This document shows positions 1-64,000 of a stretch of DNA of 64,000 bases, one piece after another; within the stretch, counting starts at the first letter, position 1, and every line of letters starts with the position of its first letter. The stretch is from positions 12,719 through 76,718 of the forward strand of contig JANWLH010000039.1 in NCBI GenBank assembly GCA_025450915.1, read 5' to 3'. Source of the stretch: Candidatus Limnocylindrales bacterium. Its GTDB lineage: Bacteria > Chloroflexota > Limnocylindria > Limnocylindrales > CSP1-4. The translations under genes and the position numbers were made by a program. The notes under the pieces are model-generated. The model was not told the origin of the DNA. It worked only from the letters and a program-made list of their open reading frames with translations, and searched no databases.

Positions 1-220
1 TGTAGACCAGCACCTGGGCAGCGGCCACGAGCGGCGCGCCGATCAGCACGTACAGCCCGGCCAGGGCGGCGAAGCTGACCATCATCGCCAGCCCGCAGCG
101 GATGATGTCGCGGAGGGTGACGACGAGGATGGCCGTGCCGATCATGACCGTGCTCAGGATGATGAACAGGAGGTCATCCCAGCCGAGGTTGATGAACGGC
201 ACAGCGTCCGGTATCGCCAC
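1..220 (-). CDS. nuoJ: NADH-quinone oxidoreductase subunit J, 5' end only (gene continues past window start)
   Basis: Reverse-complement translation VAIPDAVPFINLGWDDLLFIILSTVMIGTAILVVTLRDIIRCGLAMMVSFAALAGLYVLIGAPLVAAAQVLVY matches the NuoJ N-terminus (AQxLVY motif). GTG start at 220 is preceded by a GGAGAGAGGAG Shine-Dalgarno. Lies 70 nt downstream of the G' gene on the same strand. Confidence 0.7.
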   Translation of the reverse strand, partial: MAIPDAVPFINLGWDDLLFIILSTVMIGTAILVVTLRDIIRCGLAMMVSFAALAGLYVLIGAPLVAAAQVLVY

Positions 221-290
221 GCGACTCCTCTCTCCTTTGACCTTGCCGGGCGACCGGATCGGGACCTCCCGATCGGCCGTCCAGGATCAG

Positions 291-2918
291 CTACTTCGTG
301 TGAGCGTGACCCGGCCCCGCACCGGCCCCACCACCGGCGTGACCGTTGCCTGAGCCGTTGCCATGGCCATTGCCGGCCGCGCCGCCGGGACCGGCGGCCA
401 GCTCGGCGACGACCGCCGCAGGCAGGACCGGCAGCAGCCGGCCGGGATCGACGATCCGGCCATCTGCCCGGGCGCGGTCGAGCCAGTCGCGCTCGCGCCG
501 GATGTAGGTCACCTCGGTGTCCCGATCGACCATCGCCAGGGCCATCAGGTCGATCGTCGGCTCCTGGCGGCTGGCATGGGCGAGCTCGAAGTCCGCCCCG
601 TCGCGCAGAGCATCGTACGGGCAGGCATCGACGCAGATCCCGCACAGGATGCAGCGGCTCTCGTCGACTTCGTACTTCTGGAGGATCCGTGGCTTGGGCA
701 TGAGCGCGCCCGTCGGGCAGGTCTCGGCGCACCGCCCGCAGGAGACGCAGGGCGTGTCGTTCAGGCTCATGTCGAGCGGCGTCGTGACCAGGGTGTCGAA
801 GCCGATCCGCATGAAGTCGTAGCAGGCGGCGCCGACGACCTCCGCGCAGACCTGGGCGCAGCGCCCGCAGTCGATGCAGCGCGACGGCTCGCGCAGGATG
901 AATGCGTGGCTGTCGTCGCGAATGTAGTCGTGGTTGATCCCGGTAAACCGGTTCTCTGACACGCTCCGATAGCCCGCGCCCTGGTGGAAGCCGGGCTCGA
1001 GGGTCGGCAGGGTGGTGCCGTACTCGATGCCCAGGCGGCGCAGGTCACAGAAGCCGATCGCCTCGCAGGTGCACTGGAGGCAGCGGGTGCTCTCGGCGAC
1101 CGCCTCGGCCGGGCTGTACGGGATCTCGTACTCGACATAGCTCTTGTTGCGCAGCTCCGGGTCCATGGCCTTGAGCCGGTAGCGGGGCTCCTTGACCTCG
1201 CTCGTGAACGGCACGATCGAGAGGAACTCGGGCTGCGGCTCGGCCAGCGTCTGGCGGGTCTTGAGCGCACCCAGATCGAGGCCCTTGACGAACGCGTCGA
1301 CGGCATAGGCGCTGCGCCGGCCCTCCGCGACCGCGGCGACCACGGTTGACGCCCCGATCCGGACGTCGCCCGAAGCGAACACGCCCGGCCGGCCGGTACC
1401 GAAGGTGACCGCATCGGCCTTCAGCCGGTGCTGTTTCGTCGTCTCGAGTCCAGCCGAACCGGGTCCGATCCAGGCCAGGTCCGGCCCCTGGCCGATCGCC
1501 AGCAGGACCCGGTCGCATTCGATCGTGAACTCGGTGCCCGGCGCTGGTTCGGGTCGGCGCCGGCCCGAAGCGTCTGGCTCGCCCATCTTGTTGCGGATGA
1601 ACTCGACCCCATTGACCCGGCCCTTGGCGTCGACCAGGACCCGGATCGGCGCGGCCTGGAAGATCGCCGTGGCGCCTTCCTCGATCGCCTCGTGGACCTC
1701 GTCGGACGCGGGCATGTCCTTCATGTCGCGGCGATAGACGAGGGTCACCTCGGCCGCCCCCTGGCGAATCGACGTGCGGGTGCAGTCCATCGTGGTGAAG
1801 CCGCCGCCGATGACCACGACCCGCTTGCCGGCATGGCCCGGGAACGGCAGTCCCAGGGTCGCCGTCTTGAGGTAGTCGAGTCCCTCGAAGACGCCGTCGG
1901 CGTCCTCGTTCGGGACCCCCAGCTTGTTCGTCGCGTAGCAGCCGATCGTGACCAGGACCGCGTCGTAGCCCTGGCCCTGCAGGTCATCCAGGCTGAAGTC
2001 GCGGCCGAGGCCCTGGTTGCACTCGATCCGGCCGCCCAGGCGCGAGATGCTTTCGTACTCGGCCTCGAGGATCTCGACCTTGGGTAGCCGGTACTGGGGG
2101 ATGCCGTAGCGGAGCATCCCGCCGGGGGCCGCGTCACGCTCGAAGACCGTCACCTCGTGGCCGGCGATCAGCAGGTAATACGCGGCGGCCATGCCGGCCG
2201 GGCCCGAGCCGATCACGGCGACCCGCCGGCCGGTCTTCGGCTGGACCTCGTACGGGACCGGTGGATCAACGCCCTCGTTGAGCATCGCCCTGATCACCTG
2301 GTCGCCCGCGTACCGGTGGCTGTCCCGGATCGCGATCGCCTCGTCGACCTCGTCCCGCCGGCAGTGCTCTTCGCATGGGGCCGGACAGACCCGGCCGAGG
2401 ATGGACGGGAACGGGATCGTGCGCTTGAAGATCCGGCTCGACTCGCGCCAGTTGCCCTCGGCGTTCTGCTTGAGGAAGCCCGGGATGTCGATGTGACTGG
2501 GGCACTTGTTCTGGCAGGGCGGCAGGCAGTAGGCGTTGTGATCGCTGAAGATGAACTCGAGGTTCGTCTTGCGCAGGCGGCGCACCGCTTCGGTCTGGGT
2601 GGCGACCTTCATGCCTTCTTCGGCCGCCCGCGAGCAGGAGATCGGCGGATGCTCCTCGCCCTCGACCTCCACGACGCACATCCGGCAGGCACCGAAGCCG
2701 GGCAGCTTGGGTTCGTAGCACAGGGTCGGGATCTCGATCCCGTTGTCGCGGCAGACCTCGAGGATCGTCTGGCCGGCGCGACCCTCGACGACCCGCCCGT
2801 CGACCTCGACCCGGATCACCGGATCCGACTGCGGGCGCTGGGGCGCCTGGGTCGTGAGCAGGCGCTCGGACAGGGAGATCTCGGGCGGCGGGGCAGGGCG
2901 TGCGATCAGCTCGGTCAT
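291..2918 (-). CDS. Multidomain iron-sulfur flavoprotein at the NuoG position: NuoG-type [2Fe-2S] domain + GltD-like FAD/NAD(P)H module + C-terminal multi-[4Fe-4S] ferredoxin region; no molybdopterin-like domain; His/Gly-rich C-terminal tail
   Basis: N-terminal 2Fe-2S motif CYEPKLPGFGACRMCVVEV...ISCS. The GltD-like block matches E. coli GltD along its length (GRVCPAPCEEHC, GRRVAVIGSGPAGMAAAYYL, GGMLRYGIPQYRLPK, NEDADGVFEGLDYL, GKRVVVIGGGFTTMDCTRTSIRQGA, MGEPDASGRRRPE, VFASGDVRIGASTVVAAVAEGRR). C-terminal part carries CIDCGRCAQVC, CVSCGRCAETCP and CILCGICVDACP. Tail is GNGHGNGSGNGHAGGGAGAGPGHAH. Start overlaps the nuoF stop (ATGA). Confidence 0.8.
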   Translation of the reverse strand: MTELIARPAPPPEISLSERLLTTQAPQRPQSDPVIRVEVDGRVVEGRAGQTILEVCRDNGIEIPTLCYEPKLPGFGACRMCVVEVEGEEHPPISCSRAAEEGMKVATQTEAVRRLRKTNLEFIFSDHNAYCLPPCQNKCPSHIDIPGFLKQNAEGNWRESSRIFKRTIPFPSILGRVCPAPCEEHCRRDEVDEAIAIRDSHRYAGDQVIRAMLNEGVDPPVPYEVQPKTGRRVAVIGSGPAGMAAAYYLLIAGHEVTVFERDAAPGGMLRYGIPQYRLPKVEILEAEYESISRLGGRIECNQGLGRDFSLDDLQGQGYDAVLVTIGCYATNKLGVPNEDADGVFEGLDYLKTATLGLPFPGHAGKRVVVIGGGFTTMDCTRTSIRQGAAEVTLVYRRDMKDMPASDEVHEAIEEGATAIFQAAPIRVLVDAKGRVNGVEFIRNKMGEPDASGRRRPEPAPGTEFTIECDRVLLAIGQGPDLAWIGPGSAGLETTKQHRLKADAVTFGTGRPGVFASGDVRIGASTVVAAVAEGRRSAYAVDAFVKGLDLGALKTRQTLAEPQPEFLSIVPFTSEVKEPRYRLKAMDPELRNKSYVEYEIPYSPAEAVAESTRCLQCTCEAIGFCDLRRLGIEYGTTLPTLEPGFHQGAGYRSVSENRFTGINHDYIRDDSHAFILREPSRCIDCGRCAQVCAEVVGAACYDFMRIGFDTLVTTPLDMSLNDTPCVSCGRCAETCPTGALMPKPRILQKYEVDESRCILCGICVDACPYDALRDGADFELAHASRQEPTIDLMALAMVDRDTEVTYIRRERDWLDRARADGRIVDPGRLLPVLPAAVVAELAAGPGGAAGNGHGNGSGNGHAGGGAGAGPGHAHTK

Positions 2919-4204
2919 CGGGCGGCTTGCTCCGCGGCGGGCTGGAGCTTCGCGTCCAGCTCGGGTCGGAAGTATCGCATCACGCTGGTCATCGGAAGTG
3001 TCGCCAGGCGCTCGTGGTCACACAGGCCGCTGGCGACGATGTCCGCGGACAGGTCGCCGATCAGGTCCGCATCCGTCGGTCGCGGGGTCCCGGCATTGAT
3101 CCGGACCGCGATCTCCTCGAGGCGCCGAGTCCCGATCCGGCAGGGGATCGTCTTGCCGCACGCCTCGGTGGAGCAGAACCTGGTGAGGAGCTCGGCGAGC
3201 TCGAGGACGTCGGCGTTGGCGGCCGTGGCGACGATCGAGCCCGAGCCGATGTGCGCCCCGGCCGTCCGCAGGTCGTCGAAGGTATACGGGGTGTCGAGCA
3301 GGTCGGCCGGCAGGATTCCGCCCGATGGTCCGCCGACGAGGAGGGCCTTGGGCGGCGGGCCGGTCCGGGTCGTTGCCCCGACGAGGCCCAGGATCGTCCT
3401 GATGGTCGTGCCCAGCGGCACTTCGGCAACGCCCGCGCCGCCCGTCCCGCGGACGTGGACGAGGATCGTGCCCGGGGCATCAGGCGTGCCGATCGTCCGG
3501 AACTTGGCCGCACCTTCATGCATGATCCAGGCCGCCAGGGCCAGGGTCTGCACGTTCTGGACGACCGTTGGGCGGCCGAAGAGCCCGCGCTCGGCGGGAT
3601 GCGGTGGCCGCTGCTCGGGCTGGCCGCGCCTGCCCTCGAGCGCCTTGAGCAGGACGGTCTCCTCGCCGAGCATGTAGGCACCCTGGACCGGGCGGACCTC
3701 GACGTTGAGCTCATGGCCGGTGTCGAGGACGTCGCCACCGATGAAGCCGGCGTCCTCGGCGGCCCCGAGGGCGGCCTCGAGCCGCCGGATTGCCTCGGTC
3801 TCGGTCGCCCGGACGGCGATGATCGCGGTGTCGGCACCGATCGCCCAGGCGGCGATCGCGACGCCCTCGATCACGGCGTATGGGTCGCGCTCGATCAGGG
3901 TCGCATCGGTGCGCGTGGCGGGGTCCGCGCCGTAGCCGTTGGCCACGACGTAGCGCCGATCGGCAGGGGTGGTTGCGGCCAGGTGCCACTTGTCGGCCGT
4001 CAGGAAGCCCGCGCCGCCCCGACCGCGCAGGCCGGCCGCCCGGATCTCCGCGATGACGCCGGGAGGGGCGAGCCGTACCGCGATCCTGAGGCCCTCGAAG
4101 GCGCCGGCCTTGACGGCCGCGTCGAGATCGGTCGGATCCTTGGCGCCGGCCCGTCCCAGGATGGGCTGGGGCCAGCTCGCGGGTGTCTTGAGGAGGTCGG
4201 TCAT
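2915..4204 (-). CDS. nuoF: NADH-quinone oxidoreductase subunit F (51-kDa flavoprotein) with a variant N3-cluster motif
   Basis: FMN motif LRGRGGAGF and NADH motif YMLGEETVLLKALEGRRGQP are present. The N3 region reads STEACGKTIPCRIG...LCDH, where the canonical ESCGxCxPCR middle cysteine is absent. Confidence 0.85.
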   Translation of the reverse strand: MTDLLKTPASWPQPILGRAGAKDPTDLDAAVKAGAFEGLRIAVRLAPPGVIAEIRAAGLRGRGGAGFLTADKWHLAATTPADRRYVVANGYGADPATRTDATLIERDPYAVIEGVAIAAWAIGADTAIIAVRATETEAIRRLEAALGAAEDAGFIGGDVLDTGHELNVEVRPVQGAYMLGEETVLLKALEGRRGQPEQRPPHPAERGLFGRPTVVQNVQTLALAAWIMHEGAAKFRTIGTPDAPGTILVHVRGTGGAGVAEVPLGTTIRTILGLVGATTRTGPPPKALLVGGPSGGILPADLLDTPYTFDDLRTAGAHIGSGSIVATAANADVLELAELLTRFCSTEACGKTIPCRIGTRRLEEIAVRINAGTPRPTDADLIGDLSADIVASGLCDHERLATLPMTSVMRYFRPELDAKLQPAAEQAAR

Positions 4205-4208
4205 CGGA

Positions 4209-4877
4209 TCAGTGCACGCGTCCAGAGGGCTTCGTCGTGCCCGAGATCGCCTGGCCGAGGCCGCTCAGGTAGTCACCTTCGATGACCTCCCGGTCGGTGG
4301 CCGCCCCCTTGGATGGAGCCGGGGGTGCGAACCGGAGGTGGTCGTAGTACGTCGCCGTTCCGTAGACCATCGCGTACCAGGCCCCGGTCCCGAAGCTGAT
4401 CCGCTTGAGCGCCGCGACCGGCAGGTAGCCGTAGGCGGCCTGGGTCGCGGCAAGGATCTCGAGCATCCGCTTCGGATCGTGGTCGGCGTCGTGCAGGATC
4501 GCGTCGACCGGCCCGAGGTCGATCGGGCTCCAGTGCTCGTAGGCCACGTCGGGCACGGTCCGTCCGGCGCGGCGCAGGGCAGACTCCTCGCGCCGCTCGC
4601 CGTACGTCTCGGAGGCACCCCAGTGCACGGCGTAGCGACCCTTCGTGTCGACGCCGCCCATGTCGATGCACTCGATCGGGCAGGCCTGGGCGCACTGGAA
4701 ACAGGTCTCGCACTTGAGCGTGCCGTGCTCGTCGTAGAGGAGTTGCAGCCGGCCTCGGAACTTGGGCGAGACATCGGCCGGGACCTCCGGGTACAGGATC
4801 GTGGCCTTGGGCTGGAAGAACCGGAGCAGGGTCAGGCCCATCCCGCGCACGATGCCCAGGCCCGGGATCAGGCTCAT
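4209..4877 (-). CDS. Fusion protein: N-terminal NuoI-like domain with a single [4Fe-4S] motif + C-terminal NuoE N-terminal helical domain lacking the [2Fe-2S] thioredoxin-like domain
   Basis: YPEVPADVSPKFRGRLQLLYDEHGTLKCETCFQCAQACPIECIDM aligns to the NuoI first cluster region. The second CxxCxxCxxxCP motif is absent in all frames. C-terminal LEILAATQAAYGYLPVAALKRISFGTGAWYAMVYGTATYYDHLRF aligns to the NuoE N-terminal segment (..LPxxAxxxIxxxLGxxxxxVYGVATFYxxF). No Cys-bearing NuoE domain fits before the nuoF start 4 nt downstream. Confidence 0.7.
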   Translation of the reverse strand: MSLIPGLGIVRGMGLTLLRFFQPKATILYPEVPADVSPKFRGRLQLLYDEHGTLKCETCFQCAQACPIECIDMGGVDTKGRYAVHWGASETYGERREESALRRAGRTVPDVAYEHWSPIDLGPVDAILHDADHDPKRMLEILAATQAAYGYLPVAALKRISFGTGAWYAMVYGTATYYDHLRFAPPAPSKGAATDREVIEGDYLSGLGQAISGTTKPSGRVH

Positions 4878-4887
4878 GCCGCGGACC

Positions 4888-6228
4888 TCACCGGTTCACG
4901 ACCAGGATGGCGCCGGCGGTCACGAACAGGTTGAGCAGGGACGCCGGCAGCAGCCACTTCCAGGCAAAGCCCATGAGCTGGTCGATCCGGACCCGCGGCA
5001 GGGTGCCCCGCATCCACACGAACGTGAAGACGAAGACGTAGGTCTTGCCCATGAACCACAGCAGGCCCACGACCCAGTCGAAGCTCACGAAGGCCAGCCC
5101 GAGGACCGCGGCGACCGCGAGCAGGTTGAACAGCACGAAGCCGATGATCAGGGCCTGCCAGAACTTGACCTGGCTGTTGAGCAGGTAGAACGGCAGTCCG
5201 AGGACGACGATCGCCAGCGGCGGGCCGAGGGCCAGCAGGAAGAGCAGGCCGATCCCCAGACCGCCCGGATCGAGGCCGACGGTCACCGGCCAGGGCCAGT
5301 TGAACGGGGCGTTCCAGCCGCCCATGAACAGGGCGACGGTCAGGCCCGAGGCGATGAACACATTGACGTACTCGGCGAAGAAGAAGAAGCCGAAGCGCAT
5401 CCCCGAGTACTCGGTGGCGAAGCCGGCCACGATCTCCGAGTCGGCCTCGGTCAGGTCGAACGGCGTCCGGTTCGCTTCGGCGGTCACCGCGATGAAGAAG
5501 ATCACGAACGCCAGCGGCTGGCGAAAGACGTACCAGTCCAGGACGGTGCCGGCCTGCCCGAGGACGATCTTGTTGATGCTCAAGGTGCCCGCGAGGAGCA
5601 CCACCCCGACGACCGACAGGGTCAGCGGGATCTCGTAGCTGACGATCTGGGCCGCCGAGCGCAGGCCGCCCAGGAGCGAGTACTTGTTGAAGCTGGCCCA
5701 GCCGGCCATCAGCAGGCCGACGACGGTCAGGCCGCCCATCGCGAAGAAGTACAGCAGCCCGATGTTGAAGTCCTGGCCGAAGATTCCCGGGGCGAACGGC
5801 AGGACGAGCAGCGACATGACGCTCGACATGTAGACGACGACCGGCGCGAGGGTGAAGACCGGCACGTCGGCGCTCGTCGGGGTGAAGTCCTCCTTCATCA
5901 GGACCTTGAGCCCGTGGACCACCGAGAGCGCCGAGCCGAACGGGCCCACCCGGTCCGGGCCGTAGCGCAGGTTCATCAGCGCGATCACCTTCATCTCCAT
6001 GTAGATGATCAGGAAGGCGCTGGGCACGGTCATCAGGAGGACGATCGTGGCGGCCACCACGAACCGGACGAGCGGCAGGTTGTCGACCAGGAACTGGACG
6101 ACTGCCCCGCCGACCAGGGCGATCAGCACGGCCAGGCCGGCCGTCAGGACCGCTCCGAGGGGGATGACGACTGCCAGGATCTTGCCCGGGATCGTCAGCC
6201 GCTCCCAGGTCCTTCCAACCACGGTCAT
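4888..6228 (-). CDS. nuoH: NADH-quinone oxidoreductase subunit H
   Basis: Polytopic membrane protein with NuoH hallmarks (EYSGMRFGFFFFAEY, RTPFDLTEADSEIVAGF). Confidence 0.9.
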   Translation of the reverse strand: MTVVGRTWERLTIPGKILAVVIPLGAVLTAGLAVLIALVGGAVVQFLVDNLPLVRFVVAATIVLLMTVPSAFLIIYMEMKVIALMNLRYGPDRVGPFGSALSVVHGLKVLMKEDFTPTSADVPVFTLAPVVVYMSSVMSLLVLPFAPGIFGQDFNIGLLYFFAMGGLTVVGLLMAGWASFNKYSLLGGLRSAAQIVSYEIPLTLSVVGVVLLAGTLSINKIVLGQAGTVLDWYVFRQPLAFVIFFIAVTAEANRTPFDLTEADSEIVAGFATEYSGMRFGFFFFAEYVNVFIASGLTVALFMGGWNAPFNWPWPVTVGLDPGGLGIGLLFLLALGPPLAIVVLGLPFYLLNSQVKFWQALIIGFVLFNLLAVAAVLGLAFVSFDWVVGLLWFMGKTYVFVFTFVWMRGTLPRVRIDQLMGFAWKWLLPASLLNLFVTAGAILVVNR

Positions 6229-7464
6229 CTACTTGTCCACCCCGCCCATGACCGGATCGAGCGAGGCCATGATCGCCATCGTGTCGGCGATCAGGTTGCC
6301 GGGCGTCAGCAGGCCGACGGCCTGGAGGTGGACGAAGCTCGGGTCGTGGATCCGCATCCGATACGGCTGGTCCGTCCCGTCGCTGATCGCGTAGGTCGAG
6401 TACTGGCCGCGCGGGCCTTCGACCGCCGCGTAGGCCCGGCCCGGCCGGGGGCGGATGAGGCGGGGCATCTTGGCCATGACCGGCCCGTCGGGCATCTCGT
6501 GGAGGCACTGGTCGATGATCCGCAGGCTCTGCTTGATCTCGTCCATCCGGAGCAGGTAGCGGGCCAGGCAGTCACCCTCGGTCCGCGACGGAATGTCGAA
6601 GTCCAGCTCGGGATAGATGCTGTACGGGTGGGCCCGGCGGACGTCGAAGGGAACGCCGGTCGCCCGCAGGTTCGGGCCGGTCATGCACATGTTCAGCGCG
6701 GTGGCCGTGTCGATGACCCCCAGGCCCCGGGCGCGCCGGACGAAGATCTCGTTCTCGTTGAGCAGGGCGTTGTTCGAGTCGATCTGGTGGGTTGCCTTGC
6801 TCATCCAGGTGCCCAGCCGGCTCATGAACTCATGGTTCAGGTCGCCGTTCACCCCGCCGATCCGGAAGTAGTTGAAGAGCATCCGCTGGCCGGTCAGGGC
6901 CGCCAGCATCTCGACGATCTCGTCGCGCTCGATGAAGCTCCACAGGATCGGCGTCAGGCCGCCCAGGTCGAGCGCGAACCAGCCCATGAAGAGGGCGTGG
7001 CTGGCAATCCGGTTGAGCTCACCCGAGAGGACCCGGATGTACTCCGCCCGACGGGGCACCTGCACGTCGAGGAGCTTCTCGAAGGCGATCACCGGCGACC
7101 ACTCGCAGAAGAGCGAGCTGATGTACTCGAGAGGATCGGTGTAGCAGATCGCCTGGTGGTAGTCGGCGTTCTCGCACAGCTTCTCGACGCCCCGGTGGAG
7201 ATAGCCCAGGACCGGATCGAGATCGACGACGTTCTCGCCGTCGATCTTGAGGACGATCCGGAGAACGCCGTGGGTCGACGGGTGCTGAGGGCCCATGTTC
7301 ACGAACATCTCGCCGTCGCGGAGCGTGTAGAACTCGGCCTCGCGCTCCGTCCGGGGCGGGTACGGCGGGATCGGCTCGAACGTGCCGAGAGCCTCGTCGA
7401 GGGTGACCCGCGGATCGTCCGACGAGGCGTGGGCGGGGATGTCGAAGGGCGTTCGGGTGGTCAT
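6229..7464 (-). CDS. nuoD: NADH-quinone oxidoreductase subunit D (49-kDa)
   Basis: 411 aa with HRGVEKLCE and the NuoD C-terminal region. Abuts the nuoH start. Confidence 0.9.
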   Translation of the reverse strand: MTTRTPFDIPAHASSDDPRVTLDEALGTFEPIPPYPPRTEREAEFYTLRDGEMFVNMGPQHPSTHGVLRIVLKIDGENVVDLDPVLGYLHRGVEKLCENADYHQAICYTDPLEYISSLFCEWSPVIAFEKLLDVQVPRRAEYIRVLSGELNRIASHALFMGWFALDLGGLTPILWSFIERDEIVEMLAALTGQRMLFNYFRIGGVNGDLNHEFMSRLGTWMSKATHQIDSNNALLNENEIFVRRARGLGVIDTATALNMCMTGPNLRATGVPFDVRRAHPYSIYPELDFDIPSRTEGDCLARYLLRMDEIKQSLRIIDQCLHEMPDGPVMAKMPRLIRPRPGRAYAAVEGPRGQYSTYAISDGTDQPYRMRIHDPSFVHLQAVGLLTPGNLIADTMAIMASLDPVMGGVDK

Positions 7465-7481
7465 GGTCGGGCTCGTGCTCG

Positions 7482-8033
7482 CTAGCTCGACGAGGCCTGG
7501 CGGACGTGGGCGGCCGTCTCGGCGTTCGTCGGCCCGTGCGTCTGCTCCATCGGTCGAACGCCGCCACCGGGCGAGCGCGAGGCGTCATCGGGCAGGAAGA
7601 AGTCCTTGCGCAGCGGGAAGCTCGTGTAGTCCGGCGGCATGTAGATCCGGCGCAGGTCGCGATTGCCCTCGAAGGTGATCCCGAACATGTCGTACGCCTC
7701 GCGCTCCATCCACTCGGCGCCCTTCCACAGGAACGTGACCGAGGGGACCCGCGGGTCGTCGCGGGAAAGGCCGTCGGCGATCACCCGCAGCCAGTCGGCC
7801 GACGAATCGCTCCACAGGTGATAGACAGTCTGCATCGTCGTGCCGGTGTCGACGCCGGCCAGGTCCGAGAGGAGCCGGAAGCGGAGATCGGGCTCATCGT
7901 GGAGGGCGAGCATCACCTCGGGCAGGTCACCGGGCGCGATCCGGATCTCCGTCTCGTCATGGCGCTGGCGCACCGGGCCGGTGAGCTCCTCGCCGAACCG
8001 GGCCTCGAGGCGGCGCCGCAGGGCTCGATCCAC
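7482..8033 (-). CDS. nuoC: NADH-quinone oxidoreductase subunit C (30-kDa), separate from NuoD
   Basis: 183 aa, NuoC-like (..[32 protein letters not shown]..). Confidence 0.85.
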
Positions 8034-8738
8034 CTACAGGTCCTCGGGCACGGTGGGGCCGATCGGCCGGTCGGGCCAGTGGCCGCGGCGGTCCTTGATC
8101 AGCTGCTGGAGCTTCATCATCCCGTAGATCAGGCCCTCGGGGCGGGGCGGGCAGCCGGGCACGTAGACATCGACCGGCATGATCCGGTCGATCCCCTGGA
8201 TCGTGCTGTAGCTGCGCTTGTAGCGGCCACCCGAGCAGGTGCAGTCACCCATCGCCACGCACCATTTCGGCTCGGGCATCTGCTCCCAGAGACGGACGAG
8301 CGGGCCGGCCATCTTCGTCGTGCAGGTCCCGGCCACGATCAGGACGTCGGCCTGGCGCGGCGATGCCCGGAACGGGAACATTCCCCAGCGGTCCATGTCG
8401 TTCTTGCTGGTCGCCGCGGACATCATCTCGATGGCGCAGCAGGCCAGCCCCGAGAGCAGCGGCCAGAGGCTGTTGGCCCGGATCAGGTCGAGGACGATAT
8501 CGGCCTTGGTCGGGATGATCTCGAGCGGCCCGGCCCAGCGAGCGTTGTCGCGCCGGCCGAGACCCGATTCCTCGAACTCGCGCAGGTGGGTGATGTCCGA
8601 TTCCTGGCCGCCGTTGTAGGCGACCGGGTTGCTCGACTGCCAGAGCGTGTTCGGGACGATCACGGGCTCGACGAGATCGCGGCCCTCGGTGATGACCGCG
8701 GGCAGGTTGCCCACTGGTCCGTCGGGCTTCAGCGCCAC
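8034..8738 (-). CDS. nuoB: NADH-quinone oxidoreductase subunit B (20-kDa, N2 cluster) with ~60-aa N-terminal extension
   Basis: [30 protein letters not shown] motifs. Start overlaps the nuoA stop. Confidence 0.9.
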
Positions 8739-9085
8739 GTGAGAACCCCCTTGCGCCAGGCGTAGGCGAGGCCCAGCAGCAGGATGCCCACGAACAGCAG
8801 CATGCTCACGAAGCCCCCCAGCAGGACGCTCCGGAAGACGATCGCCCAGAGGTAGATGAAGATCACTTCGATGTCGAACGCCACGAACAGCAGGGCGTAG
8901 ATGTAGAACGACAGGCCGAATCGGCCGTGGGTGTCGCCGAACGTGTCGATCCCCGACTCATACGGCAGGCCCTTGTGGACGTCGCCACGGTTGCGGTGGG
9001 AGATCAGCCACGCCGCACCGATCGTGAGGAACACGAACGAGACACCGGCGACGCCGAACCCGACGATGTACCAGATCCCGGTCAA
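8729..9085 (-). CDS. nuoA: NADH-quinone oxidoreductase subunit A
   Basis: 118 aa, 3 TM helices, NuoA-like. First gene of the nuo operon, with 300 bp of intergenic sequence upstream. Confidence 0.85.
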
Positions 9086-9391
9086 GTGTTCCTCGCTGTG
9101 GCAGGTCGGGGGCTCCGCAGGCAGGCGGAGAGGGCGCGGTACCGCACGGGCATTCTACCGCGGAGCGCACGGGCAGGGTGCTCAAGGCTCCGGGCGTGCG
9201 CCGGCGCCGGTGGTCCGATGGGGGGAGAGGATCGAGGGATCAGCCGCGTCGAGCGCGCGTGCAGTTCGCGGCCGATCCCTCGTCGATGGCGCCGTGCCCA
9301 GCGCCGATGCAGAGAGTGCCTGCGGGCCGATTCCCCGGGCAATAGGGTGAATGCCCTAATCGCCCCCGTCCTCTCGCCCGCGGGCCACGGG

Positions 9392-10591
9392 CTACCGTGC
9401 GGGTTGGCTCCGGCCCAGGCCCATGAGCGGCGGTTGCGGATCGAGGCCGCGCCCGAGGAGGACCGCCCGGAACCCGCCCAGCGCGGCCGGATCCAGGAGC
9501 CGGGCAATCGCCGAGCGCAGGCCGAGCCACTCCTCCATCGACGTCTTCGGATTCGAGCGAACCCGGTCGACCAGCTCCTCGAGTCCGCAGCCCACCAGGA
9601 GCTCGGCCTGGCTCACCTCGCCGAGCACGGTGAGCTCGTGGGTCCGAGCGGCGGCCTCGAGCGCGGTCAGGTCGACGTGGGCCGTCAGGTCCTGGCGGCC
9701 GACCGCGATGAACGGGTCGGCGTGGGCGCGCTGGCCGGAGTACGCCCGCAACGTTCCGCCGCGCCGGGCCGGATCGTAGAGCGCCGGCGCCTGATGGCCG
9801 TAGTCGATGACCAGGACGAGGCCCTGCTCGAGGTCCGCCGCGACCCCGGCCAGCCAGGGTTCGACCTCGAGGCAGACCTCGCCGACCTGGCCGTCGAGCA
9901 GCGTGACGCCGTCCTCGTCGAGCCGGGCGGCCAGCGCATCGGTCGACGGTTCGCCGGGCTGCTCGACCAGCCTGCCGGCAGCGTCATCCCAGGCCACGAA
10001 CAGCTCCCGAAGCCGGCAGCCGTCCTGCTCGACACGATGGACGGGCAGGGCATCGAGGAACTCGTTGGCCAGGACGACGCCCGTGAACCGGCTCGGGCCG
10101 CCCGCCCGCCTGGTCCTGGCGGCCGGCCCGAGGCGTTCGACGGCCTCGGTGCGGCGCACCTCGTTGATCTCGACTGGCTCGTAGCGCAGCACGTCCCCGA
10201 GGCCCGAGTCGTCGGCGCGCAGGCCATCGAGGATCGCTGCGGCGAGCGTCCCGGATCCCGCACCGTACTCGCGCATGACGAACGGGTCGGGTCGCTCGAG
10301 GCGCCGCCAGACCTCGTCCACCTGCCGGCCGATCACTGCCCCGAAGATCGGATGGAGCTCCGGCGCCGTGAGGAAGTCGCCACTCCGGCTCGGCCGGTCG
10401 GCGGCCACCCGGTAGTAGCCGTGGTCGGGGTCATACAGCGCGATCGCCATGAACCGGGCGAACGTCAGCGGCCCGCTTGCAGCGATCTCGGCCCGGATGC
10501 GCTCGATGAGCACCGGCTCGCTGTCCGTTGCCAGGGGCCCGGCCGGCTCATCCCGGCGGAGCCCGGGCTCGAAGGGCTTCGGTCCGCTCAA
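9392..10591 (-). CDS. MidA/NDUFAF7-family (DUF185) class I SAM-dependent methyltransferase
   Basis: GDFLTAPELHPIFGAVIG...REYGAGSGTLAAAIL matches the MidA/NDUFAF7 signature (GDFxTAPE + GxGxG SAM motif). Immediately upstream of nuoA on the same strand. Confidence 0.75.
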   Translation of the reverse strand: MSGPKPFEPGLRRDEPAGPLATDSEPVLIERIRAEIAASGPLTFARFMAIALYDPDHGYYRVAADRPSRSGDFLTAPELHPIFGAVIGRQVDEVWRRLERPDPFVMREYGAGSGTLAAAILDGLRADDSGLGDVLRYEPVEINEVRRTEAVERLGPAARTRRAGGPSRFTGVVLANEFLDALPVHRVEQDGCRLRELFVAWDDAAGRLVEQPGEPSTDALAARLDEDGVTLLDGQVGEVCLEVEPWLAGVAADLEQGLVLVIDYGHQAPALYDPARRGGTLRAYSGQRAHADPFIAVGRQDLTAHVDLTALEAAARTHELTVLGEVSQAELLVGCGLEELVDRVRSNPKTSMEEWLGLRSAIARLLDPAALGGFRAVLLGRGLDPQPPLMGLGRSQPAR

Positions 10592-10601
10592 GCGTTGCTG
10601 C

Positions 10602-11663
10602 TCAGGCAGTCGCGACGAGCCGGATCCCAGGTCCGACCAGGGAGTGGCCGCCGAGGAGGATCGGGATCGTCGCGCCGGCAGCCGACCGGGTCAGCGCGGC
10701 CAGCCAGGGATCGGCGATCGAGTCGGCCTGGAGCAGGTCCGAGCCGAACCGGTCCTCGGCCACCGGCCAGGTCGATTCGTCCGCTCCGAGACGATGGGCG
10801 AGGAGGACCCGGCTGTCGATCAAGGCCGCGTCGCCCAGCTCGGCCAGGCGGACGCCGAGCGCCGCCGGCCCGTCGGAGTCGAGGATCGAGCCCAGAACGG
10901 AACGTGGCGGCCGCTGGGGACGATCGGTAGGCAGGCGGACCGAGGCGTGCAGCCCGCGCTCCTCGACGAGCGCCCTCACGCGGCACCGGGCGAAGCCTTC
11001 GAGCCAGCTCAGCACGGCGGCCGATGTCCGGCCGGCGATCACGAGCTCGGCCGCCGCGTCGTCGAGGACCCGGCGGATCCCCGCGAGGCGCTCGATGACC
11101 GGGCCATCTTCGGGGTGGTCGCCGGGATCGATCGACGCCTCGCGCCGGCCGAGCAGGACGAGATCGAGGGGCGAATCGAGGTCCACGCCGAGACGCTGGC
11201 GTGCCCGCAGGTCGGCGACCGGGATTCCCGCCTGCTCCGACAGCCAGCGCGGCAGCACGTTGTCGGTCGCGAGGTCCGCCGGCACGGCCCGGAGCCAGCC
11301 GGCATCGGCGACCGCCAGGACATCGGACGAGAAGCGATTGTTCGTGACGGCCATCGGCCCGCCACCTCCGGCGCACGCCACGAACGCCCGCCGATCGACC
11401 AGGCCGGCCAGGGGGATGGCCCCGGAGCCGAGGAGGATCAGGCCGCCATCGGGAACGTCGGGCAGCGCCTGCGCGAGCCGGCTGCCGAACGGCAATCCGT
11501 CGGGCAGTCCCGCGACGATCCGCACGGTCGTGGCCCCGGCGCGCAGGAACCCGGTCTCGTGGACCCGCGCGAGCCGCTCCCTGGCGAGCGCAAGGCGGCG
11601 TTCGAGGATCCCGGACCCGGGGCCGGCCTGCGGGTGGAAGATGAGGACGGTGATCGGACGCAC
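10602..11663 (-). CDS. Hypothetical protein (function unknown)
   Basis: ~354-aa ORF with a GTG start at 11663 (VRPITVLIFHPQAGPGSG...). Codon usage is consistent with neighbours. No motif recognised. Confidence 0.45.
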   Translation of the reverse strand: MRPITVLIFHPQAGPGSGILERRLALARERLARVHETGFLRAGATTVRIVAGLPDGLPFGSRLAQALPDVPDGGLILLGSGAIPLAGLVDRRAFVACAGGGGPMAVTNNRFSSDVLAVADAGWLRAVPADLATDNVLPRWLSEQAGIPVADLRARQRLGVDLDSPLDLVLLGRREASIDPGDHPEDGPVIERLAGIRRVLDDAAAELVIAGRTSAAVLSWLEGFARCRVRALVEERGLHASVRLPTDRPQRPPRSVLGSILDSDGPAALGVRLAELGDAALIDSRVLLAHRLGADESTWPVAEDRFGSDLLQADSIADPWLAALTRSAAGATIPILLGGHSLVGPGIRLVATA

Positions 11664-11721
11664 GGACCGAGTGTATGGGGCCCGGCGGCCGGAGTCCTCG
11701 GAGCCATGTTCTGGAGGTCGG

Positions 11722-12358
11722 GTTGGCGCAGCGGCGGGTTCGGGCGTATGTGGGCCTGGGGGCCAACCTCGGTGAGGCGGCCGGGACCCTGGCCGCGGCG
11801 ATCCATGCCCTGGCGGCACTGCCGGATTCGCGTCTCGTAGCGGTCTCGCGGCTGTATGCCACCGATCCGGTCGGCGACACGGATCAGCCCGAGTTTCGCA
11901 ACGCCGCGGTCGCGCTCGATGTGCCGGCGGGACCCGATCTCGCCACGGGCGCAACGTTCCTGCTCGTCGCCCTCAAGGGCCTCGAGATCGCCTTCGGCCG
12001 CCAGGCGCGACGTCGCTGGGGGCCGCGCGAACTCGACCTCGACCTGCTCGTCTTCGGGCGGGCTCGGCTGGCGATCGATCGCCCCGCCGCGGCTCGCTCG
12101 CGGGACGCCGTCGTTGATCCGGCGAAAGCGAGTCGCCTGCTCGAGGTCCCGCACCCTTCGGCGGCCGAGCGCCTCTTCGTCCTGGCGCCGCTCGCCGACC
12201 TGGCCGAGGGCCTGATTCCGGCGGGCTGGCACGAGAGCGTTGCCAGTGCTCGCCGCCGTCGCGAGATCGCCGAGGGTCCGACCGCGGTCCGGCCGATCGC
12301 CGAGTGGGATCGCGTGGCCGGCGACTGGCGCCCGCTCGCGGAGCCAGCCTCGACCTAG
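11722..12358 (+). CDS. folK: 2-amino-4-hydroxy-6-hydroxymethyldihydropteridine pyrophosphokinase (HPPK)
   Basis: RAYVGLGANLG...SRLYATDPVGDTDQPEFRNAAVALD...RRWGPRELDLDLLVFG matches HPPK. The exact start (TTG 11722, GTG 11748, or ATG 11675) is uncertain. Confidence 0.8.
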
Positions 12359-12414
12359 AGACGGACGCGCTAGAGACGGACGCGCTACAGACGGACGCGC
12401 TACAGACGGACGCT
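12357..12414. repeat. 15-bp tandem repeat, ~3.9 copies (AGAGACGGACGCGCT / ACAGACGGACGCGCT)
   Basis: Direct reading of 12357–12414. The folK stop (12356–12358) and the glpX stop (12400–12402, minus strand) both fall inside the array. Confidence 0.9.
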
Positions 12415-13389
12415 TGGCGGCCGCGACCGGTCGAACATCTGGACCGTGTCGACGAAGCGGACATGCGCTTCGCGATAGGACATCACCAGTGAGTGGGTCC
12501 GGGCGCCGCCGCCGAAGAAGCGAACGCCGTCGAGGAGGTCGCCGCTGGTCACCCCAGTCGCCGCGAAGAGCAGGTTGTCGCCCGAGGCCAGGTCTGCGGT
12601 GAAGTAGACCCGGCTCTCGTCGTCGTCGTTGCCCATCTGCTTCGCCCGGACCCGCTCGTCGTCGTTGCGGAACCGGAAGCGGGCCTGGATCTCGCCACCG
12701 AGGCAGCGCAGCGCGGCCGCCGTGATCACGCCCTCCGGTGCCCCGCCGATGCCCATGACGGCGTGCACGCCGGTGCCCGAGACAGCGGTGCTGATCGCCG
12801 CCGAGAGGTCGCCGTCGGAGATCAGCTTGATCCGCGCCCCCGCGGCTCGAACCTCCGCGATCAGCTCATCGTGGCGGGGTCGCTCGAGGATGACGATCGT
12901 GATATCGGCGACCCGCCGGCCGAGTGCCTCGGCAATCAGGTGGCAGTTCTCGGTGGGCGACTTGCGAATGTCGACCTTGCCGGCCACGACCGGGCCGACG
13001 CACAGCTTCTCGAGGTACGTGTCCGGGGCATGGAGCAGGCCGCCGCGCTCGGCTGCGGCCAGGACGGTGATCGCGTTCGCCTGGCCGTGGGCCACGAGGT
13101 TCGTGCCCTCGAGCGGATCGACGGCGATGTCGATCGCGGTCGACGCTTCGCGGGCTTCGACGCCCTTTCGCCCGACCTCCTCGCCGATGTACAGCATCGG
13201 GGCCTCATCGCGCTCGCCCTCGCCGATGACGATCGTCCCGGCCATGTCGATCTCGTCCATCGTCCGGCGCATCGCCTCGACCGCGGCCCGGTCGGCGTCG
13301 TCCTTGGCGCCGCGGCCCATGTAGCGAGCCGATGCGATCGCCGCGGCCTCCGTGACCCGGACCATCTCCAGCGCAAGCAGCGGCTCCAT
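12400..13389 (-). CDS. glpX: Fructose-1,6-bisphosphatase class II (GlpX)
   Basis: 329 aa. ..[34 protein letters not shown].. are typical of GlpX. Confidence 0.9.
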
Positions 13390-13400
13390 GCGGCAGTCCC

Positions 13401-14948
<1,548 letters not shown>

Positions 14949-15141
14949 CCGGGCATCCTCCGTCCAGCGTTCGCGGCTCTCGCGGGCGCCCCGATCCGCG
15001 ACCGCCCGGCGCTTCGGGGCGAATCAGGGTCGTCTGTCGGCAGGCGGTGCCGCACCTGCGGCCGAGTATAGCGTCCCGGCGTGGCATACTCGGGACCCTC
15101 GCCCGGCCTCCAGCCACGGTCCGACAAGGAGAATCCAACCG

Positions 15142-15609
15142 GTGACGCTGCTTCCCTGGGAATACATGTTCCAGTCGTTCAGCGCCTCGAACTTCCACGA
15201 CCTGTTCTACCCGATTGCGCTCGGCTCGCTGGTTCTGCTGATCGCCCTGTGCGTCCTGTATGCCGTCCGGACGCGAGCGCTGCGCCACCACCCGCCGTAC
15301 CTCGACCTGTACGAGTGGCTGCTATGGACGGGGATCATCGCCTTCGGGCTGCTCCTGATCTTCAGCATCTTCGTCTGGGACTTCATCTTCGTGCTGGCCA
15401 CGGTCATCACGTCGGCCGTGGTCTTCGTCTGGGTCCGCTTCGTCCGGTTCCCGCCGATCCTGGCGATGTACGAGCAGAAGCTCGCTCGCCAGCGCTACCT
15501 GAGCCGCCAGAAATACGCCCACCCCGAGGCGACGATCCGCACGAAGTCGAGCCGGCCGACGCGGGTGGTTCGGGCCGCTCCAGCCAAGCGGACGCGCAAG
15601 CGCCGCTAG
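15142..15609 (+). CDS. Small integral membrane protein (3 predicted TM helices, basic C-terminal tail)
   Basis: GTG start at 15142 follows an AAGGAGA Shine-Dalgarno. Hydrophobic segments LFYPIALGSLVLLIALCVLYAV, LLWTGIIAFGLLLIFSIFVW, FIFVLATVITSAVVFVWV. Confidence 0.55.
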   Translation: MTLLPWEYMFQSFSASNFHDLFYPIALGSLVLLIALCVLYAVRTRALRHHPPYLDLYEWLLWTGIIAFGLLLIFSIFVWDFIFVLATVITSAVVFVWVRFVRFPPILAMYEQKLARQRYLSRQKYAHPEATIRTKSSRPTRVVRAAPAKRTRKRR

Positions 15610-15615
15610 CGGGCG

Positions 15616-16100
15616 TGGAGATTCGACGGTTCGGGATCGGCCAGCGACGGCCCGACGGTCCCGCCGGAACGCACAACGTCGAGGCTGCGGTCATCGAATC
15701 AGGGCCGCGCGGCGTGGTCGCCGAGCTGGCCTTCGCGCGCCACGCGGCGATCGAGACGCACACCAATCCGAACACCGCCTGGTTCGTGGTCATCGAGGGC
15801 GGCGGCTTCGTGACAGTGGGTGCGGACCGGGCCCGGGTCTTCGCGGGCGAAGCCGTCCTGTGGCCGGCCGGGGTGCCCCACGGCGCATCGACCGAGCTGT
15901 CCGAGATGCGGGCGATCGTGGTCGAGTTCCCGGTCGCCGACCTTGCCCTGGGTCCCGGCGCGGCGATCCTGGATGCCGGCGTGCTGCCCTCGGCGCCCTC
16001 GGCTCGCTCGGAGGCCGCGAAGGTCGTTGCCCCGGCCGACGGGCACCTCGTTGATGAGCGGCCGGCGCCGTACGACCCCCGCCACGGCGAGCCGCGCTAG
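15616..16100 (+). CDS. Cupin-domain protein
   Basis: Cupin motifs ..AIETHTNPNTAWFVVIEGGG.. and ..GEAVLWPAGVPHGASTE... GTG start 6 nt after the upstream stop. Confidence 0.6.
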
Positions 16101-16170
16101 GCTGAACGGCCGCGTACGGGCTCGGGCTCCGTTGCGGCCCGACGCCCAGGAGCCGCCGATGCGGGACGTG

Positions 16171-16350
16171 CACCCAGTACAACAGAACCCCGTTTTCGAC
16201 CCGTTCCTTCGGCGGGGTGCCCTGCCCGCAGCATCGCATCCGGCGATTTCATGCCGCGCCACGCTCACGGCGGAATGATTCCTGCCGCCGAGGCGCGAGG
16301 CGACTGGGTCGAACCCCTGGAAATCGCCCGTTTGTTGTTCTGGGTACACG
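16171..16350. repeat. Imperfect long inverted repeat (arms ~16171–16203 and ~16305–16350) enclosing nested GC-rich stems; candidate structured element
   Basis: Arm 1 is CACCCAGTACAACAGAACCCCGTTTTCGACCC. The reverse complement of arm 2 is GTACCCAGAACAACAAACGGG...GGTTCGACCC, sharing ACCCAG, ACAACA, AAC and TTCGACCC blocks. Internal CTTCGGCGG / CCGCCGAGG pairing also present. Confidence 0.35.
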
Positions 16351-16612
16351 CATTGCCGTGATCGTGTTCGCCGCGGCCCGGGCATGGCCAGGGTCTGTCA
16401 GCCGTGGGGCCCCGGGAAGCGTGGGCACCGAGGGGATGGGATGGTGGCCGGTCGAGCGACGTGCGTCGCGACTCTCCTCGCCAACGTTGCCGGACCCCTC
16501 GACGACGAACAGACCACTCGCATGGCGGGCGGGCGCTCGTCCGCCGGAAGGCGCCAATCTCATCACCCGGCTGATGTCGCCGACGTTTGTGCCGGCCCAA
16601 GCTGGGCCGCAA

Positions 16613-16763
16613 TACCACGACTAACCTCAAGTCGACGGGTTGTGCGGGGCTCAGGCCCGGATCGGGACCAGGTGGCGCCGTCCTGGCCACTGGAATACCA
16701 CGACGATTCTTGGAACGAGGCGGAAAGGCGTTGGCAGCCGTCCGGCCAAGGTTAGTCGTGGTG
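16613..16763. repeat. MITE-like element, copy A (~151 bp) with perfect 13-bp terminal inverted repeats
   Basis: Left TIR ACCACGACTAACC at 16614–16626; right TIR GGTTAGTCGTGGT at 16750–16762. Internal TIR-like ACCACGACGATTC. Confidence 0.65.
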
Positions 16764-16804
16764 CGAGGCCAGGTCCAACGAGCGTCGCGTCTCGGACCCG
16801 GCGG

Positions 16805-16952
16805 TACCACGACTAACCTTATGCGGCGGGTTGAGCACGGCTCAGGACCCGAATCGGGACCCATGGGCCATCCTGGCCGCTGGAACACCACGACGATTCG
16901 TAGAACGAATCGTCGGGCGTCGCGAGCCGTCGGCCTAAGGTTAGTCGTGGTG
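16805..16952. repeat. MITE-like element, copy B (~148 bp), ~75–80% identical to copy A, same perfect TIRs
   Basis: Left TIR ACCACGACTAACC at 16806–16818; right TIR GGTTAGTCGTGGT at 16939–16951. Conserved cores GCTCAGGNCCGNATCGGGACC and TCCTGGCCNCTGGAANACCACGACGATTC. Internal hairpin ACGATTCG-TAGAA-CGAATCGT. Confidence 0.65.
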
Positions 16953-16986
16953 TCGGGGCGCCAGAGGGGTCGGGGCGCCAGAGGGG
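16952..16986. repeat. 17–18-bp direct repeat x2 (GTCGGGGCGCCAGAGGGG TCGGGGCGCCAGAGGGG)
   Basis: Direct reading, immediately 3' of MITE-like copy B. Confidence 0.8.
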
Positions 16987-17025
16987 CCGGGCCAGCGCCA
17001 GAATGGCGTCCGGAGCGCAGGACAG

Positions 17026-17699
17026 CTATGCCTCTACCGCCAGCTCTGCGACGAGCGCGCCGAGCTGGCCGAGGATCCGGGCGGTGGCGCCCCAGACGTG
17101 GAGGCCGTCGATCCGGTAGCCGCCGTAGCGCAACGGCCAGTCGCGAACCTGGCGCTCGACGATCTCGACCGGCGCGTCGGGCAGGAACGCGTCGAGGGGC
17201 GCCCAGATGATCCGGGCCACCTCCGACTCGAACGCCTGCAGCTCAGGCGAACGGCGGGCAATCCCGAGAACGGGCGTGATGCTGAAGCTGCTGACCGGAA
17301 TTCGAAGGGGATCGAGCCGGCCGATCACCTCGACCTCTGCTGCGGCCGGGTCCAGACCAACCTCCTCCTCCGCCTCGCGCAGGGCGGTCGCCTCGAGGTC
17401 GGCGTCCCCGGGCTCGACCTTCCCACCCGGGAACGAGACCTCGCCGCTGTGCATGCCCTCGTAGGTTGCCCGCTCGGTGAGGATGACGACTGCCGTGCCG
17501 TCAACGCTCGGGGCGACGAGCACGAGCACCGCGGCGGGCCGGTCGCCGGGCACAGCCTCGAGACGCAGCTCGCTCCGCGGTCGCCCGTCGGTGAAGACAG
17601 GCATCAGCACGACGGGGCCAGGGGGCAAGCGACCCCTGGCACCAACGGCCGTTCGATCCGGCAGCCGGGAGAGTCTCGCGGCCGCCTCGTCGAATTGCA

Positions 17700-17700
<1 letters not shown>
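17026..17700 (-). CDS. NUDIX hydrolase, CoA pyrophosphatase-like
   Basis: NUDIX box HSGEVSFPGGKVEPGDADLEATALREAEEEVGL. Start ATG overlaps the clpB stop (TGATG). Confidence 0.8.
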
Positions 17701-20468
<2,768 letters not shown>

Positions 20469-20480
20469 GGTTCGTTCTCG

Positions 20481-21569
20481 CTATGAGGTCGTGGCCCGCG
20501 GATCGGGCTGGTCGATGAGCTCGAGGAAGGCGACGCCGGCGGTCCGCGCCTCGTCGCTGAGGTTGGTCGGCAGGATCACCCGCACGGTGACCAGGAGGTC
20601 GCCGGTCGGCTTGACCCCGTCCTTGGGCTTGAGCCGGGGCATCCCCTGGCCGGTGAGCCGAAAGGTCCGGCCGTTCTGGGTGCTCGCCGGGATCTTGAGG
20701 AGGACCTTGCCCTTGAGCGTCTGAACGGGAACCTCCGCGCCCAGGAGCGCCTCGCGGAGGGTCAGCGGCAGGTCGCGGGTCAGGTCGGCGCCCTTGCGTC
20801 CGAAGGTCGGGTGCGGGCGGACCCGGGTCACGAGGTCGAGGTCACCGCCGTCGGCACCCTTGCCGCGCAGGCGGATCCGGCTGCCCGTCTCCACGCCGCG
20901 TGGGACCGCGACCTCGAGGCGCTTCCCGTCGACCTCGAGGAGCCGGCTCGTGCCATGGAACGCCTCTTCGAGACCGATCTCGACGTCAGCCTCGCTCGTC
21001 ACCTGGCCGGCGGCCGACCTCGCCCGGCCGGCCGGCTGGCCATGGCCCCCGCCGTCGACGTTCAGGCCGGCAAGGATGTCTTCGAAGCTGGCGCCACCCA
21101 CCGGTCGCGAGCCGCGTCCGCCGCTTGCAGGTGACGTCTCGGCCCCGGCGGCCGCCCCGAAGAACGTCCGGAAGAAGTCGCTGAAGCCACCGGCGTCACC
21201 GGCCGATCGAAACTCGTAGCGGACATTGCCGCCAGCGGCCCCCTGGCCGTAGCCGGCGAACGGGCCACCCGGCCCGAACGGATCGCCGCCGGCACTGCCA
21301 CGACCGCCCGACCGGCCCGGACGACCTGCGCCGGCCTGGGAAAGCTGCTCCCAGTTGGCCCCGAGCATGTCGTATTTCGAGCGCTTCTCGGGATCGGAGA
21401 GGACCTCGTTGGCCTCGTTGATCTCCTTGAACTTGGCCTCAGCGGCCTTGTCGCCGGGCTTCAGGTCCGGGTGGTGCTGGCGAGCGAGCTTGCGGAAGGC
21501 ACGCTTGACCTCCGCTGGGGAAGCGTCGCGCTTGATCCCCAGCGTCGCGTAGTAATCGCGATAGTCCAT
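20481..21569 (-). CDS. DnaJ-family co-chaperone without zinc-finger domain (CbpA-like)
   Basis: J-domain [40 protein letters not shown], a G/F-rich region, and C-terminal DnaJ substrate-binding domains. No CxxCxGxG repeats. ATG at 21567–21569. Confidence 0.85.
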
Positions 21570-21588
21570 GGGCGGCCTCGCTCGTTGC

Positions 21589-24207
21589 TCAGCGGCCCTT
21601 GGTGGTGCCCTGGGCTGCCCGCTGCACCGCGACCGGCGGCTGGTCTGTTGGCGGGAACGGGGACCGGCTGGCCGGCCCGCTGCCACTCGACGTCCCACGC
21701 TCGGGCACCGGCACCGGCCGGGGAGCCAGGGCCCGAGGACGGCGCCGGAGCGCGTTCTCGAGCACCTGGGTCATGTCGTCGACCATCACGAGCTTGATCT
21801 GCTTGCGGATCTCCTCGGGGATATCCCGCAGGTCACGCTCGTTCTTGCGAGGCAGGATGACCACGCCGGCACCGGAGAGGTGCGCGGCGAGGATCTTGCT
21901 CTTCAGGCCGCCGATCGGCAGGACCCGCCCGCGGAGGGTGATCTCGCCGGTCATCGCGACGTCCTTGCGAACGGGGATCCCAGTCAGCGCGCTGACCATG
22001 GCCGTGGCCATCGTCACGCCCGCCGAAGGGCCGTCCTTGGGGATGCCGCCGGCCGGCACGTGGATATGGAGGGTGTTCCGCTCGAAGAGCTCGCGCTCGA
22101 TACCCAGGCTGGCCGCGTTGGCGCGGATCCAGGACAGGGCGGCCCGAGCGGACTCGCGCATCACTTCACCGAGTTGTCCGGTGAGGATGAAGTCCTCCTT
22201 GCCTTCCATCTTGGTGACCTCGACGGCGACGATGTCGCCACCGGCCTCGGTCACGACCAGGCCCGTTGCCGCGCCGGTCTGATCCTCCGACTCGAGCTCG
22301 CCGTACTCCCAGCGCGGCTGGCCGAGGTATTCCTCGAGCTTCTTGACGTCGACGACGGTCTTGCGCTTGCGGCCCTCGGCGACGCTTCGGGCGACCTTGC
22401 GCATGACGTTGGCGATCTCGCGCTCGAGATTCCGGACGCCGGCTTCCTTGGTGTAGGCCTGGACCAGGCGGACCATCGCCTCGGCGGTGATCTCGATCCG
22501 CTTGTCGGTCAGGCCGTGGTTCTCCATCTGCTTGGGGACGAGGAACCGGCGGCCGATCTCGATCTTCTCCTGCTGCGTGTAGCCGGGCAGCTGGATGATC
22601 TCCATCCGGTCGCGCAGGGCGGCCGGGATCGGATCGACCAGGTTGCCGGTCGCGATGAACAGGACCTTGCTGAGATCGAAGGGCACCTCCAGGTAGTTGT
22701 CCTGGAACGTGTTGTTCTGCTCCGGGTCGAGGACCTCGAGGAGGGCCGAGCTCGGATCGCCCCGGAAGTCCATGCCGATCTTGTCGATCTCATCGAGCAT
22801 GAAGACCGGGTTGTTGGTCCCTGCCGTCTTCACGTTCTGGATGACCCGGCCGGGCAGTGCCCCGATGTACGTCCGGCGATGGCCGCGGATCTCGGCTTCG
22901 TCGTGGATTCCGCCGAGGCTCATCCGGACGAACTTGCGACCCATGGCCCGGGCAACGCTCTTGCCGAGCGAGGTCTTGCCGACGCCGGGAGGTCCGACCA
23001 GGGCGAGGATGGGCGAGCGGATCGTGTCGGTCAGGACGCGCACGCTCAGGTATTCGAGGATCCGTTCCTTGATCTTCTCGAGGCCGTAGTGGTCCTCGTC
23101 GAGGATCCGGGCCGCTTCGTGGATGTCGAGCTGATCGGTGGTCGAGACGTTCCAGGGCAGGCCGACCAGCCAGTCGACGTAGGTCCTGATGACGCCGACC
23201 TCGGGCGAGGCGGACGGGATCCGGCTCATCCGGTCGACTTCCTTGATCGCCCGCGCCTTGATCTCGTCGGGCATGCCGGCCGATTCGACCTTCTCGCGAA
23301 GCTCGTTGAGCTCGGCCTGCTGGGGATCGTCCTCGCCCAACTCGCGCTGGATCGCCTTGAGCTGCTCGCGCAGGATGTACTCGCGCTGGGTCTTGTCCAT
23401 CTCGGACTTGACCTCGGACTGGATCCGACCCTTGAGCTCAAGGATCTCGACCTGCCGGGCGAGGAAGTTGCTGACGAGCTTCAGGCGTTCGGTGACGTCG
23501 ATCGTCTCGAGGAGCTCCTGGCGCTGCTCGGTGGTCATGTCGGGGCTGTAGGCGATCATGTCGGCCAGCAGGCCCGGGTCGGTGATGTTGCGGGCGGCGA
23601 CGGCCGCCTCCGGCGGGACCGGAGCGCCGTTCGCCACGTACGCCTCGATCTGCGTCTGGACGGAGCGCATCAACGCCTGGATCTCGACCCCGGCGGGCAC
23701 CTTGTCGGGGAGGTCCTCGACGGTTGCCAGCAAGTACGGACCGCTGGCGTTGAAGCCGGTGACGCGCAGGCGGCTCTGGCCCTGGACGATGGCCCGAACC
23801 GTGCCGTCCTGGAGCTGGACGACCTGGGCGATCTTGGCCAGGGTGCCGATCTCGTAGAGCTGCGACGGGTCGGTGATCTCTTCCATCTCCGGCGACCGCT
23901 GGGTCACCAGGGCGATGGGCCCACCGCTGGCCACGGCCGCATTGAGGGCGGCGACGCTCTTGTCGCGGCCGACCTGGAGCGGCACGATCATCTCCGGGAA
24001 GATCACGGTCTCGCGCAGGGCGACGAGGGGCAGCTCGCGGCTCGACGGCGCGGCCTTGCTCGACCGGGCCTTCCTCGGGACGACCTTGGTCGGCGCATCT
24101 GGATCAGTTGCGCGCTTGGTCCGTCGCTTGGTCTCCGGATTCGACGGTTTGCTAGCCATTGCCTGGTTCTCCTTGTCGACGGCTTGCGGCCGCCGCTCGT
24201 TGGTCAC
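21589..24207 (-). CDS. lon: ATP-dependent Lon protease (endopeptidase La) with basic N-terminal and Pro/Ser-rich C-terminal extensions
   Basis: Lon N-domain, AAA+ Walker [14 protein letters not shown], and protease domain with catalytic DGPSAG and ..KILAAH.. context. Confidence 0.95.
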
Positions 24208-24253
24208 GCTGTCGGGTTGTGGTTCGTCCGGGCGGACGAGCCTGCTGCGAACG

Positions 24254-24769
24254 TCAGTGGTGGTCGGCTCCGACGACTTGTCGGGTCCGGTTCGGGGTCT
24301 GCTGGGATGGTTCGTTCGAGGTTGATGCGCGGCTTGCTCTCGGCGCAGCAGCGTTCGTCTCAGGTTCGGTGGCTGGAGGCGGTGTCGCTGCTGTCGCGGG
24401 CGCCTCGGGCCGGGCCGCCTGAGGCCGGGCCGCCTCGGCTTTCGAGGCCTGCCGGGCCTGTTCGTCGTCGATGGCGTTGGCTTCGTCGAACAAGGTCTCG
24501 AGAATCCGCGTGCCGAGCCGCTCTTCGAGCTCGAAGAGGATCCGGATCCCGGCGAGATTGACGCCCCGGTTCTGGGTCAGGTGACGGATCCACAGGATCC
24601 GCCGGACATCCTCTTCGCTGTAGAGGCGAATGTTGGTGGCTGTCCGCGCCGGACACAGGAGACCCTCGTCCTCGTAGATCCGCAACGTGCGCGGATGGAC
24701 GCTGACGATGCTCGCGGCGACGCTGATCACGTAGACCGGCCGGGTCGGATCGCGGTCGAGGCGACGCAC
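24254..24769 (-). CDS. hspR: MerR-family heat-shock repressor HspR
   Basis: VYVISVAASIVSVHPRTLRIYEDEGLLCPARTATNIRLYSEEDVRRILWIRHLTQNRGVNLAGIRILFELE is HspR-like. First gene of the hspR–lon–dnaJ–clpB–nudix operon. Confidence 0.85.
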   Translation of the reverse strand: MRRLDRDPTRPVYVISVAASIVSVHPRTLRIYEDEGLLCPARTATNIRLYSEEDVRRILWIRHLTQNRGVNLAGIRILFELEERLGTRILETLFDEANAIDDEQARQASKAEAARPQAARPEAPATAATPPPATEPETNAAAPRASRASTSNEPSQQTPNRTRQVVGADHH

Positions 24770-24821
24770 CTCAGCGGGCCTCGCCGGGCGGATTCGCGGC
24801 TCTGTTGATGGACATGGGGAG

Positions 24822-24886
24822 AGTCTAGAACCCTATCAATACCATTGTCAAGAGTTTGGACGTGGTTCTTCCATCAAGAGTGGAAG
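24822..24886 (-). promoter_or_regulatory. Candidate sigma-70-type promoter (-35 TTGACA, 18-nt spacer, -10 TAGACT) and overlapping palindrome/direct-repeat operator upstream of hspR
   Basis: On the minus strand: TTGACA (rc of 24846–24851) and TAGACT (rc of 24822–24827). Palindrome CTTCCA-TCAAGAG-TGGAAG at 24868–24886. Two direct copies of ACTCTTGA (minus strand) about 28 bp apart. Confidence 0.4.
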
Positions 24887-25136
24887 GGGTTCGAGAAGGC
24901 TCGGGTGGCCCCGGCGCTCATCGAGCGGTCCGTAGCCCCGATCCAGCGCCGATGCCGGGCGGGCCGAGCGGGGCCGTGGTGGGGCGGAGCGGGGTGCCCC
25001 GAATATCACGACGATCCTTGATCGGCGTGTTCCAGGTCCTGCGACTGCCCGAATCTGGCCTTGTCGAGGCGCTTGAGCCGCGCTTTGTCTGGTGGCGATG
25101 CAGGGGCCGCGGCGCAGGACCGCCCGCCGAGCCGCC

Positions 25137-25835
25137 CTACGTGCGAGGAGTGGTCGCGACCTCGATCGCGTCGGTGGCGTCGCCGATCAGCTGCTCGTGG
25201 AGGGCGTTCTGGCACTCGGTCTTGCCGATCGCGATGACCTTGTCGCCCTCGGCGAGGACCGTGTCCGCCCGGACCGAGATCGCCACGTCGTCGCGGATGA
25301 CGGCGAAGATCGCGCAGCCCTCGGGCAGCGGGATGTCGCGGGCGTTCCGGCCGACCGCCGGTGACGAGGGCTGGAGGAGCGCCTCGATCAGCTCGAGCTC
25401 GCCGCTGCCCAGGGCCGCGAGGTGGAGCAGCTCGTGGACCGGGATGTCCTGCTCGATCGAGCCCAGGATCATCCGGGTCGGGCTGATCAGCTCGTCGACG
25501 CCGAGGTGCCGGAAGAGCTCCTCGTTCTTCGGGTTGTTGACCCGGGCGATCGTCCGGGGGACATCGAAGTGGTGCTTGGCCATCTGGCAGATCACGAGGT
25601 TGTCCTCGTCATCGCCGGTCACGGCCGCCACGACGTCAGCCCGGTTGCAACCGGCCTCGGCCAGGTACTTGCCCTCGCAGCCGTCGTGGGCGACGACGAT
25701 CGAGCCGATCTCGTCGGCGATCTGGCTCGCCCGGGCGCGATCCTTCTCCATCACCACGACCTCGTGGCCCGAGCCGAGGAGCTCCTTGGCGAGGTAGTAG
25801 CCGACCTTGCCGCCGCCGATGACCAGGACGAACAC
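25137..25835 (-). CDS. trkA: TrkA-family K+ transport regulatory protein (TrkA-N + TrkA-C), CeoC/CeoB-like
   Basis: MFVLVIGGGKVGYYLAKEL Rossmann motif. TrkA-C domain ..AIFAVIRDDVAISVRADTVLAEGDKVIAIG... Confidence 0.85.
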   Translation of the reverse strand: MFVLVIGGGKVGYYLAKELLGSGHEVVVMEKDRARASQIADEIGSIVVAHDGCEGKYLAEAGCNRADVVAAVTGDDEDNLVICQMAKHHFDVPRTIARVNNPKNEELFRHLGVDELISPTRMILGSIEQDIPVHELLHLAALGSGELELIEALLQPSSPAVGRNARDIPLPEGCAIFAVIRDDVAISVRADTVLAEGDKVIAIGKTECQNALHEQLIGDATDAIEVATTPRT

Positions 25836-25838
25836 GGC

Positions 25839-26477
25839 TCAGCCCTCCACCTTGACGGGACCGCTCGACGCTTCGGAACCGGGCTCGGTTGCCGGAGCCG
25901 GGCCATCCGACGGCGGCGTCGAGGCATCGAGCGTCCGGATCGGGATCCCGGCCTCGGCCAGCCCGGCGATCAGGTCGGCGGCGACGTCCCCGCCGCCGGC
26001 CGCGTGGCCGGCCGGGCCGTCCTCGGGCTCGTGGCGGTGGTGGCCGGTGCTCGAGCGGACGCCCGGCACGACCGAGACCGGCAGCTTGAGGTACGACAGG
26101 ATCGCGTTCGCCATGAGGTCGGTCCGGCAGATCGTGGCGATCCCCAGCTCGGCGTAGGCCAGCGCCCGGAGCGGGTCGTTGATCTTGGCGATCACCTGGC
26201 CGACCCGGAACGCCTCGGAGGCGAGCTGGGCGGCCATGATGTTGCGGTTGTCGCCCTCGGTCATCGCCAGGAACAGGTCCGCATCCTCGGTGCCGGCGCG
26301 CCGGAGGGTGTCCTCGTCGGTGCCGTCCCCGCGCAGGGCATTGCCCTTGAACGTGCTCGGCAGGCGATCGAAGGCACCGGTCGCGATGTCGAGGACCGTC
26401 ACGTTATGGCCGCCGTCGTCGAGCATCACGGCGAGCATCGCGCCCACCCTGCCGCAACCGACGATCACTGTTCGCAT
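25839..26477 (-). CDS. Second TrkA-N domain protein with His-rich disordered C-terminal tail (CeoB/CeoC-like paralog)
   Basis: MRTVIVGCGRVGAMLAVML NAD-binding motif. Tail ..STGHHRHEPEDGPAGHAAGGG... Start may be 26537 instead. Confidence 0.75.
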   Translation of the reverse strand: MRTVIVGCGRVGAMLAVMLDDGGHNVTVLDIATGAFDRLPSTFKGNALRGDGTDEDTLRRAGTEDADLFLAMTEGDNRNIMAAQLASEAFRVGQVIAKINDPLRALAYAELGIATICRTDLMANAILSYLKLPVSVVPGVRSSTGHHRHEPEDGPAGHAAGGGDVAADLIAGLAEAGIPIRTLDASTPPSDGPAPATEPGSEASSGPVKVEG

Positions 26478-26485
26478 GCTCTTGC

Positions 26486-26956
26486 CTAACCTCGAGCTGT
26501 CTCGCCAATCGGTTCCCGGACGACCCAGACCGCGCACGGCGCGTTCGAGAATACGTACGGTATCGTGCGCCCGATCGCGAAGTCGCCACCAAAGCGCTTG
26601 CGATACGGGAGCCCCAGGATCAGCAGGTCGGCCGCCCGCTCGCTCGCCTCATCGACGAGCGCGGCACCGACGTCGCGTGCCTGGAGCAGGACCGTCTCCA
26701 CGTCCTGGTGTTCCGATTCGGCGATTCCTTCGACTGCATCCAGCACCCGCTGGGCATCTTCGGAGCGGCTGGCGACGTCTGCCTCGAGAGGCAGGCTCCA
26801 GTCGATCTCGACGACGTGCACGGCGACCAGCTGGGCCTTGCTCAGCTTCGCGGCCTGGCAGGCGAGGCGAACGATACGGGCGTCGCTCGCGCCTCCATTG
26901 ACCGCTAGGACCGCTCGTCGAAACGGCGGTTGATGGACGTCGGGCACGGCGGTCAC
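26486..26956 (-). CDS. Universal stress protein (UspA family)
   Basis: 156 aa Usp fold. ..LVAVHVVEID.. and C-terminal ..GSVSRAVAHHAHCPVLVV-type region (FGGDFAIGRTIPYVFSNAPCAVWVV). Confidence 0.75.
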   Translation of the reverse strand: MTAVPDVHQPPFRRAVLAVNGGASDARIVRLACQAAKLSKAQLVAVHVVEIDWSLPLEADVASRSEDAQRVLDAVEGIAESEHQDVETVLLQARDVGAALVDEASERAADLLILGLPYRKRFGGDFAIGRTIPYVFSNAPCAVWVVREPIGETARG

Positions 26957-26999
26957 GATACCACCGCCGCACGCTCGCGAACCGTCTCCGGTGTTCGAT

Positions 27000-29060
27000 T
27001 CAGGATTGGCTGGTGGATTCAGGCACCGGTGGCGGGTCGAACCGGTTCTCTTCCTCGCGTCGGTACGGCGCGCTCACGACCACGGTATGGGGCCGCCCGA
27101 CGAGGACCGCCCGGAGCCGCTTCGAGGACTGGTTGTAGAGGATCCGCTCCCACCAGTGGCGGGCGACGTACTCGGGCACGACGACGAACGTGATCGGCTC
27201 GGGCTTGTCCGGCGGCCACGCCCGGTCGAGGACATCGAGGTAGGCGAGGAGCGGCCCGACCAGGGCCCGATAGGGCGACTCGACGACGACGAGCGGCACG
27301 CCCGGAACCTGCCGCTCCCACTGCTTGCGGACCTCGAGCGCGGCGTCGGGATCCTCCGAGATGTAGACCGCCCGGACGTCATCGCTGATCGACCGGCCCA
27401 CGTTCACCGCCTGGACCACTGCCCGGGTCAGCCCCGGGATCGGGATGACCACCCGCTCCTCGCGGTGGGGTGGCTTGGCGACGTAGTCGGGGCGGATCGC
27501 CAGCTGTCGCTGGCTCGCGCCGTACTGGTGCTGGATGAACAGCATCATCGCCACGAGCAGGGGAATCAGGATGATCACCAGGTAGGCGCCGTTCTGGAAC
27601 TTCACCGAGGTGACGATGATCAGGACGACGAAGGTCAGGACACCGCCGAAGGCGTTGACGATCGCCCGCCACCACCAGCCCGGCTCGCGGGTCGTGAACC
27701 AGTGCTTGACCATCCCCGACTGGGAGAGGGTGAAGCACACGAACACGCCCACCGAGTACAGCGGAATCAGGGCGTGGGTATCGCCGTTGAACAGGACCAG
27801 CAGGCCGAAGGCGATCCCCGCCAGCAGCACGATCCCCCAGGAGTAGGCCAGGCGGTCACCGCGGAAGCTGAACTGGCGGGGCATGTAGCCGTCCTCGGCG
27901 AGGATCGCCGCGAGGCGCGGGAAGGCGTTGAAGCTGGTGTTGGCGGCCAGGAACAGGATCAGGGCCGTGGCGATCTGGAACAGGTAGAAGAGCGGGCTCG
28001 CGCCGAAGACGGTCCCCGCGACGAGCGCCACGACGGTCGGCCCGCCGCTGTTGTCGACCGACGGGACGATCGCGAACGCGTGGGCGACGATCGTGATCCC
28101 GATGAAGATGATCCCGAGCAGGAACGCCATCGTGATCATCGTGTTGGCCGCGTTCTTCGCCTCGGGCTTCTTGAAGGCCGGCACGCCGTTGGCGATCGCC
28201 TCGACCCCGGTCAGGGCGACCGACCCGCCGGCGAATGCCTTCAGGAGCAGGAAGATGCTCAGCTGCTCCGTGGCCCCGAGGGGCACCGCATCGGGCTGCG
28301 AGGGCAGGGCGTGGGCTGTGCCGCTGACGATCCGGAAGACGCCACCGATGACGATCAGCAGCGCCAGGCCCACGAACAGGTAGGTCGGGACGGCAAAGAT
28401 GTTGCCCGACTCGCGCAGCCCCCGGAGATTGCCAATCGTGATCAGCGAGATCGACACGAACGCGATCTCGATCCGGTAGTCGAACGCCGCCGGCAGGATC
28501 GACTGGATCTGCTGGATCGCTGAAGCCGTCGACACGGCGACGGTCATGACGTAGTCGATGAGCAGCGCCGCCGCGGCAATCAGGCCGAAGATCGGGGCAA
28601 GGTTCTGGCGGGCGACGATGTACGCGCCGCCACCGTTCGGATACGCCCGGCAGACCTGCCGGTACGAGAACGAGACGATCGTGAGCAGGAGGGCGATGGC
28701 GATCGAGACGCCGATCGAGTAGGCCAGTGCGCCGGCCGCCCCGGCGACGATCAGGACCCGCAGGATCTCCTCGGTCGCGTACGCCGACGAGCTGATCGCG
28801 TCCGAACTGAAGATCGCCAGGGCCTTCTTCTTGGCCAGGCGCTCGCCGATCTCCTCCTCGCTCGCGAGGGGTCGTCCGAAGATCAGGCTCCGTGCCCGGA
28901 AGACCAGCCGGCCGGCCGGGGTCAGGGGCAGGCTGGCCGCCTGCTTGGCCACCATCTGGCCGGGCCCGGTGTAGCGGAAGTACGGCGAATGCGGCCGTTC
29001 GACGCGGACGCGACGATCGGCCAGCTTGCGCCCGGGCAGCGGGCGACGGCCGCCGATCAT
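27000..29060 (-). CDS. APC-superfamily permease with ~200-aa C-terminal cytoplasmic domain (Rv2690c-like), likely K+/cation uptake partner of the adjacent TrkA pair
   Basis: 12 predicted TM helices, APC-like. Same strand and tightly linked with usp–trkA–trkA. True start may be internal (MVAKQAASL). Confidence 0.75.
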   Translation of the reverse strand: MIGGRRPLPGRKLADRRVRVERPHSPYFRYTGPGQMVAKQAASLPLTPAGRLVFRARSLIFGRPLASEEEIGERLAKKKALAIFSSDAISSSAYATEEILRVLIVAGAAGALAYSIGVSIAIALLLTIVSFSYRQVCRAYPNGGGAYIVARQNLAPIFGLIAAAALLIDYVMTVAVSTASAIQQIQSILPAAFDYRIEIAFVSISLITIGNLRGLRESGNIFAVPTYLFVGLALLIVIGGVFRIVSGTAHALPSQPDAVPLGATEQLSIFLLLKAFAGGSVALTGVEAIANGVPAFKKPEAKNAANTMITMAFLLGIIFIGITIVAHAFAIVPSVDNSGGPTVVALVAGTVFGASPLFYLFQIATALILFLAANTSFNAFPRLAAILAEDGYMPRQFSFRGDRLAYSWGIVLLAGIAFGLLVLFNGDTHALIPLYSVGVFVCFTLSQSGMVKHWFTTREPGWWWRAIVNAFGGVLTFVVLIIVTSVKFQNGAYLVIILIPLLVAMMLFIQHQYGASQRQLAIRPDYVAKPPHREERVVIPIPGLTRAVVQAVNVGRSISDDVRAVYISEDPDAALEVRKQWERQVPGVPLVVVESPYRALVGPLLAYLDVLDRAWPPDKPEPITFVVVPEYVARHWWERILYNQSSKRLRAVLVGRPHTVVVSAPYRREEENRFDPPPVPESTSQS

Positions 29061-29143
29061 TCGGGCGCTATGCCGATATCCACCGGGCCTCCGTCTCTCC
29101 CCACTCCTGCGACCGCCAAGGCTATCACTCGGATTTGCACGCC

Positions 29144-29878
29144 TCAGATCCCCAACGCAAGGCGGCTGATCCCGCGGACCGGCAGGCCCACCGCCTGCAT
29201 CGCCGCCTGGGTGCCGGCGATGTCGTACTCGGCGCGGATCCAGGCGACGCTGTGCCGGCCGACATCGAGCACGAGCGCACTGGCCCGCGGGTCGCCGTCA
29301 CGGGGCTGGCCGACGCTGCCCGGGTTGACGAGCGCCCGCCGGCCGTCGAGGTTGAGCCAGCCGCCCGCCTCCGGGGCGAGGGTGTCGATCTCGTCGGCCG
29401 ATGCGTTCGCCGCGAGGACGTAGGCGAGCGGCAGGTGGGTGTGGCCGAAGAGCCCGCGGGCGGTCGGCAGGACCGCGAGATTGGCCGCGGCGGCCTCCTC
29501 GGTGAGGATGTACTCCCAGGTCGGGTCACGGGGGCTGGCGTGGACGAGGCTCCAGTCGTCGATCGCCAGGCGTGGCGGCAGGGCCGAGAGCCAGGCCAGG
29601 GTCTTCGGCGTGATCGTCCGGCGGGTCCACTCCATCGCGGCGCGGGCATCGGTGTTGAAGTCGCGGATGGCGTCGTCACCGGTTGCCGCCAGGTCGTGAT
29701 TGCCCCGGACGCCGCGCGCCTTGAGCTCGCGCAGCCGGTCAACGACGGCGTCGGGATCGGGGCCATAGCCGACGACGTCGCCGAGATGCCAGACGGCATC
29801 GACCTTGCCCGCCTTCGCGAGGATGGCGTCGAGGGCCCGGATGTTCGCGTGGATGTCGGACAGGACGGCGACACGCAT
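29144..29878 (-). CDS. Calcineurin-like metallophosphoesterase
   Basis: MRVAVLSDIHAN, GDVVGYGP, GNHD and GHTH motifs. Confidence 0.8.
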   Translation of the reverse strand: MRVAVLSDIHANIRALDAILAKAGKVDAVWHLGDVVGYGPDPDAVVDRLRELKARGVRGNHDLAATGDDAIRDFNTDARAAMEWTRRTITPKTLAWLSALPPRLAIDDWSLVHASPRDPTWEYILTEEAAAANLAVLPTARGLFGHTHLPLAYVLAANASADEIDTLAPEAGGWLNLDGRRALVNPGSVGQPRDGDPRASALVLDVGRHSVAWIRAEYDIAGTQAAMQAVGLPVRGISRLALGI

Positions 29879-30711
29879 CAGGGCGAGGGTAGTCGCTCGG
29901 CGACGGCGAGGGGCAACCGCCGGCGCTGGGCGGGGTCACGCGGATAGCCGGGCGGCGAGGCCGCGACCTTGTCGATCAGCACGAGCACGTGGTCCTCGAG
30001 GCCACCGACGGTGACGGCGACGAGCTCGGGCCGGGCGCCGCCGAGAAGCTCGATCGCCGGCCACGCCGCGTCGAGCTCGGCGTCGAGCGGATGGCGCTTC
30101 CAGGCGACGAGCAGGCCGCCCCGGGCGACGAGCGGCAGGGCGATCTCAACGAGCTCCGCGAGGGGTGCGATCGCCCGGGCGACGACCGCCGGCCAGCGCT
30201 CGCGAGGACCCGGGTCTGCGGCGAGCGCCTCGGCGCGACCGTTGAAGACCTCGATCTCGCCGGGGATCTCGGCGGGGATTTCGACCTGGGCGTTCGCCGT
30301 TGCGAGCGCGGCCGCAGCCGACAGGAAGGCCGCCTTCTTGCCGACGCTTTCGACGAGCAGCGTCCGGCGGGCGGGCACCGCCAGCGCGAGCGGCAGCCCC
30401 GGATAGCCGCCGCCGCTGCCGAGGTCGAGGAGCGCGTCGATACGGCGCGCCCGCAATAGACCGACCGCGGTGAGGCTGTCGAGGATGTGCTCGCGGACGG
30501 CGGCCGTCGGCTCGCGGATCGCGCTCAGGTTGATCGCCTGGTTCCAGGCGTCGAGGAGCCGGAGGTGGTCGATCATGGCGCGCCGCGCCGGGGCCGGCAG
30601 CCCATCCAGACCGAGCTGGGCGAGGCCGGTGTCGAGCAGGCGGAGCGCCTCGCCGGGGAGCTCGGGAAGGCCCTCGACGCGCGACGGGAGCGGTTCGCGG
30701 TCCTGGTTCAC
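29878..30711 (-). CDS. rsmG: 16S rRNA (guanine527-N7)-methyltransferase RsmG (GidB)
   Basis: ..REHILDSL..LLDLGSGGGYPGLPLA.. RsmG SAM motif. GTG start at 30709–30711 follows a GGAGGA Shine-Dalgarno. Confidence 0.8.
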   Translation of the reverse strand: MNQDREPLPSRVEGLPELPGEALRLLDTGLAQLGLDGLPAPARRAMIDHLRLLDAWNQAINLSAIREPTAAVREHILDSLTAVGLLRARRIDALLDLGSGGGYPGLPLALAVPARRTLLVESVGKKAAFLSAAAALATANAQVEIPAEIPGEIEVFNGRAEALAADPGPRERWPAVVARAIAPLAELVEIALPLVARGGLLVAWKRHPLDAELDAAWPAIELLGGARPELVAVTVGGLEDHVLVLIDKVAASPPGYPRDPAQRRRLPLAVAERLPSP

Positions 30712-30716
30712 GCATC

Positions 30717-30730
30717 CTCCGGATCCGGAG
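30717..30730. promoter_or_regulatory. Perfect 14-bp palindrome CTCCGGATCCGGAG overlapping the rsmG Shine-Dalgarno
   Basis: Direct reading. Could sequester the SD as an RNA hairpin or act as a protein-binding site. Confidence 0.3.
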
Positions 30731-30978
30731 AGGGCGAACCGTCCGCTAGCGCTCCCGACGTCGACGTATGTACGCACCGAGAGGTCGATCGGTCTTCCGC
30801 GCCGCGCCTGGTTCCGGTCCGGGTCTCCCCGGGCCCCTCACGCGTCACGTTACCCTCCGGCCCCGTTTGGGTGCGGTTGCTGGACGCTAGGTGACCGTGT
30901 CCGGCGCGTCAACGGGGTTATCCACGAAGTGAACAGCCGATTACCGAAGATGGTGGACAACCCCGGACTCGGGCGGCG

Positions 30979-32430
30979 TCAGCCCGGCTCGCTGCCCTGC
31001 TCGTCGGCGGTCCGGGCATGGGCCTCGCGCATCGCCCGGATCACCGCGGACTCCTCGAGGCGCATCTCCTCCTCGGCGAGGGCGGCCGCGAGAGCGGCCT
31101 GCAGGGCGTCCAGCTCGACCTCGGCCGGGCCGGGCAGGGCGAGGACGAAGCTCGAGCCCGACTCGAGGACCGAGGTGGCATGAAGGTCGCCGGACATTGC
31201 CCGGGCGAGCTCGCGGGCGATCGGCAGGCCCAGCCCGGTGCCCGGGACCTGCGAATGGCTGGCGATCCGGTAGAAGCGCTCGAAGATCCGGGGCAGGTCC
31301 TCGGCGTCGATTCCCGCCCCGTCGTCGCGGACTGCGATGAGCGCCACCCGGCCCTCGAACCAGGCGGCGATCTCGACCGTGCCGCCGGCGCGGGTGAACT
31401 TCAGGGCATTGCCGGCCAGGTTCGTCAGGATCTGCTCGACCCGCCGGCGGTCGCCGACCGCCGCCCGCATCCTGGGCGGGAGGTCGGCGCGGAGCTCGAC
31501 CCCCCGTTTCTGGGCGATCGGGCGGAGGGCGCCGATGACCCGCCGCGAGACATCGGCGATCGAAAACGGCTCGAGTTCGAGGGCCAGGTTGCCGGCTTCG
31601 ATCCGGCTCATCTCGAGCAGGTCTCCGACAAGCCCGCTCATCGTCTCCACGATCTCGCGGCTCCGATCGAGGAACTCACTCCGGATCATCGGATCCTGGA
31701 CGCGCCCGTCGGCGATCAGCTCGAGGTACCCGGCGAGGCCGGTCAAGGGCGTGCGCAGGTCATGGGCGACGGTCGACACGTAGCGCTCGCGCTCGCGGTC
31801 ACGGGCCGCCAGGTCGGCGGCCTGGCGCTCGCCCGCCATCTGGTCAGTAACCAGGGCAAGGGCTACCGCGGCATGGCGCGCAATCTGGCTGGGAAGCCGC
31901 TCGCCGACGTGCTCGACCGCCGCTGCCGAGGCCAGCTCGAAACCGAGCACAACCCGGCCGCTGCTCGGAATCTCGACCCAGGCGTAGTGCTGGGCGGCAG
32001 TCGCCGACCGGCCGGCCGGCGGTTTGCCCGCCGGTGCGCCCTGGACGACGGTGATCGCGGCCGGGGCCCCGGCAGCCCGCTCGGCCCGTGAACCGGGACC
32101 CCGGGCGTCGAGCCAGGCGGCCAGGGCAAGCGCGTCGGCGGGATCCTCGTCCTCGCCCGCCACGACGGCGATGCGCCGGTTTGGAGCCATCGACAGGACG
32201 GCGGCCCGCCGGGCGCCGACCGTGTCGGCGAGCAGCTCGAGGAGGGCGGCGAGTCGGGCCTCGGCGGCCCGGTCCGAGACGAGGATGTCGAGCGAGCGGG
32301 CGAGGAGCGTCGTCTCGCGCCAGGCCAGCTGGTCTTCGAGCCGGCGGGCGGCGACGCGTCGCTCGGTGAATTGAGGTGGCGCGCCGATCGTTGGCCCCTG
32401 CTGCGGGCGCCGAGCCGCCTGGTCAGTCAT
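30979..32430 (-). CDS. Sensor histidine kinase (HisKA + HATPase_c); no cognate response regulator nearby
   Basis: H-box ..VSTVAHDLRTPLTGLAGYLELI... N, G1 and G2 boxes ..LTNLAGNALKFT.., ..DDGAGI.., ..GTGLGL... Confidence 0.85.
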   Translation of the reverse strand: MTDQAARRPQQGPTIGAPPQFTERRVAARRLEDQLAWRETTLLARSLDILVSDRAAEARLAALLELLADTVGARRAAVLSMAPNRRIAVVAGEDEDPADALALAAWLDARGPGSRAERAAGAPAAITVVQGAPAGKPPAGRSATAAQHYAWVEIPSSGRVVLGFELASAAAVEHVGERLPSQIARHAAVALALVTDQMAGERQAADLAARDRERERYVSTVAHDLRTPLTGLAGYLELIADGRVQDPMIRSEFLDRSREIVETMSGLVGDLLEMSRIEAGNLALELEPFSIADVSRRVIGALRPIAQKRGVELRADLPPRMRAAVGDRRRVEQILTNLAGNALKFTRAGGTVEIAAWFEGRVALIAVRDDGAGIDAEDLPRIFERFYRIASHSQVPGTGLGLPIARELARAMSGDLHATSVLESGSSFVLALPGPAEVELDALQAALAAALAEEEMRLEESAVIRAMREAHARTADEQGSEPG

Positions 32431-32517
32431 CGCACGGATCCTTGCAGGATGACGCGCCGCCGACGTTGACCCGAACGTCCTGAACCGGGGCGTGGCGCGC
32501 CGGCAGCTCGGGACCGG

Positions 32518-32907
32518 TCAAGCCGGGCGGCCGGCTCCGCGGACCGGGCGGCCCAGCGTTCGCCTGACGACGTCCACGACCTCGTCGACATAGGCGTCGG
32601 ACTCACCCCGCTCGGCCGCGCTCCGCACGCACCCCCGAACATGGTCCTCGAGGATCAGGATCCCGACCGAATCGAGTGCCGCCCGCAGGGCTGCGGTCTG
32701 CTGGAGGATGTCCACGCAGTACTCCTCACGCTCGATCATCCGGGCGATCCCCCGGACCTGGCCCTCGATCCGGCTGAGGCGCCGGACAAGATTGGCCTTG
32801 TCCTTCGAATAGCTGTGACGGAAGTGGTCGGCGGGCTCGGTCCCGGGGCGGGCGTGGGTCGCGCCGGCCGGCGTGGCGGCCTTGGCGGGGCGGGCTGTCG
32901 TCGGCAT
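32518..32907 (-). CDS. csoR: CsoR/RcnR-family (DUF156) metal-sensing transcriptional repressor
   Basis: ..LVRRLSRIEGQVRGIARMIEREEYCVDILQQTAALRAALDSVGILILEDHVRGCV.. carries the family signature and a W-X-Y-Z-type Cys/His set. ~35-aa N-terminal extension. Confidence 0.8.
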   Translation of the reverse strand: MPTTARPAKAATPAGATHARPGTEPADHFRHSYSKDKANLVRRLSRIEGQVRGIARMIEREEYCVDILQQTAALRAALDSVGILILEDHVRGCVRSAAERGESDAYVDEVVDVVRRTLGRPVRGAGRPA

Positions 32908-32918
32908 GGTCCCATCAT

Positions 32919-32937
32919 GATACCCCCCAGGGGTATC
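32919..32937. promoter_or_regulatory. CsoR-type operator: perfect 8-3-8 palindrome GATACCCC-CCA-GGGGTATC
   Basis: Direct reading, 12 bp upstream of the csoR start codon. Matches the GC-rich TACCC...GGGTA pseudo-palindromes bound by CsoR/RicR-family repressors. Confidence 0.6.
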
Positions 32938-32997
32938 GGCGGCGAGCGTCGCAACGCTTCTTCGCCAACCCGCCCGAGTGGGCTAGACTGACCGCCG

Positions 32998-33606
32998 ATG
33001 GATCAGCGCGACGATGCCCCGGACGCCCAGCGTTCGACCGACGCCGGCCCCGCGTTCGCCCACGTCAGCGAAGCCGAGTTCGCCCGGATCCTCGACTATT
33101 ACCAGGTCCGCTGGGAGTACGAGCCGCACACGTTCCCGATCCTCTGGAACATGTCAGGCGACCTCCTCGAGAGCTTCTCGCCGGACTTCTTCCTGCCGGA
33201 GCTCGACCTGTACGTCGAGCTCACCACGCTCCGTCAGAAGCTCGTGCGCAAGAAGAACCGCAAGCTGCGCCGGCTGCGCGAGCTGTACCCCGAGCTGCGG
33301 ATCAAGCTGTTCTACGCTCGCGACTTCCGCGCCCTGATGCTCAAGTACGGCCGGCTCGAGCTGGCCGAGGAGCTGAGCGGAACGGCCGGCCACGTCACGC
33401 CGTCACGCTCGGCCGCATCGATGCTGGCCGGGCCGTTCGGCGCCGACCGGATCGCGGCGGCCGCCGTGCAGGCCGACCTGGCCTCGGCTGCCCTCGCTCC
33501 GGCCCTCGACCCCCTCGAGCACCCGGCGCCTGTCCATCATCGCCGCCGGCGTCGCGGAGCGGCCCGCAGCGCGACCGCGGCTGAGCGCGCCAGGGCCGGC
33601 GCATGA
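32998..33606 (+). CDS. Conserved hypothetical protein
   Basis: 202 aa. Non-biased N-terminal 130 aa (..EFARILDYYQVRWEYEPHTFPI..FSPDFFLPELDLYVELTTLRQK..) followed by an Ala/Arg-rich tail. Stop overlaps the hpt start. Confidence 0.5.
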   Translation: MDQRDDAPDAQRSTDAGPAFAHVSEAEFARILDYYQVRWEYEPHTFPILWNMSGDLLESFSPDFFLPELDLYVELTTLRQKLVRKKNRKLRRLRELYPELRIKLFYARDFRALMLKYGRLELAEELSGTAGHVTPSRSAASMLAGPFGADRIAAAAVQADLASAALAPALDPLEHPAPVHHRRRRRGAARSATAAERARAGA

Positions 33607-34241
33607 AGGTGCCGATCGACCTGCAGGGCGACGTTGCCGAGGTCCTCGTCTCCGAGGACCAGATCCAGGCCAAGGTCCTCGAGCTCGGGGCGCGGATCAG
33701 CGCCGATTACGCCGGCCGCCAGCTGACCCTGGTGAGCGTCCTCAAGGGCTCCCTGCCGTTCATGGCCGACCTGATGCGCTCGATCACCGTGCCGGTCCGG
33801 ATCGACCTGATGGAGGTCTCGTCGTACGGCGGCTCTTCGACCGAGTCGTCGGGCCTCGTGCGGATCCTCAAGGACCTCTCGGCAAGCATCGCCGACGAGC
33901 ACGTCCTCCTCGTCGAGGACATCATCGACACGGGCCTGACCCTCAACTACCTCGTCCGCTACCTGCGCGGCAAGAGCCCGGCCTCGCTGCGCATCTGCAC
34001 CCTCCTCGACAAGCCGGCACGGCGGCTCGTGGAGATCCCCGTCGACTACACCGGCTTCACGATCGACGATCGATTCGTCGTCGGCTACGGCCTCGACTTC
34101 GGTGAGTTCTACCGGAACCTGCGCTACGTCGGCGTCCTTCGCCCGGAGGTCTATTCGACGCCGCCGGTCGCCGATGCGGGCCCGGCCGTCGAGCCTGGTC
34201 CACCCGGGGATCCGGTCGCCGCCGCCGAAACCGGGGCGTAG
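33603..34241 (+). CDS. hpt: Hypoxanthine-guanine phosphoribosyltransferase
   Basis: PRT motif HVLLVEDIIDTGLTL and ..VGYGLDF.. are typical of Hpt. Confidence 0.9.
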   Translation: MKVPIDLQGDVAEVLVSEDQIQAKVLELGARISADYAGRQLTLVSVLKGSLPFMADLMRSITVPVRIDLMEVSSYGGSSTESSGLVRILKDLSASIADEHVLLVEDIIDTGLTLNYLVRYLRGKSPASLRICTLLDKPARRLVEIPVDYTGFTIDDRFVVGYGLDFGEFYRNLRYVGVLRPEVYSTPPVADAGPAVEPGPPGDPVAAAETGA

Positions 34242-34256
34242 CCGAGTGGCAGCCCG

Positions 34257-34706
34257 ATGACGATGCATCGACGGCCGCTGGGCATGGGCCGGCTGATGGC
34301 GGCGGGCGGCGCGATCCTCATCCTGCTCGCCTCGTTCCTCGCCTGGTACACGGCCGGCGGCGACACCGGCGGCCTCAGCCCGATCTCGTGCAACGCGTTC
34401 GACGGACGCTGCGGTACGGCCGGCGGGATGATCGACTTCATCATCGCCCTGCTCGTTCTCGGGCTCGTGGCGCTGCCGTACGCGATCGGCGACCGGCCGG
34501 TGGCGGTCGATCGCGGGCTGAGCTTCGGCCTGCTCACGCTCCTCGGCTGGCTGGCCCTGCTGTACGCCCTCTTCTCGTTCCTGACCCAGGGCGACCTTAC
34601 CGGCCTGCGACCCGATCGGGCGCCCGGTGCCTGGCTGGCCGTCATCGGCCTGATCGTCCTGTCCCGGGCCACCTACCTGATCAGCCGCGGCGGCGACCGG
34701 GTCTAG
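34257..34706 (+). CDS. Hypothetical membrane protein (4 predicted TM helices)
   Basis: Hydrophobic segments LMAAGGAILILLASFLAWY, IDFIIALLVLGLVALPYAI, LLTLLGWLALLYALFSFL, AWLAVIGLIVL. Confidence 0.5.
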   Translation: MTMHRRPLGMGRLMAAGGAILILLASFLAWYTAGGDTGGLSPISCNAFDGRCGTAGGMIDFIIALLVLGLVALPYAIGDRPVAVDRGLSFGLLTLLGWLALLYALFSFLTQGDLTGLRPDRAPGAWLAVIGLIVLSRATYLISRGGDRV

Positions 34707-34733
34707 GTCTCGTCCCGAGCCGGCCCGCGGGCC

Positions 34734-35405
34734 TCACAGGATCTGGACGGCGAACCACTCCTCGCTCCCGGGCTTCGTCGCCAGGTGGATTCCGAACACA
34801 TACGTCGCCAGCGGCCAGGCGCCAGTAGACGGCAGCGAGCTCGCGAGGAGTGCCGGCGGTCCGTAGATCACCCCGGTGTCCGGATCGCTGGGCGCCGCCC
34901 CGGGCTCCGGTGCGAGGAGGACGGGCTGGGCACTGCCACCCGGACGGAGCCGCCAGGCCTGGGTGCCCAGGATGTGGGTCGGGCCCGGCCGGCTGATGCT
35001 GCAGTAGCCGAGCTCGCCGATCGAGGTCGAATGGATCCGGACCACCTCGATCCGCGGATCGGTCGGCCCGCTGGCCTCGAGTGGCTGGAGGCCGTACCAG
35101 GTCCGGACCGGGCCGATGTCGGTCGTCTCGGCCGTGAACAGGCGCCAGGCCAGCCCCCACGAGCATGGACCGCCGTCACCGCTGCTGGCAGCCGGGCCGG
35201 CGGCCGCGACGCCGACCGGCGCGGGAGTTGCGGCCGTGGGCGCCGTGGGCCGCCCGGCGGCGACCGGCGCGGGCCCCGGCTGCGGCTCGCCGCCCCATGG
35301 CTTGAGCACGCCGAACGCGAGGACCGCGACGATCAAGGCGGCCACCGCCAGGGGCCGGCCGTTGCCGCCGGCCGGAGCCAGTCTGACTCGGTTCGGGACG
35401 GTCAT
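34734..35405 (-). CDS. Hypothetical membrane-anchored/secreted Pro/Ala-rich protein
   Basis: N-terminal TM/signal LAVAALIVAVLAFGV, then a Pro/Ala-rich linker and a C-terminal globular region. No motif recognised. Confidence 0.4.
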   Translation of the reverse strand: MTVPNRVRLAPAGGNGRPLAVAALIVAVLAFGVLKPWGGEPQPGPAPVAAGRPTAPTAATPAPVGVAAAGPAASSGDGGPCSWGLAWRLFTAETTDIGPVRTWYGLQPLEASGPTDPRIEVVRIHSTSIGELGYCSISRPGPTHILGTQAWRLRPGGSAQPVLLAPEPGAAPSDPDTGVIYGPPALLASSLPSTGAWPLATYVFGIHLATKPGSEEWFAVQIL

Positions 35406-35432
35406 CGAGACCGTCAGTCTACTCGGGGTCTC

Positions 35433-36722
35433 CTACGGCTGGCCCGCGCCGGCCGGGCTCAACCAGGCGGTTGCCTGGTAGGCGTCCGGGGCGCCGCGGT
35501 CCCCGACCAGGATCACCTTGTCGTTCCAGGCTGTCGCGGCGTTGACCTCGTTGTCGAGGAACTCCGGACCGTCGGGCACCCGCTTCCAGGCGAGCCCGTC
35601 CGACGATGTCCAGATGGCCGCCTCGCCGTACTGGACGCCGGCGTCGAGCGTGCCCGCGACGACGACGCCGCCCAGGCCGGCGGTCACGGCGTACATCCGG
35701 ACCTGGATCCCGACCCGGCCGAAGATCGGATCGGCCGGCGTCCGCTGCCAGCTGCGGCCGTCCTTCGAGATCCACATGATGCCGGTGTCGCCCTTGAGAT
35801 CCTCGCCGACGGCCACGAAGCCGATCGACGGGACGCTGGCGACCGCCCGCAGCCGGCCGCCGTCGAAGATCCGGCCCTCGAGGACCCGGCTCCAGCTCAG
35901 GCCGTCTTTCGAAGTCCAGATGATCGGCGGTCCGGGCGTATCGGCCGGTCCGGTCTGGCCGACGGCCACGAGGCCCGCCGGTCCCGCGGCGACGCCCCAC
36001 ACCCGGGCGTCATGGAAGCTCGGCGAGTCCGTGGCCTGCTTCCAGGTCAGGCCATCGGGCGAGACCCACAGTGCCGCATCGGCCGAGAAGAACTCGTTGC
36101 CCTTGTAGCCGCCGGCCACGAACCCGCCCTTCCATGGGGTGATCGACGTCAGCCGAAGGGGCGACGCCGAGAACACCGGGCTGGTCACCTTCTGCCAGGT
36201 CGCGGCGTCGGTCGAGGTCCAGGCCGTTGCGCCGTTGCCGTCCCGCCCGACCGCGACGTACCGTCCGCCGTTGACTGCCACGGCGGACAGCAGCGATTGG
36301 GCCGGGAAGCTACCGGTGAAGGTCCACGTCGATCCATCCGTGGACCGCCAGCTCGCGCCGCTGAAATCCTGGAGGACCCAGCCGACGGCAACCAGTCCCG
36401 CGGGCCCGGCGGTCACGCCGGTCATGAGCGTGTCGATGGCCGGGTGGCAGGGAGCGCAGCCGCGAGTGATCACGACGCCCGTCTGGGGGGTCATGAAGCC
36501 GTCGGGCTGCTCGATGTTCGGGGCCCGCAACCAGGCCGATGGATCGATGCTGGCCGGCGCCGTGCTGGCCGATGGGGCGGGTGCGATGGACCCGGCTGGG
36601 GCACTGGCAACGGGAACGGAAGTCGGCGAGGCGATCGGTGTGGCGGTCGGCGCCGGGCTCGCGCAGGCCGAGACCAGGAGCGCGACGACGACGACGAGGG
36701 TCGCTGCGGTGGCTCGTGTCAC
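35433..36722 (-). CDS. Lipoprotein with six BNR/Asp-box (S-x-D-x-G-x-T-W) repeats, predicted beta-propeller
   Basis: Lipobox LLVSAC. Repeats STDGSTWTF, TSTDAATWQ, VSPDGLTWK, TSKDGLSWS, ISKDGRSWQ, TSSDGLAWK. Confidence 0.7.
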   Translation of the reverse strand: MTRATAATLVVVVALLVSACASPAPTATPIASPTSVPVASAPAGSIAPAPSASTAPASIDPSAWLRAPNIEQPDGFMTPQTGVVITRGCAPCHPAIDTLMTGVTAGPAGLVAVGWVLQDFSGASWRSTDGSTWTFTGSFPAQSLLSAVAVNGGRYVAVGRDGNGATAWTSTDAATWQKVTSPVFSASPLRLTSITPWKGGFVAGGYKGNEFFSADAALWVSPDGLTWKQATDSPSFHDARVWGVAAGPAGLVAVGQTGPADTPGPPIIWTSKDGLSWSRVLEGRIFDGGRLRAVASVPSIGFVAVGEDLKGDTGIMWISKDGRSWQRTPADPIFGRVGIQVRMYAVTAGLGGVVVAGTLDAGVQYGEAAIWTSSDGLAWKRVPDGPEFLDNEVNAATAWNDKVILVGDRGAPDAYQATAWLSPAGAGQP

Positions 36723-36790
36723 GAAGGGTCGACCTCCGGTTCCTGTGACCGACGGGGCCAGTCTAGCGTCTGGGCTACGAACGGTACGAC

Positions 36791-37456
36791 ATGGTCAATC
36801 ATCGTGCAAGACCATTACCATGTGCGCGTGCCACTACCGAGGCCAACGCATTGAGCCGGATCGGTCCACGCGAGCCGGGCATCGTCGAGCTCACGCCCCG
36901 GCGGTCCCTGACCGACCTTCTGTGGGTCGCCAACACGCGTCACGGTCCGGGCGGCCACTGGTTCGCGAGGGTCGTCGAGGACAGCGGTGACCACGATCAC
37001 CTGGGCCAGCCGGGCAGTGCCGTCAAGTACCTCGCCGACCACAAGGTCGAGCTGCCCGCCGCGGAGGTCACGGCCGCTGACCTGCGGGCGCTCGACGCGA
37101 TCCGGGAGATGGTCCGCGGCCTCCTCGACCCGGCGCAGGGTTGGACGCCGGCAGCCCGGGCGATCCTGGAGCAAACCCGCTTTCGGATCGATGCGGACCG
37201 TCGCCTGGCGGCCGAGGGCGCCGGCTGGGCCGGCTTCGCCGGCGACCTGATGGTCCCGCTCATCCAGCTCGTCGAGATCCGCGACCGCCTGCAGATCTGC
37301 GCCAATCCGCTGTGCCGGCTGATCTTCCTCGACCTGTCGAAGAACAGGGCTCGCCAGTGGTGCGACAACGGCGGCTGCGGCAACCGCGTCCGGGTGCGGC
37401 GCTACCGGACGAAACAGCGGGCGACCGAGGCGCCGGGCAGCTACTCCCCGAGATAG
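36791..37456 (+). CDS. CGNR zinc-finger / ABATE domain protein (putative stress-responsive regulator)
   Basis: C-terminal CANPLCRLIFLDLSKNRARQWCDNGGCGNRVRVRRYR is the CGNR zinc-ribbon signature. Confidence 0.75.
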   Translation: MVNHRARPLPCARATTEANALSRIGPREPGIVELTPRRSLTDLLWVANTRHGPGGHWFARVVEDSGDHDHLGQPGSAVKYLADHKVELPAAEVTAADLRALDAIREMVRGLLDPAQGWTPAARAILEQTRFRIDADRRLAAEGAGWAGFAGDLMVPLIQLVEIRDRLQICANPLCRLIFLDLSKNRARQWCDNGGCGNRVRVRRYRTKQRATEAPGSYSPR

Positions 37457-38207
37457 GCCTTGCGGACCATCTCGTTCTCGCGGAGGTCCGCCGAGGCGCC
37501 CGACAGGGCGACATGGCCGGTCTGGAGGACGTAGCCACGGTTGGCCACGATCAGCGCCTGGAGGGCGTTCTGCTCGACGAGCAGGATCGTGGTCCCGCTG
37601 GAGTTGATCTCCTGGATGATCGCGAAGATCTGCTGGACGAGGATGGGCGAGAGGCCGAGCGAAGGCTCGTCGAGGAGGAGGACCCGCGGGCGGGCCATCA
37701 TCGCCCGGCCGATCGCGAGCATCTGCTGCTCGCCGCCCGACAGGCTGCCGCCGCGCTGGCTGATCCGCTCCTTGAGCCGCGGGAAGAGCTCGAAGACGTG
37801 GTCGAGGTCGCCCTGGATCTCGTCCTGGGGACGGGTGAAGGCGCCCATCTTGAGGTTCTCGAGGATCGTCAGCCTCGAGAAGATCCGGCGGCCCTCCGGT
37901 GAATGGCCGATCCCTGCCCGGACGAGCTGGTGGGCCGGGGTCCGGGAGATGTCCTTGCCCTCGAAGCTGATCTTGCCCTGGCGTGGGTGGAGGAGCCCGG
38001 AGATCGTCTTGAGGGTCGTCGTCTTGCCGGCCCCGTTGGCCCCGATCAGGGTCACGATCTCGCCGCGGCGAACCTCCAGCGAGACGCCCTGGAGGGCGTG
38101 GATCTGGCCGTAGTAGGTATGGACGTCCTCGAGCCGCAGTAGGATGTCGTCGGGCGCGGGGCTGGCGCTCGCGCCGGGGGCGATCGCCGTCGTCGTCGGT
38201 GCGCCGG

Positions 38208-38211
<4 letters not shown>
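37441..38211 (-). CDS. livF: Branched-chain amino acid ABC transporter ATP-binding protein (LivF-like)
   Basis: Walker A GANGAGKTT, signature LSGGEQQML, Walker B VLLLDEPS. Confidence 0.85.
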
Positions 38212-39220
<1,009 letters not shown>

Positions 39221-39224
<4 letters not shown>

Positions 39225-40369
39225 TGGCCGAGCGCCTCGGTCGGCGGCGGGATGTCCGAGATATCTTCGGAGTCCACGTGGAGCTCCTCCCGTCTCCGGC
39301 TGCTCGGGAAGAGGCCTTCGGGGCGCAGCAGCATCATCGCGACCAGGGCGATGCCGTACAGCAGGTACTGGTACTGGACGAAGTCGATGTTCTGGAGGAT
39401 CGGTGCGTGGATCGCCTGGAAGAACTGGTTGAGCTCCTTGAGGAGGACGGCCTGGATCGTGTAGATCACGAACGCGCCGGTGGCCACGCCCCAGATGTTG
39501 CCCATGCCGCCGAGGACGACCATCGCCAGGACGGTGAACGAGACCTGGAAGCCGAACTGGCCCGGCCCGACGAACGTCAGCTTCGACGTCGCGAAGACGC
39601 CCGCAAGGCCGGCGGTCGATGCGCCGAGGGCGAAGGCCAGCAGCTTCGTCGTGATCGTGTTGATCCCGCTGCTCGCCGCGGCGAGCTCGTCCTCGCGGAT
39701 CGCCATCCAGGCGCGGCCCAGCCGTGATCCCTGGAGCCGGTAGAGGAGGACCATCGTGACCGCCAGGATCGCGACCATCGTGATGTAGTAGGGAACCGGG
39801 TTCTCAAGCGTGAAGTTGAAGCCGAACAGCGTCGGCTTGTAGATCCCGCCGATCCCGTTGGTGCCCTTCGTGAACGAGCTGGCGTTCAGGAAGACGGCCG
39901 GCACGATCTCGCCGAAGCCGAGGGTCACGATCGCCAGGTAGTCACCGCGCAGGCGGAGCGTCGGGGCGCCGAGCAGGAGGCCCAGCGTCGCCGCGATCAG
40001 GGCGCCGACGAGGAGCATCGGCCAGAAGGGGATCTGGGTGGCGGTGAACGGCGAGGCCCCGAATGCATAGACGTAGGAGCCGATCGCGAAGAAGGCGGCA
40101 TAACCCAGGTCGAGCAGGCCGGCCAGTCCGACGACGACGTTCAGGCCCATCGCCAGCAGGATGAAGACGCCGGCGTTCGAGAAGCCGTCGATCCACAGCG
40201 ACTGCGGCTGGAACGTGCTCAGTGGCGGGATCAGGACGATCAGCGGCAAGCCGACGGCGATAATCAGCCAGCCGGCGAGGATCGTGATCGAGCGATGGTT
40301 GCGGGCGCTGCTGCGCAGGCGCGCCCAGGGCGAAGGTGATTGCGCCTGGGGCTTGGACACGGCGGTCAT
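39221..40369 (-). CDS. livM: Branched-chain amino acid ABC transporter permease (LivM-like)
   Basis: 382 aa polytopic permease. Operon position between livH and livG. Confidence 0.85.
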
Positions 40370-41352
40370 GCCCGTTCACCGAGCTGCTGGCCGAGCAGGC
40401 CGCTCGGGCGGAAGACGAGGACCAGGATCAGCACGGTGAAGACGGCTACCTCCGACCACTGGGTATAGCCGATCACCGTCGCGTAGACCTCGACGAAGGC
40501 GATGACGAAGCCGCCGATCGCGGCGCCCGTCGTGTTGCCGATCCCACCCAGGACCGCGGCCGTGAATGCCTTCAGGCCGACGAAGAAGCCCAGGTCGAAC
40601 TTGATGCTCCCGGCGTACAGGCCCTGGACCATGCCGCCCGCACCGGCCAGGGCGGCCGCGATGAAGAAGGTGATCGCGATCGTCTGGTTGATGTCGACGC
40701 CCATCAGCTCGGCGGCCTCGCGATCCTGGGCCGTCGAGCGCATCGCCCGGCCCAGCCGCGTCCTGCCGATGAACACCTGGAGGGCGATCATCAGGACGAC
40801 CGCCATGATCACGATGAACAGGTTCAGGTAAGCGATTCTCGCGCCCATGAGCGCAAACTTGTCGGCCGGCACGATCTGCGGAAAGTTGACCGGCGACGGT
40901 CCGAAGGCCGTGGCGATGATGTTCTGGAGGATGAACGACACGCCGATCGCCGTGATCAGCGGGGCGAGTCGCGGCGCGTGGCGGAGCGGGCGATAGGCGA
41001 CCCGCTCGATGAACGCCCCGATCAGGCCCATCCCGACCATCGTGGCCAGCATGACGATCGCCAGCAGGCCGACCAGGTTCACGAGGTTGGTCACCGGGCC
41101 GGTCAGCCCGAAGATCGTGGTCATGATCCACATCGCCAGGAACGAGCCGACCATGAACACGTCGCCGTGGGCGAAGTTGATCAACTCCACGATCCCGTAG
41201 ACCATCGTGTAGCCGAGGGCAATCAGGGCGTAGATCGCGCCGAGGGTCAGCGCGTTGGCAAATTGCTGCGTCCCGAGGAGCAGGTACTCGACGATCAGCG
41301 CGACTGCGCCGATGCCGAGCGGACGGGCGAAGCGCGGAAGGTTGACGGTCAT
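40366..41352 (-). CDS. livH: Branched-chain amino acid ABC transporter permease (LivH-like)
   Basis: 328 aa polytopic permease. Conserved ..GLTGPVTNLVN.. and EAA-like loop. Confidence 0.85.
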   Translation of the reverse strand: MTVNLPRFARPLGIGAVALIVEYLLLGTQQFANALTLGAIYALIALGYTMVYGIVELINFAHGDVFMVGSFLAMWIMTTIFGLTGPVTNLVNLVGLLAIVMLATMVGMGLIGAFIERVAYRPLRHAPRLAPLITAIGVSFILQNIIATAFGPSPVNFPQIVPADKFALMGARIAYLNLFIVIMAVVLMIALQVFIGRTRLGRAMRSTAQDREAAELMGVDINQTIAITFFIAAALAGAGGMVQGLYAGSIKFDLGFFVGLKAFTAAVLGGIGNTTGAAIGGFVIAFVEVYATVIGYTQWSEVAVFTVLILVLVFRPSGLLGQQLGERA

Positions 41353-41434
41353 TCGGCAGCCCTGCTTGCGAGGTCTTCCGAGTCTAAAAAGAGGCCGGGG
41401 AGCTTGGAACTCCCCGGCCTCTTGGAACGCTGTG

Positions 41435-42799
41435 CTACGGGGCGTTCGGGTCCGTGAAGGACTCCTGCTTCACGAAGACCCAGTCGCCCTTGCCACCGGC
41501 GGCCGTCATGTCGGTCTTGTAGAACGAGATGAACGGCTTGGTGTTGTCACCGTACTTGTCGAAGCTCAGCGTGCCAAGCGCGGTGGTGAAGGTGTTGGCC
41601 GAGTTGACCGCGTTGGCGCGGACGCCTTCGCGGGCGCTGGCCAGGTCCGTGGCGGTGGCCGCGGCCTTGGTCAGCGAGGCAACGATGATCTGGGCGCAGG
41701 CGTAGGCCGCTGCGCTGTAGGCGCCCGGAGCGCCACCGAACTTGGCGGTGTAGTCCGCGACGAACGTGGACCCCGAGGCGAGGTCGTGGGCGGCGCCAAC
41801 GGTGCCGTACACGTTGGCGGCAGCGGCGCCGGCAATCGTGATCGTTGCACCCTGGGTGCCACCCGGGCCGAGGTCAGCCACGCCGTCGGGGCCGACGAAC
41901 GGGATGGTCTCCATGCCGGAAACGGTCCGGCCCTGCTTGAGGGCCAGGCCCATGCCCGTCGGGGTGGTGCCGGCGAGGTAGACGCCCTGCGGGTTCATGG
42001 CCGCGGCGGCCGTGAACAGCGGGGTGTAGTCGGTCGTCGACTTCGGGGCGCTGTCGCGCTTGACGACGGTGCCGCCCAGCTTCTTGAACTCAGCCTCGAA
42101 GCTGTCACCAACGCCGACGCCGAAGGTCTCGGTGTCGTCGATGATGTAGACGCTCGTCTTGCCGAGGTCCTTGTACAGGTAGTCAGCGGCCGACGGGCCC
42201 TGGATGCTGTCCGGGGTGGCCGTGCGGATGTAGCTGATCTTGTCGGGATGGGCCGACCGGTACTGGTCGCCGTCCGGCGGCTGGGTCACCGCGTTGGCGG
42301 TGTTGGCCGGGCTGCACATGAGCAGGCCGGCGCCGTTGCTGATCGGAATCTCCGCCTCGGCAACGCCCGAGTTGAACGGACCGACGACGCCCATGACCGA
42401 CGCGTCGGCGACGAGCGTCTGCATGTTCTTGGCGCCCGTCTGCGGGTCGTGGACGCCGTTCAGGGCGTCGTCCTGGACGTTGGTGGCCAGCTTGCAGCCG
42501 GCGACGCCGCCGGCGGCGTTGACCTGGGCAACGAGAAGCTCGACGCCGTTCTCAGTCGGGACGCCGTTGGCCGTCTCGCCACCGCTCATCGGGAGCTCGG
42601 TGCCGATCTTGACGGTTCCGCCGACGCACCAGGCACCGGGGGTAACCGCTCCACCGGAGCTGGCAGGTGCCGAGCCTACTGGAGCCGAGCTGGCTCCTGA
42701 TCCACTGCTCGCCGCCGGGGGTGTGGTGGCGCTGCCACTACAGGCCGACAGAACGAGCACAGCCGCGGCGCCCAATGCGCCGAGCTTGCCGTACTTCAT
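41435..42799 (-). CDS. livK: ABC transporter substrate-binding lipoprotein (LivK/LivJ-like, type I periplasmic binding fold)
   Basis: Lipobox LVLSACSG, Ser/Ala-rich linker, then a Leu/Ile/Val-binding-protein-like domain. ATG at 42797–42799 follows a GAGGAGGAG Shine-Dalgarno. Confidence 0.8.
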   Translation of the reverse strand: MKYGKLGALGAAAVLVLSACSGSATTPPAASSGSGASSAPVGSAPASSGGAVTPGAWCVGGTVKIGTELPMSGGETANGVPTENGVELLVAQVNAAGGVAGCKLATNVQDDALNGVHDPQTGAKNMQTLVADASVMGVVGPFNSGVAEAEIPISNGAGLLMCSPANTANAVTQPPDGDQYRSAHPDKISYIRTATPDSIQGPSAADYLYKDLGKTSVYIIDDTETFGVGVGDSFEAEFKKLGGTVVKRDSAPKSTTDYTPLFTAAAAMNPQGVYLAGTTPTGMGLALKQGRTVSGMETIPFVGPDGVADLGPGGTQGATITIAGAAAANVYGTVGAAHDLASGSTFVADYTAKFGGAPGAYSAAAYACAQIIVASLTKAAATATDLASAREGVRANAVNSANTFTTALGTLSFDKYGDNTKPFISFYKTDMTAAGGKGDWVFVKQESFTDPNAP

Positions 42800-42821
42800 C
42801 AAATGCTCCTCCTCTTATCAC

Positions 42822-42843
42822 CGTCCGCCGTTCTCGGCGGACG
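42822..42843 (-). promoter_or_regulatory. Perfect 9-bp stem / 4-nt loop hairpin (CGTCCGCCG-TTCT-CGGCGGACG) in the livK 5' leader, 8 nt upstream of the Shine-Dalgarno
   Basis: Direct reading. Position is relative to the livK SD and start. Confidence 0.4.
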
Positions 42844-43161
42844 TTCCCGGTCGATGCCCCTGCTCTTCAAACCGAGGCCCGTCGCCAGCCGCCCTCTTCG
42901 CCCATTCGTCCGTGGCCCAGGATGGGTCAGTCGGGGACGTCGGTGCGGCACAGAAGGTGGCACGGCGATCAAGGCAACGGACGACGCGCAGGTGGCCGCC
43001 GGAGCGATGCCGTATATTAGGCACTGGCGCGTCGATTGCAACACTGCTGTTGGGTGCCCCTTGGGTGGTTGTAGTGCGCTTCGGCGCCCAGCACCGAGAG
43101 GCGCGCTCACGGCGGGGAAACGTCGAGCCGGTCGGATCTCGATCGCCTCTGCCGCAGCCGG

Positions 43162-43659
43162 ATGCGCCACCCTCGTGAGGTCAGGCCCGTCGGCGTGGAC
43201 TACCAGGTTCGGACGGCTCGCATCACCGATGTCGATCGGCTCGTCGCGCTCTTCGCGCCGGGCCTCGACCCGGCCGGCGGGCCGCTCGTGGCAGCCGATC
43301 TTCTGCGGCAGCTCATCTATCTGCCGCAGGCCAGCGTGCTCGTCGTCGAACGGCGGCGGGAGGTCATCGGCGGCGCGGTCCTCGCCCTTCGTCCCTCGGT
43401 GCGCGCCGGCGGATATATCGGCACGATCGACCTGCTGACCGTTGACCAGGACGCCGACGCAGTGAGCGTCACCAACGACCTGCTCGAGGAGATCTTTCGT
43501 TCCGCGCGCAACAAGGGCTGCACCGTCGTCGAGGCGGCGCTGCCCATCGATCCCGGCGAGCGAGCCCGTTGGGAAGATCGTGGCTTCACCATTGGCGGCT
43601 CGCTCATGACCCGGTCCGTGGCGGCCCGCAAGGCCGCCGCGCGCCAGGTCCGAATCTGA
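43162..43659 (+). CDS. Putative GNAT-family N-acetyltransferase
   Basis: 165 aa. Weak GNAT-like motif arrangement (..VLVVERRREVIGGAVLAL.., ..SARNKGCTVVEAAL..). Low-certainty call. Confidence 0.4.
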   Translation: MRHPREVRPVGVDYQVRTARITDVDRLVALFAPGLDPAGGPLVAADLLRQLIYLPQASVLVVERRREVIGGAVLALRPSVRAGGYIGTIDLLTVDQDADAVSVTNDLLEEIFRSARNKGCTVVEAALPIDPGERARWEDRGFTIGGSLMTRSVAARKAAARQVRI

Positions 43660-43717
43660 TCCCCGCCGAGCTGCGCAGCCTGCGCCGGCGGTTCGCACAC
43701 AGGACATAGGAGTCAAC

Positions 43718-45670
43718 GTGGGCAAGAACGTCGCCGTCTTCGTGGACGTCGCGAACATCTTTTATGCGGCCAAGGCCGCCGGCGTCGACATCGATTACGT
43801 GACGCTGTTGAAATCGGCCATCGCCGGACGCGACTTCGTCCGGGCGTACGCCTACACCGGGCTCGACCCGGACAACGAGAACCAGCGCAACTTCCATGCG
43901 TTCCTGGCCCGGCACAGCTACAAGGTCGTGAGCAAGGACATCCGGAAGTACGGCGACGGCAAGGTCAAGGCAAACCTGGATATCGAGCTCGTCGTCGACC
44001 TGATGAAGACCGCCCGCAATCTCGATGTCGCGATCATCGTGTCGGGCGACGGCGACTTCGCGCCGGCCATCCGCGCCGTCCAGGAGATGGGCGTTCGCTG
44101 CGAGGTCATCAGCTTCCGGGGCAACACCAGCTCGGACCTGATCGAGGTCGCCGACCTGTTCACCGACATCACCCAGATCGCCAAGGTCGAGAAGGGCTCG
44201 TCGCGCTCCGGCCGGCGGGTCGCCGATGACGATGAAGACCTGTCGATGACCGAAGTCCCCGACAAGCAGACCGAGGGCACCGGCGTCGGCCGGGGCCGCG
44301 GAACGCGTGGCGGCCGGACCCGGACGACCCGGGTTGGCGAGCCCGAGCCGGTGGCCGCGGCCGCCCGCCCGGCCACTCGTGGTCGCCGGCCCGCCGAGCC
44401 AGCCCTCGAGGTCGCGGCAAGTGCCGCTCCGGTCGCGCCGGCCGCCTTCACGGCTGGCCTGGTGGCATTGCCCGGAGAGAAGCTGTCCAAGGCGGCCATC
44501 GCCGCGGCTGCCCGGGCGGCCGAACCCGTGGCCGTACCGGTCGCGGCGGAGCCCGAGTTCGAGCTCGACATCGAGGAAGAGGAGATCCTTGCCGGCCAGG
44601 CGGCCGGTGGCGAATCCGAGGCCGAGGGCCAGCGCAGGCGGCGCCGTCGTGGTGGCCGTGGCCGCGGTCGCGGTCGGGGCCGGGCAGAGGGCGAGCCCGT
44701 GGCCGGAGCCGTCGCTCCGCCGCGGGAGATCATTGCCCGTCCGCTCGAGCTCGACGAGGACGAGGAAGAAGAGGACATCCCGGTCGCGCCGCGACCGCCG
44801 CGGTCGGCCGCATTCGGCTCCTTCTGGGACAGCCAGATCGGCATGGATCGGGCGCCCGCCGCGAATCTCTCGCCGCTCGACGTCGACGACGAGGACGAGC
44901 CGGCGATCCCCGAGTACCTGATCGCCGAGCAGCGGCGCGGCAACCGGCCGGTCGGCCGGGATGGCCGTCGACCGGGTGGTGGCGGGCCCCAGCGTGGAGG
45001 CCGGGGTGGCGGCTATTCCGCCGCGGTCGACCGCGAGCGCGACGGCCGTGGTGGGGGTGGCGGCGGCGGGATCAACCGCTATCCGGGCGTCTCCGCCCGC
45101 CGGCCCGAGGAGCGTCCCCGGAACGACGATCGGCCGGCGATCGCCCCGCGCCAGGAACGGCCGAAGGGCGGCGACGAGCCGTGGAGCGAGGTTCCGCCCG
45201 AGCTCGAGGCGATGCTCCGGGCCCAGATCGCGGCCAAGCCGGCAAGTCGACCGTCCGGGCGACCGGCAGGTCGTGCGCCGGAGGCAGCACCCGTCGCGGA
45301 AGCCGCTCCGGCAGCAGCAGACGCTCCGGCGGCGGCCCCGGCCCGTCGTGGACGGCCGCCCAAGGCTGCCGCGGCAGCGGTTCCGGCCGAGGCTGCCGGC
45401 GCCGATTCGGCAGCACCGAAGCGTCGGACCGCGACGCGGCGCCCGTCCGAGCCGGTCGTCGCGGCTGCCGAAGCGCCGGCCCCCGAGGATCCAGCGGCTC
45501 GCAAGCGGACCTCGACCCGGTCCGCGGCAGCGACGGCGTCCGCGCCGGCCCCCGAAGCGGCTCCGGCCGCCAAGCGGCGCGGCCCGGCCAAGGCAACGGC
45601 TGCCGAGGCGCCGGCCGAAGCGCCGGCCGCGGCTCCGAAGCGGCGCGCGACCCGGAAGGTTGCCGAGTAA
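43718..45670 (+). CDS. NYN-domain (PIN-like) ribonuclease fused to a ~480-aa disordered tail with RGG/RG repeats, acidic blocks and AT-hook-like RRGRPPK / Ala-Pro-Lys-Arg-rich segments
   Basis: NYN/LabA-like core VAVFVDVANIFY...YAYTG...DIELVVD...VAIIVSGDGDFAPAIRAV. Tail carries GRGRGTRGGRTR, RRRRRRGGRGRGRGRGR, GGGGPQRGGRGGGY, EEEDIPVAP, ARRGRPPKAAAA, KRRGPAKA, PKRRATRKV. GTG start follows an AGGAG Shine-Dalgarno. Confidence 0.7.
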   Translation: MGKNVAVFVDVANIFYAAKAAGVDIDYVTLLKSAIAGRDFVRAYAYTGLDPDNENQRNFHAFLARHSYKVVSKDIRKYGDGKVKANLDIELVVDLMKTARNLDVAIIVSGDGDFAPAIRAVQEMGVRCEVISFRGNTSSDLIEVADLFTDITQIAKVEKGSSRSGRRVADDDEDLSMTEVPDKQTEGTGVGRGRGTRGGRTRTTRVGEPEPVAAAARPATRGRRPAEPALEVAASAAPVAPAAFTAGLVALPGEKLSKAAIAAAARAAEPVAVPVAAEPEFELDIEEEEILAGQAAGGESEAEGQRRRRRRGGRGRGRGRGRAEGEPVAGAVAPPREIIARPLELDEDEEEEDIPVAPRPPRSAAFGSFWDSQIGMDRAPAANLSPLDVDDEDEPAIPEYLIAEQRRGNRPVGRDGRRPGGGGPQRGGRGGGYSAAVDRERDGRGGGGGGGINRYPGVSARRPEERPRNDDRPAIAPRQERPKGGDEPWSEVPPELEAMLRAQIAAKPASRPSGRPAGRAPEAAPVAEAAPAAADAPAAAPARRGRPPKAAAAAVPAEAAGADSAAPKRRTATRRPSEPVVAAAEAPAPEDPAARKRTSTRSAAATASAPAPEAAPAAKRRGPAKATAAEAPAEAPAAAPKRRATRKVAE

Positions 45671-45711
45671 CCAATCTCGGCCAACGGGCCAGGCGCTGAA
45701 AGGCGACGCCA

Positions 45712-46919
45712 TGACCGTCGGGCGGCAGTGGATCACCCGGGCCGCGCCCGGGACGCTCTCCGCTGCCGCCGCGATCGTCGAGGGCGCGGCCGCCCACGCG
45801 GTCCTGATCGCGGGGCCGCCGTCGGTCGGCAAGATGACCCTTGCCGATGACCTCGCCGCCGGCTTGCTGTGCGTTGCTCCGGATCCGGCGAATCGGCCCT
45901 GTCGCGCATGCCGGGGCTGCCGGCTCGTCGCCGGGGCCAATCATCCCGACCTGCACCGGCTGGGTCCCGAAGGGCCCGGCGGCCAGGTGGTGATCGGCGA
46001 CTCGGCGCGGCCCGCCGGGCGTGGCGTTCGCAACCTCGTCGCCAAGCTCGCCTACCTGCCGGTCGAAGGCGGCCATCGCGTCGCGATCGTCGAGCACGCC
46101 GAGCGGATGAACGAGGATGCCCAGAACGCCCTCCTGAAGACGCTCGAAGAGCCTCCGCCGCGGACCACGCTCATCCTGTCCGCCGACGAGGAGGACCGTC
46201 TCCTGCCGACGGTCCGCTCACGCTGCGTCCGGTTGCGCATGGCGCCGCTCGGCATCCGGGCGATCGAGGATCTGCTCGTCGAGCGGGGCGTCGCCGATGC
46301 CTCGGTCGCTGCCCGGCTTGCCCGGATCGCGGCCGGCCGGCCGGGCGTCGCGATGGCCTATGCCCGGCTTCCGGAAGCCGTGACGATCCACGACGAGATC
46401 GCCCGCAGCCTGCTCGACCTCCTGTCGGCGCCGGTGTCGGCGCGGCTCGTCTCCGGGCGGGAGCTGATCGAGCGAGCCGTCGCCCTCGATACCGCGCTTC
46501 GCCCAGTCGAGCCGGCGGTCGTCCCGGCGGCCCGTCTGCCGCGCGGATCTTCGAAGGGTCCTCGCCCGGCAACCCCGGTCCCAACCGCTGATGAGGCCGA
46601 CGCCGGAGGCGAGGCGCCGGCCACCGGCAAGCGCTCACCCGCCGAGCGGCGGCGAGGCGTGCTGGTCCTGCTCGACCTGTGGCGCGACGTGGCCCTCGAC
46701 CTGGCGATTGCCGCCCTGGGTGGCCGCCACGAGGTCCGGGACCCGGCCCTGCTGGACGACCTGGTCGCGAGCGCGAGCATTGTTCGGCCCCAGCAGATCG
46801 GCGCATTCCTCGTCCACCTCGACCGGATCGCCGAGCTCGTCGAGGGCAACACCGGGCCGGAGCTGGCGATCGACGTTCTCGTCCTCGCCTGGCGTCCCGC
46901 CGCCTCCGCCGCGGCCTGA
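45712..46919 (+). CDS. holB: DNA polymerase III subunit delta-prime
   Basis: HAVLIAGPPSVGKMTLA, PCRACRGCRLVAGANHPDL zinc module, NALLKTLEEPPPRTTLIL, VRSRCVRL. Confidence 0.85.
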
Positions 46920-46922
46920 GGC

Positions 46923-47243
46923 GTGGATCCCGGTTCGTCGACCGGCTCGGCGTTCGAGCGCCTCGAAGCGACGGTCACCGGCCGCGTCCAGGCCGTGGGC
47001 TTCCGTGTCTTCGTCGCGAGCCGGGCCGCAACGCTGGGCCTGACCGGCTGGGTCCGGAACGGCTCCGACGGCTCGGTCGAATGCGTCGCCGAGGGGCGCC
47101 GGGCGGATCTCGAGATGCTTCTCGCCGCCCTCGAGCTTGGCCCATCCGGTGCTCGGGTCGATGCTGTCAGCCGTTCCTGGACGGTTGCCACGGGATCATT
47201 CGACCGCTTCTCGATCGCCAGCGGCTGGACCTCCGGCGACTGA
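46923..47243 (+). CDS. acyP: Acylphosphatase
   Basis: VTGRVQAVGFRVF...GLTGWVRNGSDGSVECVAEG matches the acylphosphatase signatures. Confidence 0.8.
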   Translation: MDPGSSTGSAFERLEATVTGRVQAVGFRVFVASRAATLGLTGWVRNGSDGSVECVAEGRRADLEMLLAALELGPSGARVDAVSRSWTVATGSFDRFSIASGWTSGD

Positions 47244-47523
47244 CCCCGGGCAGATTGCCGGACGTTCCTCTGGCAAAACGCGATTCTTCACGGGCGTATG
47301 GTCGGGACTGGGCTCTTTCAGTTCCCCGGACACGGCCGCCTCGCCAGATTCCGTGCTCAACCGAGGCTTGAACGGAGCTCCGCAGGATCCTCGATCGGTC
47401 GCCACCGACATAAGCCGGCCTCATCTCGTGCGTTGACAAAGAACGTCGCAACGAGCCGTTGCGTGGCAAGCCGATCCGGCTCACGATCGCCGCGGCCAGA
47501 CCGACGCTGGGAGGGGGATCCCG

Positions 47524-47804
47524 TGAAGCGGCTTCGCAGCAAGGCAGCCCGCGCATTCGTGCTCTGGACGCTGCTCATCCTTGTCGTGGCGATTCTCCTG
47601 TCCGTGCAGGCGACCGGCAGCCTGATCGTTGCGGGACAGGACTGCTTCTTCAACTACCCGGCGGTGCCCTGCCCGAGCCCAACCGATCCCGCGTTCGTCC
47701 GGCTCACGTTCGTATTCTTCGGACTCCCGCTGATCTGGCTCCTCGGGATCGGCGTTGCCACCGCCGCGCGAGCTTTCCGTAGAAGGGGCCGCGGTTCGCA
47801 ATAG
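47524..47804 (+). CDS. Small membrane protein (2 predicted TM helices)
   Basis: GTG start follows a GGGAGGGGG Shine-Dalgarno. FVLWTLLILVVAILLSV and FVFFGLPLIWLLGIGVATAA. Confidence 0.45.
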
Positions 47805-47948
47805 CGCCGGGGTAGTTAGCAGTCATCGTGGCCGCGGCTGGATCCAGCGCCTGATGGTCTGGCGGTAATCGCCCGTGCGTGGCGGAGGCACGGGGCGCGA
47901 CTTGCGGCCGCTGGTCTGACCGAATCTGTCCAGAAGTGCCCCGACCAG

Positions 47949-47988
47949 CTACCCGGTGGGTAGGGCCACCGGTCGGGCAACTGCCCGG
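47949..47988. terminator. Two short GC-rich hairpins (CTACCC-GGT-GGGTAG; CGGGCA-AC-TGCCCG) in the convergent intergenic gap; possible bidirectional terminator
   Basis: Direct reading. No U-tract, as expected for high-GC genomes. Weak call. Confidence 0.25.
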
Positions 47989-48000
47989 GATTGCGTTGGA

Positions 48001-48792
48001 TCAGGGCAGGCCGCTGATCAGGCCGCCGTCGACCGCGGTGAACGTGCCGGTCTGGTAGCTGGCCAGGTCCGAGGCCAGGTACGTGACGTACGAGGCCAGC
48101 TCGTCCGGACGCCCGTAGCGGCCGGCCGGGATCGTGGCGAGGTGGCCGGCGCGAATGCTCTCGACCGATTGCCCGGTCGTCTCGGCGCGGCCGGCATCGA
48201 GGCTCTCGATCCGCGGAGTCGTAAGGCGCCCGGGCAGGACCCCGTTGATCGTCACGCCGTCGGCGGCCACGGCCCGGGCGGCCGTCTTCAGCCAGGCGGC
48301 GAGCGCGCCCCGGCCGGCATTCGAATAGACGAGATCGGGGATCGGCTGGCGGATGCCGGATGACAGGATCGCCACGATGCGTCCCCAGCCCGACGCGCGC
48401 ATCGCCGGCAGGAGCGCCGTCGCCATCTCGATCGGCGTGGTCGCGAGGAGCTGGAAGGCCCGTCCCCAGCCGGCCGGATCGGTCTTCGTCGGGTCGATGG
48501 CGGGCGGCCCGCCGGCGTTCAGGACGAGGATGTCGACCCGGCCGACGGCCGCGGTCGCCTCGGCGGCAATCCGGGCACCGACCCCCGGGACGCTGGCATC
48601 GCCCGCAAGGCTGATGACTTCGACGCCGTGACGTCGGTGGATCTCGTCGGCGGTCTTCGCCAGGCCGTCCGCGCCGCGGGACCAGATGACGAGGCGGCAG
48701 CCCTCCTCGGCAAGGCGCTCGGCCGTCGCCCGCCCGAGGCCCGAAGAGCCGCCACCGACGAGCGCCGTTCGCCCGCGAATCCCGAGATCCAT
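48001..48792 (-). CDS. SDR-family short-chain dehydrogenase/reductase
   Basis: TALVGGGSSGLGRATAERL (TGxxxGxG), catalytic YSNAGRGALAAWLK (YxxxK). ATG at 48790–48792. Confidence 0.8.
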   Translation of the reverse strand: MDLGIRGRTALVGGGSSGLGRATAERLAEEGCRLVIWSRGADGLAKTADEIHRRHGVEVISLAGDASVPGVGARIAAEATAAVGRVDILVLNAGGPPAIDPTKTDPAGWGRAFQLLATTPIEMATALLPAMRASGWGRIVAILSSGIRQPIPDLVYSNAGRGALAAWLKTAARAVAADGVTINGVLPGRLTTPRIESLDAGRAETTGQSVESIRAGHLATIPAGRYGRPDELASYVTYLASDLASYQTGTFTAVDGGLISGLP

Positions 48793-48931
48793 GTCGTCCT
48801 CCGTCGGCCCTGAACGCGATCCATCGTGCCACGCGCCGGCCGCACGTGCGTCGAGGGGTGGGCCGATTGCCGGGTCGAGCCCGGACGAGTCGGCCATTGG
48901 CGGCCGCTGATCGAGGTGCCAGTCTGACCGT

Positions 48932-49193
48932 GATGGAATCGGGTTCGAATCTGGCTGCCGACCTGCCGATCGTCTACCGCGCCGCCCTGGACGCGGTCGA
49001 CGGGCTCAGCCAGATCGGCCTGCGCCGCGAGGCCACGAAGCTGCGCGACGAGGCGATTCGTGCCTATAGCCGGGCGTGGGACGAGAAGTGCCGGCGAAAG
49101 CTCGAGGAGATCCAGGGCAAGGCCGTTGCCGCCAGCGCCGTCGAGGCGACGCGGACCGGCCGACAGCTGCCGCGGGCAGGCTCGGCCGCCTAA
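48932..49193 (+). CDS. Small hypothetical helical protein
   Basis: 87-aa ORF (MESGSNLAADLPIVYRAALDAV...). No motif recognised. Confidence 0.35.
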
Positions 49194-49253
49194 CCTCGAC
49201 GCGGGCCGGGCGGTCCGGCGGCTGTTCCGGGCACATTCCAGTACGCTCCAGCC

Positions 49254-49559
49254 ATGGCTGGACCCACGATCGGCGCGCTCCTCGAGTCGGCAGTTGCCGC
49301 CGAGGAGGCCCTCGCCGAGCTCGGCGAGACGATCGAGGACGAGTGGTCGTACGTGAATGACCTGCGCCAGGCCTGGACCGATCGGCTCGACGAGGTCGCG
49401 GCTGGGCCGACGGGAGCGCGCGAGGCCAGCCCGGAGATCGTCGACGCGATCGAGCTGGCCATCGAAGAGGCCGGCCTCGTCCACGATCCCCATCGGGCGA
49501 TCGACTGGCTCTCCACCTTGCCCCAGGTAGTCCTCCTCGCCGCCGAATCGCTGGCCTGA
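49254..49559 (+). CDS. Small acidic hypothetical protein (pI very low), translationally coupled to downstream gene
   Basis: 101 aa rich in Glu/Asp/Ala. Stop/start overlap (ATGA) with the 49559 gene. Confidence 0.45.
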   Translation: MAGPTIGALLESAVAAEEALAELGETIEDEWSYVNDLRQAWTDRLDEVAAGPTGAREASPEIVDAIELAIEEAGLVHDPHRAIDWLSTLPQVVLLAAESLA

Positions 49560-50221
49560 TGCGCTTCCAGGACGCGGCGAAGGACGGCCGGGCGGTGGTC
49601 TACGCGGCGATCCAGGCCGATCCGCTCGTGGCCCGAGCCGCCGAGCTCCTCAGCCAGGCGACGCTCGGGGAGCGAATCCTCGCCCGCGCGGTCATGAACG
49701 GCGAATCGACCGACGCCGATCGCTGGCGGCGGATCTTTCCGAGCCTCTTCTCGTCCGCCAGCGCCGAGCGTGCCGTCGAAATCCTCGCGGTTTCGCTCGC
49801 CGTCGCCGACCGCGGCGAGCAGGTCCGAAGCCAGGTTCGCGGCGCGATTGTCGAGGAGCTGACCGCGCGCCTGCTCGCGAGGCGGGCGTCGCCGGCCGCC
49901 GTCCGGCGCGAGCGTCGGATCCTGTTCGACGGCGTGCCCGCCGAGATCCATCCCTACGACGTGACCGTCGAGGCGGCCGGCGCGGGCGAGGCGTTCGATT
50001 GCAAGTGGGGCGCGCGGGGGATCAACGCCGACGTCCTCCACCAGCTCGACGACGCGCGGACCCACGCGCTCGATGAAGACGAGCCGCTCAACGTGGCGAT
50101 CGTGGTCTTCGACGCCGAGCGCTCCTGCCGGGTCCGGCTGGATGCGCAGACGGCGCCCCACGCGCAGACCCGCCTTGTTGCCATCGAGCAGCTGGACACC
50201 CTCGCAGGCCCGCGCCAGTGA
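49559..50221 (+). CDS. Hypothetical protein with possible PD-(D/E)xK nuclease-like motif
   Basis: ..ILFDGVPAEIHPYDVTVEAAGAGEAFDCKWG.. gives an hYD ... ExxDCK spacing resembling the PD-(D/E)xK core. Otherwise unrecognised. Confidence 0.45.
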   Translation: MRFQDAAKDGRAVVYAAIQADPLVARAAELLSQATLGERILARAVMNGESTDADRWRRIFPSLFSSASAERAVEILAVSLAVADRGEQVRSQVRGAIVEELTARLLARRASPAAVRRERRILFDGVPAEIHPYDVTVEAAGAGEAFDCKWGARGINADVLHQLDDARTHALDEDEPLNVAIVVFDAERSCRVRLDAQTAPHAQTRLVAIEQLDTLAGPRQ

Positions 50222-50249
50222 CCGGCGAGTCGCGCCAGTGACCGGCGAG
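50211..50249. repeat. 19-bp direct repeat x2 with 20-bp period (CGCGCCAGTGACCGGCGAG) spanning a gene junction
   Basis: Copy 1 contains the upstream stop TGA. Copy 2 contains the GTG start of the thioesterase. Confidence 0.85.
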
Positions 50250-51032
50250 GTCCATGACCCGGCGAGCGACCGCTACGCGCCCCCGAGCGAGACCGAGCGT
50301 CGTTCTTCCTCGACCTACCGGGTGCGCTTCGACGAAGCCGGTCCCGATGGGATCGCTCGCGCCTCGGCCTACCTGCGCTACGCCCAGGACCTGGCCTGGC
50401 TCCACTCCGAGCGGCGTGGCTTCGGCCGGCCCTGGTACCAGGAGCGTGGCCTGGCCTGGGTCGTGCGGGCCGTCGACCTGACGATCGTGGCCGCCCTGCC
50501 GACGGGAACGGCAATGCTGGCCACGACCGAGGTGACCGGCGGCCGCCGGGTGATGGCCCGCCGGCGCTGCGACCTGCGCGACGAGACCAGCGGCAGGCCG
50601 ATCGCGACCGTCCTGACCGATTGGGTGATGACGACCACGGCGGGCGTGCCGACCCGGGTTCCGGATGCGTTTCCGATCGCCTTCGGCGTTCCCGCCAGCA
50701 GCTTCGAGCCGACCCGGGTCGATCCGGGCCAACCGCCCGACGGTGCGGTTCGCCGGTCGTTCGATGTCCGGCTCCACGAGCTCGACCCGATGGGCCATGT
50801 CAACAACGCGGTCTACCTCGACTGGCTCGATGAGGCAATCGACCTCGTCGAGCCGGCTGCGATCCGGGCGGTGCCCCGGCGCTATCGCCTCGAATACCGG
50901 GCCGCCGCGTCGCCCGGCGCCACTCTCGTCGGCTGGGCCTGGGGCGATGCGTCGGGCTGGTCGTACCGGCTCGCCGACGACGCCGGGCGGCTCTGCCTGG
51001 GCGGCCGGCTGGAGGGCACAGCGGGGATCTGA
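50238..51032 (+). CDS. Acyl-ACP/acyl-CoA thioesterase (tandem hotdog fold)
   Basis: ..YRVRFDEAGPDGIARASAYLRYAQDLAWLH.. and ..HELDPMGHVNNAVYLDWLDEA.. are typical of acyl-ACP thioesterase-family proteins. Confidence 0.7.
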   Translation: MTGEVHDPASDRYAPPSETERRSSSTYRVRFDEAGPDGIARASAYLRYAQDLAWLHSERRGFGRPWYQERGLAWVVRAVDLTIVAALPTGTAMLATTEVTGGRRVMARRRCDLRDETSGRPIATVLTDWVMTTTAGVPTRVPDAFPIAFGVPASSFEPTRVDPGQPPDGAVRRSFDVRLHELDPMGHVNNAVYLDWLDEAIDLVEPAAIRAVPRRYRLEYRAAASPGATLVGWAWGDASGWSYRLADDAGRLCLGGRLEGTAGI

Positions 51033-51349
51033 GCCCGCGCCTTCGCCGTGTCGGTGGGCGGGTCGTGGACAGCGGTCAACAAGGCCTCGGTGACGCCCAG
51101 CAACGAGGGCCCCACAGCACGCCAGCAGACCGCATCGCGGGCAGTACGTTCGGGCCACCGACGGGCGGGACGTGCGCCGGTGCACCGCCCCGCCAGGGAC
51201 GGGTACCGGTCGCGGTAACGACCTCCAGTGGACTATCTGGCTATTGGGGACTGGGACCCCCGGCCCCAGTGTTCGGCCCAGATCAACACATCGTCATGTG
51301 CCTCGAATCGGGGCACCGATGTGACTGGGCCGAAGGGGATAACGAAGAG

Positions 51350-52915
51350 ATGGCGATCTCGCCCGGCACCGAGCTCCTGCTCGCCGCGCTGGTCGTCGCC
51401 TTCATCGGAGCCATCCTCGGCAGTGCCGGATTCGCGGCGACCATCGGTCGCCGGCAGGTCGCCCGAATCACCGCCGTCACCGTCGCCCTGGCCGGCGCCA
51501 CCGACCCATCCTCGATCGTCGACACCGACGGCCTTGACGACCCGAAGCTGCGCGCCGCCTTCGGGCGGCTGGCCGAGCGTGTCTCGGAAGCCTGGACCCT
51601 GGCGACCGTCGATCCCCTGACCGCCGTCCTCAACCGGCAGGCGCTCATCGGCCGGATCGAAGCTGAGCTCGACCGGGCCAGCCGCTATGCGCGGCCGCTC
51701 TCGATCGTCCTCGTCGACCTCGACCATTTCAAGCGAGTGAACGACACCCACGGCCACTCGGCGGGCGACACGGTCCTGCGCGAGTTCGCCGCGGTGCTCC
51801 GGGCGAGCGTCAGGGCCGTCGACATCGTCGGCCGCTACGGCGGCGAGGAATTCATGCTCGTCCTGCCCGAGACGGACGCAGACGCCGCGGCGACGATGGC
51901 CGAGAAGCTGCGCCGGGCGGTGGCGGGTCGCCAGATCCAGGTCCAGGACGGGACGATCCTGTCGATCACGATGAGCGCCGGCGTCGCCGGCGGCCTGGGT
52001 CCGCACATGAACCTCGAAGGCCTGATCAACGACTCCGACGCGGCGCTGTACTCCGCGAAGGCGCTCGGCCGCGACCAGGTCTACGTCTTCCACGAAGTGG
52101 CCGAGGGCGACCTCGTCCGCCGGGCGGCAATCGCCCCACAGGCCCGCCAGCGGGCCGTGGACGTTGGCCGGGCGGCGATGCGTGCGGCCACGGCCACGCT
52201 CCAGGCGGCGCTCGAAGAGCGCAACGGCTGGACCGGCAAGCCCTCGAACATGATCGCCGAGATGTCGGCAATGCTCGCCCAGGCGCTCGAGCTGCCGCCC
52301 GGGGAGATCGAGCGCGTGCATACGGCCAGCCTCCTCCACGACCTGGGCAAGCTGGCCATCCCGGACGCGATCCTCGACAACCCGGGCGAGCTCGACGATC
52401 GCGAATGGCGGGTCGTCTCGGAGCATCCCAAGATCGGCCAGGTCGTCCTCGAGCAGGCCGGCGCGCTGCGCGACGCAGCCACGATCGTCCTCCATCATCA
52501 CGAGTGGTTCGATGGCCGGGGCTACCCGCACGGCCTGGCCGGACGCGAGATCCCCGTCGGGGCCCGGATCGTGGCGATCGCCGACGCCTACGAGGCGATG
52601 GTCGCCGGCCGGCCCTACAGGAGCGCGATCGCCCACGAGGCCGCGCTCGCGGAGCTCCGCCGGCACGCCGGTGTCCAGTTCGATCCGGAGCTCGTCGAGC
52701 TCTTCGTGACCCTGTTCGCCGACGGTGTCCCGTGGGAGCCATCCGAAAACGGCCACCAGCGCGAGGGCGCCGACTCCGAGGTCGACCTCCTTGGCAACGA
52801 CCATCGCCACCACGGCGTGATCCACGACGCCGTCCATGCCCGCCGGCGCGGCGAGGTCCTGCCGCCGGCGGCTCGCTCGCGGCGCGCCGCCCGCCCGCCG
52901 TCCAAGGCCGTCTGA
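51350..52915 (+). CDS. Membrane-anchored diguanylate cyclase (GGDEF) fused to an HD-GYP phosphodiesterase domain
   Basis: N-terminal TM LLLAALVVAFIGAILG. GGDEF RYGGEEF with upstream RxxD-like context. HD-GYP HDLGK...HHHEWFDGRGYPHGL. Confidence 0.85.
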   Translation: MAISPGTELLLAALVVAFIGAILGSAGFAATIGRRQVARITAVTVALAGATDPSSIVDTDGLDDPKLRAAFGRLAERVSEAWTLATVDPLTAVLNRQALIGRIEAELDRASRYARPLSIVLVDLDHFKRVNDTHGHSAGDTVLREFAAVLRASVRAVDIVGRYGGEEFMLVLPETDADAAATMAEKLRRAVAGRQIQVQDGTILSITMSAGVAGGLGPHMNLEGLINDSDAALYSAKALGRDQVYVFHEVAEGDLVRRAAIAPQARQRAVDVGRAAMRAATATLQAALEERNGWTGKPSNMIAEMSAMLAQALELPPGEIERVHTASLLHDLGKLAIPDAILDNPGELDDREWRVVSEHPKIGQVVLEQAGALRDAATIVLHHHEWFDGRGYPHGLAGREIPVGARIVAIADAYEAMVAGRPYRSAIAHEAALAELRRHAGVQFDPELVELFVTLFADGVPWEPSENGHQREGADSEVDLLGNDHRHHGVIHDAVHARRRGEVLPPAARSRRAARPPSKAV

Positions 52916-52916
52916 G

Positions 52917-53144
52917 ATGACATCCGTCTGCGCTCACTGCGGGTCGCCGCTCGTCGAGCGCCGGGATCGGACGACCGGCCTGCCGTACCCGGCCTGCGAG
53001 AGCGCGGCATGCCCGGGAGCCAGGCCGGCGTCCGATACCACCGGCTGGACGCGGGCCGATCGCACCCGGACACGCCCCCATGGCTCGAGCCGCCGGCGCT
53101 GGTGGCGCGCGGCTCGGCGGGCAATCTGGTCGCTGACGGGCTGA
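52917..53144 (+). CDS. Possible small zinc-ribbon protein (CxxC...C...C)
   Basis: MTSVCAHCGSPLVERRDRTTGLPYPACESAACPG. ATG 1 nt after the upstream stop. Could be spurious. Confidence 0.3.
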   Translation: MTSVCAHCGSPLVERRDRTTGLPYPACESAACPGARPASDTTGWTRADRTRTRPHGSSRRRWWRAARRAIWSLTG

Positions 53145-53266
53145 CAAGCTGACCACATGACCGACTGGCCGGCGTTCTGCCGGACCAGCCGGTCGCCATG
53201 GTGGACAATTGGCCCGAAGGGCCGCCGCCGGGACCCCCCGTCCGCCCGGATCCACGAGCAGGACCG

Positions 53267-54763
53267 TTGAGCCAGTTCCTCGGCGCGCTCGACCAGGGCA
53301 CCAGCAGCACCAGGTTCATCGTCTTCGACCACGCCGGCCGCCCGGTCGCGACCGACCAGCGCGAGCATCGCCAGGTCTATCCGGCCGCGGGCTGGGTCGA
53401 GCACGATCCGCTCGAGATCCTCGAGCGCTGCCACGAGGTGATCAGCGGAGCGCTGGCCAGGGCCGGGATCGAGGCGGCCGACCTGGCTGCGGTCGGGATC
53501 ACCAACCAGCGGGAGACGACCGTCCTCTGGGAGCGAGCCACCGGCCGGCCGATCCACAACGCGATCGTCTGGCAGGACACGCGGACGACCGACATCGTCG
53601 GGGAGCTGGCCGCCGCGGGTGGAGTCGATCGCTTCCGGGCCGTGACCGGCCTGCCCATCGCCACCTACTTCTCGGGACCGAAGGTCCGCTGGCTCCTCGA
53701 CAACGTCCCCGGGGCCCGGAGCCGCGCCGAGGCCGGCGACCTGCTCTTCGGGACGATCGACACGTGGTTGATCTGGAACCTGAGCGGCGGGCCGGCGGGC
53801 GGCGTCCACGTGACCGACGTGACGAACGCCAGCCGGACGATGCTGATGAACCTCCGGACGCTCGACTGGGACCCGGACGTGCTCACCTCGCTGGACATCC
53901 CGCGGAGCCTCCTGCCCCGCATCGCGTCGTCGAGCGAGGTCTACGCGACGGCCGGCGCTCCGCTCGCGGGCGTCCGGATCGCCGGCGATCTCGGCGACCA
54001 GCAGGCGGCCCTTTTCGGCCAGACCTGCTTCGCGGCCGGTGAGGCCAAGAACACGTACGGCACCGGCTGCTTCATGCTCCTCAACACCGGCCCGGAGCCG
54101 GTGACGTCGAGGAGCGGCCTGCTCACGACGCTCGCCTACCGCCTCGGTGGCCAGCCACCGGTCTACGCCCTGGAAGGTTCGATCGCCGTGGCCGGCGCGC
54201 TGGTCAGCTGGCTGCGCGACAACCTCGGCCTGATCGCCGACTCGGGTGAGATCGAGGCACTGGCGCGATCGGTGCCCGACAACGGCGGCGTGTCGTTCGT
54301 TCCGGCGTTCTCGGGCCTCTTCGCGCCGTACTGGCGGAGCGAGGCCCGGGGTCTCATCGCCGGGCTCACCGGGTTCGCCACGAAGGGCCATATTGCCCGG
54401 GCTGCGCTCGAGGCGACGGCCTGGCAGACCCGGGAGGTGCTCGAGGCGATGAACCGCGATTCGGGCGTGGCCCTCGGTGCGCTCAAGGTCGACGGCGGCA
54501 TGGTCACGAACGAGCTGCTCATGCAGTTCCAGGCCGACGTCCTGGGCGTCCCGGTCATCCGCCCCGAGGTCATCCAGACGACCGCCCTCGGTGCGGCCTA
54601 CGCCGCCGGCCTGGCGGTCGACTTCTGGCCGGCCCTCGACGACCTCCGGGCGTACTGGCGAAAGGACCGCGAGTGGACGCCGGCGCTCGACCCTGGGGCC
54701 CGGGCGGTCGCCTATCACTGGTGGCAGAAGGCCGTCGCCCGCACGTTCGACTGGCTCGAGTGA
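53267..54763 (+). CDS. glpK: Glycerol kinase
   Basis: ..[17 protein letters not shown].., ..[12 protein letters not shown].., ..TYGTGCFML.. FGGY-family motifs. TTG start assumed. Confidence 0.9.
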
Positions 54764-54800
54764 CCCGCGCGAGCCGAACTCGGACGCCGGCTGGGGCATC

Positions 54801-56441
54801 ATGGCCCGGATGACTGGCCCAACCCGACTACCCAGGATCGTGGACGTCCTGATCGTCGGCGGCGGCGCGACCGGCGCCGGCCTCCTGCGCGACCTCGCCC
54901 GGCGCGGCCTGCGCTGCCTCCTCGTCGAGAAGGGCGATCTGGCCAGCGGCACGAGTGGCCGGTACCACGGCCTCCTCCACTCGGGCGCACGCTACATCGC
55001 CCGCGATCCGCAGGCCGCCCGGGAGTGCATCGCCGAGAACGCGATCCTGCGCCGGATCGCTCCGGCGACGATCGAAGAGACCGGTGGCCTGTATGTCGCC
55101 ACGCCCGACGATCCCGACGACTATGTCGACGCCTTCGCGGATCGGTGCGATGCGGTCAACGTTCCATGCGACGACGAGCCGCTCGCCGCGCTGTTCCGCC
55201 GGGAACCGGCCCTGAATCGCCAGATCCGACGGGCCTACCGCGTCCCCGATGCGTCGCTGGAGCCGTGGCAGCTCGTCGAAGCGAACCTGCGCGATGCGGC
55301 CGATCGCGGCAGCCAGGCGCTGCCCTATCACCAGGTCGTGGGGATGGAGCGCAACGGCGGTTTCGTCTCGTCGGTCTCGATCGCCGACCTGCGCAGCGGG
55401 ACCATCGAGCGGGTCGTTCCCCGGATCATCGTCTCGGCCGCCGGGGCCTGGGCCGGCCGGGTGGCCGCGCTCGCCGGGATCGAGCTCCGGATGTCGCCGG
55501 GCAAGGGCACGATGCTCGTCTACAACCAGCGGATGACCGACACCGTCATCGCCCGCTGCAAGCCGCCCGGGGACGGCGACATCATGGTCCCGGTCCACAC
55601 CGTGGCGATCCTCGGCACGACCGACATCCCGGTCGAGGATCCCGACCACTACGAGGTGACGCCGGCCGAGATCGAGGACCTGATCTACGAGGGTGAGAAG
55701 CTCTTCCCGGACCTCCGGCGGATGCGGATCCTGCGGGCCTACGCCGGCGTCCGGCCGTTGTATGCCGCGGCCGAGTTCGCCCGATCCGGGGAGCTGGCCG
55801 GCGGCGACCGGGCGATCTCGCGGGCGCATGCCGTCATCGACCACGAGTCCCGCGACGGCGTCGCGAACTTCGTGTCGATCGTCGGCGGCAAGCTGACGAC
55901 CTACCGGTTGATGGCCGAGCAGACGGCCGATGTTGTCTGCGCGAAGCTCGGCGTCGACCAGCCGTGCACGACGGCCGACGAGGTCCTTCCCGGCCAGGGC
56001 TCGGGCCGGGGCTACTACTGGCTCGGGGATCGGCTGGCGGCGCACGAGGCGACCGGCGGCGGCGACGCAGCCCTGATCTGCGAGTGTGAGCTCGTGACCC
56101 GGCCGATGCTCGAAGCCTTCCTCGATGAGCGAATGCCGTGCAGCCTCGACGATGTTCGCCGCGGCACCCGGCTGGGCATGGGCCCATGCCAGGGGGCGTT
56201 CTGCACGTTCCGGGCGGCGGGTGTGATGGCCGCACGAACCGGCGGGACCGTCGCGGCGCAGGCCGAGCCGGTCGAGGACGAGCTCGTGGCCTTCCTGCGC
56301 GAGCGCTATCGCGGGACGAGGCCGATCGCCTGGGGCCGCCAGCTCCAGGAGCTGTGGCTGTCGACGGGCATCTACTGGGGGGCGCTCGGGCTCGACGCGT
56401 TCGTCTCCCCGGGCAGCGAGGCCGGCGATGGCCACGGCTGA
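54801..56441 (+). CDS. glpA: Anaerobic glycerol-3-phosphate dehydrogenase subunit A (FAD; C-terminal BFD-like [2Fe-2S] domain)
   Basis: VDVLIVGGGATGAGLLRDLARRG FAD motif. C-terminal CECELVT...GMGPCQGAFC. Confidence 0.9.
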   Translation: MARMTGPTRLPRIVDVLIVGGGATGAGLLRDLARRGLRCLLVEKGDLASGTSGRYHGLLHSGARYIARDPQAARECIAENAILRRIAPATIEETGGLYVATPDDPDDYVDAFADRCDAVNVPCDDEPLAALFRREPALNRQIRRAYRVPDASLEPWQLVEANLRDAADRGSQALPYHQVVGMERNGGFVSSVSIADLRSGTIERVVPRIIVSAAGAWAGRVAALAGIELRMSPGKGTMLVYNQRMTDTVIARCKPPGDGDIMVPVHTVAILGTTDIPVEDPDHYEVTPAEIEDLIYEGEKLFPDLRRMRILRAYAGVRPLYAAAEFARSGELAGGDRAISRAHAVIDHESRDGVANFVSIVGGKLTTYRLMAEQTADVVCAKLGVDQPCTTADEVLPGQGSGRGYYWLGDRLAAHEATGGGDAALICECELVTRPMLEAFLDERMPCSLDDVRRGTRLGMGPCQGAFCTFRAAGVMAARTGGTVAAQAEPVEDELVAFLRERYRGTRPIAWGRQLQELWLSTGIYWGALGLDAFVSPGSEAGDGHG

Positions 56442-57732
56442 CGTGGCCGTCGTCGGAGCGGGGCTGGCCGGGCTGACCGCCGCGATCCGCCTGGCCGAGG
56501 CGGGCGCCCGGGTCCACGTCCTGGCGGCCGGCCACGCGACGACCCACTGGGCGCCGGGCGGCATCGACCTCGGCGCGCTGCCGGATTCGCGGACTTCCCA
56601 GGAGGCGATCGACCGCCTGGCGATGGTTCCCGGCCACCCGTACGGCGTCCTTGCGGCCGAGCTCCCGGCGGCCCTCGCCTGGCTCCGGGCCGTCCTGGCC
56701 CGGGAGGGCTTCGAGCTCGAGGGTGCGCCCGGTGACCCGCTCCGGGCGATTCCCACCGCGATCGGGGCGACCCGCCTCGCGGCGCTCCTGCCGGCCGGAA
56801 TGGCGGGCGCGCTGCCTGCCTGGGCGCCGGACGAGACCCTGGTCGTCTGCGGCCCCGCGGGATTCCGCGACTTCTGGCCCGAGGCCATCGCCGGCGCTCT
56901 GCGCCGGCCGAGCTCGTGGCGCGGCCAGACGCCGCCCGGGCGAATCGAAGCCGTCAGCGTTGAGCTGCCCGGTCTCGCCGGCCGGCGCAACCTCTCGAGC
57001 CTCGACCTGGCCCGGCTCTTCGACGATCCGGCCTGGCGCCGCGCCGCCCTCGAGGGGATCGCCCGGGCGGTGGCGGCGCGATCCCGGGCTCCCGGGCGCG
57101 TGGCCCTGCCGGCCATCCTCGGGTTGAACGACCATCCAGCCGCCCTCGCGGCCGCCCGCGAGATCCTGCCGCTCCTCCCGTTCGAGGTGGCCCTCGCCCC
57201 ACCGAGCGTCCCGGGGCTGCGCTTGTACGCGGTCCTTCGCGGCGCCCTGCGGCGCCACGGCGGCCGGCTCCAGGTCGGCGAGGCCGTCCACGGGACGATC
57301 GACGCCGCCGGCCGGGTCGCGGAGCTGCGAGCGCCGGCCGCGGCGCGGGAGTTCGTCCTCTCGGCGGGGGCGGTCGTCCTGGCGACCGGCGGCATCGCCG
57401 GCGGCGGGATCGTGGCGGACGGCCCGGCAACCCTGCGCGAGGAGGTCCTTGGGCTGCCGGTCGATGGCCCGCCGGCCGGCAACTGGCTGAGCGACGACGC
57501 GTTAAGCCCGGCGGGCCATCCGCTCGAGACGGCCGGGATCCGGACCGACCGGCACCTCCGGCCGGTCGCACCCGCCGGATCCACGGCTGATGGGCGGCCG
57601 ATCGCCGAGAACGTCCGGGTCGCCGGCAGCCTGCTCGCGGGCCAGCGCTACCTGCGTGAGCGCTGCGGCGACGGCGTCGCCCTGGCCAGCGGCGTCCTCG
57701 CCGCCCGGAAATTGGCCGGGGTGGCTCGATGA
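56428..57732 (+). CDS. glpB: Anaerobic glycerol-3-phosphate dehydrogenase subunit B
   Basis: ADVAVVGAGLAGLTAAIRLAEAG. Overlaps glpA stop and glpC start. Confidence 0.85.
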   Translation: MATADVAVVGAGLAGLTAAIRLAEAGARVHVLAAGHATTHWAPGGIDLGALPDSRTSQEAIDRLAMVPGHPYGVLAAELPAALAWLRAVLAREGFELEGAPGDPLRAIPTAIGATRLAALLPAGMAGALPAWAPDETLVVCGPAGFRDFWPEAIAGALRRPSSWRGQTPPGRIEAVSVELPGLAGRRNLSSLDLARLFDDPAWRRAALEGIARAVAARSRAPGRVALPAILGLNDHPAALAAAREILPLLPFEVALAPPSVPGLRLYAVLRGALRRHGGRLQVGEAVHGTIDAAGRVAELRAPAAAREFVLSAGAVVLATGGIAGGGIVADGPATLREEVLGLPVDGPPAGNWLSDDALSPAGHPLETAGIRTDRHLRPVAPAGSTADGRPIAENVRVAGSLLAGQRYLRERCGDGVALASGVLAARKLAGVAR

Positions 57733-59048
57733 CGATCGCCGACATCGTGGCCCAGGCGTCCGCGCCCGGGCAGCCGCGGTCCGTCGGCCTGAGCGCGGAC
57801 GAGTGCCTGAAGTGCAACGTGTGTACCACGGCCTGCCCGGTTGCCCGGGTGACGGACCTCTTTCCGGGCCCGAAGTACTCCGGCCCGCAGGCCCAGCGCT
57901 TCCGCCTGGGCAGCGAGCTGGCACCGGGCAGCGGGAGGCTGTCGGTGGTGCCGTCGCCGGATCGCTCGGTTGACTACTGCTCGGGGTGCGGCTTCTGCAC
58001 GACGGCCTGTCCGGCGGACGTGAAGATCGCCGAGATGAACAACCGGGCCCGGGGAGCATTGCGCTCCGGCCGGCGGCCCCGGTTGCGCGACTGGCTCCTC
58101 GGACAGACGGACCTGACCGGCCGGCTGGGCGGCCTGACCGAGCCGCTTGCCAACTGGGGGCTCCACAATCGGCTCGTCCGGGTCCTGATCGACAGGATCC
58201 TGCGGATCGACCGGCGGGCGCCCTTGCCACGGTTCGCGAGGCGCTCGTTCCGTTCCCGGCTCGGCCGCCATTGGCGCGGGCGATGGTCGGCGAACGCGCC
58301 GGCGCCGGCCACGAGCGTCGTCTACTTCCACGGCTGCGCGGCCAACTACTACGAACCGGAGGTGGGCCAGGCGGCGATCGATGTCCTCGAGCGGAACGGC
58401 TTCACCGTCATCGTCCCGCCCCAGGTCTGCTGCGGCCTGCCGCTGATCAGCAATGGCCTCTACGCGCCGGCGCGCGGCCGGGCGCGAAGCAATATCGCCG
58501 TCCTCGCCGGCTACGCCCGGGCGGGCTACCGGATCGTCGGCACGTCGACGTCGTGCACCCACACCCTCAAAGCCGAGTATCGCGAGATGCTCGACATCGA
58601 CGACGCCGATGCCCGGATGGTCGCCGAGGCCACGTGGGACATCTGCGAGCTCCTCGTCGATCTCCACGCCCAGGGCCGGCTCGATACTCGCTTCGGGGCG
58701 CTTGACCGGACGCTGCCATACCACGCCCCGTGCCAGCTGCGGAGCCACGGGATCGGGCTGCCCGCGCTCGACCTGTTCGAGCTCGTCCCGGGCCTGCGGG
58801 CGATCGACCTGGACCACGACTGCTGCGGGATTGCCGGCACGTACGGCCTCAAGAGCGAGAAGTACGAGATCGCGATGGCTGTCGGGAAGCCCCTCTTCGA
58901 GCGGATCCGGGCGGGCGGTGCGGAGCAGGTGGCCTGCGACTCGGAGACCTGCCGCTGGCAGATCGCCGCGGCGACCGGCGCGAGGCTGCGGCATCCCGTC
59001 GAGCTGCTGGCCGAGGCCTACGACGCGTATCTCGCGGCCGAGCCGTGA
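57729..59048 (+). CDS. glpC: Anaerobic glycerol-3-phosphate dehydrogenase subunit C (2x[4Fe-4S], CCG domains)
   Basis: CLKCNVCTTACP and CSGCGFCTTACP ferredoxin motifs. Cys-rich CCG repeats (..VVYFHGCAANYY.., ..LPYHAPCQLR..). Confidence 0.85.
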   Translation: MTIADIVAQASAPGQPRSVGLSADECLKCNVCTTACPVARVTDLFPGPKYSGPQAQRFRLGSELAPGSGRLSVVPSPDRSVDYCSGCGFCTTACPADVKIAEMNNRARGALRSGRRPRLRDWLLGQTDLTGRLGGLTEPLANWGLHNRLVRVLIDRILRIDRRAPLPRFARRSFRSRLGRHWRGRWSANAPAPATSVVYFHGCAANYYEPEVGQAAIDVLERNGFTVIVPPQVCCGLPLISNGLYAPARGRARSNIAVLAGYARAGYRIVGTSTSCTHTLKAEYREMLDIDDADARMVAEATWDICELLVDLHAQGRLDTRFGALDRTLPYHAPCQLRSHGIGLPALDLFELVPGLRAIDLDHDCCGIAGTYGLKSEKYEIAMAVGKPLFERIRAGGAEQVACDSETCRWQIAAATGARLRHPVELLAEAYDAYLAAEP

Positions 59049-60073
59049 TCCTGGTCATCGGCGCGGGTGCCGTCGGTTCGCTGCTGGGCTGGACGCTCGC
59101 GGTGGCCGGCGAGCCCGTCGTGCTGCTCCGGCGCGGCGGGCCCATCCAAGAGCATCCGGAGCCGTTGAGCGTGGCCGGTGGGGCTGCTCCGCCGAGCAGC
59201 GTCCAGGTCCAGGTCGCGGGATCGCCGGCGGGCCTGAGCGACGTGCCCGAGATCATCATCGTGGCGGTCAAGATGCCCGATCTGGCCGGCGCGATCGAGA
59301 CGGCCGCAGCCTGGCCCGAGGCGACGATCGTGGCGGTCGAGAACGGCGTCGGGGCCGACGACCTCCTCCTCGAGCAGCGGCCCGTGGGCGGCCTCGTCGC
59401 GGCCGCGCTCACCGCCTCGGTCGAGCGGGCGGCCGACGGGTCGATCCGCCGCTTGTCGCGCGGCGGCATCGTCCTCGCCGCCGTTCGGGGGAACGTCGCA
59501 CCGGCGATCGGGCGGCTCGTGACGGCGTTCAACGCTGGGGGCCTGCGCGCCCGCGTCGTCGCCGACCCGGCCGCGATGCGCTGGTCGAAGCTCCTGGTGA
59601 ACCTGATGGGCAACGCCAGTGGCGCGATCGTCGACATGGACCCGGTCGCCGTGTATCGCGATGCCGGCCTGTTCGGGGTCGAGCGCCGGCAGCTCGGCGA
59701 AGCACTCGGCGTGATGAGCCGGCTGAACCTCCGGCCGATCAAGCTCTTTGGTGCAGACACGCGCCTCCTGCCGATCGCCGGGCGGCTGCCCGGTCCGCTC
59801 GTGCAGCCCATCCTCGCCCGGGTCGTGGGCGCCGGCCGGGGCGGCAAGCGCCCCTCGCTCCATCTCCATCTCGACGCCGGCAGCGGCGCGCCGACCGAGG
59901 TGGAGTGGCTCAACGGAGCGGTCGCCGATGCCGCCACAAGGCTCGGTGGGCGGGCGCCGGTCAACGCCCGGCTCGCCGAGCTCGTCGCCGAGTGCAACAC
60001 CGATCCTGATCGGCGGGCGTGGTTCCGGGGCAGGTCCGATCGCCTCCTCGAGGCGATCGCCGCGCCGGCCTGA
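59045..60073 (+). CDS. panE: 2-dehydropantoate 2-reductase (ketopantoate reductase, PanE/ApbA family)
   Basis: VILVIGAGAVGSLLG Rossmann motif and an ApbA C-terminal domain. GTG overlaps the glpC stop. Confidence 0.75.
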   Translation: MILVIGAGAVGSLLGWTLAVAGEPVVLLRRGGPIQEHPEPLSVAGGAAPPSSVQVQVAGSPAGLSDVPEIIIVAVKMPDLAGAIETAAAWPEATIVAVENGVGADDLLLEQRPVGGLVAAALTASVERAADGSIRRLSRGGIVLAAVRGNVAPAIGRLVTAFNAGGLRARVVADPAAMRWSKLLVNLMGNASGAIVDMDPVAVYRDAGLFGVERRQLGEALGVMSRLNLRPIKLFGADTRLLPIAGRLPGPLVQPILARVVGAGRGGKRPSLHLHLDAGSGAPTEVEWLNGAVADAATRLGGRAPVNARLAELVAECNTDPDRRAWFRGRSDRLLEAIAAPA

Positions 60074-60114
60074 GGGTCCGATTCGGCCGGGGTCGGCCGA
60101 TATACTCGGCCGGC

Positions 60115-60735
60115 ATGGACACGATGACGATTGCCGTGGGGGTGGTGTCGATCGGCGGCGCCTACCTTGTCGGCGGGATTCCGTGGGGCGTCCTGCTGGC
60201 GCGGTTCGTGGGCGGGCCCGATCCCCGCACCCAGGGCAGCGGGCGGACCGGCGGGGCCAATGTCCTGCGGGTCCTCGGTCCCCGGGTGGCGGCGGCAGCC
60301 GGCATCCTCGACCTGCTCAAGGGCGTCTTCGCCGCGGCGGTTCCGTGGCTCCTTGGGGCCGGCCTCGTGATCCAGGGACTGGCCGTCCTCGTGGCGATCA
60401 TCGGCCACAGTCGCTCGCCGTACATCGGCTTTCGCGGCGGCCGGGGCGTGTCACCGGCCTTTGGCTCGTTGATCGTCCTGTGGCCGCTCGTCGCCCTCGC
60501 CGTCGTGCCGGTCTTCTTCGGGGTCATCCGGGTGACCCGCTACTCGTCAGTCGGCTCGCTGGTGGCGACGAGCCTGGCGGGCGTGATCGTCGTGGCGATC
60601 GTGCTCCTCCAGGGCCTCCCGCTGGCACACCTCATCTACGCCATCGGGGCCCCGGCCCTGATCTGGTATTTCCACCGCGACAACGTCGAGCGCCTGCTGG
60701 CGGGCACCGAACGGACGATCGACAACAGGACCTGA
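60115..60735 (+). CDS. plsY: Glycerol-3-phosphate acyltransferase PlsY
   Basis: ..SGRTGGANVLRVLG..ILDLLKG..HSRSPYIGFRGGRGV.. are PlsY signatures. Confidence 0.85.
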   Translation: MDTMTIAVGVVSIGGAYLVGGIPWGVLLARFVGGPDPRTQGSGRTGGANVLRVLGPRVAAAAGILDLLKGVFAAAVPWLLGAGLVIQGLAVLVAIIGHSRSPYIGFRGGRGVSPAFGSLIVLWPLVALAVVPVFFGVIRVTRYSSVGSLVATSLAGVIVVAIVLLQGLPLAHLIYAIGAPALIWYFHRDNVERLLAGTERTIDNRT

Positions 60736-60832
60736 CCACCGAAAGTCCGGCATGGCCGGCGCGCTACGGTCTCGGCCAGGGCTACCTGCTCGGCCGCCCC
60801 GGGTCCCTCGGGACGATCGTCGGCCCGGCCAC

Positions 60833-61318
60833 CTAGCGCGGAGCCTGGCCCGGGAGCGTTGGTCCGCCGCCGGCCACGGCGCGCTCGAGGATCTCGAGGA
60901 CCTTGTTCTGGCCATCGAGGATCTGGACCTGCTTCTTGCCCAGCTCGTGGAGCGAAACCAGCGTCGCGTGATCGGCCAGTGCGCGGGCGTCGCTTGCCGC
61001 CTGGGCCCGGTTGGCGCTCACCTGGAGCGAGATCATGATCGAGAGCTGGGGCAGGTTGAGCAGGGTCAGCAGGAGCGGCCAGGGTGTCTTGTCGAAGCCG
61101 ACGATGTTGCCGGCGAAGAGCCAGACCACGATGCCCACGGTGATCGCCACGAACAGGTACATCGAGCCGATGAGCTTGTTCACGAAGTCGGCGATGTGGT
61201 CGAGGACGGCCTCGCCCGAGATGTCCTTCGACGTGACCAGGCGGGGCACGTGGAGATGGGGCGCCGTGCTGGCCCGGGCCATCTCTTCCGCGGGGCTGAG
61301 CACCGATTCGTCGGCCAT
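60833..61318 (-). CDS. DUF1003-family small membrane protein
   Basis: 161 aa from MADESVLSP. 2 TM helices, then C-terminal ..NRAQAASDARALADHATLVSLHELGKKQVQILDGQNKVLE.. typical of DUF1003. Confidence 0.6.
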   Translation of the reverse strand: MADESVLSPAEEMARASTAPHLHVPRLVTSKDISGEAVLDHIADFVNKLIGSMYLFVAITVGIVVWLFAGNIVGFDKTPWPLLLTLLNLPQLSIMISLQVSANRAQAASDARALADHATLVSLHELGKKQVQILDGQNKVLEILERAVAGGGPTLPGQAPR

Positions 61319-61355
61319 GTGCGTACCACTCCTCCTGCAGGTTGGCCGGGCGTTC

Positions 61356-61901
61356 CTACGGCCCGACCACGGTCGCCCGGGAGACCTCCGGGTCGGTGAA
61401 CAGATCCAGATCATCGCGGCTCTGGGTCGAGAATTCCGAGACGATCGCGCCGTCGGGTCCCGCCTGGAACCAGTGGCGCGTGTCAGGCGGCACGGTGAAC
61501 TGCCCGCCGGGCCCGAGCTCGATCTCGCGGGCCGCCGTGTAGACGCCGAGCTCGGCGCGCGCCGGCCGGGCCTTCGGGTTGGCGGTCGGGGCCCCGTCGA
61601 CGTGGAGGTAGACGCGGCCGGCGCGGACTCGGAACGTCTCTTCCTTGCCCGGCGACCCCGGGTACGGGGGATGGCGATGCTCGGCGCAGGTCTGGTTCGG
61701 GAAGAGGACCAGCTCCTTGGCGCAGACACGCTCGGTGTTGACGTAGACGACGAGCTGGAGGCCGATCTCCTCGAGCTGGCCCAGGCCGAAGTCGGCGATC
61801 TCGATCGCCCCGATCTCGCCGGCCGTCAGGGCGATCCCCGCGGCGGCCAGCGCCGCCGCGGTCCGCTCGCGTGCGTCCTGGACCTGGCGCTGCGTCAGCA
61901 C
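61356..61901 (-). CDS. Cupin-fold sugar isomerase (D-lyxose/D-mannose ketol-isomerase-like)
   Basis: ..VNTERVCAKELVLFPNQTCAEHRHPP.. metal-binding cupin motif, like YdaE-type lyxose isomerases. Confidence 0.6.
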   Translation of the reverse strand: MLTQRQVQDARERTAAALAAAGIALTAGEIGAIEIADFGLGQLEEIGLQLVVYVNTERVCAKELVLFPNQTCAEHRHPPYPGSPGKEETFRVRAGRVYLHVDGAPTANPKARPARAELGVYTAAREIELGPGGQFTVPPDTRHWFQAGPDGAIVSEFSTQSRDDLDLFTDPEVSRATVVGP

Positions 61902-61973
61902 GCCCGCGGCACCCGGAGCGCTACTGGTGGATCGATCGGAGACGCATCGGGCGCATTGTGCGCCTCCCGCTGG

Positions 61974-63380
61974 CTAGCCTCCGGGCACGATCTCGAGGAC
62001 CTGGCCCGTGTCGCCGATCGCGCCCAGCTGATCGCGGGTCAGGACGTACAGCTCGCCCGCGGCGTCCTCTCCGAAGCCGGCCACGAATCCCAGCCGCGGG
62101 TCGCCGGTGATCGACAGCCTTGCCCACGGCCAGGTTCCGGCGCCGCCCGACGGCGTCGCCGCCAGGATCGAGCCGCGGCCGATGGGCGTGTTGCCGGTCC
62201 AGTCCTGGGACAGGTCGGCGAAGACGTACTTGCCGGCGAGGCTCGAGATCGCGCTGCCGTGGTAGACGAAGCCGCCGACGATCGCGATCCCGACCGCGGC
62301 GTGGGTGTACTCGAAGACCGGATCGATCAGCGGCCTGCCGCGCTTGTCGGTCGATGCGCACGTCGGGACATCGGAGAGGGGCGCCGTGACATCCAGGCAG
62401 TGGAGTCCCTCGCGGATCGGCCAGCCGTAGTTGCCGCCGGCAACGATCACGTCGACCTCCTCGTACCGACCCCAGCCGACGTCGCTCGCGAGGAGCCGGT
62501 GCTGGCCGGCCGGCTCCCACGAGAAGCGCCACGGATTGCGCAGGCCGAAGGCGTAGATCTCGGGCCGCCCACCGCTCCTGGCAAAGGGGTTGTCGGCAGG
62601 GATCGTGTAGCCGGACGCGCCGCTCACGTCGATCCGCAGGATCTTGCCGTTGAGCCTGCTCGTGTCCTGGGCGTTGCCCCCGGCTGCATGGCCCGGGCCG
62701 ACGTCGCCTTCACTGCCGCCGTCACCGACGCCGATGTACAGGTCGCCGTCCGGCCCGAAGCCCAGCCCGCCGCCGTTGTGGTTGGCCTGGGGCTGCTCGA
62801 ACTGGAGGATCCGCTGCTCGGACGCCGGGTCGACCTGGTTCGGGTTGCCGGCGCTGACCCGGAACGAGCTGACGACGTCCGTGTGGTCCATGCCCGCGGC
62901 CGCGCCCTTGCGCAGCTTCGCCGTGTAGTCGACGAAGACCCGGCCGGTCGTTGCGAAGCTCGGGTCGAATGCCAAGCCGAGCAGGCCGCGCTCGTCGTAG
63001 CTCGGGTCGAGGCTGGGCATCTCGGCGCTCACGTCGAGGAACGGCTGGGGCAGCAGGCTGCCGCTGGCAATGATGAAGACCTTGCCGGTCTGGTCGATCA
63101 CGAAGAGCCGGCCGGTCGAGTCGGGCGCGCCGACGAGGCCATCCGGGCCGGGCAGGCCGTTGGCGATCTCCCTCACGCCGATGTCGGCGGGCGGCAGGGT
63201 GACGTGGGGCTTGGCGCTCGGCGCGGTCGATGCCGTCGCGAGGGGCGGCGTCGACGCGCCGGCCGAGGCGCCTGGTGCGGCGGTGAAACCAGCGGGCGGC
63301 GTGCTCGAGCAGCCGATCACCGACAGCGCGGCGGCCAGGACGAGGATCGCCGACTGGGTTCTCCCGATGCGCCGCGTCAC
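61974..63380 (-). CDS. PQQ-dependent sugar dehydrogenase (soluble glucose/sorbosone dehydrogenase-like beta-propeller), lipoprotein
   Basis: Lipobox AAALSVIGCSS. ..HNGGGLGFGPDGDLYIGVGDGG.. and ..YAFGLRNPWRFSWEP.. sGDH signatures. Confidence 0.8.
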   Translation of the reverse strand: MTRRIGRTQSAILVLAAALSVIGCSSTPPAGFTAAPGASAGASTPPLATASTAPSAKPHVTLPPADIGVREIANGLPGPDGLVGAPDSTGRLFVIDQTGKVFIIASGSLLPQPFLDVSAEMPSLDPSYDERGLLGLAFDPSFATTGRVFVDYTAKLRKGAAAGMDHTDVVSSFRVSAGNPNQVDPASEQRILQFEQPQANHNGGGLGFGPDGDLYIGVGDGGSEGDVGPGHAAGGNAQDTSRLNGKILRIDVSGASGYTIPADNPFARSGGRPEIYAFGLRNPWRFSWEPAGQHRLLASDVGWGRYEEVDVIVAGGNYGWPIREGLHCLDVTAPLSDVPTCASTDKRGRPLIDPVFEYTHAAVGIAIVGGFVYHGSAISSLAGKYVFADLSQDWTGNTPIGRGSILAATPSGGAGTWPWARLSITGDPRLGFVAGFGEDAAGELYVLTRDQLGAIGDTGQVLEIVPGG

Positions 63381-63680
63381 CCGCGCGGGTCGTTTCGCCG
63401 GGTCACGCGGAGCAGCCAGTCGTAGCCCGGATAGCCCAGGGCGAGGACGGCGATCCAGACGGCGCCGCCGCCAACCCACAGCCACCAGCCGGGCGTGCCG
63501 ACCTGGCGCTCGGCCGAAACGGCGATCCCGACGACTGGGCGAGGACCGCTTCGATCGTCACGAGCAGGCCGACGAGCTCGGCGCGCTGGTTGCCGCTCCG
63601 GCGCAGGATCGGCTGGGCGCGGTTCAGCCAGAACCAGACCGCCGCGACCGCGCACGCGAGGGGCAGGATCGCGAGGACGC
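63377..63680 (-). pseudogene. Small membrane protein ORF apparently split by a frameshift (~63535), or a sequencing error
   Basis: Two overlapping frames encode contiguous hydrophobic segments [34 protein letters not shown] and VGIAVSAERQVGTPGWWLWVGGGAVWIAVLALGYPGYDWLL. Stop is adjacent to the PQQ-dehydrogenase start. Confidence 0.3.
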
Positions 63681-63991
63681 TCACGGCGTCACCGGCTCGA
63701 GCACGAAGACTGGAATCTGGCGTCTGGTCCGGGTCTGGTACCTGGCATCGTCGGGCCAGGTTGCGATGGCCCGTGCCCACCAGGCCGCCTTCTCGTCGTC
63801 GCTCACCTCGCGGGCCAGGTAGTCGAGCTTCGTCGGGCCATCCTGGAGCTCGACATGGTCAGGACGATGATCGGCCGGCCGCGCAGGTCGTTGCCTTCGG
63901 CGCCGCCGGTGGCCTCGTACAGCTCGACCTGGCGTCGTGCCCAACGGGCCCTGCTCGGTGCAAACTCTCCGGTCAGCGGCATGGCAGCCAT
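63681..63991 (-). pseudogene. F420H2-dependent nitroreductase/quinone reductase (Ddn, DUF385 family) remnant with internal ~45-aa deletion plus frameshift
   Basis: N-terminal frame [24 protein letters not shown] matches the Ddn N-terminus. C-terminal frame [47 protein letters not shown] matches the Ddn C-terminus. The central PLYxxDG..VASxGG..NPxWYxNL core is missing. Confidence 0.6.
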
Positions 63992-64000
63992 TCTAGATTC

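Follow-up and report, generated by a model that had tools for sequence, protein, structure and literature searches.

A NYN-domain protein with a conserved, scaffold-like tail in Limnocylindria

The window analysed here, a whole stretch of 64,000 nucleotides from a genome of Limnocylindria (Chloroflexota), an uncultured soil class, encodes a complete protein of 650 residues (43718..45670, + strand; from the list of open reading frames and its translation) in which a NYN nuclease domain is followed by a conserved, scaffold-like tail. We give an even chance to the reading that this is a single-copy housekeeping endoribonuclease, specific to the class Limnocylindria, with a tail that binds RNA and recruits partner proteins. 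The arrangement of a NYN domain with a motif-bearing tail of ~500 residues has not been described before, and literature searches that paired NYN proteins with degradosomes, or looked for the RNases of Limnocylindria and the RNase inventory of Chloroflexota, returned nothing relevant. By the current view, three endonucleases (RNase E/G, RNase Y and RNase J) organise mRNA decay in bacteria, and disordered regions in two of them serve as scaffolds of degradosomes and condensates. A NYN nuclease with an independently evolved scaffold tail, fixed in an abundant soil class, would mark this architecture as convergent. It would also offer a concrete and testable function for the LabA-type NYN proteins, which form a large family lacking a known biochemical role.

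The open reading frame begins with a GTG codon, 5 nt behind a Shine-Dalgarno AGGAG (43708..43712, + strand) read from the sequence. A comparison of the upstream regions found AAGGAGTC followed by the GTG start to be kept across 75 genomes. As upstream conservation is limited to the Shine-Dalgarno and the start codon, an autoregulatory structured leader of the kind present in rne was rejected; an Rfam search of the whole window gave no match. GC3 of the gene lies between 0.76 and 0.94 over most of its length, dipping to 0.62 only at residues 501-550. The frame is kept in 57 complete genomic homologues which, together with the codon-position pattern of the conserved islands described below, confirms that the gene is genuine and that its tail is translated and conserved. 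The top 120 homologues of the protein are 528-698 residues long (nearly all 600-690), with NYN as their sole Pfam domain.

The LabA-like, PIN-like NYN domain (residues 4-151; 43727..44170, + strand) was assigned through Pfam PF01936, matched over model positions 1-144 of 145 (E 6.9e-33; 114.6 bits against a cutoff of 24.2 bits), and through 2QIP (VPA0982 of Vibrio parahaemolyticus; NYN.COG1432), the best solved relative in a sequence search (E 6.7e-16). Homology to this LabA-like protein extends over the N-terminal 150 residues, with 31% identity for the NYN domain in a MAFFT alignment, and the DVxN motif, D88, D94 and the SGDGDF motif are common to both. The first-pass annotation had proposed a NYN/LabA-like core with its acidic residues in place and had named an alignment of the catalytic residues as a check, and both the domain and the residues are upheld: the putative catalytic D10, D88 and D111 are retained, align with D14, D92 and D115 of 2QIP and are invariantly Asp in the family, with D94 and D113 conserved as well. 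One paper equates the three 2QIP residues with D358/D426/D452 of MARF1 and with D13/D118/D143 of a Bacteroides fragilis NYN protein. The D13A variant of the latter is inactive, and D426A/D427A likewise abolishes the RNase activity of MARF1. Mn2+-dependent cleavage of single-stranded RNA has been shown for the B. fragilis protein, a CRISPR type III NYN whose D13/D118/D143 correspond to D10/D88/D111 here; it differs in being a small stand-alone accessory nuclease from a defence locus, without a tail. PF01936-type NYN enzymes characterised so far are RNases, every one, and by analogy with these the substrate of the Limnocylindria domain is probably RNA. We propose that this PIN-like domain would use Mg2+ or Mn2+ to cut single-stranded RNA via the D10/D88/D111 acidic cluster. 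As a group, LabA-type NYN.COG1432 proteins are without demonstrated nuclease activity (PMC5499597).

A Pfam search of the 650-residue protein found no domain besides NYN and no FEN/H3TH or 5'-3' exonuclease features, no OST-HTH/LOTUS domain C-terminal to NYN at E values up to 0.1, and no match to PF05991 (NYN_YacP). MARF1 and plant DNE1, NYN nucleases of eukaryotic granules, possess an equivalent catalytic triad, RNA-binding or docking elements and an association with mRNA decay (PMC6294520). However, these enzymes use folded RRM and LOTUS/OST-HTH domains and a short DCP1-binding motif, whereas no folded accessory domain was detected in the Limnocylindria protein, and MARF1 structures are absent from its sequence-search matches. 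A full-length AlphaFold2 model built from a 25-sequence family alignment has a mean pLDDT of 42.9, with only the order of secondary-structure elements usable, and a model of residues 1-200 has a mean pLDDT of 44.5. At this low confidence, the element order of the NYN model fits a PIN-like three-layer alpha/beta fold. Foldseek against the PDB placed 2QIP at the top (E 1.2e-3, probability 0.96), with an rmsd of 12 Å for a query model with pLDDT of 43-45. The low confidence is ascribed to a family alignment too invariant to help the predictor; as it affects both models, these lend no independent support to either the NYN fold geometry or the disorder of the tail.

Across 75 genomes, the median identity of the NYN core is 92%; its amino-acid diversity is 0.08. 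In the same genomes, identity is 51% for holB, 59% for an acetyltransferase-like neighbour and 60% for LivH (neighbour range 51-61%). This difference argues for a strongly constrained core function, and such near-invariance suggests that the activity is essential to a lineage that is not yet genetically tractable. VPA0982-type proteins are ~160-residue stand-alone domains or OST-HTH/LOTUS fusions, none reported with a comparable tail (PMC5499597); set against them, the Limnocylindria core is unusually invariant and runs into a clade-specific region of 500 residues.

The same degree of conservation is typical of ribosome-interacting factors, and a possible, if doubtful, alternative is that the protein acts in stable-RNA maturation or at the ribosome. 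It would then process rRNA or tRNA precursors or cut ribosome-bound mRNA in the manner of Rae1/YacP, with the RG-rich, basic tail binding rRNA or the ribosome as opposed to forming a degradosome-type scaffold. Tails rich in RG or KRR typically bind rRNA. Bacterial NYN domains have been predicted from gene context to function in tRNA and rRNA processing (PMC5499597), and in Synechocystis, ribosomes and an RNA-binding protein are recovered together with LabA/NYN proteins in co-immunoprecipitations (PMC12232666). However, plain rRNA binding would account neither for the tail's acidic blocks nor for its several different conserved motifs, and the conserved gene neighbourhood contains no rRNA, tRNA or ribosome-biogenesis genes. 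The protein also falls outside the YacP/Rae1 family, given that PF05991 is unmatched. Rae1/YacP of Bacillus subtilis, a ribosome-dependent endoribonuclease, does belong to the same NYN-like PIN-like group and has a housekeeping context, but it differs in Pfam family, in its GYN motif and C-terminal basic helices, and in having no long tail (PMC5499597).

The tail had at first been described as mere low-complexity sequence, a description that does not survive comparison with its relatives, as conserved short motifs are its defining property. In more than 170 homologues, some eight peptide islands stand out as being under purifying selection at the protein level, and the linkers between them vary and carry charge blocks of alternating sign. 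Within the islands, diversity at third codon positions, computed over the 57 complete genomic homologues, is 2- to 9-fold higher than at first and second positions; the linkers have a ratio of about 1.2-1.5. A survey of homologues had been set in advance as a refutation test for the tail, and it found the tail conserved in every intact homologue.

The islands, all on the + strand and delineated by alignment of the homologues, start with QIAKVEKGSSRSGRRVADDDEDLSMTEVPDKQTEGTGVGR (residues 153-192, 44174..44293), which lies outside the canonical NYN fold. This post-NYN island has an amino-acid diversity of 0.21, compared with 0.08 for the core, and exceeds most other tail islands in conservation; its DLSMTEVPDK motif occurs in 167 of the 172 proteins compared, and the island is kept in divergent aquatic lineages. 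GLVALPGEKLS (residues 247-257, 44456..44488) has a ratio of third to first/second position diversity of 2.3, with LPGE[KR]L occurring in 162/172 proteins. The RG/RGG-like Arg block RRRRRRGGRGRGRGRGR (residues 306-322, 44633..44683) is invariant in the alignment and was found in 168 of the 172. Its codon diversity is 0.645 at the third position versus 0.06-0.08 at positions 1 and 2, an excess indicating that selection maintains the peptide rather than a DNA repeat. Within PRxPRxxxFGSxWDSQIG (residues 358-375, 44789..44842), the FGS.WD motif is common to all soil-type proteins (172/172) and missing from aquatic forms of 463 residues. An acidic run, IPEYL and a basic end make up EPAIPEYLIAEQRR (residues 394-407, 44897..44938), which persists in aquatic forms as PEYLATERR; a short helix is predicted here, at residues 399-408, in the first, low-confidence AlphaFold2 model. 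Two RG/Gly-rich islands, RGGRxxGYxxAVDRERxGR (residues 426-444) and GGINRYPxVS (residues 449-461), together span 44993..45100 and are gone in aquatic forms. Finally, EPWSEVPPELEAMLRAQ (residues 487-503, 45176..45226) corresponds to the best-predicted helix of the tail (residues 494-506), the block at residues 491-510 having the highest pLDDT of the model (68-74), and aquatic forms carry the variant DVSPDVAALLQSQ. The divergent 463-residue aquatic homologues thus retain a minimal set of islands. None of the island motifs matches a known docking motif.

In composition, residues 153-650 are 69% A/R/P/G/E and contain 15 RG and 5 RGG repeats, acidic runs, RRGRPPK at residues 543-549 and four [AP][KR][KR]R units, in agreement with the blocks rich in RG or in acidic residues and the basic A/P-rich repeats originally noted. 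The RG repeats are clustered within a low-complexity context, as in RG/RGG boxes, which makes the tail a putative RNA binder. Charge blocks are segregated with z = 7.5, a value that none of 2000 shuffles reached. Composition and variable linkers suggest that the tail is largely disordered, although its charge-hydropathy value of 0.414 lies only marginally on the disordered side of the boundary (0.418). A membrane-anchoring or strongly amphipathic helix was considered and rejected, as the hydrophobic moments of the predicted tail helices are ordinary. Beyond the last island, the C-terminus (45227..45667, + strand; from homologue alignment and composition) is variable, A/P/T-rich and net-basic, with repeated [APT][KR][KR]R units; across relatives this region has a median net charge of +12 and a median of 3 basic units.

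The tail profile has 259 matches among 1.84 billion representative proteins. Among the best 150 of these, most proteins either carry the tail from residue 153 onwards or are fragmentary; 19 atypical matches from this set were examined, and each proved to be a NYN-family member, a frameshifted copy of one or a run-on gene call. We considered whether the tail is also joined to other domains and rejected this, as the long outliers are either usual NYN proteins or gene calls that, by run-on or frameshift, extend into holB and the acylphosphatase gene. In these matches the tail occurs solely behind the NYN domain, and the family is restricted to one clade. There is one locus per genome in 76 genomes of a single class, and none yielded two.

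The combination of a nuclease with a disordered region had been regarded as unusual for bacteria. RNase E C-terminal domains are, however, built likewise (PMC4435900, PMC11964227, PMC3964918), and this precedent makes a bacterial degradosome scaffold a closer analogy than a eukaryotic granule nuclease. In E. coli, Caulobacter, Pseudomonas and cyanobacteria, RNase E joins an endonuclease to a charged, Arg-rich, unstructured region of ~500 residues (PMC4435900), and the Limnocylindria tail resembles the RNase E C-terminal domain in its clade-conserved short motifs, variable linkers and Arg-rich segments of the RNA-binding type. The tail and the E. coli C-terminal domain are similar in length (498 versus 532 residues), charged fraction (0.32 versus 0.30) and R/(R+K) (0.83 versus 0.79), while charge segregation is stronger in the tail (z of 7.5 versus 2.0). 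The likeness is functional and architectural only: there is no homology to RNase E, as the catalytic domain is NYN and not the S1/5'-sensor/DNase I-like fold of RNase E/G. A membrane-targeting helix is also not evident in the tail, unlike in RNase E. Short linear motifs are present in the C-terminal domain of Pseudomonas RNase E (PMC11964227), and in cyanobacterial RNase E an R6-containing nonapeptide docks PNPase (PMC3964918).

By analogy, the ~500-residue C-terminal region of the Limnocylindria protein could serve as a largely unstructured, polyampholytic scaffold, fulfilling an overall role like that of the RNase E degradosome scaffold on an unrelated catalytic domain. The Arg/Gly-rich blocks and the basic C-terminal repeats would bind RNA multivalently. 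The short conserved motifs may dock partner proteins, or fold back and regulate the nuclease; candidates are the post-NYN segment, LPGEKL, FGSxWDSQ, IPEYLIAEQRR, DRERYGR/NRYP and the PPELEAMLRAQ helix. Alternating charge blocks possibly promote clustering. Partner docking, scaffold function and condensation of the tail are speculative, as is the targeting to nucleoid or condensates that the first-pass annotation had suggested. The islands offer handles for partner finding, be it through co-folding screens, in pull-downs or with competing peptides. A stronger version of this proposal, which we consider unlikely, is that the protein is the organising endonuclease of a novel type of RNA degradosome or RNP body in Limnocylindria, with the motifs recruiting exonucleases and helicases and the tail driving RNA-dependent clustering. 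Such a protein might partly or wholly replace the RNase E/Y scaffold in this class, and would represent a third independently evolved solution beside RNase E and RNase Y. Should Limnocylindria also encode RNase E/G, Y or J, a scaffold role of the NYN protein would be less needed.

The gene lies in a housekeeping setting, with a conserved order of acetyltransferase-like gene, NYN, holB and acylphosphatase gene. The upstream neighbour (43162..43659, + strand) encodes an acetyltransferase-like (GNAT-like) protein of 165 residues and is syntenic at roughly 70 of the 76 loci. Its assignment is weak (phrog_1249, E 5e-5; PDB GNAT proteins, E 0.016-0.075), and Pfam at 1e-3 gives no match. Downstream, holB (DNA polymerase III delta'; 45711..46919, + strand; PF13177, E 6e-39) starts 40 nt after the NYN gene, directly following it as the first-pass annotation had claimed. 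No terminator-like site was seen between the two genes, which are probably co-transcribed. Using the first 200 residues in tblastn searches at coverage of at least 60%, holB was detected in 69/76 loci, a count of presence without positions. The acylphosphatase gene (46923..47243, + strand; PF00708, E 4e-24) follows holB by 3 nt and is syntenic in most loci.

The holB linkage could point to a DNA function instead. In this case the protein would be a DNA-directed nuclease of the nucleoid or replisome, cutting DNA flaps or RNA-DNA hybrids and tethered to the chromosome by its basic, H1-/AT-hook-like C-terminus, with the linkage reflecting a role in replication or repair; we judge this quite improbable. 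The frequent presence of holB, the acylphosphatase synteny and the short terminator-free gap are consistent with it, but holB operons often hold functionally unrelated housekeeping genes, and the cluster here also includes the acylphosphatase and acetyltransferase-like genes. The net-basic, A/P-rich C-terminus likewise fits, as do AAKPAAK repeats in aquatic homologues, which resemble bacterial H1-like tails. The tail had earlier been likened to actinobacterial H1-like proteins, a framing with the wrong taxon for a host in the Chloroflexota. The acidic run followed by IPEY presumably resembles the C-terminal tip of SSB. An AT-hook core had also been claimed, and RRGRPPK is indeed present in the window (45344..45364, + strand); it lies within the variable C-terminus and is not a family feature, RGRP being found in merely 21 of 158 relatives. 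Furthermore, the exclusively RNase activity of characterised PF01936-type enzymes, the lack of FEN/H3TH, 5'-3' exonuclease or further Pfam matches, and RG/RGG blocks that are better known for binding RNA all speak against DNA as the target.

The conserved neighbourhood also bears on whether the protein could be a NYN nuclease of the defence or toxin type, or cargo of a mobile element, with the tail as sensor or inhibitor. NYN domains do occur among the accessory nucleases of CRISPR type III systems (bioRxiv 10.1101/2024.04.08.588522), and the PADLOC NYN model PDLC01154 matches the domain (E 4.5e-21), but only positions 149-298 of the 310 in this model are matched, the half that represents a generic NYN domain. 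The gene is surrounded by housekeeping genes, with no defence genes and no antitoxin-like partner at the locus, and the single locus keeps this neighbourhood throughout the 76 genomes of one class. Defence genes would be expected to diversify rapidly and to be patchily distributed, the reverse of this near-invariant sequence. Synteny and conservation largely refute a defence or mobile-element role, which we hold to be very improbable. Further afield, rsmG lies about 13 kb from the NYN gene and a tRNA-Gly is 4 kb off, beyond other genes.

The NYN gene (43718..45670, + strand) encodes a 650-residue protein from a GTG start. As the sequence is approximately 70% GC and long ORFs arise by chance in several frames, the coding status of this frame was checked. 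The GC3 of the NYN ORF lies between 0.76 and 0.94 over most of its length. Aligned by codon, 57 complete homologues from genomes show throughout the nucleotide diversity pattern of a translated frame. The ORFs that overlap the gene, respectively of 778 residues (43604..45940, − strand, antisense), 652 residues (44961..46919, + strand, alternative frame) and 341 residues (43918..44943, − strand, antisense), are by-products of high GC. An AGGAG Shine-Dalgarno sequence is located 5 nt upstream of the start, and the combination of a strong Shine-Dalgarno with GTG rather than ATG (AAGGAGTC, window 43708-43720) is kept class-wide at the equivalent position in 75 loci. Together, these two elements may set the level of NYN translation. 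A comparison of the 75 loci revealed no apparent structured leader upstream of the start.

Pfam NYN (PF01936) matches residues 4-151 over the whole model (E 6.9e-33), and the closest solved structure to this core is 2QIP/VPA0982 (E 6.7e-16). The 2QIP residues D14/D92/D115 correspond to MARF1 D358/D426/D452 and to D13/D118/D143 of the B. fragilis NYN protein, for which the D13A variant is inactive (CRISPR-associated NYN RNase paper); the MARF1 D426A/D427A variant has strongly lowered endoribonuclease activity (MARF1 paper). Both a HMMER alignment to 2QIP and a MAFFT alignment including 2QIP place D10, D88 and D111 at the equivalent catalytic positions. These residues do not vary within the family, nor do D94 and D113 of the SGDGDF motif. 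This bears out the first-pass annotation, which had the acidic residues retained and had named a core lacking catalytic residues as refuting. Profile and catalytic motifs thus identify the protein as a member of the NYN (PF01936, LabA-like) family. Membership of the RNase E/G family, YacP/Rae1, NYN + LOTUS proteins, AT-hook proteins or defence NYN systems was also considered, and none applies. All PF01936-type NYN enzymes assayed are metal-dependent ssRNA endonucleases (MARF1 paper; CRISPR-associated NYN RNase paper), and by analogy RNA would be cut at the D10/D88/D111 site. Confidence is low throughout in both AlphaFold models, core and tail alike; the NYN fold was not confirmed by modelling, and the low pLDDT of the tail is therefore uninformative on disorder.

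A homologue search returned over 2300 proteins. The top 120 are almost all 600-690 residues long, with NYN as sole Pfam domain. In family alignments of 25 and 118 members, the NYN core is nearly invariant and a series of conserved islands comes after it: a post-NYN island (VEKGSSRSGRRVADDxEDLSMTEVPDKQTEGTG, residues 153-192), GLVALPGEKLS (247-257), an invariant R6(GR)n block (RRRRRRGGRGRGRGRGR, 306-322), PRxPRxxxFGSxWDSQIG (358-375), EPAIPEYLIAEQRR (394-407), RGGRxxGYxxAVDRERYGR (426-444), GGINRYPDVS (449-461) and a helix motif (EPWSEVPPELEAMLRAQ, 487-503). The linkers vary in both length and sequence. The C-terminus, likewise variable, is A/P/T-rich with a net basic charge and holds approximately three [APT][KR][KR]R units. 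Codon-position analysis of the islands found third-position diversity 2- to 9-fold above that of first and second positions (0.645 versus 0.06-0.08 in the R6(GR)n block), with a corresponding ratio of 1.2-1.5 for the linkers. This indicates selection on the peptides as opposed to a DNA repeat; Tandem Repeats Finder detected weak arrays only. The tail is thus neither unconserved nor truncated by a frameshift, two outcomes the first-pass annotation had named as refuting.

Many database entries are frameshifted in the GC-rich tail, an intact N-terminus being followed by out-of-frame R/P/S-rich junk; these frameshifts are assembly errors. Other public gene calls extend into holB and the acylphosphatase gene, because the holB frame is open for 750 nt upstream of the real start, across the NYN tail, or fuse the upstream acetyltransferase-like gene to NYN. 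The aberrant calls, frameshifted, run-on or fused, include P0203, P0207, P0208, P0230, P0237, P0240, P0257 and P0221, as well as P0161, P0218, P0259 and P0254. Within the tail, the family's automated annotations are therefore unreliable.

A profile of the tail only (residues 153-510) yielded 259 matches among 1.84 billion representative proteins (E ≤ 1e-3). Among the best 150 of these, the majority are fragments or have their tail at residue 153. The 19 atypical matches examined were without exception members of this NYN family, frameshifted copies of it or run-ons into holB/acylphosphatase. On the basis of these best 150 matches, the tail is found only behind this NYN domain. The median identity of the NYN core is 92% across 75 genomes, in which holB is at 51% (AAA+ part 61%), the upstream neighbour at 59%, the acylphosphatase at 53% and LivH at 60%. 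Such constraint is exceptional among PIN-like nucleases. It would fit a ribosome-associated or stable-RNA-processing nuclease, and cyanobacterial LabA/NYN proteins do co-purify with ribosomes. However, this role leaves the acidic blocks and the multiple distinct motifs of the tail unexplained, the conserved context holds neither rRNA nor tRNA genes, and we consider it unlikely.

The tail of approximately 500 residues has a charged fraction of 0.32 and is near-neutral overall, with mostly Arg as basic residue, 13% hydrophobic residues and alternating charge blocks (segregation z = 7.5). From composition and evolution alone we infer that it is probably disordered; a charge-hydropathy plot is borderline. 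Its bulk values closely match those of the C-terminal domain of E. coli RNase E. In bacteria, the established case of a nuclease joined to a disordered scaffold is that of the RNase E C-terminal domains, with short, clade-conserved motifs that serve in RNA binding and in the docking of PNPase, helicases and enolase. Examples are RNase E of gamma-proteobacteria (PMC4435900) and of Pseudomonas (PMC11964227), and the cyanobacterial enzyme, in which PNPase docks at a nonapeptide containing R6 (PMC3964918). Given these precedents and the matching bulk values, it is plausible that the NYN protein acts like the RNase E scaffold, on a non-homologous catalytic domain. The RG-rich and basic segments of the tail would bind RNA, and the islands could serve as docking or regulatory motifs. 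A bolder proposal, and a decidedly unlikely one, would make the protein the organiser of an NYN-based degradosome or RNP body in the Limnocylindria. Neither a bacterial NYN nuclease with a tail of this type nor any work on RNA decay in Limnocylindria turned up in our literature searches. What is new is the clade-fixed, scaffold-like architecture in which a known nuclease domain is placed; the domain itself was already known. An Arg/Tyr-rich likeness between RNase E (RRRRYRDERYP, residues ~811-822, in the second Arg-rich RNA-binding segment) and the tail (VDRERxGR...NRYP beside Arg/Gly runs, residues 436-456, nt ~45023-45085) may be coincidental and is not put forward as homology.

A DNA- or replisome-linked role would draw on the linkage to holB (PF13177, E 6e-39), which begins 40 nt past the NYN stop, and on the H1-like basic C-terminus. 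Set against this, the AT-hook highlighted by the first-pass annotation is not conserved among relatives and a Pfam search of the protein gave no FEN-like features, making such a role very unlikely. Many proteins of replication and repair dock on the C-terminal tip of bacterial SSB (DDDIPF). The NYN protein has a similar stretch at residues 388-401 (DVDDEDEPAIPEYL, window nt 44879-44920), where I-P-[aromatic] comes after an acidic run; the stretch is internal, and holB is the adjacent gene.

A scan of one genome per species located 76 NYN loci, nearly all from Limnocylindria/Limnocylindrales or from MAGs with a generic Chloroflexota label. This places the host in an uncultured class of Chloroflexota that lives mainly in soil, and not among the actinobacteria. 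Overall, the ORF, NYN core, tail composition and holB adjacency of the first-pass annotation are all present, and its observation is confirmed and strengthened; its interpretation is partly supported, namely for the core with its catalytic residues, the tail composition and holB, but not for the AT-hook or the actinobacterial framing. Three loci carry other submitter labels (L048, Ca. Sulfomarinibacteraceae; L015 and L047, Anaerolineaceae / Anaerolinea). Their upstream order is of Limnocylindria type (acetyltransferase-like gene, livJ, livH), with the acylphosphatase gene also in L015 and L047, and the submitter taxonomy is probably wrong or the contigs misbinned.

The gene order acetyltransferase-like gene, NYN, holB, acylphosphatase gene is kept in nearly all loci, with livJ and livH upstream on the opposite strand, and no genome of the 76-locus scan yielded a second NYN locus. 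The sole PADLOC match is at domain level, to a generic NYN model. Synteny, single locus and constraint favour a housekeeping gene; synteny and conservation all but exclude a role in defence or as a toxin. The divergent 463-residue aquatic forms (L062, L070 and L071; Ca. Aquidulcis / Limnocylindrus) have a shortened tail, in which the post-NYN motif, R6-GR block, PEYL..ERR and a helix-motif variant are retained behind the NYN core and the FGSxWDSQ and NRYP islands are absent. The basic repeats at their C-terminus are H1-like and rich in Lys (AAKPAAK), in contrast to the Arg-rich APKRRTTRK elsewhere. At these three loci, a search at E 1e-5 found none of the acetyltransferase-like, acylphosphatase and Liv neighbours.

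The window is otherwise ordinary chromosome, containing the Nuo operon, glpX, purH, clpB, lon, trkA, rsmG, a Liv ABC transporter, a GGDEF/HD-GYP protein and one tRNA-Gly. The latter, tRNA-Gly(GCC) (49865-49939, + strand), was identified by ARAGORN, with which an Rfam gathering-threshold scan of the whole window disagrees (zero matches, tRNA family included); a crude ORF call overlapping it (49559-50221) is probably spurious. A 463-residue ORF (10449-11840, + strand) of atypical composition (GC1 0.82, GC2 0.59, GC3 0.81) has no Pfam match and is a candidate gene only. A predicted 429-residue lipoprotein (35433-36722, − strand), equally lacking a Pfam match at 1e-5, combines an A/P/S-rich linker at its N-terminus with repeated W-x-S-x-DG-x-x-W units, which suggest a beta-propeller.
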